Source: Zootoca vivipara
Lineage: Eukaryota
DNA: 64,000 nucleotides
Direction: 5' to 3'
Assembly (NCBI RefSeq): GCF_963506605.1
Contig: NC_083282.1
Coordinates: forward strand, 50,406,001 to 50,470,000
Shown piece by piece: positions 1-64,000 of this stretch (the first letter of the stretch is position 1; each line of letters starts with the position of its first letter). The position numbers and the translations under genes were made by a program. The notes under the pieces were generated by a model. The model saw only the letters and a list, made by a program, of their open reading frames with translations. It was not told where the DNA came from and did no database searches.

Positions 1-3000
1 TCCTAGTTTGTATGTAAGTCACTCTGGAAGCCTTTTCAGTTGACAAGCAGGGTTTCTCAAACTTGGGTCTCTAGGTGTTTTTGGACCACAACTCCCATCA
101 TCCCTAGCTATCAGGACCAGTGGTCAGAGATAAGAGACAAGATATCTTTATTGTCATTGTCCCCTTGCGGGAACAACGAAATTACAACGATGATGGGAAC
201 TGTAGTCCAAAAAGAGCTGAAGACCCAAGTTTGGGAACCCCTGCTGTAAATAAATAAAAACAAATAAGAGAATTGTAGGTCAATGGCTCCAGCTACCAGG
301 AATGTTTGGGGTAAGTCATACGCACTAAATGTGTGCTGAATGTGCTTTAAATGTATGGTGTGAATCAGTCACTAGGGCTATCAACTCTCCCTCCCCCTTT
401 CTTTGTTTGTTGTACTTATATTTCACACTTCCTCCAAGGAGCTCTGAGTGGCATGCATTTGTGGTTTTGTGCACCATTTTATTCTCACAATCCTGTAGGT
501 TAGGCTGAGAGATGGCGACTAGCCCAAGGTCACCCAAGCAAAAGCTTCTTGGCTGAGATGAGCCTGGGTCTTATCCACACCAACACAGGTACAGGGACCC
601 CAAATTGCATAAGTCCTAGCCAGCACGGCCAACAGTCACAGGTATTGGGAGGTGTCGTCCAACAACATCTGGAGGACCGCTGGCTTCCCATCCTCACTCC
701 AACCACTATTCCACCCCTCTGGCTCTTAATCAGGGGATCTGTGCTTTTAACAGCTGCACAGCAGGCAGAAATTCGGCACATGGAAATGCAATACCAAAAG
801 AAAACTGTGTTTTCTGAATTGCTGCTGGTTAAAGGCTTCCTTGTGGAAACTCCTAGCACTCAGTATTTCCACCGTTAAAATAAAATCTAACTCCAAAATA
901 AAGAAAAGCCTCCATGTGTTTGTTCTTTAACGAATACGTCGACTCAAGACGTCACTCCCTAAAACACTAGCCAGACCATAAAAAGCACTTACCATTCGCC
1001 AGCATCTACAGGGTTCTCACTCACTGCAAAGAGCAGGACACCTCCTCTTAAATGAGATGGTTCCTTTATTTTGCAGGCGGAAGTTAGCACCACCAAAGGA
1101 GGGAGAAGGTGGCTGATTTCACCAGCATAACGGAGACATTTGTCCTGTCACTTTCCTCCTTGCTCAACTCATCTTTCTGTTGTGGGCTCAGCAAGAATAG
1201 CATGCTACAGCCACTCATGTTATTTTAACGGTTTGTCCTACAGATCTCTGTGAAAGATATTGCCTTGAGACATTTAATGCAAAATAAAAATTTGCTGCAC
1301 AAAACACAGTTGGTTTTCACTTTTACTTGGGAGAGGCCATATTTCCAGGAATATAAAGTGTTTTGCTGTTGAATGAGAGACCAATAGTATTGCCTACATT
1401 GAGCCATTTCACAAATGTGGAACAAGCTCAAAGGTCAGCCTGTCGTAAAAATTGTTCATGGAACAATTTGCAAATAGAAATGTGATTGTGTTAGCAAGAT
1501 TATTGTGGCTACCTAGAATACAAACCAAGTGTGCAGCCACCGCAAAATTTGGTCTTTCATTTGTAGTGTTTGGAAGCAACCCAGTCTCTTTTGGATCTGT
1601 ACTGTATCATTCCAATTTGTAATTCAGGTCCAGTTCGGAACTGTTAAATCCAAAGCTCTGTTTTACTCCTTTTAAATATAAAAACTATAACCTTTTCCCC
1701 TTTTCACCTAAGTGAATGAAATTTTCAGGCAAAAGAGGCCTTCCAGAGTAAATTAAGACTGCCCAGAATGGAATGCAAATAGCAGCCATGGTGACCCTTT
1801 CTAAGGGGATACATTCTGCCAAATTTCAGAAAGATTGGTAGGGGAGAGCCACTGTACCTATTTGCACTCTTATTTCCCACAGCCTGCCAGGCAGGTGATT
1901 TCAAATGTGCGGTACTGGGAAAGAATATCTGAATCTATAAAACTGTATGGGCTTTTCTTTAAACTCGCCCCTTTCCTTACTCTCCACCTTCTGTTCTTTA
2001 AGGGTCCCATTTTTTCAGCCTGCTCCCTATTCAGAGCCTGCCCATCAAACACTTTTACCATTGTATCTGACTCTTGGTCTTTTACTTTCCTGTAAGCCCT
2101 AGCATCTGTTTTAACTTCCTTATCATTTTGCCCGTACTTTAAGTTCCTAGGCCTATGATGGCCTTCCCCACCCAAACTTTCCATTCCATGAACTTAATGT
2201 GTTTTTGCAAACATGGTTTTCAGTCTTTGAAATTAGAATGCCTGTGGATATTCTATAATGTACTGCAACAATTCAACCATTAGAGTGTAAATACTATTAC
2301 CATGATGTTTCAGCATGCAAGAATCCAAGGATGGAAAGAAGAGACTGACTGACAGCTGGCATAGTAATGCCACTAAGTTCTCCAGCTCCTATTTGATAGA
2401 CAATGCATGCTCCCCACTATGGTTTAACAGTCACGGCATGTATTTGGCAATCAAATTTGATCTCTACCACCTATGGCATCCTCTGCTGTGTTTCCTGATG
2501 GCGGTATGGCAGCCCTTTGCCCATGGTTTTGTCCCACACTACTGGTAGGAGGAATAGTGTCTTTCCATTTGTCTCTTATCTCCATTAAAAAAACTAACCA
2601 ATCCCCAAGAGTCCTCACCACCCAGAAAATTCAAGCTTGATCAATCCCACATGAAATTAAATCAGACAAAAGTGTTGCTCCATTATGATGCAGCTTTTAT
2701 TTTAAGGTCTATACTTAGTCAGTTCAGCAGCATTATATTCACAAACAAATGGATTAGTGCCGAGAGTCCTAGTATTACGCAATACCCTGAATTGTAGAAG
2801 TGCAGTGGTCCGAAGTGGCTAGGCCTTTCCATGGCAACTCTAAAAATGTCAGAAATCCACAGGCAAACATACTATCTTAAGGAAGTGCCTGAAGCTGTGC
2901 TTCTGGGTAAGATGGGTCTTCTTCCAACATCTTGCTCACAAGCCACAGTTGTTGTTTGTAACTAGTCTAATACAGTATGGCTGATAGTACTCCCAATTTC

Positions 3001-4807
3001 AGCTGCTACATTTCCCCCCTCTCTCCATTCCAGGCCTATAACAACAAACAACCCACTAGGCCAAGTGCTTGACATCTCCCCCCACCCAACTTTTTCTTGG
3101 AGGAAAAAAGATGAAGGTGCCGAACAAAGCACGAATATGCTCCTGCGTTGTCTGTCAAAGGCAAAATTGTACCCGTCAGTAATGTGCTGGCATTAATCCT
3201 TTCCCACGGCTGTAGGGACTTCCCCACCGCTCTTGCAAAGCAGATGCAGTTAATTGGGCACACCCTCCGTTTAACTAAAATGCGATCCTCAGGAGTTCCA
3301 AGTGTTCCAACCCAGCTCCAGCCTCTGGAATAAAGCAAGAGCTCCCGAAAAGCACACCGCGATGAAAGATTCAAGATTTCAGCAGCGGGTGCTATTCCAG
3401 CAGCACAGCGGTAAAGAACCCGTTGCAAAGGGATAGAACAAGAAAGGCAAAGTTAGATTTGACTTGGAACGTAGTGATGATTCACATGAAAGTCAGATTT
3501 GACATGCACATGGCAAAAGGCTACATTTCAGATTCCAGTGTTAAACACTGCACCCAATTTTAACAGGTGGTGCTTTTGGCAATAAGATGCCAGTAATGAC
3601 TGAAGTATCGGTCCCAAATTCAGACAGGAACAGCTGTGAGTTTAATTGTCTCACACCAAGTAGATGTGCTTAAGCTTTAAGCAATTTACTTTCCAATTTT
3701 AAAAGGGTAAAGGAAAGCTAGCCAAGAGCACAGGTAGCTGCAGAAAGCATGGAAAGCAACACAAGTTAAATCCTTTATCGTTATTTCATGCTAGAGAGAG
3801 ATGTCACAAGTGATCCATGTTTCCAGAGGAGATGGAAACTCCGCGGGCATGTCTTATCAAGCCTCGCTAGCACTCACTGGGAACTCAAATCCCACAATAT
3901 TCTCACCAATTAGTACCATACCAAAGGTTGTATGCTGTCGAAGGATGGATGAGTCGCTATGCTGGCAATATGTGCCTGCAGGCTGCATGGTAGAAGTAGA
4001 GTAATATTTCTGAGCTCAAACATCTGGTTCCCACTGGCTACATTTCCCCCCTAAGGCTAGTGTTATTTGCATGATTTGAGTCAACAGCATTATTCGATAG
4101 TTTAAGGAGGGGGAAAGGAAGTTACAGTGCTCACACACTATTCAGTATTGTCTGATAATGGAATCCTTCCTGCAACAGTAATGGTACTGATTTGTGATAC
4201 TACTGCCCACAATAGGAAGATCTTCATCTTTGTAAAAATGAATGGATTAGCTTTCTGGATTGGAAGTCTTTTTTTCTTCCCCCTCACCATATTCCTTTAA
4301 ACCTAGCAGGACAAAAAGCATCACACACACACACACACAGAGCAAGATCACAGACCTAGGAAAATACAACCCTTCAGACCTTGCACCTGCAAAGTGACTC
4401 ATACCTGAGACAGGTGTATGAAAGGTCTCAGCCACAAGCAGTACTTGCACTGATCCTTCCCTCTTGCCAGCATGCTTAAGCATCTCCCCCAGCAACTTAA
4501 GTCTATTTTAGGATAAGGCTTTACAATATATTCCATTGCACATAAAGCTCCAGTGCCATCATAAATAAGGAAAATAATTCTACATCCTTCTGAAGTGTTA
4601 CACTAGTCCGCTACATAGTTTTTTATGTAAAGTAAGAGCCTCAGAGCAGAAGTCATTACTCTAACTAGCTGCTCCTTCAAACAGTCAAGTCTGCTGCCTG
4701 CACTGAGTGTCGTGTCCAAGTTGGCCATTCCAGCTAATAGCGGTGAAGGCAGGTCAGCTCCTTTAGCCCAGAGACTGCGTGGATGCATTTTGCTTGCAGT
4801 GTAGTTA

Positions 4808-4857
4808 TCATGGGTCTGACTTGCAGGGGACAGTTCTCCGCTTGGAGCTGTAGAAGT
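4808..4857 (-). CDS. CDKN1A: CDKN1A (p21) last coding exon: (D)FYSSKRRTVPCKSDP*
   Basis: Minus-strand ...ttccag acceptor (plus ctg 4858-4860). A phase-1 join to the upstream exon completes the PCNA-binding PIP box KRKQTTIKDFYSSKRR (human KRRQTSMTDFYHSKRR). TGA at 4808-4810. Confidence 0.93.
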
Positions 4858-5101
4858 CTGGAAAAGAGCAAAAGGACAAATTGAACATGCCAGCCAAGGG
4901 AGTGTCAGTGTGAGTGCCTGGGAGATATCCATTCATGCCCAAGGGCAGTCTGCTCAGAGAATGCAAGGCAATCACCAGCCAAGATCCTGGAGTTCCCAAC
5001 ACAACCGTAACTGGTATTCAAGGGGGCTTACTTCAAGGTCCCACTTCACAACTTGACAGCCATATACATGAAGGAGTGCCTTGCCAGCCCATGGTTTAAG
5101 A

Positions 5102-5237
5102 CAGGCTTCCTCAACCTCGGCCCTCCAGATGTTTTTAGCCTGCAACTCCCATGATCCCTAGCTAGCAGGACCAGTGGTCAGGGATGATGGGAATTGTAGT
5201 CTCAAAACATCTGGAGGGCAGAGGTTGAGGAAGCCTG
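5102..5237. mobile_element. Non-autonomous hAT MITE in CDKN1A intron 2
   Basis: Long terminal inverted repeats CAGGCTTCCTCAACCT.../...AGGTTGAGGAAGCCTG. 8-bp TSD GTTTAAGA at 5094-5101 and 5238-5245. Confidence 0.88.
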
Positions 5238-5822
5238 GTTTAAGATTTGCAGGACAGACCGTGCTGGTGATCTTGTCAACAATGGTGCTTTGTTTGGTTG
5301 GTGCAACGCTCTCAATCATGGCAGCTTGGCTGTGGAATTCCCTCCTAGTAGATATTTCCATGTCCTGTTATTGGTTTTTCACTTGTCAGCTGAAGACCAT
5401 CAATATGACTACTGGTTGCATTCTGCTGGATTCTGTGCTACTGAAGTTTTAAGTGATTGTTACTAAATGTGACTATTTGGTTTAAACTTCTATAGCTATG
5501 TGTTCAATTTTATTTTAATTGTTCGACCGCATCCTGGGAACCTTCAGGATGGAGGGGTGATTTAAAATATAGTATTTTATTTTGTTAAGGCGCCGGGGGG
5601 GGTGGGATAAGAAGACTTCCTCTTAAACCGACAACAAGACAAGCAAAATTCCCAATATCAAATTCCAATTTTGAGCTCAGGTTCAGAATTCAACTGGTGA
5701 ATTTGAAACAAATGCAATTTCACAAAAGTGAAATCCACGTCCAGGGCAGCTATGGCCATTAATTCTACCCTCCTCTCTGCAAATGTAAACACAGAAGACA
5801 AACAAAACTGGCAGCTCCTTAC

Positions 5823-6228
5823 CTTTGATAGTTGTCTGCTTTCGCTTGGAAGACCTCGGGGAGCCAGACTTGCGAGCCTCAAAGTCCACTTGCATTGGCC
5901 TGTCTGTCTTTGTGTGCATCTTGAGAAGCACTGGGGAGCTCAAGCCCTTTTCACAAGCCTTTTCACAACTGTTTTCCTTTGTGGGGCTCAGCAGATCTTG
6001 AGAAGGCATCCTGTTTCGATGAGAGACCTTTTCCCATTTATAGTCCCCTTCAAGTGGGGTTTCCGATTCAAAGTCAAAGTTCCATTTCTGCCGAGCCTCC
6101 TCCAGCTGGGCCTTCATCAAAGACTGGAAGTCCTTTTGAAGCTGGTCGTGATCGACTGGTCCAAAGAGGTTTCTGCAGAGCTTCCTGCTGCAGGGAGACC
6201 GAAGGAGGTTGCTCTTAGACAGAGGCAT
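5823..6228 (-). CDS. CDKN1A: CDKN1A (p21) main coding exon (406 nt). Total CDS 456 nt = 151 aa
   Basis: ATG at 6228. Cip/Kip CDK-inhibitor domain CRNLFGPVDHDQLQKD...KWNFDFESETPLEGDYKWEKV. Acceptor AG 8 nt upstream of the ATG (exon starts 6236), GTAAG donor at 5822. Adjacent to SRSF3 as in other vertebrates. Confidence 0.95.
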
Positions 6229-7047
6229 GTTTCCAGCTAGGAGAAATACAAGCGACACGTTTTAAGGTTAAGTTACAACAGACCACCTTTAACAATTATA
6301 AATTAACAATAAAACTTATAAATCAATACAGTTGTTTCAGCAAGTAAAATAAATTGATCATTTTTTTTAAAGTACCATGGGCAAAGCTAATTTTACTAGG
6401 TCAAAAGCTTGGCAAAAATATCAGCATTGACAGCACAATGAAAGGCCTTCAAGGTGGAAGCAAGACGAGCCTCCAGGGGAGGAAATGCTGTAGCTTGGTT
6501 CCAATACAGAAGAGACCCTGTCCCAAATTACTGACCAACCACACCTCCTAATGGCAGCAAGACCAGCAGCAAGGCCTAATCAAAAGAACTCAACAGCATA
6601 ATGTTTACACATGTTAACTGTTAATTGTTATTCATTTTTAGTGTTCTGTTTCAGCAAGTATATGTCTCATTATGTACTGTTACTGTGTTACTATATTCTC
6701 CATAAACTGCTTCGAGCACAGATTTACTTGTGGAAAATGCAGTACATCTATAAATGGACACGGCAATTTTTATTGAAGTGAGAATTGAGTGGACTGAGTG
6801 AAGTGGTGCATACAAGGCGATTGCTGTGTGATTGTGTATGTGGTGGTCGAGTGCTTAGAATAATGCCTGTGTAGAGTGAATGTATAGGTGACTGTTATTG
6901 ATGGTATCAGTTGTCTTGAGGGACAATAAAGTGCACCTCCAGGGCTGAAGCCATGGCTGTATCATGCTTTTTTGGTAACAGTTATGAATTTTTAACTGTT
7001 AAATAGGTCACTTTACTTATGTACATTGTTTAGATATATATTTGGTT

Positions 7048-7398
7048 AAAGGTAAAGGGACCCCTGACCATTAAGTCCAGTCGTGACCGACTCTGGGGTT
7101 GCGGCGCTCATCTCGCATTATTTGCCGAGGGAGCCGGCATACAGCTTCCAGGTCATGTGGCCAGCATGACAAAGCCACTTCTGGTGAACCAGAGCAGCAC
7201 ACGGAAACGCCGTTTACCTTCCCGCTGTAGCGGTACCTATTTATCTACTTGCATTTTGACGTGCTTTTGAACTGCTAGGTTGGCAGGAGCTGGGACCGAG
7301 CAACGGGAGCTCACCCCGTTGCGGGGATTCGAACCGCCGACCTTCTGATCAGCAAGCCCTAGGCTCTGTGGTTTAACCCACAGTACCACCTGCGTCCC
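7048..7398 (-). mobile_element. Full-length Sauria SINE
   Basis: tRNA-like head with box B GGTTCGAATCC, ACCTTT tail, flanking direct repeat atatatttggtt. Confidence 0.85.
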
Positions 7399-8379
7399 TA
7401 TATATATTTGGTTACAAAACTCCAAATGAAGAATTATGATGGTGGTGGTGATTAGGAATATTGTTTAATTTTGAATAAGGAATTTGTATTGTATTTGATT
7501 CCTTTCTGTTGGGAGATTTCAGTTGACATTGTTGTTTAGTCGTGTCCGACTCTTCGTGACCTCATGGACTAGAGCACGTCAGGCACTCCTGTCTTCCAGT
7601 GCCTCCCGCAGTTTCGTCAGACTTACGCAGTTTGTTCAGACTCAGTTAACATTAAGAAGTAGCATATAAATTGACTATATAAACCAACAAGTTGGGCCCA
7701 ACGATTTAAACAGTCCTTACCTTTGAAAGAACTGAGCAACATAAAACTAGGGATGGAATCTGTAGGGAAATTCTCTGCCAGGAGATCATTCAGATGACGT
7801 TTGAAACTGCTAAGGATTCCTCTGAGTAACTGCCAACGTCACCAAGAAAGGTGCTCTTTGCACTGTACACACAAGCCTCATCATCCCCACCCTTTGAACA
7901 GCAGCCTTCAACCAAGAAGAACGCTACCCAATAGCTACATGTAATGGAGCTCCCTGGAGATTAAAAAGGGTTTGCAAGCCAAGATCCAGTTGGCTGTGTT
8001 CCATTTTTAGTACTCCCTTTCTCCCACATAATTATTTCCATGCAGTCATCCATCAGACAACTCTTGTTAAATTAGGAAAGCATTGCCACAGCAGTTATCA
8101 TTGGGCACATTGAACACACTCAAGGAGGCAGTCCCATGTTTTCCAGACACAGCCCTTTGCATATTGCATAGCACTTGCTGTTTTATGGTTGGCCTAATGT
8201 GAAGCAGAATCTTCCACATCAGATCTTTCCACTATTTATTGATCCCCTCCAGACAATTAGATGCAAGTGAACTGCGTTGCATAAAAGTGTCTGTTCTGTC
8301 AGTTTGTACCCACCCATTCCAAATGATAGTTTCTGTACAGAATCTTGATTGTGTTGGTCGTTAGTTATGTTTTTAAATA

Positions 8380-8617
8380 CAGTGGTACCTTGGTTTAGGA
8401 ACAGCATAGTTTATGAACTTGGATGAAAGAATGCTGCAAACCCAGAAGTAGGTGTTTTGGTTTGTGAACGTTGCCTTGGAAGCAGAACATGTTGTGTGTG
8501 TTCCATTTTTAAATTGAGTCCCCCACTGCTATGGGAAAGCACACCTTGGTTTAAGAACGCTTTGGTTTAAGAATGGATTTCTGGAATGGATTAAGTTTGT
8601 AAACCAAGGTAACACTG
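8380..8617. mobile_element. Tc1/mariner-type (Tigger-like) MITE
   Basis: TA-CAGTGGTACCTTGGTTT ... AAACCAAGGTAACACTG-TA inverted ends with TA TSD. Confidence 0.75.
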
Positions 8618-10079
8618 TACTGATATGAGACCTAATAAAGGAGCCTAGGAGCACCCTAAAGGAATGGCCCACATTTGACCAAATCTGGATGATTCAGAAG
8701 GACAGAGTCAGAACCCAATCTTTATATAGAAAATACACCCACAGTTGTGTTGGTACAGTCCTAGGATGTCCAAGTACCTATTTTAAAAAGCACATGGCAG
8801 CACAGCAAGACCTTGAGTCCAGTACAGTATATAGCAGTCCTCAACATGGCACCTGGGCACTACAGCACCTTCAAACCCAAGCCCCCCCCCACTCTAAAAT
8901 GTTTTTTTTAATTGAATGGGGTTGGGGAAGTTGCCTCCTTTTTTCTGTGCTTTATTTCGGGAGGGAGGGTGTAGATGTTTTGCCTGTTTGGGAGAGGTTT
9001 CTGAGCATTACCAGTTCTGTGAAATGGGTGCTTTTTGTTGCCAAGAATTGTTTTAGATCTCCAGCCTTGAAAAGTTGGGGAGCAAGCTGCACTGAATGCA
9101 GTGTGACTTTCATGTTAACGTGCATGAAAGATTGCACTGTTCATGTACTTTTAGCACTGAATGTGGCCAAACGCCACCTGCTGTGTGTATGCAGTGTAGA
9201 ACTAGCTACAATTTACAATAAAATGTTAAGTCACCAGCTGCTAATGGACTTGGGCATCACGGACTGTTCAGGATTCAACACACACACACACGATTTGTAC
9301 AGTTAAGTTTGGGTGCATGGCTTCATCAAATCTGATGCCTTTGGCCCACATAATCTTAGCATTTTGACTTTTGCCCTGCCCCCTTTCATCCATCCATATT
9401 GCAGACAAAGCTGATCTCAAGGCCAGCAAGAGAGAGAGAGTTTCCATCAATACAAGGTCCTCCCACACCATTGTTACACATTTTCTCTAGTGCTGAATGG
9501 CATTAGTGAGAGACAGAATGCAGCCAAATACTGTAATGACCCACCTTGACATCACACTGTAGATCAATTTAAGTGTCTTGTGTGAAGTGACCTCTAAGGC
9601 TTACTGCCCATACACACATTTGGGTTTATAAGGTTTGGGTTACCAAGATGCTTAAGTGGACTGTGTTTTGTAGAGAGTACATTTCCAGACCACCACCACC
9701 ACCACCTACACTGGCCAATGTGTTTGCAAGACTGCCTTTCCTCCAGTGTTCAGGCTTGGGAAGAGGCAAAGAGGTTAAAAATAGCAGCAGCCTTCATGCT
9801 CTCTTTATAAACAGCTATGCTGAATGACATCATTGAGAGGTTTAGGCATACCAGAACAAGTCCTGGCAGGTAGCGTGGCTGCCGAGGGCAGGCCTCAACT
9901 TGATATCTTGTCAAGTTGCCACTTCAGGCCACTGGAGCAGAGTGCTCACAAGGCACCTCTACGGTAGTTCCCTCAGCTGCTCACCCTGCAAAGGTTGGTG
10001 CCATGCAAGTTCTGAACTGCTTCTTCCTCTTGGTGAGAGAGAAGAGCCAAGGCAGCAGCCTTCAACGCATTGAGCTTTA

Positions 10080-10560
10080 AATCTTTATTTCATTTAATTA
10101 TTATAACATGGAATATATGCTAGGTATACAGAATATACACGGATAAAATTCCCGTTTTCCATTCTGTGTCTATCTCATTCTATTGTGACTTCCCTCCACC
10201 ACAGCTCGACATCCTTTGATATATATTGAACTAGTCATTGTGCTATATATATTGGTTACTTTGGCTCTCAAAACCATCTTACAATAGTTTTTTCACACCT
10301 TTACAAAGTTAGTGCATGCATATCAATAAATTTGTTTTGGAACGATGTTTTGTCATATATTCTTCTAAGCAATTCCATTCCTTCTTAAGTTGTTGATTCG
10401 ACTGAAGTCTAACGGCTGCTGTCATTTTTGCCAATTCTATGAATTCACATAGCTTGTTTAAACAATCCTCTATTGAGGGGACAGTGTCCCCTTTTCCAGT
10501 CTTAAAAACATTGGATTGCAGGCAGGCAAACAATTCACTCGCATCACGGGAAAGTGCTAC
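10080..10560 (-). mobile_element. Degenerate 3' fragment of an L1/Tx1-like LINE
   Basis: ORF2 C-terminus-like peptide (LCEFIELAKMT...KKEWNCLEEYM), followed on the minus strand by an AT-rich tail and AATAAA. Confidence 0.45.
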
Positions 10561-12485
10561 CACGTCTCTAATAAAAACCCCACAAAAGGTTCAAAGAGCA
10601 ACTTTTGCAGTGGGTTGTCAAATTGAATGCTATGCACACTGGTTCATGCACACATACATACATACATATAGAGTCAGCTACAGGCTAGAAATCAACTCAT
10701 ACAATCCAACGTTTTAAAATGCTTTTCTTGCAGCAACTGTACCCCAAGGTCCTGAAAGTCAGCCCTGGGTGTTAATTTTCAAATATCTTTCTTATTCACT
10801 TCTTACTTGAGATCACAGCTCTGTTGCCATTGCACAGGCTCTTCCTTAAGACAGCTGCAGGAACAAAGCATTTTGCTCGATTCTGCATTTGGGATGGAGG
10901 CTGCAGCTACAAAATCACTGCCTACCACACAGCTGCTGAAGGCCCATATTTAGCCCACCCAACTCAGTGTATCTACTTTCTGACAGCAGCTTTTCAGACA
11001 GCAGTCCTTCCCCGGCCGTAGGTGGAGGTGCCAGGAACAGAACCAGGGACCTTCTGCAGACAATACACACTCTCTTTCAGAGGGGCTTGCGCATAAGTCG
11101 GCCACCTTACTAAACACAGCGCATCATTATAGTATTTCCTATTTATCCTGCAAACATGCTTCGGTGGTTGCCGGTTAAGAGCCAGCCAATCACAATGTAG
11201 GTCACCACTGTTGTTGAAACAGTAGCTTAAAAACCCTGCGCGTAGTTCAGAGGAGCGTCTCTCGCAGTTGCAAAACAATCCCGACCGCTTGGTGGCCTGT
11301 CTCGCTGGCGATCAGCTGCTGCGCCTGCCGGGCACAGGGCGAGCTCAGGGAGCCCGGCTCCTTCGGCCCCCAAGGCTGGAGCAAAGCAAACAGGACTTGC
11401 TTATCGTAATAGGAGGAGCCCGGGAGGTGTGCGAGACGCTCGCGGCGCTCGCCCCGGGATTACGTCATCTGGCACCACAGCAGCTGCGTCACGTGCCGCG
11501 CTGTGGGGGAGGGAGGGAAGTTGCGAAATCGCGCTTGCCACACAGACCTAGTTCTGACTGCCACAGGCAGGGAAACAAACACGGCCCCGAGAAAACTTAC
11601 TACGGCCCCGCCTCGCCGCCCCCTCCAACAAGCATCCGGCGGATTGGGGGCCGGTTTCAAGGCGCTTCCTTCCACCCACCCAAAAAAAAAAAAGGAAAAA
11701 GGGGGGTGAGAACAGCAGCAGTTGGCAAAAGCTCATGGTTGGGGAGTTGGGCTCAAAAAGGCGAGGGGGGCGGAAATCCCACCCCAAGAAGCTGTTTGGG
11801 GGGGCGCCTTTTTAGGAGGGAAAATGTGGCTGGGAACACACAGCAGTTCGCAAAAGCGGGCTTCGGCTGCTCAAGCCCCGTAAACGAAAGAACTGCTCCT
11901 CCTTTTTTTTTAGGGGGGGTGGAGGAAGATGTGGGGGTTTTGTTGTTGTTCTTTTCCTCCTCCCCACCGAGGTCTCTTTCCAGCCGCTTCCTCCTCCTGC
12001 AGCGCAGCGTTGGGTTTGCGCGCGCCTCTTTCAAAGCGGCGTAATGGGGCTGAGTGACGCTCCTGTGAGCACAACAAGCACAAAAATAAAACTCGGCTTG
12101 GGAACAAGGAGTTCCCGGCCCGAGAGAACAGAACATCGCGGCGGGCTGGGCGGGGAGTCAAAAATCAGCTCGTGCGCGTCTTTCAAGTTCCACACAGGCG
12201 GGGCTTCTCCTCCCCCCCCCCTCGCCTCTTCCTGTCTTCAAGCTCCGGGAGCGAAGCGAAAACCCGCAGCCTCCTCTTTTTTTTACCCCTTGCTGCAGGA
12301 AAGGCAGTCCCGCCGGGCGGCTGCCTCGGAAGCGCCCCGGGAACACTCGAGGGCTTGGCCTGGCCCTCTTACATCAGCCCCGGCGGGGAGCGAGCGAGTG
12401 GCGGCCACTGAGTCACAGCCGCCGCCTGACTACCTCTCTTCCCCCCCCCCACCCCCCACCAAAGCCGAGCGGTAGTCGCCGCCTC

Positions 12486-12515
12486 CTGCAAGCCGGGACA
12501 TGCCCCGGCAGGCTC
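12486..12515. promoter_or_regulatory. Candidate intronic p53 response element (three tandem half-sites)
   Basis: CTGCAAGCCG GGACATGCCC CGGCAGGCTC. The central half-site is perfect and the flanking ones are degenerate. Confidence 0.5.
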
Positions 12516-13885
12516 TCCTGGCCGTGCAAAGTCACCGTCCGGCTCCCGTCTCGACAGCGCCCCCTCTCGCAAGGCGCAGGAAGAGCCCGCAACCCTTCGC
12601 AAAGGGCTCGGGCTACGTGGGGCATCGCCATTACCCAAGCGGTGCGATAAAGTCCAGATCCTTTAATGGTCCTCTTCCCCCTTCTCTCTGCCCCACCCCG
12701 CGCCCTCTCCAAATGTTCACCCTCGCTTCCAAAGGTTGCTTTGGAAGGCCCTCTTGCTCCTTGCGCTGAGCGGGGCCCGAGACTTCTGCCCCGACAGCTC
12801 TCCAGCCGCTACCTGACTCAGACAAACACAGGCACCTCCCTGCAAAGGCGCACAGACAAAGTAACTCGTCATCCAGCAAAACAACGCTCAGCTTCCTCAC
12901 CCCCGGACTGGCCGCTCCGCGCTTCTTTTGGGGAGCGTCAGTCTGCTCATCTGTCAACAACTGACTAGTTGGTAGGCGTAGCACGGGCACCTACCCGAGA
13001 CGTTTTTTGTTTCGGTGTGCATGGTCTGTGCAGGTTACGCGCAAGTGAGCGCGCATCACTGCCCCTCTCCCCTCCCTCAGGTTATAGCCCCCGAGTCTTC
13101 AGGAACAGGATGACATACATAAGCAACACGCAAATCTGAACAAACAATGCCGTTGTGTTTGGATAGCGAGCGGAGGAGTCGCCAGGCTCCTCCGACTGCG
13201 ATGGACAGCACCGCCATCGCGCACTTCGGGGAGGTGCTCGTACCCCAAAACCGACCGAACCCATTTTAAGGGTTCCTTTGCCATCTCCTCTCGTGAGCAG
13301 GTGGGAGAATTCCGAGGTGGTGAAGGCGAAAAGCCACGCCGAAACTCTCCAGGCTGTCTAAGGGAGTGGCTAGAGATGGAAAGAACAGGTGGCTCAAGGG
13401 ATGAAGAGGGAAGGCGACGTCTCCTGGACTCTGGGAAACGAAAGAAGGGTGGGGAGCGAAAGAGATTTCCCCCACCCACCGACGGGGTCAGGGCTGGTCC
13501 ACTAATATTTCCCCACCCGGAGACAAAATACGAGATCTTCGACGTTACACAAGGTGGATGGGGGTGAGCAGGGAGTCAGAAGCCGGGATGCGCTCTCTCC
13601 CTTCGCAGCATAGCTGACCTCCGCAAATGAGGATGAAAGGGAAAAATCCCAGGCGGAGCGGAGGTCGAATGACATCGAGGGAGGAAGCGAGGGGGCTGCC
13701 ACCTCCGAAATGTGGCTAGGGTGGGAGATGTCGACGCAGGTTCTCCATCACAATCACGGGTAAATGTTCCTGTTTTCGATACCTTAAATATTTTCCATGC
13801 ACGTTACAATGCCGCCCTCCCCCTACCCAGCATTGAGAGCTGCCCAAGACCCTCCGGCTCCCAGACGGGAGAAAGCAGCGCTCAC

Positions 13886-13945
13886 CTCTCTCTCTTTCGC
13901 TGCCTTCCTTCGCTCGGAGGCGCCCTCTGCTCTCGGTAGCTCTGA
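13886..13945 (-). other. CDKN1A: Probable non-coding exon 1 of CDKN1A (TSS approximate)
   Basis: Minus-strand GAG|GTGAG donor at 13885. TATA-like TTTATGTA at ~13967-13974 and GC boxes (ccccgcccc, ggggcgggg) at ~13988-14015 upstream, inside the CpG island. Confidence 0.55.
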
Positions 13946-14446
13946 GCGTAGCAGCTCCCGGCAGGACTACATAAAGCCTTTCCAAGACCCCGCCCCCTCT
14001 CGTGAAGGGGCGGGGCCTCGCGCCTCTCCTCCCCGCCTCCGAGGAATTTCCAGAGCACCTCCTTCCTGGTCTCCGTTGTTGACTGCCTGGGTCCTCGCTT
14101 GCACACACGCCCGAAAAGGAATCGCGCCGCCGACAAATTCTTCCGCAAAGGTACGCCGGCATTTACGTCTACGAGCATAAAGAGCCGCGGCGCGACTCTT
14201 TGTACAAGATGCTGCAAGATGTAAACCGACCGTGTCTCCTCTGACGCTGATGCAAAACACCGGGAAGAGTGCCGGCTCGGTTGCGCTTTGTTTCTTAAGC
14301 GACTCTTTGTACGTTTTCCCTGCCCGGTATTAACACAGATTGCCGTGTCCTGTGTGGAAAAGCACTCAAAAGTATTTTTAGACATGCCTTGAAAATTTCT
14401 GCAAATAAAATTTCTGCACTCCTTAGACAGGCTGGCAGGCTGGCAG

Positions 14447-14527
14447 CCAACGAACTAACCAACCAACTGGCCGGGGAACCAACTAACCAGCCAGCCAACC
14501 AACTAACCAGCCGGCCAACCAACTAAC
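14447..14527 (+). repeat. Degenerate (AACC/AACT/AGCC)n tetranucleotide repeat
   Basis: Seen directly. Confidence 0.8.
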
Positions 14528-16508
14528 TCACACACCTTTCCTCCCTCCTCCCTCCTGGCGCATTAAGAGCTGTTTAATCTGAAGCAGGTGTGCCCAGCTA
14601 TTGCTGTTCGCCTCATTCTATCTCCAGGTTCTCCCCTGCATGGCGTCATCAGCACCAAAGTGCCGGCCTGTAGCCCCCTTCCCACTTTATTCCAGATTTT
14701 TCCTTGCGGGGGGGGGGAGGAGAATTCTCCGCAGTTTGGTGTTCTTTTATAATTTCCTGTTGTTAAATAAAAAATAAAGCAAAAATTAAAAATAAAATAA
14801 TTAGCTGTTGCTTCAAAGTTCCCTCTTTCTGTCCTGCACACAAGCTACTCGTGGGTAGAGGCCTTGAGATTAGCTTCAGCTGGAAGTGGAACAGCTCTAT
14901 TCCTAGGTGTCCCCAAAGTGGCATGAAGGCTGAAAGGCAACTGTGGACCCGCCCACTTTTCTCTTTGTGCATCGCCAAATTGTTGCAGGAGCTTTACTTA
15001 GTTGCTTATTAGGTTTATATCCTGTCTTGTCTCAAAGGAAACCATGGCAACATATGTACATCAATGCACCACCTGCTGCCTCCATTTTATCCCCCACAAC
15101 AACCATGTGAGGAAGGTTGGGCTGAGAGAAAATGACAGGCCTAAGGTCACCCAGTGACCTTCACTGAGTTGGAATGTGAACCCGGTGTCACACTGGGCCT
15201 ACCAAGGGTTGCCATATTTTGAAGAGCAAAAAAGAGGACACTTTTGCCGACTTCTACTTTTAACTATGGATCGCTATGACGACACTACCCATGAAAAAGA
15301 GGACGCGTCCTAGAAAAAGGGGACATATGGCAATACCCTCAAACTAAGTTAAAATCTGGTTTCCTGAATTCAAATCCATTAAAGTCACTCACACCTGCCA
15401 TGATAGGCCAATGATGAGGATGGCGAGTCCCAATCATTTGGTATTTGTAGCATTTGTTTTATAGTCTTTCTGTATCGGGTCAATTTTTGTTGCAACATCT
15501 AATTGTCTGGAGAATGTACTTTATTTGATACAAGGCTGTGACCCTTGATTCTTTTCGTAAGGTACTGTTTTGTTCTCTTGTTTTTGTTTATTTTATTTCA
15601 TAATTCTTACTGGACTTTTCTTTTAACTTCATAATACTGCAAAGTATTGAGATAATCATTCACAAATTACACCTTGGTCATATGAACTTTTAGTGATGTG
15701 TGAAGATGCTCCACTTCAGGGCTGTTGAGCTACAACTCTAAGGTTGCTACCACCCTTTCTGGAACCAAATCAGGACCTTTAACAAAGGGAACCATGCATC
15801 TGTTCCCCGCCCCCTCCATATATCAATATTTAACATGGCAGGGCATTGCTAGGCAACATTGTTAGCCACCTGCTTCAAAAGTCTTAGCTGTCTACTTAGT
15901 AGGTTGCCACCTTTTGGAGCTGGGCTTCTGCACCATTATCAGCTGTGTAACAGGCAGAAATCTACCAGGCATAGCTTTCCTCACTGCTACCATGCACTGA
16001 TGGAAAGGACACTTGTTGAAAGACTGCTCAGTCTGCTGTCCAGCTGCTAACAAACATCATGGTTGCTGACCCTTCTTAACTGCTCTTTATCTTTAAAATA
16101 GACTTAGGAGGATGCCTTCAAACAGAAGACAGCCTTCTGCAAAGTACGGCACAAGGTTATGCTAATTACTTTTTGTCTAGCAGCCTCTGCGTTATAATTT
16201 TTTTTTTGAAAGACAGACAATATTGGAGTGGGGGCAGAATTTGTAACTGTGTAGGACTCCTTTATTCTCCACTGTGGATTGGGATGAAGTAAGCAGCAGA
16301 ACTATTATCTAGACTGCTTTTTCCATACCTAATGCAACATTGGTTCATGGCTAAAGAACCCCATTATCTTCTATTTCAGAATACGAGGAAAATCAGTTAA
16401 ATCAGCTGGTAGCCAGATTTCGAAAATTGGCTTCCAGGGATAAAAAGCGAACGTTCATAGTAAAAGTGCCTGGATAAGCAGCTTTCAGAGCGAAGTGCTC
16501 TTAACAAG

Positions 16509-16528
16509 GAACATGTTTGGGCATGTTA
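16509..16528. promoter_or_regulatory. p53 response element, upstream (distal) site of CDKN1A
   Basis: GAACATGTTT GGGCATGTTA: two RRRCATGYYY half-sites, no spacer, 19/20 match, about 2.6 kb upstream of the inferred TSS. Confidence 0.8.
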
Positions 16529-17773
16529 TACTAAGGAGGCTGCATCCTGATGAAGTGGCCTTCTTCTGAGTTAATAACAGTCCTGGTTTCAAAAGTAGAA
16601 TATGCTGCTGTGATCACAACATCCAGATAAGAGGCTAGACTGGAGTTGCATTGATTGTGGCACCGTTGTGCTCATCAGCTGAAATTAGGGCTGCACATTA
16701 AGGGTTCGATTTACCATACCTGAGCCTGTGTGTGCGTATTTGTGGGTCGATGGAACAGCTCCTGGCGTTCTCACATTTGTTGGCGGCACAGCCCCTGTGT
16801 GTTTAACAGCTGGGTGACTGACAGGTAGAAATTCAACAGATGCAGTATCCTCTATCATTGCAATTCCATTAAGATGTAGCATTTCTGCCTGCTGTGCAGA
16901 TTTTCTTGAGGCACAAGGGTTTGGCCAGGTGCTAATTCTATTAATGTCCAGGCTGTGTCGATGAAGAGAGACTTGTGGTCAGATTGAAGTTGGCTATTAC
17001 CATCTTATAACAATTATGGCAGGATGCAGCTAACAAGCCTCATCAGTGGAAGTCCTGTGCAAGCACTTCCACTTGGACAGCAATGCTTTCCCGGCTTACT
17101 TCCCCCTTCATGTCTACCCCCCCACCTCATGAATTGGGATGGATGTGTTAGGACGTGAATCCCCAGAACAGGATGTGGTGGTTGGGATGTGGGGGTGGAG
17201 AGAGGGGAGGAGAGGGGAGGGGGATTTTCCATGTGGCAAGTTGAAATGCTCATGCAGACAAAACGTTCATCATAGTGCGACATTGAACCCTGCCCATAGA
17301 TACTGCATGCTGTGGAATAAAACCTAGCAGGAACTATTCTCCTTAGAACATTTCATGCCTGTGAAGTGTCCCCATTATTTCTCCTTTGCATTTAAGTTTT
17401 TGATTTGACTCAGTCGGTTTTTAATGGGCAAGTTAAAATTCCAAACCCAGCATCGTAACATGCATAGATTGCATGGGTACAAAGAATGAGGCTTTAAGAC
17501 TAATTAAATCTCTGCATCCTTTGCATTTAATAACTGCTCAAACTCCACTCCGTGACTGGCTCCTTTTTGGTGCTGCTGCTGTAGGACCTCCCCTTGGCAC
17601 TGGGCCCTGTGGAATAGAGTTCCCTTATTGTGCCCAGTCAGTGCCCTCTCACTCTGCTAAACAGAGCAGAGAAATTACGCTTTAAAATAAATTAGAGTAG
17701 AGGGCATGGGAAAGTGTTAATTTCATGCCAGGAACTCTTGCTACTACAAGCTAGCAACAAGGGATATTAATGA

Positions 17774-17817
17774 TATTACTATTATTATTATTATTATTAT
17801 TACTACTACTACTACTA
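17774..17817 (+). repeat. Compound (ATT)n(ACT)n microsatellite
   Basis: Seen directly. Confidence 0.9.
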
Positions 17818-18839
17818 CACACCATTTGAATGCTACCAACAAAGTCAAAACTCTTACGTGTAGAACAATAGCAGATGCTGTCCTGTTTTTACTTTTTTTA
17901 AAAAAAAAATATTATCACATGCCTAGGACTCATTGTGTGCCAGAATGTGGGAGACATGCTGTTTTGAAAAACTAGGCCATCTGAGCCAGATCTGCCCACT
18001 GCTCACATATCCTCTTACTCCCAACTGCTCCATGGTGACTGTATCTCTAGAGCTCTGGTTCTTAAACTGAGAGGCAGGCCCCCCACCCCTCTTGTCTGTG
18101 AGTCCTGGAAGACTTGCTCCCTGCCCTGCAAGCCTTTTTCCACCCAGCCTTGAAGGACAGGGCCCTGACTGACTCCAGCTGCAGAAGCTGAGGTTGCTGA
18201 AGACTCTTGGGCTGGGGTCTTTTGTTGTTGCTGTTTTTAATTTTTCTTCCCCTTTGTTTCTTTATTTTAAATATTGTGATTTATGTGGAAATAGTTCAGT
18301 CTGCTTGTGTACTTTTAAATGTTTTATTTATTGTTTATTTATTATATTGTTTGTTTATTTATTATGTTTTATTTATGACTCCTTTTGTTATGTTGCTGTG
18401 ATGCTATGCTTGGTTTTTTAGGTTGTAATCTGCCTTGGCATGGCGTACAAATAAAATTATGTGTGTATGTATGGTAACACACGGCATTTGAAGGCAGGCA
18501 AATAATTCAAGAAGGGAGAAGCTCTCACAGTGGGCCCAGCAAAATACCTCTTTCTATCCAGCAACAGAGTTATGCCTGACAGTCACTCAAATAAGGCCGG
18601 CCAAAGGACAAGATATTGTGTGTGTCCCCGCCCCCCATTCCACATATAGATGCCCACTAGCCTAGCTGTTGAATCTCCAACCAAAGGGAATGACTGCCCT
18701 TCAGTGTCTGCTGCCTGAGGCAGTTGCCTTGTGCCACCTGGTGGTTGGGCTGGCCCTGCACAGCAATTCATCCCATTTGTTATTCCAGGCAACCAATGTT
18801 TACGCATATTGCCTCCAACAGTGGAGGCAGAATGTAGCA

Positions 18840-19110
18840 TTTGTGGCTTGTGGGCCATGGATAGATTTATTATCTTCCATCAATTTGTCTAATCCTTCTT
18901 TAATGGTGTCCAAATTGGTGGCCCTGACTACATCTTGTGGGAGCAAATTCCATCCTTTAATTATGGGCTGTGTGAATAAACACTTTCTTTTGTCTGTCCT
19001 GAATCTTCCAGCATTCAGCTTCCTTGAATGTCTGCAAGCTCTTTTGTTATGGGAGAGGGAGAAAAAACTCCTCTCTACCCATTTTCTCCACACCTTGAAC
19101 AATCTTAAAC
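18840..19110 (-). mobile_element. CR1 LINE 3' fragment
   Basis: Peptide HSRKLNAGRFRTDKRKCLFTQPIIKGWNLLPQDVV...IKEGLDKLM resembles the CR1 ORF2 C-terminus. Confidence 0.75.
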
Positions 19111-19998
19111 ACCTCCGGAGGTTCATAGATCGCCCTGTGGTGAAAAGAAGCCCTTGTCTGCTGTGTGTATTGCCTACTTGTCCCTCTTAAAGCAATCTTA
19201 AAATGTACATTCAGAGGTAGAAAAGACCTGTTGCTCACAGATAAGGAATCAAGGCATGCTTCCTCTAGCTTAGAGCCCAGGGCCATTTCCTAGTCAATTA
19301 TTTGTTGGGCTATAAATGAGCTGGGGGTGTTTTTTTTGGGGGGGGGTATTCCCAGTCACTTTCTCCTCCCTGCTGAGAATTTAATCTGAATACAAAAGAG
19401 GCATTGTTACATGTAAGAGGCATGCTAAGCCTATCTACAAGACAGCCAAAAAAGTCACTACAAATTGCAGGATGGGGTTATTGTTATAAGGTGTTGAGAA
19501 GTTATCCTTTCCTCATCCTGGAGTTCTTTCTTGGGGCAGCACCAAGGCCTCCTTTTTGTCTTCTCTTTCACATGTTGTGGGCAGCATGGATTGTTTGTAG
19601 CTCTGCCGAGTCACAAGCAGCTGCGTAACTAAGTGTCTGGTAGTTTGGGAGCCTTTCATACTATTCAAACAGTTCACGTCCATGTTTTTAGACCCTGTTT
19701 GCCATGTCCCGGTCATAAAGGTCTCACTGTGAGCATTTTTTTTATTTTTCTCGTTGAACTGTTATGAGTTATCTGGTGACTGGTTAATTTTATTGGCTAT
19801 TAATATGCGGTGTCTCTCGCCTGTTGTTCTATGACTATTTAAACTCTGTTATAATTAGCGAATTATACGAGTGAAATTTTGGAAGTTGTAAACTGCTTTG
19901 AGCAATGTTGCCATGGAAAAATGGCATACAAATAATCTACCATAATGACAATGCAAAAGAGTGTGTTTATATCCATTTCCCCAAGAGGGGGAAGTCCT

Positions 19999-20378
19999 AG
20001 GATAGCACGGCATAAACTGCTGAGCCTCTTGGGCTTGCTGATCAGAAGGTCAGTGGTTCGAATCCCCGCGATGGGGTGAGCTCCTGTTGCTCTGTCCCAG
20101 CTTTTGCCAACCTAGCAGTTCAAAAGCACGCCAGTGTAAGTAGATAAATAGGTACCACTGCAGTGGGAAGGTAAACAGTGTTTCCTTGTGCTCTGGTTTC
20201 CATCACTGTGTTTCGTTGCACCAGAAGCGGTTTAGTCATGCCGGCCACATGACCTGGAAAGCTGTCTGTGGGCAAACACCAGCTTGCTCGGCCTGAAAGC
20301 GAAATGAGTGCCGCAACCCCATAGTCACCTTTGACTGGACTTAACTGTCCAGGGGTCCTTTACCTCTACCTTTTACCT
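19999..20378 (+). mobile_element. Sauria SINE (diverged)
   Basis: GGTTCGAATCCCC box B, same body as 7048-7398, ACCTT tail. Confidence 0.8.
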
Positions 20379-23300
20379 TACTTTTGGATGAGTACAGTGG
20401 TGGCTTTATTGACAAATCCACAAATAGAACACAGCAGGAAAAAAGCACACCAAGACATTTCTTCAGCAGACAGCAGCACCCTAAATATCAATCTATGAAG
20501 CTTTCTCAAGGCTGCACACCCTACTCTGGCTAATTCCAATGATAAACTCTCCTCTTGCTTTCTGCTCTATCATTTCAAACTGCAGTTTCTCACATACTCA
20601 TCTGCAGGTCACTCCTTCAGCCTCCATCCCTTCAAGTGAGTTTGCCCATTCACAGGACCATTCCCAGTTGTTGTTTTTGCAGGCGGGCATACGCTCCAAC
20701 ATTTCTCTGATGAAAATAGGGACGTCTTATTCCATAATGATAAGTTTACTATCTACACATCTTGCTGGATTGCCCCAGCCACTCTGGGCAGCTTCCAACA
20801 TATATAAAAACATAATAAAACATTAAACTTTTTTTTTTAAAAAAAAACCTTCCCTATACAGGACTGCCTTCATATGGCTCAGGGGTTGGATAACTCCATA
20901 CCCTCCAACATTTCTCCAATAGGGACATCCTAAGGAGAAGTGGGACATTCTGGGATCAAATCAGAAACTGGGACAGCTTCTCTAAATCAAGGACATCCCT
21001 GGAAAATAGGGACACTTGGAGGGTTTGTGGGCAGGGTGGGGTAAGTAGTTGTGGGATTATGCCTTGCAGGTGCCAAAATAAGTTTAAGAGTCTTGGGTAC
21101 TATGACTTTACCCCTTAATTTGGGAAGGGAGGACATTTGCTACTCTACCATAGGCAGCAAAATGTCTCAGCTGGTCCCCTGCCTTAGATAACCAAATATT
21201 AAACTCCTAATATTAGTAAGGAGGAAAAGAAAAGAAAAATCCTAAATGTCGTATTTCAGTCCTGGCCACCACAGAAGCTAGAAACAGTATTTGTGTGACG
21301 ACAGTCCATAAAGTTTGATTCTTCTCGACTTCAGATTATTTGTTTGATTGGGCTTGTGTAAATTTACTCACTGGAGAGATTAGCATGGGATTTAAAAGGC
21401 AGCCTTCTGCAAGAACAGATCGGATGTGGAGATCTGCAGTCAAACCCTTATGCAAGGTTAGATTAAACGGACATTCCAACATCTCAGAGGGAACATAGCA
21501 ATCTCAAAGAGGCAGAGGCAGAAACTTTGTGGATTCATTCTGCCAAATACTTTGCAAATCTTTTGTAGCAATCGGAAGCAGACCTTACACAACAGCTCTC
21601 CACCCTTGACCAGGTTGTTAAAAAGGCTTGGCCCGACTCATGCATAGAGCAGGGAGAGGGAAACTGTAGCCTCCAGGTTGCTAGACTACATTTGCCATTA
21701 TCTGTGTCTATTGGCCATGCTGGCTGGGGCTGATGGGAGTTGGAGTTCAACAACATCTAGGAGGGTCATGGATTTGCTCTCCCTGGCCTAGAGAGATCTC
21801 TGGCTCAAGAACTTTCAGGACCACACTGACAGCTCAATCTTATGCTTCAGTTTCAGCTCAATCCTATACTTCGATTTCAGCTGTCAGGAGCCTTGGAGAT
21901 CTTAAAAATGAAGGACTTCATGCTGGCATACCAACAGGGTTACACCAGCGCATTTATTATGGCGGTGTAGCCCTACTTGCTGACACCATTCTGCAGTCAA
22001 AAAAGTCAAGGGAGTTAAGCTCTCTCTGACCTTCAAGATGATGTCACATTACGCTTTTAGCACTGTAAGTATATATGTCACAAAATGTGCCTACAATATA
22101 CAATAATACAATGCATACCTGAATGGAAGCAACTGAGCCAAAACTGACTTTGGCTCTGTCTCTTGTTTTCATTTCGTTACACTTTGAGTTGTTTAAAACG
22201 ACCAGACTGTGACATTGTCAATACTGTGCTCTCTCTGAACGCTATCACTGAAAGAGCCATGTAACTGATACCTGATTTAAACAACTGGTTTTTTTCTCAA
22301 CTGTGTGTTAGGTTTGCTGTCTATCTTTCCATCCAAATGAACGCTCAGAGTTGGGTGGCCATATGACAATGGGAAAAAAGGCCTCTGCAGCTTTAACTGT
22401 TGTGTAGAAGAGGCATAGTTTAGCCGCTGAAATTCCCTCTTCTACACAACCATTAAAACTGCAGGAGCCTTGTCCTCCCCCATCAGGGCAGCCTAGCTCA
22501 AAGTGGGATGCCAAGTCCAAGAAAAGCAACAACACCACAAAGTGAACCATTCGGAGAAGCCAATAAAGCACAATCCAAGGAAACAAGTGAGTAGCAGCAA
22601 ATGTCAAGTGCCTACCTGAATATGAAGGCCAATTCTGGGTACTAATTGCTCATCTTTCATGCAGACACGCCTCCTGTGATGAAGGTGGAGATCAGCTGGC
22701 AAACCAGTCAACCTGGAACCCTACTTGCCATGCCTGTTTTTTTTGTTTTTCATTACAGTGACTGTATAAGATGAGTAATCCTAAACTCAGCAAGAAGATG
22801 GTCCTGGAGGGCGGTTCTGCACCAGAGGAAAAGAAGATTCATTGGGAGAGGAGGATTCAGTCAAACATGTCTGAACATATTCCTTTTGCCCTTTGGCAAA
22901 AAATGACAGCTCTGGGTCAATTAAAAAAAAAAAGCAACAAAGCTGCAAGTTTTTAGACCAAACAGGATGTATTGGGACTGAGGGAAGCTTTGGATGAATT
23001 TTTAGTAAGAGTCCTGCTGGGTTCACCGAGTCCAGCATCCTGTTTTTCAATCAGCTAGGTGCCTCTGGGAAGCATCAACACTAAGAATTGTTGTCAGAAC
23101 ACGGTGGGCAACCGGATTTCACCTTGGACTATGTGGCACTTGGTCGTGTGTGATTTCAGGGCCAGCACAGCCTTCATAGGCAAGATTCCCTTCAACAAGG
23201 CAAGCAAGTATTAACAGCCACAGATGGAAGAGACAATGCATCAGGATTCAAAGAAGTGTGACTAGCCCAAGGTGCATGTGACTAGCAGCTGCATGTGGAG

Positions 23301-25171
23301 GAGCGGAGACGCAAACCCGGTTCCCCAGATTATGAGTCTACCGCTCTTAACCACTACACCACGCTGGCTGTCTTCCGGTACTACTTTCAGGCTAGCAGAG
23401 TCTGTAACCCGAAGTGTTTGTAACCCAAGGTGCTACTGTATTCCAATCCTGCTCATGTAGGCAAAGGAAGCCAGTTTAAACCAGAAATAAGCACCATAAG
23501 AAACTGCATGTTCTTCTCACAAGTTAAGCATTACATTTAAAACAGACTCCAGTTCTGATTTAACATGTGACTGTGTGTGTGATATATATATATATATAAA
23601 CATAGTTATAGTTAAAAATGCTTCTGTCAACAATTCTGTAACCACAGAGAGTAACTACAGCTTGCTGGGAATCGAAAATGGATTTACGAGGTCAGAAGGA
23701 GGTGCTTGTAAACAGGCAGAAACTTCTCCTTTTCCACATTTACCACTAGGGAATAAGAGTACATTTGATTTTATTCAGTACTGCCTGCATTAAAGAGCAA
23801 ACCTAAAAGAAAACCAAGTCATTCCTAGAACCACCTGATGAATGGGGCCAGGCTGTACTATAGCAACAGATTGAAGAGGCATATAAAATACATTTTAAAA
23901 AAAGATTTTGAAACTATTGTTCCCAATTCCTACAGGCTGCTATGCAAAGGAACTATAGCCCTCGAAGTGTGTAATTGTGGAATACATTGAAATAATCAGT
24001 TCAGTTAGAAAACAGATTTTTAACAGAGTGGGGCCTTTTACATTTAGGGTCTATTTTACAGTCCTCTATCTGCAGTTAAGAACCATAAAAAAGGAGAACG
24101 GGGGACGTGGAGGTAACTGCCAATAATCTGATAGCACCTGGACAGCTACGATAATGAAATGGATTGTATTTCTGTTTTTAAAATAGTAATTATTTCTAAA
24201 TTTGTACCTAAGTATACACAAAGTTTGCAACGTTTTTGTCCTCTTATTTTGCAATTCTTTAAGTAGCCACCCTGTTTACATTCAGAAATAAGTGTTCGAT
24301 GGCTGTTCTGTAAGTGTTTAAAATACTATTCTCCAAGCATGACCCATCCACACCCAAGAAGAGGTCATGCACCAGCAGGCTTGGGGAAATTCCCAAGGTT
24401 TGCAGAAGTATGACCAATATGTGGGGGTGGGAGTTTAAAACCCACAAATCTGTAGGAAAAAGAATCCTAAGAAAGAAGACATTAAAAACCCACAGTCCAG
24501 TAAGAACTGGGTGTGCTTAGTTGCCATGGAATGCATACAGGTGTGTGTTTGTGTTGAAAACTAGGAGAGAATGGAACGAAGTAGCCTGGGACAGGATATG
24601 GCTGGCTGAAACCCTGCACAGGAGCACTTATTCGCTCAGATTCTGTGACTCTCAAAATCTATCCAACTATATGTGAGCTGCCTACTACCATCCTTCTGTA
24701 AAAGAATTTGAAAGATGACATTTCCATGTATCCAAGCAAGAAAACAGCATAACAAGGTTCCAGGCAGGACTGCCACCGCCCCCTGCTTTTCCCCATCTCT
24801 TGGCAGGGCAAGGATCAGAATGACTTGCTGGGAATAAATTGTCTGTTTAGCTATGACAGTACAAACTCCTGTATGTCCCCAACCGCTAAAGCACATCCCC
24901 TTCGAAACTCCCTGCATGTTGGTAATAGGCAAGCACCTTCACTGTGTTTTCGGTGTCTACTAAAATATTTTTTGCTTAAGCAAGCCTATCCAGACATGTA
25001 AAATTTGAGCTGTGTTTTAATATGTGGTTTTATTTTACAATGTATATATTTCAAAACGGCTGATTTTATCTTTTAGAAAAACAGGCTAACCTGTTTTTTT
25101 TATTGCCAACCTTTAACGCCTGCTTTAATTAAACCAGTTAAGAGGTTTTTTAATTCAGTCAAATAAGATAA

Positions 25172-25307
25172 TGGAATCGTAGAAATGTAGCGTTGGACCA
25201 CGAGGGTCATCTAGTCCAACCACTGCAATGCAGGAATCTTTTGCCCAACATGAGGCTCGAACCCACAACCCTGAGATTAAGCGTCTCATGCTCTACCAAC
25301 TGAGCTA
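25172..25307 (-). mobile_element. tRNA-Lys-derived SINE with a CR1-like 3' tail
   Basis: Minus strand TAGCTCAGTTGGTAGAGCATGAGACGCTTAATCTCAGGGTTGTGGGTTCGAGCC, then ...GGACTAGATGACCC. A related copy lies at 54232-54366. Confidence 0.75.
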
Positions 25308-27616
25308 AAAATAAATGTAATTAGGACAGGGGTGGGGAACCAGCAGCTTTTCAGCTCCTACTCCCATCAGTCCCAGCAGCCAGCATGGCTGATAGTCAGA
25401 GTTGAAAGCAGTTGCTGACCTGGGGGGGTGCACCTGTCCCCACCCCACTTTAAGACAAGGCGGAGAGGATGTGATCCCAGCACAGGGATGTGAAGAGACT
25501 CACTGAAGTCACCAAGACGCAGTGATGAGATAAATGTGTACTTCCTGCTCATGAAATTAGTCTCAGGAAATTACCACTCCTTACGAAATGGTATTGACTT
25601 GGGAAAGTAGCAGTAAAACTGTGTCTTTAGACAGGATTTACCAGCTGGTTCCAGATTTGATCTGGATATCATTCAACCAGTTAAAATCATGTGTCAATTG
25701 CCAACAGTGTGATCCATCCACAGGAAGCCAGCAACTATTTTGTGGGTCTTAACCTGCCATATATGAGTTTCACTAGCTGAAAACCCTCTTTATTTTGAAG
25801 GTTTCACTACCCCGACCTGAAATGCCCAAGAGAGTATCCTGTATCTTTTTCCGAAGAGGGAGAGAAAGGCTTCCTGCTAGCGAATCTAATGTTTCACACC
25901 TAGTCTGCCAAATCCATGCATAATGTGATACTGTCAACAGTGGAGCTTGGGCTCTTAAGGCTGCAAATCCTATGCACATTTATCTATGTTCCAGCCCCAT
26001 TGTGCTCTGTGGGGCTTACCTCCAAGTAAACACGCAGAGGATTGTGGCACAATTCTCTGGTGGAATTTGTTATCTCTACTGACAAGCATCTTTTCTGAAA
26101 GCAAGGAAACGTGAACACCCTTAATGGAACTCATGCTTCAGCAAGAGCCTAAATGAACCTAGTGTTCGGCTGAATGGTGCTTACATCCGAGGGAAAAATG
26201 TTTCCCAGTCAGCCCTTTGAAGTGCCTCTATTAAGTGATTTTATACTAATAGGATTTTCCCATGAAAGAAAGACAAGAATGACAAAGCAATGAATGCTTG
26301 ATTAACTCTGCCCCTCTAACTAATTTGGATCATGTTAATTGACTCCCTCCCTGCTTGGCCATATTCAGCCATTGTCTGCTCCATTTATGAAGGCAGCTTG
26401 ATGAGACCCAAAATGCAGCAGTGTGTAAACAGAATTCTGCCAAACATTCTCCGATGAGACATTCTCCGAAGCAAGTTTTCTTGGCTCCTGGTGACATTGC
26501 TGGACCCAGGCAGTCTGCTTTATGCATCCGCTGAATTGCTCATTTCATTCTGACCTCCCCCTCTTTCTCCCCATTCATTTTCACCCAAACTTGTTTCTGG
26601 GCTCATTCACAGTCATTAACGTAATTGCTCCGGGAACTTTTTCTTCTTCTTCTTCTTCTTCTCCCTGTTTGTGGCTGGCAGAGATTTTTGGCTCGCAGAA
26701 AAGAAATTTCATTGTTCCTGCATTCAAAAGACAGCAGGGACTACCTGGGCTTTTCTTTCAACATTTTTTCTTTCTTTTTTTGTTGAGTCACCCCAATTGC
26801 TGAAGTTTAATCACAGCTAAGCATATTGGCTGCACCTGTTCCATTCACAGCTGAATGCTGGGCGCCAGAGGCTGCGGCCACGTGGCTGGGGGGTTCCCTT
26901 TCTCCCTCCACATCACCAGCAAGTGGCAAGCTTGTGAAAACCGACCACAAGCTAGGTGACCACAAAATTACAGCCACAGTTGCTGAATGACTCCTAGGCT
27001 GCAATCCTGTCCTCACCCGGGAGTAAGTCCCCTTGAACTCAGTAGTGCTTACTTCTGATTAGACATGTATAGGCTTGTAAACTGCAGCTTGTTTCAGCTG
27101 CCACATCAAGCCAGAAAATCCCATGAGAACTGCCATAAATCACACAACAAACACTTTTACGGTGCACAAATTACTGTTTTAAAATCTTGTATGGAAAAAC
27201 AAGGTAGAAACAGGTCCCCGAAAAATTAAAATGAAAGGCAACCTGACTCATGAAGAATCTGAGAACAAGGAGCACCAAAACCAGCAATTTTAAAATTAAT
27301 GTAATTGTAATAATGACAAACTATAAACCAATTCCAGAAGATGCTGCTTCCCCATCAGGGTTACAGTCTTTCAACCATTGCAAATGGAGTTGGACTTTCA
27401 GGTTTCTCTTCATCACTTAGCCTTAGCCAAGGGGCAATTTTGTATTCACGTAATGAATCCTGCTAGCAGAAGCCTGTGCAGGACTTCCACTAGGGCAATG
27501 AGTCCCCCCCTTCCCCTGTCCCTGTCCCCCAAATCAGTGTGTGGAAGTAGAAGAGGGGGAATTGTTCCTTCTGGGAAGCTGAAATGCTCGCACTGACAAA
27601 ACTACTACCATAGCAA

Positions 27617-27890
27617 AGGAAAGGTAAAAGGTAATGGACCCCTGGATGATTAAGTCCTGTAAAAGGCGACCATGGGGTGCGGTGCTCATCTTGCTTCAGG
27701 CCAAGGGAGCCACCCTTTACCTTCCCGCCTCAGTGGAACCTATTTATCTACTTGTACTGGTGTGCTTTCAAACTGCTAGGTTGACAGAAGCTGGGACAGA
27801 GCAATGGGAGCTCACTCCGTCACACGGATTTGAACTGCCAACCTTCCGATCAGCAAGCCCAAGAGGCTCAGTGATTTAGACCACCGTGCT
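27617..27890 (-). mobile_element. Sauria SINE (internally deleted)
   Basis: Homologous to 7048-7398, with the aaaggtaaaaggt tail. Confidence 0.75.
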
Positions 27891-29607
27891 ACCATAGCAC
27901 TTTGTTGACAGGGGCTCTATGCCTTAATACAGGGATGGCCCTCCAGATGTTGGATTCCCAACTCCCATAAATCCTAACCAACATGGCCAATAGTTAGGGA
28001 TGCTGGGAGTTTTGGTTCAGCAACATCAGGAGGGCTATGGCCAGTCATGCAGATATTAAAAGGCGCAGAGAAAAAGCTGACCATCCTTGAAGCTCAAATT
28101 AAATGTGTGTGTGTGTGTGTTTGATTATGACTTACCGGCTGTGTTAATCTAAACCTTTGGAGGTATCAGGTTTAAATGAAATGCATGCAATAGGAGCACA
28201 TCAGTGTAGCATACACCCCAGCACCCAGTAAGCCGCTGTGACCAGATTGCAGAGCTCTTCATGGGTAAAAACCACTCACATCTGTTCCAATTTGGACACC
28301 ACGTTAGCAGTAGTTTCAGATATACTTTCCAATTTGTATGAGGATCGGATCCTTAAAGTATTTAGGGCAATCACCTGCACACTCAGTCCTCACCCATCAG
28401 AGGGCAGCTGGCCAAGCACGTAAGAAATGCGTGTGCCAATGGGCTATGGTACCTTCAGTGGGTGAATAGTTCTACCAGAAAACCGTTGAATAAGATTGTT
28501 GTAAGATTGTTGAAATGGCCCTGTCTGAATTCACCATACTGTACTGGATAATTTCTGGCTAGTCGCCAATTTTTCTTGGGGGCAAGTATGCAATGGTGTC
28601 TCCCTGCCAAAGGTTTGTGGAGGATCAAGATAAATTTCAATCTGATTTCTGGCCTGGCTTTGGTACTGAAATGGATTTGGTGGTTCCCAACTTTTTTTGC
28701 CCTCAAACCACTTTAATATTGCTTGACTGACTACTTAATGATTTTTTCTGCCTGATGTAGCAATTATAATGTGCTGTGCTAGATGCTATATGATTTTTAA
28801 TTTTAATTTTACCAACACTGCATAGACCACCTGAATGAAGCTCACAGGTTACTGCTGTTTGGTTACTGCTCTAGACAAACCACACTAGGAACTAGACCCA
28901 GGGAGTTTGTCCCTAGTGGTCTGCTGGACCTGTCAAGAGCTTTCAGTATTATCCACCACAATATGATTCTCATGGACCTGCCTGGGATAGACTCTGCTTG
29001 CTTGCAGTGGTTCCAGTCCTTAATTGAAACACACAGTTCTGAAAGATGGTGCTGAGGACAACTGCTCATTTTTTTTCTTCCATGCTGTTTAACATCTATA
29101 TGGAACTTATCAAGATCTGAAGATTTAGAGTTCACTGCCATCAGTTTGCAGCTGCTGCTCAGCTCACATTTCTTCTTTCCATCTTAATCAAGGAAAAGCC
29201 ACGGAGATTCTGAATCACTGCCTGGAATCAGCAATGTTGAGCAAGGGTTAACAAAGCGAATGGGGGTTAAGAAACTAAAGATTAATCCAGACAAGTCGGA
29301 AGTGTTCCTGTTGATAAAATAACCAATCTTGGATGAAGGAGCACTCTCCTTAAAGTTCACAGATTCCGCATGCTCCTAGATGCTTTGGTGGCCGATGTAT
29401 CCATGAACAAATTTGCCTAGCTGAATCTGGTGCTCCAGCTATGTTCCAGCTACATGGGGCTACCACTGAAAAATGTTCAAAAACTTGTACACAACGTTGC
29501 TGTGAGACTTCAGATTGGAGCCTGTTATCAGGAGCATGCCGTGCCTTTGTTTTTACCTTCACTGTAGTTTGATTCCAGGTCCGGTTCTAAACACTGATCA
29601 TCTACAG

Positions 29608-29743
29608 CAGGCATCCCCAAACTTCGGCCCTCCAGATGTTTTGGACTACAATTCCCATCATCCCTGACCTCTGGTCCTGTTAGCTAGGGATCATGGGAGT
29701 TGTAGGCCAAAACATCTGGAGTGCCGCAGTTTGGGGATGCCTG
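29608..29743. mobile_element. hAT MITE (CAGGCATCCCCAAAC family)
   Basis: Perfect TIRs. TSD ATCTACAG at 29600-29607 and 29744-29751. Confidence 0.9.
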
Positions 29744-29751
29744 ATCTACAG

Positions 29752-30944
29752 CAGTGTTTTCCAACCAGAGGCCATATTGCCCTCTGCCCCCGCCGGGATA
29801 TTTCAAGGGGGGGTGGCCACAGGTGAAAATCACATAAAGGGGGGGCACAGCACAAGGTTAGGAAACCACAGAAGGAAGTGAGAAGTGAAGGGGGAGAAAT
29901 CTTTTTTTTCAATAATAATAATAATCAAATATCCTGATTGGTTGGCTATCCACTTGGCCAATCACAAGCGGGTAAGGGGGTGGGCCCTGGCACTCCTTTT
30001 TGCCATGTGTGTTTTCCTGGAGCAGTCCTGGTTTCTTTCTGGTGGGAGAGGGCAATTGCTGAGGCTCCTGTTTTGACTAGTAGAGCCAGCAATCTAGAAC
30101 CCCCAGGTCAGGTAAGTGCGGTGGTGGGGTGGCAATGGGCAGGGCTTGGAGAGCTGGAGCTGCTTGTTGCTGCTGCCAGTGCTGGGCCCAGTGGCAGCCA
30201 GGGCCTGACTCCGCAAGGTGCAGGGTGCAATCTACCCCAGCGCCGAGCAGAGCAGGGTTGTCTGGTGCTGCTGACTTGCATCTAGTAAATAACTAAGAAA
30301 GCTGCACTGAGTTCAGTGGGCCTCACTCCCAGGGCTCCTTCAGATGGCAAGATCTTTTTGCACCAGTTCAGTGAAGACCACTTGCTTTCTAAATTTCTCC
30401 CATATACCATATACGGAACTCCCTGTGCACCTTTTGGACTGTATCTATAAGTTTCCCCCTCTGTGTCAAATAAGTGTTCTTTAGGAGGTTCTGGACTCTC
30501 CTTCCTTGGAGGTTTCTGAGCAGAGATTGGATGGCCATCTGTCATGGATATTTTAGTTGAGTTTCCTACATTGCAGGGGGTTGGACTAGATGACCCTTGG
30601 AGGTCCCTTCCAGCTCCATGATTCTATGTTTTTATGCTTCAGCAATATTTCATTATGTTCCTGTCATTTTGTGTAATTGTATTTTGTATAAATTATAAGA
30701 AATATAAATAAAGCACACTCTATTTACAAACAAAATATTTAAATAGCTACCTTTCTACTGGTAGGGCGGGGGCGGGGCGGGGCGGGAATGGCGTAGCCAG
30801 GATTTGGGGGGGGCAGAACTTCAAATTTGTATTGATGTTTACTTATTGGGGGGGAGTTGCCCCCTTGCCTACACCCATTGGGGGGCACAGGTAGGAAACA
30901 GGGTCGGAAGGGGGCCACGGTCAGAAAAAGTTTGGGAAACACAG
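29752..30944. mobile_element. Older non-autonomous hAT element carrying an internal CR1 3' tail (~30470-30627)
   Basis: Ends CAGTGTTTTCCAAAC / GTTTGGGAAACACAG. TSD ATCTACAG at 29744-29751 and 30945-30952. Confidence 0.7.
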
Positions 30945-33778
30945 ATCTACAGAGCCCTGAACAGCTTAGGATCTGGTTATGTGCCGAGCTGCCTCCTGCC
31001 ATACAAACTTGATCTACTAACTGAGCTCCATGTCTTGCTGATAGCAAGGGGCTCGGCCAAAGAGGACAGAAGAGAGAGGGACAGAGGGAAGAAAAATAAT
31101 AATCTTGCCAAGGCAAACATCAACTCACAAAAACTGAAACATCTATTACTATGCACAGTCATATGCATAGTAAGTTGCCAACCACTCCATCCCTCTGTGC
31201 TTGGCTTCCAAAGTCAGAGAAAAGGAACCGATTAAGGCCTTCCAATATAAAGTTCCAAAATGCAAGACACTAAAGTTAGGATAGAAAAATCTCATTCTGC
31301 AGTTTGTAAGTCTTAAGTTGGGAGTGCAGGAGGGGTTATGCAGACTTAATTAAATTGCTCTGGGTACAAAACGTGTTGCTGCAAGGACTAATCTTCCCCA
31401 TTCTCTCCTTTTTCCATCCAAGCTGAAGAACTTGAAAGCTTGCTCAGTGAGGAAAATGGCTTAAGGAAAAAGCCACGTCTCTATCTTTAAAGAAAAAAAA
31501 AATCCCTCTATCTCTGGACCACTGGCCTAGTTTAACCAATCCAGAACAGCTGTTCTGTGATGTTTCAAGCACCTCTCAAATACACAGGACGGAATTCCCC
31601 CCTTTGATGGGTGTATCAAATGTAAATAAGAAATCTCTCCGAGTTCACACCTCTTATTTTTGTACCTTCTTGGGTTGTTGTAAAGTATTAATGGCTCAGC
31701 TTCCTTGGTGGGGAACCTGTCTCTCTCCAGATGTTGCCAGACTCCAGCTTCCACCAGTCCCAGCAAGGATGATGGGAGTTACAGTTCAACATCTGGAGGG
31801 CCCAAAGTTCCCTGCCCATGTGGAACGCCATGCCCCAAAGCGTTCAAAGATGGCCCATTGTACCTACAATGGGTAGATCAAATTAAAAGATACTCTTGCC
31901 CCTCCTCTGAGTATTTGGATAAAAACTGAGATGATGTCATCCTTTCTGCCTATCCAGGTATCTGCTATTGAATATCATGGGTGATCCTTCCCCTTTAAGA
32001 GTTCTGTCTAGAGCCGGTTACTTTGGGAGCAATGTGTTTTGTTTTTTTAAATAGTACCCAAATTCTTCACTGTGTTTTGTTTTGTTTTAATCTGAATGTA
32101 TATCCCAAGGAATTATCCCATGTGTGCTATAGCTCTTTGCACTACATGCTTTAACCAAGTGCAGGAAACGGTAAAACAGGCTGAATTTGCCCAGTGATAA
32201 TTGGAGATTTAACAGGTAATTGCACCATCTCTAAAGGAAAAATAACACCCAGTTCTTGGGAATTCCTCTCTCACTTATGAATGAAGGATTTAGAGGTGGT
32301 GAAATTAGCAAACTGGAGTACTGCAGCTGACTATGCCTAGGGGATGCTGGACATTTTCCATAAACGGACCAACCTGACTACCTATCAGAGGTATATTTAT
32401 TTTATAAATATGTGTCTGCATTGGTTAGTTGCAGCTGTTCCTAGGAGACCAGGTTACATAGAGGCATTTAATCCCAGCTGTTGTTTGCTGATCACCACAA
32501 ACATGAAGAAACTACCACAGATGTGTCTTACGTGACCAGAACAAGCCTGCAATTTTCCTTCTCTGTTAACTCTAACTTCCAGGATCATGTTATGCCTAAG
32601 GCAGTGTCAGCAGCAAAGCTTATATGTAAGAATGTAGCTGTTTTAGATTGTCTTTAGTCTGAAGTTAATGGAAAAACTATGCTGTCTGCTTCCTATGATG
32701 CACCCAGACTCCCCAGGTGGCAGAAAGGAAATTTCGTGTCTAAATTAGGAACTGTGGCACATTAATAGATCTGCAAGCGAGTGAACAGTAACTGAATGGC
32801 TGTCCGAGACACGCAACATCTTTCAGCACCTACGAGGGACCCAACAGGGTCCACTACTATATTGATGCCTGGTTAAAGCGGGCACTATTCCAAACAGCTG
32901 TTTCTGGAAGCCAATCATCGTTGTAAATCCCCACAGTAATTAAAAAAGCAATCTTCACTGCCATTTTAATTTGCCACAAAGCCCTGCACCAATGCTATGT
33001 GCAAGGTAGAACCGCCGTTCAAGTTCAATGTTGAACTGCCATTCAAGTTCATAATCTTGCACCCCACCCCCACCAAATATAAACAGGCATGTCAGCCTCT
33101 CTCCCATGATTTCATGCCATGTTAAGGATTTCAAGGAGCAGGTAGTATGAATATAGCACACAGACTCGATGCCTTTTGAAGGTGTTTTAATCGTAATGAA
33201 TTAAACCAAAAATTAACTTGCAACTATCCATATCCCATATACCCTATTTAAATGAAACAAGGTGCTCACCAAGATTTTGTCTTTTTAAGTCAGCAACTGC
33301 AGTTTTCAGGCTTCTAGGAGTGCTCCTAGGTGCTTTGAAATAAGTGAAAATCAGGATATACCATACGTTTCTTAAATAACTCAACAGGGAGCTGTGAAGA
33401 TGTGGGTGGAGTATCACTTCCAGTTTTGTCCAGGCACCTGCGATGCTCCTCAGACGGCCATCTCCCATCTCCAATGACAGCCAGGTGTTCCAGTTCAGAA
33501 TGCCAGGACTCTTAACTTTCTTTTGCAGTCATAAATATGACCATTACCTTGCTAGAATATGTGTGGGAAGTGTTTAAGCCCAAATGATTTTGGAGTAGCA
33601 ACACCACCACAGATAAAGAGTTCTTTTGTCAAAATTATGAAGAATGTGTTAATATTTGAGGTTAGTTAAAACTAGCAGCTGTTAGCATTACAACTGGATG
33701 CCTCAAGCAACTACTCCTAACAATTGTCTGTTACTGTATCTAAGATGATGGCAGCTACTATATTATATTGCATTAGAA

Positions 33779-34099
33779 CAGGGTCCCCAAACTAAGGCCC
33801 GGGGGCCAGATGCGGCCCAATTGCTTTCTAAATCCGGCCCCCGGGCGGTCCAGGAATCAGCATGTTTTTACATGAGTAGAATGTGTCCTTTTATTTAAAA
33901 TGCATTTCTGGGTTATTTGTGGGGCCTGCCTGGTGTTTTTACATGAGCAGAATGTGTCCTTTTATTTAAAATGCATCTCTGGGTTATTTGTGGGGCATAG
34001 GAATTTGTTCATATTTTTTTTCAAAATATAGTCCGGCCCCCGCACAAGGTCTGAGGGACAGTGGACCGGCCCCCTGCTGAAAAAGTTTGCTCACCCCTG
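33779..34099. mobile_element. hAT-type MITE with an internal ~66-nt duplication
   Basis: CAGGG...CCCCTG ends. Same family as 39160-39409, in the opposite orientation. Confidence 0.7.
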
Positions 34100-34498
34100 G
34101 GTCCCAACAGCAAAGTTGCAGTAACTAGGCAGACATGCAATTTCATTTGCCGAGTGCCTCCAGCAGTGCCTGGATAAGGAGATAAAAATTCTTAAAAGGA
34201 CATCACTAGATGGCCTTAAAAGAGGTTTCTCAACATATTTGACTCACCTCTGTCATAGATGAATCATTTCTTCTTGTCACAAGGGGCTTAATCTTGGGAG
34301 ATTTCTGGTCTGCGACCATAATAAATCCATTCATTCATTCAATCTTGGGAGTATTCCTTCTCTATTCAGCACTAAAGCACAGCTACCAGTAGTTAAAAAA
34401 AAAAGTATCCTGCTAACAACTGTCCACTTCAGACTGCATTCAGCATAGAAAGTATCCTGTTTGTAACAGGAGACTGCTTTTTATGCTGTGGGTAAAAT

Positions 34499-34649
34499 CA
34501 GGGCAGTCTCGAGCAGTTCGGCCGCCCTGGCGCTGAGGGGCGGAGATTGCTCCGGCGCCCCTGCAGGGCGCAGCATGGTTTCCACGCGGCTTTGCCGTGC
34601 GGCGCCCTGGCTCGCCGCGCCACCGGGGGTCTACCTAGAGCCGGTCCTG
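34499..34649. mobile_element. GC-rich hAT MITE
   Basis: CAGGGCAGTCTCGAG / CTAGAGCCGGTCCTG ends. 8-bp TSD GGTAAAAT at 34491-34498 and 34650-34657. Confidence 0.8.
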
Positions 34650-35032
34650 GGTAAAATACACTGTGCCACTCCACCCCTACATGAGAGCTGACTGGGTTCC
34701 ACAAATTATCACTTTAGCTTGCTAGCCAAATCTCATTTTTTCCTTGATTCCTCTACAATGTATCTAGAGGAAAAGGAGTTGTTATCTTGTTTCACTTGTA
34801 CTGAAGACATGGATAAGGCAGAAGAAATGCCTGTTTTTTCATATTCAAACCACAAGCACAAGCAAGCAACTCCAAAATTTCTTGGGATTCTTCTAGGTAG
34901 AAGGCAAGGGACACTTACATAGGTTTCCCACATCCAATGCCAAGTGTATCCCGCACAACTATAAACAAGCTTATACTGTATCCTTATCTTACCAAAATAT
35001 TAACACTGAAAACAAATACATTAAGTCATGCT

Positions 35033-35038
35033 TTTATT
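35033..35038 (-). terminator. SRSF3 distal poly(A) signal AATAAA (candidate)
   Basis: AATAAA followed on the minus strand by a GU/U-rich element (tatttgttttcagtgtt). Confidence 0.4.
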
Positions 35039-35175
35039 TAACAGATTTTAATATTGCATATAGTTCACATGTGCTTATTGTCTTTCCTGGCAATCTGATG
35101 AAAGATTCTGGTATTGAAAGTGTGTAAATGCATACCCAACAAAAGCTGATCTAATTAAATATATTAGTGTTATGG

Positions 35176-35436
35176 TCCCAGTTCCTGTCCACCTAGCAGT
35201 TCAAAAGCACATCTAAGTGCAAGTAGATAAATAGGGACCGCTCTGGCGGGAAGGTAAACGGCATTTCCGTGCGCTGCTCTGGATTGCCAGAAGCAGCTTT
35301 GTCATGCTGGCCATATGACCCGGAAGCTGTCTGCGGACAAACGCCGGCTCCCTCGGCCTATAGAGCAAGCTGAGCGCCGCAACCCCAGAGTCGGACATGA
35401 CTGGACCTGATGGTCAGGGGCCCCTTTACCTTTACC
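35176..35436 (+). mobile_element. 5'-truncated Sauria SINE
   Basis: Homologous to the 3' two-thirds of 7048-7398, with a CCTTTACCTTTACC tail. Confidence 0.8.
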
Positions 35437-38003
35437 GATTTGATACTAGGCCACAAAGAATTAGTTGACTAGGTTCAATTAGCATGTAGCATATAAAAGA
35501 ATGTAACTCCACTGTGGTTTATCAGAAGCCACAGGAAGCAGAATTGTTCCATGCAAGGTCCAGGACTTCTTAGGAACTAGAGCCTTAGAAACTCAAAAGC
35601 CTTTTTCTTAAGGCCTATCTCCCCTTCACACAAATTCCTGAATCTACTTACACTGCCCTCTAGGATTTCTTATCTTCATTGCAACCTACTATTATCTCCT
35701 TCCCAGTGATTCTTCCTTCCCACAGTATGACATTTTAATCCCATTCTCACAAAAAGTGTGATATTGTTGACACTTTGTTCTGTGATCATTTGGAATGTTT
35801 GCCACCAGAATCTCAACCGCCATTGGAGGCTTGAGTTGTAAAGTGCAGTACAGATGCAGTAAAGTGCAGATGGTCGTTTGTTCAGTCAATATTCATCCAG
35901 TCACATGGTTTATGGTCTTCTTGCTCTTGATTGTAGTGAATCAATGATTATCAAGCATGAAGGGAACCAAGGGAAACAGCACTGGAAGCTCTGTTGAGTG
36001 TCCAGTCAGCTTATAGGTTCCTGCTTGTGTAACACGACTCTTACCTGCAACCACATATCCTCCCCAAATCCACCTCCCACCCCCGTGTTGGAAGAACCTC
36101 AGTAGAGACTCATGGGGTACTGGTGAGGGAAGAGTTCCATTCTCAAGTGTATATCCTTAGTTCTGCACTGAATACAACCCTCCATATTTACACACCAAGG
36201 TTATTTCTCTGATGAATTAGTGAATTTGAGATCTCAGATTTTGCCATTTAAACTTTACAGTACTACCTTGTTCTCTCTAACAAAAACCATTAACTGTTCT
36301 GGAAACCTATCTACAAAGAAAATGTAATTTGACCAATGTCAAGAGAAACAGGCTACCTAATTATGCAGATTCTGCCTGCATTCTGTCAGATGACCAGAAA
36401 TTGGTCCCCTTACTGGCTAAAGGTTTTAGTGCATTTGTGGATGAACTCAATAATCAATTCACCCTGAAGCTAGAACTTCAGATAGCAATATTCAAGTTGT
36501 GCCTACAGGTCTGTCAATTTTTTGAATATGCATATATTACTTTGCAATCACAGCTAAAAAAAATCAAATAACCTTAAAAACCATGTCATTAGCTTCCTAC
36601 TCACAGTATTAACTCAGTATCAAAACTCACCATTTTTAGATGTCCAATATAGCAATTTAATTTTCAAAAAAAATTATTCCCACTAAATGCATTCCACCTC
36701 ACGTTACACCTAAAAGGAGGTTTAAAGTGCCAGCCTATGTACCTAATCACCAGTAAAGCTTTTTATAATGGGTTTTCTGTTTAAGCACATTGCTTGTAAT
36801 AAATCACATCATTATGAAGTTAACATCATTGTCTCCTCCACATATGTAAGAGTAAGGCAAGCCAGAAATATCTAAAAGGTATGGATGACCATGTAATTTT
36901 CGTTAAAAGGCTAGATAATGAAATTAAACCAAATGTTTTCAAGTAGTATGGATTTAATCTAAAATTCACAAGACCAATTATTTTCTGGGCACAAGACCAA
37001 TGGATAAACGTTGCATGCAACATTTGTTTTAATGCAGAGCATTTAAAGCTTTGTCGGCATTACAAAGCTTAATTTTTATGCTTAACTTGAATCCCTGCAT
37101 AGCAAGTTCACTTTTGGTATACAAGTTTGAGTGCTTCATTACTAAAATGAATGCTCATTGGAGTGTAGCATGCTAAGTCAATCATTATTGTAACTTGTTG
37201 TGAATGTGTTGTAGTAAGTAGCCATCTTTTAGCATATAGATGATGACCGAGACCATTGCCTCTAGGTATTTGAAGAGGTATCTTAAAAGGAGCTATGTGT
37301 GGTCTGTTACTTATGTATGAGCGTTCTCTGAATAGCTCTTTATCCAAACATTAACACAGTGAAATTTGATTATGGCTTCAAATTGTTCACAATAACAGAT
37401 TTGAATTAAACTGTACACAAGTCCATCTGAATGTTATATTTGCATGAAAGTATGTCAAAATACGAAAGTTAAATACTTAGAACGATTTGTAACCAAAATT
37501 TTAATCCAAAGATCTCAAAGAGTTTACAGTGACATGACAACTTATGCACAATAAGAAAATTTCGCATCTACAATGTACCCTTATGCACCCAAATCCTTTA
37601 AGCTAGTCATCTGTTCTTTTGGTCTGCTCTATAATGAACAGATTAGGCAGTTCATATTTCAGCAGCAAGTACTGATCCACACAAAGATACAAAACTTAAT
37701 CTACACTTTTACATGGTAGAAGGTAGTTCTGACTAAACTGGTATAAATCAGAACTTTTAAAACAGTATCAAAAACATATAGCTCCTACAAGGCTTTCATA
37801 ACCCTTTTGCTTACTATTGGTTTTATCCTGTCCATTAACCCTGCTCTCACCCTGCATAGATTGCCCATTTGTGATTGTAGCAAATGCTCAGGATTAAAAG
37901 GTCATGTGTGTCGTGTACTTCCTTTCAAGTTTAGATCCTGCAGATATTCCAGAACACAATTATTTATATGAAGAACATTTGCCACTTGCATGGCTTTTGA
38001 GGT

Positions 38004-38009
38004 TTTATT
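38004..38009 (-). terminator. SRSF3 proximal poly(A) signal AATAAA (candidate)
   Basis: First canonical AATAAA noticed on the minus strand, ~310 nt after the stop codon. Confidence 0.5.
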
Positions 38010-38316
38010 TGGCAAGTCTATGCAAGGTTATTAGCTAAACATTAATGCAAATCAAAGTTATGCTTAAGGGTACACTGTAAAGCAACAAGTTATTACAATT
38101 CATATGACCTGCTCAGAACCATATACAGATTCACAACTGTTACATTTGTCACCTGTTACAAGAGACAAGAAAAACAAAATTTGACAGCTAAAACATTTTA
38201 AAAATGCACCAAGCTTATGAAGTCTTAAAAGAAAACAATGTTCTGTACATACTCCTTTCACATACTCCTTTCTTCAGATCTAATAGGACTTCCTGTACAC
38301 TGCTGTTCCTGAAGTT

Positions 38317-38344
38317 CTATTTCCTGTCATTTGACCTGGAACGG
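38317..38344 (-). CDS. SRSF3: SRSF3 final coding exon (28 nt, ...RSRSNDRK*)
   Basis: AG acceptor at 38345-38346, TAG at 38317-38319. Exon sizes 206+135+39+87+28 = 495 nt = 164 aa, the canonical SRSF3 length. Confidence 0.93.
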
Positions 38345-38567
38345 CTAGATAGAATATACATCGAGATTCTCAGTCAAACAATGGAAGTAGTTCAGTATCA
38401 TTATTTAAACACTGCCTTGAGTTCATACATCTGAAATTTCAACTAGACAAATACACATATTATAAGGCTTTTAATTAGTGCACTAGTGAAAATGACATTT
38501 CTCTAGTAAATATGCTACAGAATTAAATGTCTGTATTCAAACATTAAGGTTACGGAAGGGTTCTTAC

Positions 38568-38654
38568 CTACGAGATCTGGAAAATGAACGGGAAGGCTTG
38601 TGATTTCTCTCCCTTGACAGTGATCTCTCTCTCCTTCTATCTCTAGAAAGGGAC
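38568..38654 (-). CDS. SRSF3: SRSF3 RS-domain exon (87 nt)
   Basis: [28 protein letters not shown] with canonical AG/GT boundaries. Confidence 0.95.
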
Positions 38655-39159
38655 CTATAAAAGGAACAATCAGGATTTCAAGAGAATATATTTTTCATGC
38701 AATTCTTGAAAAACAGCATACTCAAATCTCTCTCCTTGAATAACCTTTTTCTTGTAGCTTTTACTTTCTATTTGAGTACTACATGGTACCAGTGCATTAA
38801 CTAGTACAGTGCTTGTAAACATGCTTGAAAGTCTTAGTTTATGAAGCACTTTTTAGAATATGTAATTCATCATTGATACTGGATTCAAAACAAAATGTAT
38901 CTTAGTTTATCATAGCATTTGATGCCAGAAAAAACTTTTAAAATTGTTTAAAGCTGAATTCAAACCATACTTTTAATAAACACATTTGGCATGCATTTTA
39001 ACACAGCACACTGACAACTGTCCTAGCCAAGTACACTTTCAAAGAAGTCGGAGATTTATGGCACTTCAAGTACATAATTGAAACTGTCCTTTGGGCTATG
39101 AAATGTCCCACCTGTTTAAGGGGGTGGGGAGTCCCTTATTCTATAAGCACTATCTAGAC

Positions 39160-39409
39160 CAGGGGTCAGCAAACTTTTTCAGCAGGGGGCCGGGTCCACT
39201 GTCCCTCAGACCTTGTGGGGGGCTGGACTATACTTTTTTGGGGGGGGATGAAGCAATTCCTATGCCCCCCAAATAACCCAGAGGTGCATTTTAAATAAAA
39301 GGACACATTCTACTCATGTAAAAACACGCTGATTCTTGACCATCTACAGGACAATTTAGACTGCAATTGGGCCGGATCCAGCCCCCTGGCCTCAGTTTGC
39401 CTACTCATG
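39160..39409. mobile_element. hAT MITE in an SRSF3 intron
   Basis: CAGGGGTCAGCAAACT terminus. Near-TSD ATCTAGAC / ATCCAGAC. Confidence 0.75.
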
Positions 39410-39444
39410 ATCCAGACAACCCAAAAGCAGCACCAATAGTTTAC

Positions 39445-39483
39445 CTGCTGCGGCTACGGGAGAAGCTTCTCCTTCGTGGAGAT
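39445..39483 (-). CDS. SRSF3: SRSF3 RS-domain exon (39 nt)
   Basis: SPRRRSFSRSRS with canonical AG/GT boundaries. Confidence 0.95.
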
Positions 39484-40242
39484 CTACAATCAAAAATAGA
39501 AAAGTGAGTATTTTCATCAATTCAACATTAGTGGGGCGAGGCAATTCCCAACTTGTCAAGTCACTGTTGGGCCCAGTGAGCGTGCCAAATAACATGGCAC
39601 TCATCGTCCAGAAAAATGGAAAGATTCAGGCATTAAAAACTCAGTGTGATCAGCACGCTTCCAACCATGAGTTTGCTTTAACTAACACCATGTCATAAGC
39701 AAACCTGTCCAATGCAGCACTTCCATCTGAACTAAATCCACTGCCTAGAACACTATACTCATGTCCCACAAGTAGTCCCAAAATTGGTATAAACCAGTAT
39801 TTTGGAACCCATGCAAGGTAAAAGTCCGCAACAGGACACAAGGTACCAAGTGAAAGACTAATGCACACTGTGACAAAGCCATTAAACACCATTAGAACTG
39901 CATATTTGTGAATGTAAAAATTAAAACTGTCATAGTGTGTTTAGTCTAAAGAACCTTAGTTTGCCCAGTTTATCCCAAAAGTAATTGTTTTAAGTTCCGA
40001 AAACTGTTAGTAAAACAGTTTAAAGGTGAAAGGAGTTGGCAGATCTTTGCAAGGAAGAACTAAGTTAGCAATTAAATGTAGTTTGCCATCTCGCATGCAA
40101 ATATACTGCAGTTTAGTTTCTTATATTAAGTTTCCTTAACACCCTTAAAAGTTTTATTCAAGCAACATATGTATGTTACCACGAAATTATGCACAGCCAG
40201 CCTTTGATTGAGAAAAAGTAATTACTTATAAGCCGCTTACTC

Positions 40243-40790
40243 NNNNNNNNNNNNNNNNNNNNNNNNNNNNNNNNNNNNNNNNNNNNNNNNNNNNNNNNNN
40301 NNNNNNNNNNNNNNNNNNNNNNNNNNNNNNNNNNNNNNNNNNNNNNNNNNNNNNNNNNNNNNNNNNNNNNNNNNNNNNNNNNNNNNNNNNNNNNNNNNNN
40401 NNNNNNNNNNNNNNNNNNNNNNNNNNNNNNNNNNNNNNNNNNNNNNNNNNNNNNNNNNNNNNNNNNNNNNNNNNNNNNNNNNNNNNNNNNNNNNNNNNNN
40501 NNNNNNNNNNNNNNNNNNNNNNNNNNNNNNNNNNNNNNNNNNNNNNNNNNNNNNNNNNNNNNNNNNNNNNNNNNNNNNNNNNNNNNNNNNNNNNNNNNNN
40601 NNNNNNNNNNNNNNNNNNNNNNNNNNNNNNNNNNNNNNNNNNNNNNNNNNNNNNNNNNNNNNNNNNNNNNNNNNNNNNNNNNNNNNNNNNNNNNNNNNNN
40701 NNNNNNNNNNNNNNNNNNNNNNNNNNNNNNNNNNNNNNNNNNNNNNNNNNNNNNNNNNNNNNNNNNNNNNNNNNNNNNNNNNNNNNNNNN
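40243..40790. other. 548-nt run of N inside SRSF3, between exon 3 and the 39-nt exon (expected location of the poison exon)
   Basis: Ns seen directly. The minus-strand upstream flank is a pyrimidine tract (gatggcttgtttttcattttt). Confidence 0.95.
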
Positions 40791-41520
40791 AAAAATGAAA
40801 AACAAGCCATCAGTACAACCATCTATTAGCTAACAAATACTCCTATTGTGTTCTACAGTGAAAGGGAACAGATTTCACTCTCTTATCTTGTATGGACTTT
40901 ATTTACCTGAAACAGGCTAAAATCAGCCATTGCAGAAATAAAGACCTTAAGTATGACTAATAAACACCCAACCAATCTGTCAGGGTCAGAGAATGCATTA
41001 CTTGTAAAAACCTGCTTTATTTTGAAATTTATTCCTGCATAACTCAAAAGTTGGTTATACTTCAATAGATTTACTATTGTCAGATTTAGCTAAGCAACTG
41101 TTCATTGCTTCAGCATTTTAAAAACAGTTGCCTGCCTGGCATCATTGTGCTAAAGTGGAAAAATCTCGAGTGGGTGAAAAAGCCAAGCTGTTGTATGCAA
41201 TGTTTACAACAATGGTGTAAAGAAAAGAAAGAAAAAAAAACCAAGTTGGAGTACTGGGAAGAAAAAGAAAGTGACTAGAAGATGAACAGACTTCAGAAGG
41301 AAAGATGATAATCCGTGTTAGAGGGCACTATCAACTGGTATAGACACCTAAGGATAAAAGTCAGTGTTCAACACAATGTATCCCTCTAACACACACATGT
41401 TCAATGCTTTAAAATTCTGTGTCTGGCTAGGTATAGACAAACAAGTTTTTATAAAAAAGTCTATTATGCCAAATGGTAATACTGCCAACATTACTATACA
41501 AGTTCTTTGCTCCTAAATAC

Positions 41521-41655
41521 CTGCGGCGAGGTGGAGGGCTTCTCCTGCGATAGTCATCTCGAGGACGTCTACCCCATGAGGGAGGGGGTCCACGGTTCCG
41601 ACTACGTTTTTCACCATTGGAGAGTTCCACCCTGACACGACACCCACAAAGTGTT
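41521..41655 (-). CDS. SRSF3: SRSF3 exon 3 (135 nt)
   Basis: [45 protein letters not shown] with canonical splice sites. Confidence 0.97.
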
Positions 41656-42354
41656 CTAAGAGAAAAAGGGAAGAGTCGTTATATCTAACAGCCCAATTAA
41701 ACTAAGCCAGACACTTCAACTAGTACCCCTGTATTTCCCTAGTTATTTATTCTTCAACACAAAAACCATACAAAATCAGTCTAACTTTGTTTTGCTTAAC
41801 TGAAAATTAGACTGGGGACCAGTATTTCACTCCTAAGAAGTAGCCAGCACTTAAAATTGTTTTGATCATATAGAACGCATATTCAGCTACAGGCTTCTTA
41901 TAGATGTCAAAATAAAAATGTTTTTAAATCAACCATTAAGAGCCTGCAATGTTGAGCGTATTTCCATTTAAAAAATAATAATTAAATGTTTGAAACAGGG
42001 CACTCAGAATCGCAAGAGCTCACAACCAGTTTCCAAAACGTGTAGCTGTGCAAAATCTAGCAGCTCAGGAATAATATGCAACATGTTTAAACTGTACTCA
42101 AAATAAACTTTTCTTGCACAATCAAATGGTTTACATTTCACACAAATCTAACAGACTGTTAGTATGAATTACTCCCCAGCCCCCAACAGAAAATCAGTTC
42201 TATTTCTCTTAGATCTCCAGGTACAGAAGCCAGGCTATTTGTGACCAAGAAAATAATAAATCTAATGACAATTTCTTTTCAATCAAAGCAGCATATTACA
42301 TTAATAGATCAGAGTATACACACAAGCTCAACCCAAATGTAAGTGAATCTTTAC

Positions 42355-42560
42355 CTCCCATCTAGTTCTCTGACTGCATCAGCAGCATCACGTGGGTCTT
42401 CAAATTCAACAAAAGCAAAACCAGGGGGATTCCTAGCAACCCACACACTGCGTAGTGGTCCATAGTAGCCAAAAGCTCGTTCCAATTCAGTTTTGTTGCC
42501 ATTGTTCCCAAGGTTACCTACATAAACCTTGCAGTCCAGTGGACACGAATCACGATGCAT
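42355..42560 (-). CDS. SRSF3: SRSF3 first coding exon, RRM (206 nt)
   Basis: [68 protein letters not shown], the SRSF3/SRp20 RRM. Confidence 0.98.
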
Positions 42561-42949
42561 CTCTGAAAAATATGCAAAGAAAAACTGGTTTGCCTTCTGC
42601 TCATAATATTTATTAAATAGTGAGGGAACCTTTTGGATAAAAAGATATTTATAACAGGCTCACGATTTTGAAAATACAGTGCGGATGACTTGACTTACAA
42701 CGCGGAACTTAGAAATATAATCCATTGTTCCAAAGTACTAATAATCTTATGTTGAAGACCCATACTCCATGCCCTTGAAACACATGAGTGAAGTCAAAAT
42801 TAAGAGATCGCGATATAAGAAAGGAGTTGTCGATCCTTTCCCCCATTTGAGGGCGTCCAGGGGTTGACAACTCGTCTTGGAAGGGCGTGTTGTGTTCAGA
42901 TCCCCAAAGCAGGCCTCTTTCAAGGGATCCTGTGGTGATTTGAACTGGG

Positions 42950-44040
42950 CCTCAGGCTCGCTCACGAGGAGACGAAAGGGGCTTCTTACGCCTTGGGTAA
43001 CTGGCGCGCCTACTACTGAGCGGTTTCCCGCCCATAACGGCGGCCTCCGGTCCTCACAATTCTCCCTCAATTCGACTCGAGCCTGCGCATATAAAACCCA
43101 CCACGCCGCCCCTCACACTCAAGCAGTCCGCCTCCCTTTTCATCTCCTCCCCGGGACCAACATCCCGGCGGGAGACCTGACGTTAATTCAACCACACAAA
43201 ATGGCGGCGGCTCTTTGTCCGCTGCCGCAACCGCGAGGCCTTCCATCCCGACCAAGCCCCTCCCTCACCGGCTGCCGGGCCAGGAGTGTGACGGACTCTC
43301 GCGAGTAACCGCTACACGGTTTTATGATATATATTTTTTGTCCGGTCGCCTCCGCCGTCTTCCTCGCTTCTCGCCCCTCAGCAACCAAGCTTGATCGCTG
43401 CGTCGCCCGTTTTCCCGCCAAGACTCGATTCCGCCGCCGCTCCCACTTCGTCGCACTGGACAAAATGGCGGAAGGCGGCTACACACCCCGAGTTTATATA
43501 CGTCCTGCCCATCTAGCACGTGATCTGGATTCTCACCAATCACACGTCGCTTCTCCGGTGATCGACGGTTCTTTGCACCCTACCCCCTTTCTCAGAGAGA
43601 CTGCTCCGCCTCAAGGAGCAGATCCTTCCTGACGCTTCTTGTTCGCTTAGTAGTGCCTTGCTCCTATTGCCCAGTAGGCCGGGCCAGTGTCACCGTGGCA
43701 ACCAGAGAATAGGTGGGGCGCGGGGGGGGGGACAAGAATGGATGGGGCGCGGCGGACAGTGCCTTACGGAGGCTTAGGAAGAGGCCGGGCTTATGGTGGA
43801 AACGTGTGGGGCAGGAGGTGTCCCGGTATTTTCCTAAAAGCCGGTGGGGTTTCGCTCAACTGCTCTATGTCCACTTCGATGCAACCGCTTTTCAAATTTC
43901 CCGGATGAGCTCAAAGGGTTTCCCTCTTTTAGAGGCGCGGCATTTCTCGCTTCAGCTTTAGCCTGAACCCGCACTGGATTGGGGGGACGGGGACCCACAT
44001 CGCCATTAATCCTTAAAAGGGAATTTAAGGCGGCCGCAGT
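42950..44040. promoter_or_regulatory. SRSF3 CpG-island promoter
   Basis: CpG-rich. TATA 43493-43500, E-box CACGTG ~43517, CCAAT ~43536, two AAAATGGCGG (YY1) motifs, TCTCGCGAG palindrome 43297-43305. Confidence 0.8.
43269..43470 (-). other. SRSF3: SRSF3 non-coding exon 1 (approximate TSS)
   Basis: TATATAAA (minus, 43493-43500), YY1-type CCGCCATTTT at the start site, GTGAG donor at 43268. Confidence 0.6.
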
Positions 44041-45912
44041 TCTGATTCTTTTCTCCTAACGATTTACAAAGTGGGGCTTGTTTCCGAAGAGCTATGTTTT
44101 CCCTTTGCAGAGGAATGTTGCCCATCCCAGGTGCTGTACGAAAGGGGCTATAATTTTGCCAACTGTGCTGTGACTTTGTTCCTAGAGGGGTTGGTAGATA
44201 GGGACCCCCGTTCCCACACCTGATCTGGCTTCAGCTGGCCTCGGAATAGGAAGGACAAGGAATCTGATGCTGTCAGAGAGAGTGGTACCTCCATTCTGTG
44301 TTCGGTTAGATGGGATGCAGGCCTCTAAAGGCAAGTGTGGGATGGTTATTGCCCCTGCTGTGACAGATGAGGCAGACCGTTGGCTGGCAAGTTGTGCAGA
44401 GAGGTGATGAGAGCAAAGTGTTTTGGGATGCTACTTGCCAACTCCTAGGGGCCGAGGTCCCTTTGCCCCCCCCCCAGAGAATATTTCGGGGGGCACCACC
44501 CTAAACAAAGTTGATGGCCGTTGCCATTCAAATAGTGTGGGTGTGCCCCATCATGTGATTATGTGGGGAAGGGCTTACCTAGGTCCCCAAATATTTTATT
44601 CAAGTTGGCACCCCTGTAATCTGACAGTTTTTGGCCAGGTATGCAAAAGATGAGTGAGGCCATTTTTCCTTAGTGCGGGTCAAAATCCCATCACCTGCTT
44701 CCCAACCCTGAGTCCTGTGTATGGCACCATTATGGGATAGTCCTAGCAATTTGTGATAGTGTGTACCGTAGCTGTGGTTCCCCTTTTCATGTGTCCTCCT
44801 AATCCCTCTCGGTTGCTTGGCAGAAAGAAAAAAATATTCCCTGAGCATCTTAAACAGGGTCCTTTCTGCAGGCTTATTGCCATGTGGTGAAAGAAATATC
44901 CTCTTTTCATTTGAGTGCTCTGTTGTGTGACCTCTCCTTCCTCCTCTTTGGGACTTATACTTCTAAAAGTACACTTTTGTGAATCCTTACATTTGGAAGA
45001 TTGCATCGTATGTGTGACCCTATCGGTCTGCCACCTAGTGGCAAGCAAAGAAACCTGTTTGCTTTTCTGGAGATAAAAGCCGGTTTCTTACCTGTTTCCC
45101 CAGAGTTTTCTATCTGAATAATCCATAGCTCCTCTGCTATTTAGTCACCCACACAGGACTGCTTTATGTTGTAGAGTGGTCTGAAGTTATTCTAGGTTAA
45201 AACCCCAGGAGGCCACAAGGCCTATAAAGATATCATGGATATGGAGGCAACTAGTTCCCCCCGTCCCCGCCCCCCGCATGAATGGTATGTAAAAAGCTGG
45301 ACATGTCATGTGCTCTTAATATAATTTTATGAGTTAGGTGGGGTAGGTTGTATGCCTGACCTTCCTTCTAATTCCTGGAATAGCCAGGTTAGCTTCCTGG
45401 TGAGGTAATGGCCCTCTAAGTATGTGCCATTAGGTAACAAAGGAAGTGGTTCTGTGCCAGATAACAAATAGTGGGTTGGTCCCCACTCGACTCACTGGTA
45501 GTTAGAAAGACAAAAGCAAGAATTGAGAGTTGTGGTGTAAGCTAGAAGCTGGAAGACAGAGCTATGCCTGATTTCTGTCTCAAGCTCAGGTGGTGTATAC
45601 TGTATGTGTAAATAAACCATTGATCCTAAAGACACCATAGTCTCTGCTGTTCCTCATTCCAAGGAAACTGAAACTTGGGTAAGCACCTGGTCATTGAAAT
45701 GTACATCAAATGCAAAACATTTTGGCAGAGAAAGGGAGGCATTTTATTTATTTGAAAGAAAAGCATCAACAATTTAGAGATACATACAATTTCAAAAATA
45801 AGAAAACATTGATTACGTATATTATATCAAACCACAATATCCTGCTACAAGTTCCCTTACATTGCCAGAAGCCAAAGCTCATGTTCTTTGAAACAAAATA
45901 AAAAATAAAAAA

Positions 45913-46211
45913 TTCCTTCCAGTAGCACCTTAGAGACCAGGCATCCCCAAACTGTGGCCCTCCAGATGTTTTGGCCTACAAGTCCCATGATCCCTAGCTA
46001 ACAGGACCAGTGGTCAGGGATGAGGGGAATTGTAGTCCAAAACATCTGGAGGGCCGAAGTTTGGGGGTGCCTGTTAGAGACCAACTAAGTTTGTCATTGG
46101 TATGAGCTTTCGTACCAATGACAAAGTTAGTTGGTCTCTAAGGTGCTACTGGAAGGATTTTTTTTATTTTTTTTTGACTATGTTAGACCAGCATGGCTAC
46201 CTACCTGTAAC
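45913..46211. mobile_element. Penelope-like palindromic element interrupted by a hAT MITE (45938-46073)
   Basis: Inverted arms ccttccagtagcaccttagagaccaactaagtttgtc. The MITE is flanked by TSD TTAGAGAC at 45930-45937 and 46074-46081. Confidence 0.7.
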
Positions 46212-48086
46212 TAGAACTCATGTCCTTTGGTAACTATTTAATAAAGTTGACTTGCATAGCATAGAAATTCTCTAATTATTTTGATATGCCAACACATAAT
46301 GGGCCAGTTTCTCCATCAAAGCCACACAAGTTCCAGAGCTGCTGCCGCCGGTCAAACTTCAAGTTTGCTTTCAAAATCCTCCACAGCTTTTCTGTGGTGA
46401 ATTTAGCCACACTTAATATAATCACATCTTTATGGAGTCTTCAAATAGAAAAATGGAGGGCAGGTTTAGGATTTAGAATGGATTTTTTGTTCTGCAATAT
46501 GATCCACTTCATTAGACACTTTTATCCAATCCTGGGATATTCTTGAACTCAGTACTGGAAGCCAGCTTGTAACTATCTGGTAACTATTGTTCAGTGAAGG
46601 CCAGCACAGTTTGAAGCTTCCATAACTGTGGGAGTTAAAAATGCTGCTGGATGCAACACCCATTCTCTAAAAGTAGAGCTGCTGAAATATTTCCTATGAT
46701 GCAACTTCCCAAGGGTAGTGGAATTGAGTAGCCATGGCAGCACACTTTGTCTATGATAGAATGCTTTAAGTTGTCATTCAATGAGCATCTTTCAATTTCT
46801 CTGGCTGACATTCACTTGCTCAGACAAATGGAATCATAGTTCTTATGATAATGGTAGTTGCCCCTCAATTACATAAAGATCAGATGTTTTAGACTTGGCT
46901 ATGGCTAGTGCTTATTAGCCTGGAAACACGTAACTAGGAAGCGCTGCTGTGACAGAAACATCATTTATGTTAACTTTTTGGGTGTCCTGGAAACTAAAAA
47001 GAGATCACAAGATTTTAGCAACCAATTTAGCAACCTCTATTTAAATCTTTAATTGGTTACAAGTTTTGACCTTTTCAATAAATGGCTCTTACGCCAGGAA
47101 CAGAGTTGTTACAAAGCTAGAAGCCTGTAGTGATTAGCTGATGAACACAATGACTCAAAATAAACAATTCTAGCCGCAGATGGTACAAGGCAGAACCAGT
47201 TAGGTCTGTACATTGCTACTACTTTTTGTTATTGACATCATGAAAACAATCCTACATTTAACTGTAGCTGCAATGAGGCACAAACAGCTATACCAATATG
47301 ACTGCATAGAAAAGATATATGACATTCAGTGGTGTCCATGTGCTAGCAAAATGGGCTTTCACTCATGCATTCCTGCCCTCTCACCCTCACCTTTCAGCTC
47401 CTGCACACTCCCAGAATCTGTGTTGGACACTTTGGGAATCATTTGAGTAGATGGGCAGTGGGCAGGCACAGAGGAAATCCTGTTGTGTCAGCAGAAGTCC
47501 AGGTTGTGAGGTACTGGCTCTGTTCAGGCTTGCTTAGCTGCTGGTATTATATTATTTGCTCTGCATTTCTATTGTCTTATTTTATTTGTGCCGTAATTCT
47601 TGAAAGGTGCCTTGGAAATCCAAATCTGAGAGGCAATACTGCAAGTGGCTGTTGATGGTGTCCACTCTCTGCTGACTGGCCAAAATGGAAGTGAACTTGC
47701 CCCAGCTGCAGGTGGCTGTGCGATGCATATGCTGTTGCCTTCACCACTGGACTATAGAGGCAGGAAGCAGCCAGCAGAGGAGGGACAGGCCTCAGATACA
47801 CCCAGAGAAACTCACCTTTACCATAGAGAAGAGACTGACGTGGGTCTAAAAGCTTCAGAAGCATGAACTTGCTCTGAAAGGGTACTGTACTGGGAAAAGA
47901 AGCAGACTCATTTACCTGGCAGTGGAGTGGAGGTTGGGGCAAGGGGACAGGAACCAAGGGAAAATAGAGCTGTGATTTATTTATCTGTGAAGAGAACCCT
48001 GTGATGGGAGGAATGCAGAACTTCCTTGGCAAGGAATAAAGATCTCACCAATAGTTCTTGGTGAAAGAGGGGTTTGGGGAACTAGA

Positions 48087-48223
48087 CCAGGCACCCCCAA
48101 ACTTGGCCCTCCATGTTTTTTGGGACTACAACTCCCATCATCCCTAGCTAACAGGACCAATGGTCAGGGATGATGGGAATTGTAGTCCCAAAACATCTGG
48201 AGGGCCGAGTTTGGGGGCCCCTG
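48087..48223. mobile_element. hAT MITE (same family as 29608 and 45938)
   Basis: CAGGCACCCCCAAAC...GTTTGGGGGCCCCTG ends and a shared internal sequence. Confidence 0.8.
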
Positions 48224-48358
48224 CACTTGACAAACCACTATAAAGAAGGAAAACTGAGAGTGTCAAATAAACGATAGATGAAGGCAACAGAATTCTTTTT
48301 TTATGTGCAAGGCTGAAAGGCACATATGTAAGATCAGTACTGATAAAATAAAATAAAA

Positions 48359-48580
48359 TCCTTCCAGTAGCACCTTAGAGACCAACTAAGTTTGTCATAG
48401 GTATGAGCTTTCGTGTGCATGCACACTTCTTCAGATACACTTCTGTTTCAGTGTATCTGAAAGAAGGGTGTATGCACACGAAAGCTCATACCTATGACAA
48501 ACTTAGTTGGTCTCTAAGGTGCTACTGGAAGGAATTTTTTTGTTTTGACTACATCAGACCAACACGGCTACCTACCTGTA
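48359..48580. mobile_element. Penelope-like inverted-repeat (pseudo-LTR) element containing a minimal hammerhead motif
   Basis: ~80-bp near-perfect inverted arms (48359-48533) and a tail shared with the 45913 copy. CTGAAGA...CGAAAGCTC core on the minus strand. Confidence 0.7.
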
Positions 48581-49587
48581 ATCGGTTCTGATGTTCAGAA
48601 TAGCAGGTTCCTGCCTTATATCAAAGCTGAAAGAAGAACAGGCCTGCCGAGATAACACCGCTGGGATAGTATTCAGGTGAGCCCTCGCAGCCCTGCATCT
48701 TCTGACTCTAGCTATGCCCCATCTCCACACATTTCTGATCTGTGGATGGGAAGCGACATCTGCTTATGCAGCATCTGAGGAAAGTATTGTATGTATAATA
48801 GCAAGGCCCCATCCTGTTGCACCACCGTGATGTCCTGAGTCAGGTTGCAAGTTACTGTTGGTGACACTGGAGACTTTGCTGGGAGGAGCCTAAGTATTTG
48901 TTTGCCTTTGAGGCCACCATGGTTCAACCAAGACTGATAAACATTACCAACCTTAAATTTGGGGTGGGCTGTGTGAAGCATGTCTTTAATTTCTACTGAG
49001 CAGGAAGTTTTATTTATGCTTCTCCATTTTTAGTTGTATACATATATTAATATCCCACTTCATATTTCCAGGCTGAGCCCAGACACTGAAGGCATATTGT
49101 GACCATGCGCAATTGTAAATCCTGGTCCAATTCAAAATCTGACAATAACATGTCAAGAAGAGGAAGATTCCTCCTTGCCTTGTTCATATGCTCAGTTCTT
49201 CACTTCTCCGGCTGCCTTCTAGAAAAATCAAGCTGATTCTTACCTTAAACATGTGGTGCTGATTCAGAAATTATATCAAAAGTTATCCAGCAAAAAATGG
49301 TTGGAATAAGTCCCCCAGTGATAAAGAGTTTCACATTCTTCAGCCTTGCTATTGATCCCAACCTCCATAGCATGATTTTACGATCCTATGAAAATGACAG
49401 GATGAGAGATATTTCAAAAGCAGGAGGTCCTGGTGCCTTAATCACTAGCCAAATAGTAAACTTTATTGTCCAAGGTTGATTATCTCTGGGAGAAGCACAT
49501 CTTTCATTTATACAAGGAGGAAAAGATCTTAGTCATAGAATATGATGCGCAGCTCACACCTATTGTTAAGTGTAGCCACAGAGCAAC

Positions 49588-49657
49588 TATAAAAGAAGCT
49601 AGGAAGGCGCACACTGTCATTGCAGGAGGAGGTTCACTAGAGATCTGCTAGCAACAA
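49588..49657 (+). promoter_or_regulatory. PTH4: Candidate PTH4 core promoter and non-coding exon 1 (49619-49657)
   Basis: TATAAAAG at 49588-49595. Inr-like TCATTGC with its A at 49619, 31 nt downstream. CAA|GTAAGA donor at 49658. Confidence 0.55.
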
Positions 49658-50416
49658 GTAAGACTCCACAAATCAACTTTACCATACTCCAATACAAGGA
49701 GAAATAGTAAGTACTCTACATTACACTGCTATTTTTAACCTGTTGGGCTTAAAACTCTATATACACTTACCAGAATATAAGCCCCATTGAACTTATTTCT
49801 GAGTAGACATGTATAGGGTTGCACTGTTAAATATTTTCTTACAACTAATATTTAATGAAGATATTGCCTGTTCTATGTAGCTATACAAATATATCCCAAA
49901 TATATTATTGACAAAATCTGTCAATAGGCGATTATAGTACTGGAAAAATTGAACCAATGGCTTGTGCCATTCAGGATGTATTTTGTGTACAGTATTCACA
50001 TATTTCTTGAAAACCAGTTCTGGTTCAGATCAGAATATTTGTTTTGTTCGCCCCAAAAGCAAACAATTTTATATACATATTATGCTATTGATTTTCATAG
50101 GCAATACTAACCTGAGTGAAGATTGCAGTAATATATTTATGACAGGAATATTTGGAATATATATTTAAAAGATGGTTTTCTATTGTTCAAATTTTGTATC
50201 CTAATATACAAATTATTTGGTTTTTGTTGTCATAGTAAATATGAAAAGGCAAAGAATAATATTTCTTTAAAAATTATATATTTCAGGCCAATACTTCCTA
50301 TCTGCCACTATGATTTAATTTTACTATCGATTATTTAAGTGGAATATGTTATAGTTGCAAGTTGCATTTCAATGTCCATCTTATTTCTTCTTGTTTAACA
50401 GTTTACAAGACAGAAG

Positions 50417-50505
50417 ATGCTTTTGTCCCAAAGATATCTACAGATGGTGACATTTTTGTCCATTTTTTTTCTTGTTTGGTTTGCAACATGTCAAGAAACA
50501 AAAAC
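50417..50505 (+). CDS. PTH4: PTH4/PTH-L prepro exon: MLLSQRYLQMVTFLSIFFLVWFATCQETK(T)
   Basis: Acceptor ttgtttaacag at 50401, AAG ATG context, hydrophobic signal peptide ending A-T-C. The phase-2 AC|GTAAGA donor matches the phase of the downstream exon. Confidence 0.85.
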
Positions 50506-52716
50506 GTAAGAATATTTTTTAGTTAAATTTTTGATAAGCTTTATTTTAATATGATGGGTTTTTTTTTGTTTTTTTTTACTGTGTTGACTTTTGGATGTAA
50601 AACGTTAACATTGCAGTAATGCTTTACAATATGTATTTTTCTGAAGGAGATCACCGTGCAAACAAATGTTTAGCATCATTTGTAATTTTTAAAATGATTT
50701 TTCTTTAAAATGTGATAAATTTGAAAGATACTTTTAAAAACAAGTATCCTGTACTGAAAGTCACAAGATAGCTCAGGGAAAGGGCAAAGTCTTCCTGTTG
50801 TTAGAGCTTTCCAAGATGGTTTCAAAAACCATAAAGAGATATTCTGTTCATTCCTAGATAGTGATGATAAGGGCGAGAAAGCTACCTCTTTTAACATGTC
50901 AAAGCACAAATCCATAGCAAAATCAGAAACAATGAAGACAGCTACAAACTGTATGTTATTCACATGTCTGTCCTGTTCACATATATTAGCCTGGTTTAGA
51001 TATAATGGGAAACCAGTTGCTCACCACATGAGTGAGCCCACATGAACCTCAGGCTCACATGGTCTGCTGGTCATAAGGTTAGTACCTCTTTCTACAATCT
51101 CTTCAGCCTGGGCATAAAGAGGAACTGCGGCTTGTTTAAAAATGGAAGCTTCCAATCTCCTTGTGGCCACGGGAGAGAGATGCATAGAAACTCGAGACTC
51201 GTACTCTTTCATGGAGTAGGAAATCATGGTTTCCCATTATGTCGGAAACAGGCCAAAGTATGTGGAAGTCTTGGCATGAAAATGGGTGCATGGATCAGGA
51301 AATATGACTCCCCCCCCTTTTTTACCTCCCTGCACTCCATCAGTCCAGGCACTTTTCTCCTAGCCGAGTTTATGGAGCAGGGAGTACACCACAACTTTAT
51401 TGCAAAGGTGGAGCACAATGAACAAATGAACAAATGTGACTGCCATCATCATGTCTAGCATAGGACACAGGAGCATATTTATAATGAATCAAGCCATTGG
51501 TCCATCCAGCGAAGCATTCTCTATATACTGACTGGCAGCCCTAACCACTCTCCAAGGTTTTAGGCAGGAGAGGTGAGGTAGTGGGGAGGTCAGCATGGTA
51601 CAAATGCACTGGCAGAGCCAATCAGAGGCATTTGGTGGTGTGTTTGCACCGCACTGACCTCTATGCCACTCTACCCCTCAAACACAGATGTTGGAAGGTC
51701 AGGTGCCACCCTCATCCATGCTGTCCACAACTGGATAGGAGTCTTTCCCAGTCCTACCTGCAGATGCTGTTTAACCTTGAATGTTTTGCCTGCAAATCAT
51801 GTGCTCTACCACTGACTTATGATCCTTTCCCAAGTATGGCCCTCAGTGGGCTCTCTTTGGTCAGTGGTACTATAATGAACAGACAAGTTCTGTGAATAAC
51901 AACTAGCTATGCCACCTTAGTTTTATCCTGCAAAAAAGTCACTGGATAGAAACTATAATGCAATAACCTGAAACAGCCATGTGAACAGTGACAATGCTGA
52001 TATGCTTGTACAGTAATCTGTCTTTTCATATATTAGTTTAAAGTTGGTTGTGCACCTATCAGTGATTAACCTTTACTGAATTTTAGGTTTCCCAGTTTGA
52101 AACAACTCCAAGTTGTTCAACACTGAAAAGCCATCTAATATTTGCTAGAGGGTAGCCATGAAAAGATTTCTTAGCAAGGGACAGGAAAGTAAGAAACATC
52201 CGTGCAAATTCAGACTGGAAAACATTCAGATTCCATTGAATTCAGTGGAACATATTCCAAAACAAGCATGCATAGAATTGTAGCCTTACAGTCCAATCCT
52301 ATATATGCCTACTTAGAAGTAAGCCCTACTGAGTTCAATGGAACTTATTCTGAGATAGTGTTTATAGGATTCCAGCCCTAAAGAATTTAGAATAAAGGCA
52401 GATGAGGAGCTGTGGGACAATGACTTGCATGGCTTTGGGGACTGTCAACTTTGCATTGATCAGTCCAATTCTACAAAGAAAATAAGAAATGCAGATGTCA
52501 AACGTCTGAAGTGGTCAGCACTGGTTCAGACCCAGGAATACCATACACTAATTTTGCAAGCAGTTAGATGGCACCAGATAGTTCAACAAGGTTGGACACA
52601 ATCCCTTTGTGATCTTGGTTTCCTCATCTTTAACTAATATATTTGAAATGTTTTCTTGCTTTGTTGTGAATGTGTTTCTGCTTCTCAAGCACAGTACTGG
52701 CTTTTTCACATTTCAG

Positions 52717-53107
52717 TAAGAGAGGAGTGGCAGAATTCCAGTTCTTGCATAATAAAGGAAATCTCCGTGAAGAGTTAAACCGACTGATTTGGCTCCACCA
52801 AGCCATGGGAGGAGTGCACACAGCCGTGGGCAGGGACATCCCGCAAGCACACATTGTATGGACCTCACCAAAGAACCAAGACCTCTCCGATCTCTCTGAT
52901 GGAACTGGCAGAGAAGAGTCTCTAGAAATGATGAAGCAACTGCTGCTGGGATTGCTGGAGAAGGAAGAGCCTTTTGCTGTCCTCAGGAAAACAAATGTGT
53001 TGCAATATCTAAAGAATGTAAAAGGTAATCAGGACCTGCAAGATCTTTCTGACATATTTCAAGGTGGAGATCAAGATGGCAAAAGAAATCCCAGCACCCA
53101 GACATAG
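52717..53107 (+). CDS. PTH4: PTH4/PTH-L mature-peptide exon: KR-GVAEFQFLHNKGNLREELNRLIWLHQAMGGVHTA plus C-terminal extension. Precursor is 159 aa
   Basis: ttttcacatttcag acceptor. Dibasic KR followed by the PTH-family signature V2,E4,Q6,H9,K11,G12,R20,W23,L24,H32,T33,A34 (cf. PTHrP [34 protein letters not shown]). Location in the CDKN1A/SRSF3/STK38 block is the known PTH4 synteny. Confidence 0.88.
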
Positions 53108-53613
53108 ATTTTCTGACTGAACCTATTGCAGTCCATCTGCTACTTGAGATATATACACTGAGGGAGATCAAAAGAAAAGGTGATTAACAAAGAAAATGTG
53201 CATTTGTGCCATTTACTACTCCTTCGCATTGTTGAAAGGCAGCTTCACTAAGGGCCAGAACATTCCCCCCTTATTCCGATTATTATACAGGAATGTGCAG
53301 GGCTTAAAAGTTTCCTTTCTAGATAGCACAAATATTTTATAACTCTTAGCAATATTGCCATGGGCTATATATTATTATTGCTACTTCACTCCTTTGCATT
53401 TGTTGAACAATATTATTGAGGTATCTGTGTATTTGTGCATGCAGGTTCTGCTGGGGTATGTGGAAAGTATTCACTCTTTGTCCCTTATACGCATTTCTTG
53501 CTTCCACCCAGGGGCGTAGCCAGGATCAAAATTAGGGGGGGCAAGGGGCAAGGGGCGGGGCCAAGGCACGGGAGGGGAGGGGCCACAGTGGGGCAAGGAA
53601 AGCCATGGTCGTT

Positions 53614-53845
53614 CAGGGGCGAGGGGGCGCCAGGATCAGCCCGAAATCGGGCTGCTCCGACCCCCTCCTCCACCTCTGCGACCGGCAGGGGTGAGGGGGC
53701 GCCAGGATCAGCCTGAAATCAGGCTGCTCCGACCCCCTCCTTCCCCTCCTCAACCGGCAGGGGCGAGGGGGCGCCAGGATCACCCCAAAATCGGGCTGCT
53801 CTGACCCCCTCCCCCCCTCGAACGGCAGGGGTGAGGGGGCGCCAG
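53614..53845 (+). repeat. GC-rich ~72-bp tandem repeat (about 3.3 units) inside a MITE-like insertion starting ~53509
   Basis: Units start at 53614, 53686, 53758 and 53826 (caggggYgagggggcgccag...). Confidence 0.8.
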
Positions 53846-54231
53846 AGGGGGCGCAAAGTGTTTGGCTGGCTTTCCCTCTACCCGCCCCACAGCCAGCAAG
53901 GGAGAAGGGAGACGTCCCTTCTAGCTGGCTGGCTGTGGGGCGGGTGGAGGGAAAGCCCCAGAGCTGCGCAAATATACATATTTTTAAATGTAAAAACATT
54001 CTGCTGCAACTCTGAAGATGTGGATAGATCTTTATTTCGGCTATAAGCCCACAGAAATAAACATAAAAATACTGAAGTTGTGGAATTGGAAGCAACTGGT
54101 TGCAAGTAACTGGTTAGCTGCGTGAACAAAATATTTTAGATACTACATACCTCTGGAAGAAGTATGCTGAGGGTTCCCACTTTCCAGAGGGATGAAAAGG
54201 TTTTGTCAGAAGAGGTTCAAAGTCTATTGGA

Positions 54232-54366
54232 CTCAGTCCGGAGGGCCTCAGACTCTTAATCTCAGGGTCATGGGTTCAAGCCCCACATTGGGCAAAATAT
54301 TCCTGCATTGCAGGGGGTTAGATTAGATGACCCTCGCGGTCTCTTTCAACTCTACAATTCTATGAT
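54232..54366 (+). mobile_element. tRNA-Lys-derived SINE with a CR1-like tail
   Basis: GACTCTTAATCTCAGGGTCATGGGTTCAAGCCCC followed by ...TAGATGACCC...ATTCTATGAT. Confidence 0.75.
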
Positions 54367-56679
54367 AGATAAGAGGTGCAGATTGCATTAAAAGTGGGTT
54401 AAATACAGCTCCCTGAGGAGTCTCTAGTCTAAACACAACCCTGCATCCAGGTTTCTCCTAATCCTAGGAAAGTGGGTAATTATAGGGGTCAACTTTCACT
54501 TAAAGAGACAGTGCTGTTAAGTCACTCTACCTGAATACAATACAGAAACCATATTACACAGATGGTGAATGTAACAATTTAAAATGGGCTCATACTGATG
54601 CACAATATGAAGCTCTGTTGTACACCACTGACATTCAGTGTATAATCAACGATTGGCCATGAGCAGGTCGCAGACTGGTTAGATTTTGGTTGTCTAAGCA
54701 CCAGATACTAAACCACCTTGCAGATTTTGTTTGGGGGGACTCTGCCTGAGCGTCTTATTACTTAATGTGGGACAAGTTTGTTTTTTCTAGCTTGCTTGTT
54801 TTTTTCTTTTGCAAATACATTTGTATTTTATATCTCAATTTTCCCCTGGAAAATCTCTGACGGCTATCATAAGTAGAGGCTGGATCTGGCCTTCACATCC
54901 CATTTTTGTCATGAGCAAGGAGACTGGTTTCTTAGTTTCTAATGCCATATTTCAGATCTAAACTAGTTTGGGGAAACATATACAAAATTCTGAATGCAAA
55001 ATTCTAAATACAATTATTAGCAAATAAGCCCCGTTGAACACAGTGTGACTTATTCCCAAGTCAAAAAGTGCAGGGCTGAGATGTTATACAAAGCCACCTT
55101 TGTACATTCCAAAGGAGTAATAAATGGCAAGAACACATTTTGCCCTTCATATTTAATAATAATATGTTAAACAATATGTACAAATGCTAAAATACATATG
55201 TAGTATTGCTATAGCTTTGTTAATCGGTTCACTGAAAACATTCAAGGTTTCAGTTACTTTAAATATAACGCTTAAGCTGTATTAATCCTTTGATAATGAT
55301 GAAATGTTGATAGATCATATTTTACAGTGATCCATTTTAAACAAACTGTCCATCCTCAGTGTTATGGAACACATTAAGATATATGTTTTTTGCATGGAAT
55401 TTATCAAAATGGTGTATATCATTAATGCTGGAAATCTAAATAAAATAAAGCAAGATTATATTTTGCTAATAGCTTACGCATTTTTGAAGAAAATGGAAAA
55501 GTTTTTAAATGCCATTAAAATGAAAAAACACTGGATAGCTATGTTGGCAGCAACAGGGACTTCCACAGCTATGTACAATTTGCTGTCACTGTTCATCTGA
55601 GTTATAATATCAACCTGTAAGTGGATTTAAAAGTAGAATTGGAATTTTCATCTGAGGCTATATACAGTACATATTAGCAGCTTAAAACACAGCAAATTTG
55701 TTCTCCGCATTCCCCTTCAAGTCACATTTACACATTTACACCCAAGAAGCGGCAGGGGTGTCTTCACGCTATGCATATTACAGTACCTGTTTGGTTTCCC
55801 ATGCCTTCAGCTTCCTGCAACTGCTATTCTTGAAGCCTCAAATACACACCTCAGCTGAACCATAAAGTGATGGTTGCTTGTTTCAAAATTTAGTCTTTAG
55901 AGCATCAACTTCCTCAATTCATGGATATTAACGAGTAGGGACCAGAGGTTCTTCATAGGGTTAGTAGACACAGAGTAGGGCTTATGATATGTATCAAGTC
56001 TTCTATTACAGTAGTTGCATAAATCCATTGTCTAGAGTTCTTCCCTCAAGTGCCTGTCTCAGAAGATAGATCATCAGGACAAAAAGAGAGCTGAAGTAAA
56101 CTATTGCCCTTTGTTCTTCTGGAAATGGGTTTTAAAGAACTGCATGTTTTTTAAAAATTCAACAGAGGTGGCCAAGCTAGCCTCTTGCAGGAAAAACCAA
56201 GTCTTTGGGCACTTTACGTACAGTTTTGTTTTGGCATAGGCGTCTGACAAAGTAGGCTAAAGTCCACAAGAGTGCATGCCGGATAAACCTGGCATATGGC
56301 GTTTTTACAGTGCCACAATACAAGCAATTAAAGCAAACGTTTTTGGTGCGATCTGATAAAACTAGTGAGCATCACTATTTCCCCATTTGTGCAGTTCCAA
56401 TGTCTGGAAAAGCAGAGAAAAGCCAAATGCAAGAACTGTACTGTGCAATGATCAGGAACAAGGCAGGTTCCTGTCTCTTGAAAAGACAGCATAAGAACTC
56501 TCGGATCTTTTGAAATTACTGTAATACTGTACAATCTTTATGTGGATTTGGGATTGTGGAAAAACACCCTGAGGAACCAACGAGCCTTCCTGACTTGCTT
56601 TCCATATATGAAAGCGTCGATTCATCCCTAACTGGGAGCTCTGTGGGTGGAGTGTCCTTGAACAGATATTTTCCTTCTA

Positions 56680-57500
56680 AATAAACGTGCGTGAGCCCAG
56701 GCTCGACGGTGACAGTCCAGAACACCCGCGCAGTGCGATTCTAAGCGCGGAATCCAAAGTACTTCTGAGCAAAACTGTTAAAAAACCGCAACCCTCCCCT
56801 TAACTTGGGAGCAAACGCCCTCGTGCCGCGTTGACTTCCGCGTAAGCAAGCGGAGGGCGAGTCGGAGGAGGAGGCCGCTTTGCGCCGCCCGGGAAACAGT
56901 TGCCAACTTCCTCATACGCCGAAGGAGCAGCTCGCAGCAGCCACGAACTTCGCGGCCCGCTCGCCGAGGCGCTAGAGCGGCAGGCGGCGCATGCGCAGCG
57001 CCGGAGGCTAGGCAAAAGTGCGGCGGCCCCGCCTCCTCGGGCTGCGGGCGGGGAACGGGTCCATCAGGCGAGCCTCGCCCCTTGAAGAGGGCGGCGCCGC
57101 GGCCGGGAGAGAGAAAGAGCTCTTCTGCGCATGCGGGCTGTGCCAGAGTTTCCAGTCGGCGCTTGTCCGGTCGCGGGCTCCAGCTTTCCTTTGGGGTTGG
57201 GGGGGACTGAGCGGGGAGCAAGGGGCGGGGCTCGGCCTCTGGGAACTGTTTCTCCCAGTCTCTCTGCGGTGTTTGTCGGCTGGGAAGGCATTGGACGGCG
57301 GGGGCTCCTCGGCGCCGCTCCCAGAAGGGGGTCTGGTGGTAAGCGTCTCTTCCTCCGGTTTTTGCTCTTAATCTCCCCCCAAAAAAAGTTATTTCCCCCC
57401 CCCCCTCAGGCTGAGCTGCCTCCCAGGGCGCCATCCTGTCCCGCCCCCTCTTGCCAGGTAGGTACTTTTGTACGTAGCATCCACAGAGGGGAGGGGAGAC
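56680..57500 (+). promoter_or_regulatory. STK38 CpG-island promoter and non-coding first exon(s)
   Basis: CpG-rich. NRF1-type GCGCATGCGC at 56988-56997 and TGCGCATGCG at 57126-57135, GC boxes, candidate donors GTAAGC at 57339 and CAG|GTAGGT at 57458. Confidence 0.75.
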
Positions 57501-57516
57501 GCCTCAAGTTGCCCCG

Positions 57517-57575
57517 TCCTCCTCCTCCTCCTCCTCCTCCTCCTCCTCCTCCTCCTCCTCCTCCTCCTTCCTCCT
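57517..57575 (+). repeat. (CCT)n microsatellite at the 5' end of STK38 intron 1
   Basis: Seen directly. Confidence 0.95.
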
Positions 57576-59562
57576 CTTGAGTCTCCTGCCTCCCCCCCCC
57601 AAAAAAACCATCTTCTTCTTGACCACATAGATTCCTGCCTGCTAGGTTTTTAGCGTGACGCCTGACTCTGCCTTTCCTTCCTCTGTTTACACCTGCTCGC
57701 CTCTTCCCCCTCGCAAACTTCTGTGGAAAATGGACCTCGTGCTCGTTTTTCCTTCTTCATCTTCTCCTTGTCGTTTCTGCTGGCGAGTGAGGCTTTTGCT
57801 GACTTACTTGAGGAGAGGGAATTGCTCCCGGGTAAATGTGACTAGGAGTGTAGCAGCTCCTTATAGTTAAGTCTCCTGGGATTCTAGTCATTGTATAAGC
57901 CCTACATGTAAAAAGCACATTTCTTGCCCCTTCCTGCCCCCCAAGCGCTGGGAACTGTATTTTGTTAAGGGTACTGGGAATTTGCAGCTTTAGGAGGGGT
58001 AAGTTGCTGTTGCCAGGATTCTTTGGGGGGAAATGTGCGTTGAATGCATAGGGGAAGACTTCGCTTTGAATTCTAGTAGGCCCCACCTGTGTTGTACATT
58101 TAAAGCTGTACCGTGCCACTTAAAAACATCCGTGGATCTCCCCCAAAAGCATTCTGGCAATTGTGGTTTGTTAAGCATGGTCAGAGTTGTTAGAATACCC
58201 CTATTCCCTGCACAAAGCTACAATTCCCAGAGATCCTGAGAACTGTAGCTCCTTGAGAGGAACAGGGGTCTTCCTAACAACCCTTAACACCCATAACAAA
58301 TTTTGTGGGAAGCCAGGGCTGTGTCATGCGGCATGATCCTGTAACTGGCATGATAGGCTAGGTACACTGCAGATGGGCCATAGTGACACTCTGGTCCTTG
58401 GGGATGATGATAATTTTTTAAATGGGAAATTTCAACTGGCAAAAAGGAGTTGCAGTTGCCTAGTATCACGAAGAGAGATAATTTATATTATGTACAGCTT
58501 TTCTTGGAAGGGAGTGCACCATAAAATGATTGCATTCAAAGAGCCATGCGAGCAAAATACTCACTTTAATTAGTTTAAAGAATTATTTTATATAACCTTT
58601 GGTTAGTTTGGTGAGAAGTTCTGATGAAATTGGGAAGGTTTTAAAAGCAGTTGCAATTGTTAACAACTAAAGCAAGCGTGCAAGAGCTAATTGGTTCTAG
58701 GTCAGCTAGTTACACTGTGAAGAAAATAGGAACAGAAACTTTTGTTTCTCCTGTCATACAAGGAAAAATACTGCTTGGAGGTAAGCCCCATTGAAATCAC
58801 TGGGACTTATCTCCAAGTAAATTTGAGCTGAAAATTCCTGATTAGAATCTTAGTTGGAAGGATTAAAAACCATCTAGTCCACTTCTACTTAGGTATATTA
58901 TCAGCTACTGTAGTTATCTGTGATAACTAGGTGGCAATCCATTTTGTGCTTAGAAACCTCCAACAGTTCTTTGCCTTGTGTTGCAGCCTGTTCCACTGTC
59001 CAGCAGTTCATATGGTCAGGACAATCCTTCTTTCCAAAGTGTAATCAATATTCCCTTTCCCTGACTCTACAGCAACAGAAACAAATTTGCTCAGTCTTTG
59101 TGGACAGCCCTGCAGATATTGTCTCTTACTCAATAGAAGCAAGTTCCAAGGAAATAAATGTGGCTTGTGCTGTGTTTGTAAATACTTTTACATGGAAATA
59201 CGTACTATGATTGGTTTAAGACATGTTGGTAGAATTTTAATTGACGAGATGAAAGTAATAAGAGACTTAACATTTTTAATGCAACCTGAAAATGTCATTC
59301 AGAGACATAATAGTTATCATATTTCTTTCCTCCTTGTTCATAAATTATGTAGAAAAACAGGAAGTCTGACTTGTACAATTATTTTGCAACATTGTGGCAT
59401 TTTACATTTGTAGCTTCCAGTTTGGGCATATTGTGTTTTGCAAAGCTTTTGTTCATTTTAAAACTGGCTCCTTTATTTAAATTTAAGCCATCATGTAGTG
59501 TAGTTTTCTTGCTTCAAGGTTTAGGATCACATATATTTTCTAATTTTTCTCTTCCAGGAACC

Positions 59563-59693
59563 ATGGCGATGACTGGCCCAGCACCTTGTTCATCTATGAG
59601 CAACCACACCAAGGAGCGAGTTACAATGACAAAGGTGACATTAGAAAACTTCTACAGTAATCTGATTGCGCAGCATGAGGAACGAGAAATGAG
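59563..59693 (+). CDS. STK38: STK38 (NDR1) first coding exon (131 nt)
   Basis: MAMTGPAPCSSMSNHTKERVTMTKVTLENFYSNLIAQHEEREM, ACCATGG Kozak, AG|GTAAAT donor. Confidence 0.96.
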
Positions 59694-61853
59694 GTAAATA
59701 TCCCAGCTGCATGAAAACGGAAGTAATGCTATTTTCCTTATACTGTATCAAGATTTAAGAAACAATGGATGCCACAAATACACTGATCATCTTATCCTGC
59801 TAGAAGTTTTGATAACACTTTTAAGTCCTCAAAAAGCCTTTAATAAAATACTTCAGATCATATATTTCAGTGCCCATGCTATCCTCTTGTTGTGCATTTC
59901 AAGAAAGGCATATGTTGCAGATGCTTGATGAAAACTAGTAGCAGCATTTTCCTGGACTGAAAGTTGTTTTTCTCTCTCTAGTGTTAGGTTTTATTTTTAT
60001 TTCAGTGTGTCCAGTATAAACAGTTTTTATTGCGAAATGCGCTTGGCTCTACTGTGTACTATAATCAAAAGCAGCCTCTCAAAACACATTTTACTCCCTC
60101 CTGGATTTCATTCCCTTCTAAGTATTGTATTTTATATTTATCTGTAAAATATATTAACTACTTCCTGCTACAAGTAGTGGTCAAATGTGCTCAGTAATAT
60201 ATATATATTAATATATATATATATATTAATGCATAAAAACATTGTTCCAATTTAGCTTTCCCTTATTTGAAATATTTAACAAACACCCCTCTCTTCATTC
60301 TGTTGAATGCCAGTTGGAACATAGGTCCTTGAAGGTGAAGCCACCGCTGAAAAACGCACCTCTCTAGTGGTTACCCGTTTCCCTTCACTTGGTGGGGAAA
60401 CTACACCAGCGTCTCTCTAGATGTTGTAGTTGAAAGCTTATTAGCTTATCAATGAGAAGATCAGTTATAGAAATAGTTTTTCACTGCTGCCAGTCTTTTC
60501 CTATGACATCCAGCCATGTGAAATCTTTGTTAGGATATGCTGCCAGTTCACATGGAATAACATTCCTGCATTGCAGTGGGTTGTACTAGATGACCCTTGG
60601 GTTCCCTTCCAACTCTACAATTCTATAGTTCTAACCGTGAGGTACATTTGATTGTGTGTGCTTGACTGGTACCCTGGAACAGTGTTTCCTTTCCCCCACC
60701 CCGGATTCTATTGGGGGACCACTTCAGGTTTGCTGATGATCTTGAGGGGGGGGGGGGTGCTTCATGTTTTCCCCCTCTGTTGTATAATTTGTAATGTGCT
60801 GTGCTAGATGCTGTCTTTTTATTGGTTTTTTATTTCTTGTATTTTTTTGTATTACAATTTGCATTCTATGGAATTCAAATTATAATACAGTAAAATATAA
60901 TAAAAGAAGCAGCAATACAATACAGTTTAAAATCAACATACAGTAATAATTTAACGTGGACATGCTGAAGACCACCTGCATGAAGCTCACAGGAACCCTT
61001 GCCTCAGAATTCTATTGTAAGGAGTTTCAGTTCTTTTGAAATACATTGTCTTTGAGCAATTTCCTTGAAAGGCCTTACTAAAATGCATCAGATCTACTCC
61101 CTTCTATATCCTCCTTAAATTTATCCAGCTTTTTATTTGCACATACAGAATAACTAAAGGTTTATTAAGCTGACAGGTTGGTTGGAATTGAAGAGACTGA
61201 TCATTTTCATAGAAATGGAAGTAGTTTATAGTCTAAGAAGCTCTCTATAGTGTTTAAAATGTCATTTTATATGTTTAATGAAATTCCTATGCTTATTTTC
61301 TTCTATAATTCTGTGAGGTTAATGCAGAAATGAAGTCTTTCCCACTTTTTACGTTCTACTGCTCCACCCAGTGACAAATGCAGTTGTGTTGTGCACTATG
61401 GATTGGGTATTAGATTGGCTGCGATGATGTGGCCTCTGTTTTTGCCAGCTATCTCCTGTGAGCCCTTTCCCACCACAGACGCACCTTGACCTGGCAGTAA
61501 GGTATTTGATGGTTGATCTAAATCAGGTCTTGATACCTTCCAGAAGTTGCTCACCCTGCAATCAGTTTGTACGTCCTTTTTATTATAAATGATTAAACTC
61601 TGCTCTTGTTTTGTGCCCCTTTTCTTTACAAAAGACTTAATTTGTATGATGCAAATGCACGATAAGAGCAAATTTCCTGTTCATTTTGCAGAAGTTGAAG
61701 CAGAAGCAGGGTGTTTATCTTGATTGCTGTGTGCATTAAGAAATGAAGCCTTGGAATTCAGTGTTCCAATTCCTGGCAGCTCTATTCTGTGCTGAAGTTG
61801 TATGCATGAACTTATGGAGACCTCATTCAAAAACTTTATTCTTTTTTTTCCAG

Positions 61854-61905
61854 ACAGAAGAAGCTAGAAAAGGTTATGGAAGAAGAAGGCTTAAAAGATG
61901 AAGAG
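61854..61905 (+). CDS. STK38: STK38 coding exon 2 (52 nt): QKKLEKVMEEEGLKDEE
   Basis: ttttccag acceptor, GAG|GTATT donor, in frame with both flanking exons. Confidence 0.95.
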
Positions 61906-62255
61906 GTATTACATATGCTGAAACTGGCTTTCTTGGTGCTTGTTTCCCATCACCCCTAAATTATTACTATTATTATAAATGATTTAAAGTTATTACCTGC
62001 CCTTCATGCTAAGGTCACAGGACGGATTACAACAATTTAAAATACAACATTAAAAATAGTTTAGAAACATACAATTTTGGAATGCAGCCACAAAAAGAAG
62101 GGAGAGTCCTAAAAATATGCACCTTAGGTGTCAAAGACCAGAGTAAAGATAACAAGCTTTTGCTGTGAATGATTCTGGTTTAGCTGTTGATTTTTTTATT
62201 TTTTTAAAAAATAAGAAATGACATTAACCTTTCCCCTCCATTTTTGAACAACTAG

Positions 62256-63320
<1,065 letters not shown>

Positions 63321-64000
63321 TAGTATAGACAGCCAATGTCTGACCCTCCAACACCACCAAACAGCTGTGGGTTCCTCTTATCACCCAGTTATTAAATGCA
63401 AATACACAGAGTTTGCTTTCAGGGCAAGTATCCCATCAATAAAAGTAGTTTCTACACTTCGGAAAAAGATGTTAGTAATTTGAAAATCTTCTTAAGGTAA
63501 TGGACAATTGGAAATAGTTGATTTGTTAACATTGAACACAGTTGGCCAAATGAAGTGTAGTTATTTACAGAATTCAGGTAATGAATTCAGCAGTATCTTA
63601 CTGGCTTTCCTGAACATCATCTAATGGCTAACAGTATAATGTTGTTGTTTTCCAAACTTAACTGTCTTAATATCCTGTGTCTACACCTTTTCTAAGTTGC
63701 TCTATTCCACTGTAGTGCTATAGTAATAATAATCTGCTTTATTTATACCCATTATCCCAATATTTTGGGTGTACCCTAGGCCTGTCTCAGTTATATGTAT
63801 TCACCGTATCTCTTATTGTAATTTATTATGAAGGGTAGCATTGTCATGAATGTTAGCCAGGAAGGAAAAATAATAATTGACTCAATGCCAGATAGTGTTA
63901 TGCTCCATAGCAGTTGAAAACTAGATAGACTACACTGGTAGGTACAGAAGGCTCAATATATTGTCCAGTCATCCCCAAAACAGAGCACTTTCCTCCCCTA

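What the first reader, a model, noticed from the sequence alone, without database searches (positions are those of the whole stretch)
49588..53107. Intact three-exon PTH4 (PTH-L) hormone gene hidden between SRSF3 and STK38
Seen: TATA/Inr and a 39-nt leader exon, then an 89-nt coding exon (too short for the ORF track) encoding a signal peptide. Its phase-2 donor (AC|gt) joins T AAG AGA at 52717, giving an uninterrupted 159-aa prepro-hormone: ~25-aa signal, QETKTKR pro-segment, then a PTH-family 1-34 peptide. Established: PTH and PTHLH also have the intron just before the dibasic site. PTH4/PTH-L lies near CDKN1A/SRSF3 in fish and birds, was lost in eutherians, and in zebrafish is a brain-expressed regulator of bone mineral and phosphate. 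Inference: this is a functional squamate PTH4. I know of no functional characterisation of it in lizards.
Basis: partly seen in the sequence, partly recalled or inferred. Interest (0 to 1): 0.9.

Follow-up and report, generated by a model that had tools for sequence, protein, structure and literature searches.

The report
Intact PTH4 hormone gene in lizard
This is an intact copy of PTH4, a parathyroid-hormone relative that placental mammals lost. It sits where expected between SRSF3 and STK38 in a lacertid lizard, and the gene is already annotated in many other reptiles, so the only unusual feature is a heavily rewritten hormone tip.

Summary
An 89-nt coding stretch (50417-50505) encodes a signal peptide and ends in AC|GTAAGA. 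The acceptor tttcag|T at 52717 opens a 129-codon reading frame that runs to TAG at 53105-53107.

Exon 3 passes Pfam Parathyroid (E 1.9e-8). It is 62-74% identical to proteins that NCBI names "parathyroid hormone 4-like" in Elgaria, Varanus and Hemicordylus, and to an Anolis protein. It falls inside the PTH4 clade, and it lies between SRSF3 (- strand) and an STK38-type kinase gene (+ strand), with CDKN1A beyond. So the gene is a PTH4 orthologue, a new member of a known kind.

- **Annotation:** No correct lacertid model appeared in the protein collection; there was only a mis-spliced Podarcis one.
- **Not shown:** Expression, the leader exon and the 3' end. RNA reads were too few to list any junction, and one read pair is merely compatible with splicing at 50402.
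- **Most interesting point:** Residues 1-19 of the mature peptide differ at 13 positions from the squamate consensus. They are identical in the one other full lacertid sequence and, from residue 2, in the Podarcis partial model. The residues I recall as receptor-contacting are kept.

The parts
49532..49570 (+). Promoter-proximal block just 5' of the TATA box, apparently conserved between snake and lacertid
   Evidence: A partial Naja naja model (P0020) translates the equivalent DNA as LMEYDAQFIPIVQ. The window reads VIEYDAQLTPIVK, 8 of 13 identical, pairwise E 2e-4. This is weak, indirect evidence.
49588..49595 (+). TATA box (TATAAAAG)
   Evidence: Read. It is retained in a related organism's contig that covers 49464-49856 (table 8). 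Function was not tested.
49619..49657 (+). Proposed non-coding exon 1 (39 nt); start and end unverified
   Evidence: The donor CAA|GTAAGA is at 49657/58, and an alternative donor ATA|GTAAGT is at 49706/07. One sense-oriented read pair of run X15 puts about 122 bases into 49578-49716. That fits the longer exon somewhat better but does not decide.
50402..50505 (+). Exon 2: 15 nt of leader, then ATG at 50417 and 89 coding nt (signal peptide plus the start of the pro-segment)
   Evidence: The translation is 66% identical to the Anolis protein in alignment A1 and aligns with the N-termini of the other squamate PTH4 models. Run X15 has about 20 bases in 50273-50411 and about 142 in 50412-50550, which is compatible with two reads that begin at 50402.
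52717..53107 (+). Exon 3, coding part: completes the Thr codon, then KR, the mature peptide, the C-terminal region and the TAG stop
   Evidence: Pfam PF01279 at E 1.9e-8. It is 96% identical to a lacertid ORF and 62-74% identical to named squamate PTH4-like proteins.
52724..52825 (+). Predicted mature PTH4(1-34): GVAEFQFLHNKGNLREELNRLIWLHQAMGGVHTA
   Evidence: It follows the KR site and aligns residue for residue with PTHrP(1-36) and PTH(1-34) chains of the PDB. Compared with the squamate consensus, 13 of residues 1-19 differ but only 3 of residues 20-36.

Best explanation
The stretch holds the lacertid orthologue of PTH4 (PTH-L), a secreted prepro-hormone gene of the parathyroid hormone family.

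**Shown**
- There are two coding exons with canonical splice signals and an uninterrupted frame of 159 codons.
- Membership of the PTH family and of its PTH4 branch holds.
- The conserved position between SRSF3 and an STK38-type kinase gene holds.

**Inferred**
- A TATA-driven transcript starts near 49619 and carries a short leader exon.
- A signal peptide of about 25 residues is cut after ATC.
- A prohormone convertase cuts after the pro-segment QETKTKR and frees a peptide whose first 34 residues form the receptor-binding hormone.
- That peptide would dock its 20-34 helix (Arg20, Trp23, Leu24, Met28, Val31, His32) on the extracellular domain of a class-B PTH receptor. Its N-terminus (Val2, Glu4, Gln6, Leu8, His9) would enter the transmembrane core and raise cAMP, as chicken PTH-L(1-34) does on PTH1R.

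In lacertids, residues 1-19 were heavily rewritten at the positions I recall as tolerant and then held constant. I therefore expect an active hormone with altered potency or receptor preference, not a dead gene.
For: - **Sequence anatomy:**
- **Family:** Pfam Parathyroid 35.4 bits, E 1.9e-8. PDB PTHrP and PTH peptides align 1:1 from residue 2.
- **Named relatives:** best hits over the full exon-3 length are proteins named parathyroid hormone 4-like in Elgaria (74%), Varanus (69%) and Hemicordylus (65%), plus a 159-aa Anolis protein (62%). The same family name runs through birds, one crocodilian protein, axolotl and lungfish.
- **Exon 2:** it aligns with their signal peptides, and the junction gives the same 7-residue pro-segment length as Anolis QESENKR.
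- **Tree:** of 59 core sequences, the window and two lacertid sequences form a 100/100 group. That group sits inside the block of all 32 PTH4 rows, apart from the PTHrP-like and PTH-like rows. The outgroup labels were checked against the PDB.
- **Synteny:** CDKN1A CDI domain at about 6.0-6.2 kb on the - strand. SRSF3 exon at 42351-42560 on the - strand, E 2e-45 to PDB SRSF3. NDR/STK38-type exons at 59.5 and 62.3 kb on the + strand. PTH-L is linked to SFRS3 in Xenopus and chicken, and the flanking genes lie on human chromosome 6 without PTH-L (PMC3009671).
- **Constraint:** the mature 1-36 region is identical between the window and a second lacertid (P0001), which differs at 5 residues further on.
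- **Receptor activation in a relative:** chicken PTH-L(1-34) activates PTH1R with an EC50 of 7.7 nM (PMC3483286).
Against: - No splice junction was listed in three RNA runs of the same species label. About 6% of each run was read, and only 4-14 reads landed on the 4.1 kb.
- The leader exon, the transcription start and the poly(A) site are unverified. The first canonical poly(A) signal is about 950 nt past the stop, beyond a GC-rich tandem repeat.
- 16 of 36 residues of the normally most conserved segment differ from the squamate consensus, against 1-5 in most squamates and 11 in Sceloporus.
- The 'MHD' motif reported for all studied PTH-L peptides (PMC4354418) reads LHN here.
- No correct lacertid gene model was in the protein collection.
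- dN/dS could not be computed, because DNA of relatives was not obtainable.
Confidence: 0.78

Rival explanations
1. The gene is an intact-looking relic. PTH4 would be losing its function in lacertids, the receptor-activating end drifted under relaxed constraint, and the locus is barely or never expressed as a sense mRNA.
For: - 13 of 19 N-terminal residues are changed, and the usual pattern (hormone part slower than the tail) is reversed: 16/36 against 15/91, Fisher p = 0.002.
- The MHD motif is lost.
- No junction reads were listed.
- Reads over exon 3 in run X14 look antisense.
- The collection held no correct lacertid model.
- The literature already proposes that PTH-L gradually lost calciotropic activity in tetrapods before its loss in mammals (PMC4354418).
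Against: - The 159-codon frame, ATG context, all four splice signals, the dibasic site and the TATA box are intact.
- Val2, Glu4, Gln6, Leu8, His9, Gly12, Arg20, Trp23, Leu24 and His32 are all kept. Random drift over 16 hits would be unlikely to spare them.
- The rewritten segment is identical in the window and in P0001 and, from residue 2, in Podarcis P0011, while their tails differ.
- The C-terminal region is as conserved as in other squamates.
Confidence: 0.12
2. The gene is expressed, but the peptide has changed its job. The rewritten residues 1-19 would have shifted it to another PTH receptor subtype, to a biased signalling mode or to antagonism, by adaptive change on the lacertid stem.
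For: - Changes cluster in residues 1-19 (13/19) against residues 20-36 (3/17), Fisher p = 0.003.
- The lacertid stem branch is 0.41 changes per site, against 0.02-0.1 for the inner branches among the other squamates.
- The segment has been fixed since then.
- From my recollection of PTH/PTHrP pharmacology, position 5 (His to Phe here) sets receptor-subtype and conformational selectivity, and Gly1 analogues are cAMP-selective.
- Lizards keep PTH1R, PTH2R and PTH3R (PMC3483286).
Against: - No codon-level test of positive selection was possible.
- No receptor sequences of this species were examined.
- Sceloporus also shows 11/36 changes, so faster change in this segment is not confined to lacertids.
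- All substitutions sit at positions that I recall as tolerant, so an unchanged function remains possible.
Confidence: 0.25

Closest known systems
PTH4 / PTH-L of other squamates (NCBI 'parathyroid hormone 4-like' of Elgaria, Varanus, Hemicordylus, Sceloporus and Ahaetulla; Anolis G1KSU8)
   Same: - The length is similar (149-166 aa; Anolis also has 159).
- The signal peptide, the QE..KR pro-segment and the RL(M/I)WLH..MGGVHTA core match.
- The long C-terminal region (MKQLLLGLLEKE.PFAVLRKTNVLQYLKNVKG...DQDGKRN) is conserved.
- Identity is 62-74% over exon 3.
   Different: - Residues 1-19 of the mature peptide read GVAEFQFLHNKGNLREELN here, against AVTEHQLLNDRGRALQGLK.
- The Elgaria and Varanus models use an acceptor further upstream and carry 7 more residues before KR.
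- In the window an in-frame alternative acceptor (AG at 52688-89) would add 9 residues. Its use is untested.
Chicken and Xenopus PTH-L (Pinheiro et al. 2010, PMC3009671; 2012, PMC3483286)
   Same: - Two coding exons: prepro, then mature.
- Linkage to SFRS3/SRSF3.
- Membership of the PTH-L clade.
- The chicken 1-34 peptide activates PTH1R, which is the mechanism I propose here.
   Different: - Nothing has been measured for any lizard peptide.
- Bird sequences keep AVTEHQLMHDKGR.
- The window lacks the MHD motif.
Zebrafish Pth4 (Suarez-Bregua et al. 2017, as reviewed in PMC5640766)
   Same: It is the orthologous hormone and shares the core motif RLIWL...GLHTA. The review reports it as made by hypothalamic neurons and acting on bone mineral balance.
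   Different: - Teleost genes use an RR site and have a different, shorter C-terminal part.
- Brain expression in lizards is untested.
PTH and PTHLH (PTHrP)
   Same: - Pfam family PF01279.
- The intron lies just before the dibasic site.
- The helical 1-34 pharmacophore is shared. PDB PTHrP(1-36) aligns to residues 2-34 of the predicted peptide.
   Different: - They fall in separate clades and sit at different loci.
- The C-terminal region is unrelated.

Membership tests
Parathyroid hormone family (Pfam PF01279) | Profile match above the curated cut-off | tested here: met
   The exon 3 translation scores 35.4 bits against a cut-off of 22, E 1.9e-8, covering residues 1-51.
Parathyroid hormone family (Pfam PF01279) | Secretory prepro-architecture: signal peptide, short pro-segment ending in a dibasic site, hormone at the new N-terminus | tested here: met
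   The hydrophobic core and A-T-C end are in exon 2, and KR lies directly before the aligned residue 1. SignalP was not available and the joined protein was not built, so this rests on a hydropathy window and on alignment.
Parathyroid hormone family (Pfam PF01279) | Intron between the prepro exon and the Lys-Arg + mature exon | tested here: met
   The phase-2 donor is at 50505 and the acceptor at 52717, one base before AAG AGA. The same organisation is described for PTH and PTH-L in PMC3009671.
Parathyroid hormone family (Pfam PF01279) | Receptor pharmacophore: Val2, Glu4, Gln6, Leu/Met8 and His9 for activation; Arg20, Trp23, Leu24, Leu/Met28 and His32 for binding | tested here: met
   All are present in GVAEFQFLHNKGNLREELNRLIWLHQAMGGVHTA. 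The list of key residues is from my own knowledge of PTH/PTHrP structure-activity work.
PTH4 / PTH-L orthology group | Closest relatives over the whole length are PTH4 proteins, and it falls in the PTH4 clade | tested here: met
   Searches show named PTH4-like best hits. In one search it lies inside the block of all 32 PTH4 rows. The branch support there is only moderate (83/30 and 82/92), because just 61 columns were usable.
PTH4 / PTH-L orthology group | Conserved synteny with SRSF3 (SFRS3) | tested here: met
   SRSF3 exons lie at 41.4-42.6 kb on the - strand. An STK38-type kinase gene starts at about 59.5 kb on the + strand. CDKN1A is at about 6 kb. PMC3009671 reports the PTH-L to SFRS3 linkage.
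PTH4 / PTH-L orthology group | 'MHD' motif at residues 8-10, reported for all PTH-L peptides studied (PMC4354418) | tested here: not met
   The window has LHN. Other squamates have LND or LHD, and Sceloporus MSD. The motif is therefore already loose in squamates, so it is not a strict requirement for orthology.
PTH4 / PTH-L orthology group | Expression as a spliced mRNA | tested here: inconclusive
   One search listed no junction, because a junction needs 3 or more reads. One sense-oriented pair in X15 gives base counts that fit reads starting at 50402.
PTH4 / PTH-L orthology group | Activation of a PTH receptor by the 1-34 peptide | not testable with these tools
   No lizard receptor sequence was on hand for a complex prediction. 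This needs a cAMP assay.

The most novel reading that the evidence does not exclude
On the lacertid stem, the receptor-activating half of PTH4 (residues 1-19) was rewritten at 13 positions while the receptor-docking half and the invariant activation residues were kept. The new sequence has been fixed since. This would be an adaptive change of receptor preference or signalling bias of an otherwise extremely conserved hormone (AVTEHQ... from lungfish to snakes), possibly co-evolving with one of the three lizard PTH receptors.
Probability: 0.25. Interest if true: 0.55.

Novelty: new member of a known kind. Interest (0 to 1): 0.3.

Why it matters
PTH4 is the one PTH-family hormone that placental mammals lack. 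Its role has been studied in zebrafish and, briefly, in chicken and frog.

A correct gene model for a lacertid fills an annotation gap, because the only lacertid entry I found is mis-spliced. It also gives the exact peptide to synthesise.

The gene's mere presence is expected. The part worth an experiment is the lacertid-specific rewriting of residues 1-19. This offers a natural variant series for asking which positions set receptor choice among PTH1R, PTH2R and PTH3R. It also bears on calcium handling in egg-laying and viviparous lizards.

Tried and rejected
- No signal-peptide predictor or whole-precursor search was run, and the length is a count.
- **The look-up of encoding contigs:** it was closed. 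I had no DNA of relatives, so there is no dN/dS, no branch-site test, and no comparison of promoters or splice sites.
The run X1 contig is unspliced sequence of a related organism over 49464-49856 and says nothing about expression.
- **Foreign tail:** the 30-letter tail on the X14 reads was searched in the window with up to 2 mismatches and gave no match.
- **AlphaFold2** on exon 3 with a 19-row alignment: mean pLDDT 49.7, pTM 0.20, helices at residues 7-11 and 16-30. This is expected for a free peptide hormone and too poor for a fold search, so none was run.
- **Bacterial-type promoter scan**: not applicable to this genome and disregarded.
- **Chance ORF or non-PTH peptide:** rejected.
- **Suarez-Bregua et al. 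2017:** the primary zebrafish paper was not held. Its content is cited only through the review PMC5640766.
Full report
**What is in the sequence**

- TATAAAAG lies at 49588-49595. A partial initiator puts an A about 31 nt downstream, near 49619.
- The proposed leader exon ends at CAA|GTAAGA (49657/58).
- Exon 2 starts at 50402, after a long pyrimidine tract and AG. It holds ATG at 50417 in the context AAG ATG C and ends at AAC|GTAAGA (50505/06). That gives 89 coding bases, in phase 2.
- Exon 3 starts at 52717, after ctggctttttcacatttcag. Its first base completes a Thr codon, then AAG AGA (Lys-Arg) follows and 127 more codons run to TAG at 53105-07.
- Counted, not joined, the precursor is 29 + 1 + 129 = 159 residues.
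- Exon 2 encodes MLLSQRYLQMVTFLSIFFLVWFATCQETK. It has a basic n-region, a hydrophobic core (Kyte-Doolittle 9-residue means of 2.1-2.6) and a small-residue A-T-C end, so a cut after residue 25 is likely.

I built no joined protein, so no signal-peptide predictor or whole-precursor search was run.

**What family it belongs to**

- The exon 3 translation passes Pfam Parathyroid (PF01279) at 35.4 bits against a cut-off of 22, E 1.9e-8.
- PTHrP(1-36) and PTH peptides of the PDB align residue for residue from position 2 of the predicted mature peptide.
- In the 5.8-billion-protein collection, the best hits cover the whole of exon 3:
  - a Logan ORF from another lacertid (P0001, 96%);
  - NCBI 'parathyroid hormone 4-like' of Elgaria (74%), Varanus (69%) and Hemicordylus (65%);
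  - a 159-aa Anolis protein (62%);
  - a partial Podarcis muralis entry (91% over half the length).
- A profile of five squamate proteins retrieves the same family name through birds, one crocodilian protein, axolotl and lungfish; turtle and coelacanth relatives carry other names.
- Exon 2 aligns with the signal peptides of these models. The junction gives a pro-segment (QETKTKR) of the same length as Anolis QESENKR.

An exhaustive profile search gave 98 family representatives. I sorted them by their cores and checked the outgroup labels against PDB PTHrP and PTH.

In a maximum-likelihood tree of 59 cores, the window, P0001 and P0011 form a 100/100 group. That group sits inside the block of all 32 PTH4 rows, apart from the PTHrP-like and PTH-like rows. 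Support for the PTH4 block is only moderate (83/30 and 82/92), because just 61 columns were usable.

**Neighbourhood**

| Gene | Position and strand | Evidence |
|---|---|---|
| CDKN1A-type CDI domain | about 5950-6204, - strand | Pfam CDI, E 1e-24 |
| SRSF3 | exons at 42351-42560 and 41427-41630, - strand | PDB SRSF3 E 2e-45; RRM_1 |
| NDR/STK38-type kinase | coding exons ending at 59697 and starting at 62262, + strand | |

- A CpG-rich stretch at 56.8-57.6 kb is the kinase gene's probable promoter.
- The short kinase pieces do not separate STK38 from STK38L. The call as STK38 rests on the neighbours.
- PTH4 thus lies in the head-to-head interval between SRSF3 and the kinase gene.
- Pinheiro et al. 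2010 (PMC3009671) found PTH-L linked to SFRS3 in Xenopus and chicken. They found the flanking genes on human chromosome 6 without PTH-L.
- The review PMC5640766 states that PTH4 was lost after the eutherian-metatherian split.

**Is it expressed?**

This remains open.

- Only 4-14 reads per RNA run fell on 49300-53450, and no junction reached the listing threshold.
- In X15, one pair with the first mate on the - strand contributes about 122 bases to 49578-49716, about 20 to 50273-50411 and about 142 to 50412-50550.
- These numbers fit two reads that both begin exactly at 50402, and hence splicing into exon 2. They fit an exon 1 ending at the alternative donor 49706|GTAAGT rather better than one ending at 49657. 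Other layouts are possible, so I count this as compatible, not as proof.
- In X14, six reads lie on about 52934-53010 and continue into 30 letters that are not in the window.
  - Read on the + strand, the break has no GT.
  - Read on the - strand, it falls at a good acceptor (ccttttacattctttag|atattg, exon starting at 53008).
  - The pairs have the orientation expected for a - strand RNA in a dUTP library.
- So an antisense spliced RNA probably crosses exon 3. Unstranded coverage of exon 3 would therefore not prove PTH4 expression.
- The 3' end is unknown. The first canonical poly(A) signal on the + strand after the stop is at 54056, beyond a GC-rich tandem repeat.

**The unusual part**

From lungfish and coelacanth to snakes, the mature peptide begins AVTEHQ(L/F)(L/M)(H/N)D(K/R)GR..QGLKRLMWLHNAMGGVHTA. 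The window has GVAEFQFLHNKGNLREELNRLIWLHQAMGGVHTA.

| Comparison with the squamate consensus | Window | Other squamates |
|---|---|---|
| Residues 1-36 | 16 of 36 differ | 1-5 in most, 11 in Sceloporus |
| Rest of the protein | 15 of 91 differ | ordinary |

- The window's contrast between the two regions gives Fisher p = 0.002.
- The changes cluster in residues 1-19 (13 of 19) against residues 20-36 (3 of 17), p = 0.003.
- The lacertid stem is 0.41 changes per site, against 0.02-0.1 for the inner branches among the other squamates.
- The changes avoid Val2, Glu4, Gln6, Leu8, His9, Gly12, Arg20, Trp23, Leu24 and His32.
- The whole 1-36 segment is identical in the window and in P0001; the Podarcis model P0011 matches from residue 2, its first residues coming from a wrong exon boundary. 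P0001 differs from the window at five residues further on, and P0011 at two within its shorter overlap.
- The 'MHD' motif said to mark all studied PTH-L peptides (PMC4354418) reads LHN here. Other squamates already have LND or LHD.

I read this as an episode of change followed by constraint, not decay. Without codon data this remains an inference.

**How it most likely works**

The steps below are inferred from the family.

1. The precursor is secreted and the signal peptide is removed.
2. A convertase cuts after KR.
3. The 1-34 region binds a class-B PTH receptor in the two-site manner known for PTH and PTHrP, and raises cAMP.

Chicken PTH-L(1-34) activates PTH1R with an EC50 of 7.7 nM and PTH3R only weakly (PMC3483286). 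Lizards have PTH1R, PTH2R and PTH3R genes (same paper).

A structure model of exon 3 was of low confidence (pLDDT 49.7), with helices at residues 7-11 and 16-30. It adds nothing beyond the expected helical tendency.

**Novelty and verdict**

The gene kind, its presence in non-eutherian vertebrates and its position next to SRSF3 are published. Squamate orthologues are already named in NCBI annotation.

The collection held no correct lacertid model. The Podarcis muralis entry P0011 leaves exon 3 after ...SDGT and runs into DNA equivalent to window 53960-54020. I found no paper on PTH4 in lizards.

This is a new member of a known kind. The finding is correct and of modest interest. A testable side question is the rewritten N-terminus.

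**Limits**

- The N gap at 40243-40790 inside SRSF3 was left alone.

Noticed in passing
window 52934-53010 and 49300-49577: Run X14 reads with the orientation of a - strand RNA. Six of them end at a canonical minus-strand acceptor (ctttag|, exon starting at 53008) and continue into 30 letters absent from the window. This may be an antisense lncRNA, or far-upstream 5' exons of SRSF3, crossing the PTH4 locus.
   Followed up: partly
window 53520-53960: A GC-rich tandem repeat of a unit of about 60 nt (ggggcgccaggatcagccYgaaatcRggctgctcYgaccccctcc...), at least three copies, lies directly 3' of PTH4. It sits between the stop codon and the first canonical poly(A) signal at 54056.
   Followed up: no
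window 53960-54020 (equivalent of P0011 C-terminus): The UniProt/Ensembl Podarcis muralis model leaves PTH4 exon 3 after ...SDGT and continues in AQIYIF.NVKTFCCNSEDV, which the window encodes 0.85 kb downstream, next to the repeat. It is a probable mis-model and the only lacertid entry found.
   Followed up: partly
window 52688-52716: An in-frame alternative acceptor (AG at 52688-89) would insert 9 residues (TVLAFSHFS) before KR. The NCBI models of Elgaria and Varanus carry a comparable 7-residue insert (SEFSHFN, TGFSQFS). The frame upstream of the acceptor is open and similar (FSHFSKR) in several squamates.
   Followed up: partly
window 49704-49712: A second strong donor (ATA|GTAAGT at 49706/07) lies 49 nt after the proposed exon 1 donor. 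The X15 base counts fit it slightly better.
   Followed up: partly
window 5950-6204, - strand: A CDKN1A-type CDI domain exon (Pfam CDI, E 1e-24). The GC-rich stretch at 12-14 kb (GC 0.60) may be its promoter island.
   Followed up: partly
window 40243-40790: A single run of 548 N lies inside the SRSF3 gene.
   Followed up: no
window 57540-57600: A long triplet run that translates as poly-Pro, poly-Leu or poly-Arg depending on frame. It lies in the CpG-rich stretch upstream of the STK38-type coding exons.
   Followed up: no
window 53075-53086: A Gly-Lys-Arg site near the C-terminus (DQDGKRN). The Lys-Arg pair recurs in most squamates and in the bird, alligator and turtle PTH4 proteins examined. 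It hints at a second processing step of the precursor, and the scan's note s1-854043 concerns it.
   Followed up: no
window 49464-49856: A 395-nt contig from a related organism (run X1) covers the promoter, exon 1 and the start of intron 1 unspliced. It has 11 substitutions and 4 missing letters. The TATA box is kept, and there is one change (49633) inside the proposed exon 1.
   Followed up: no
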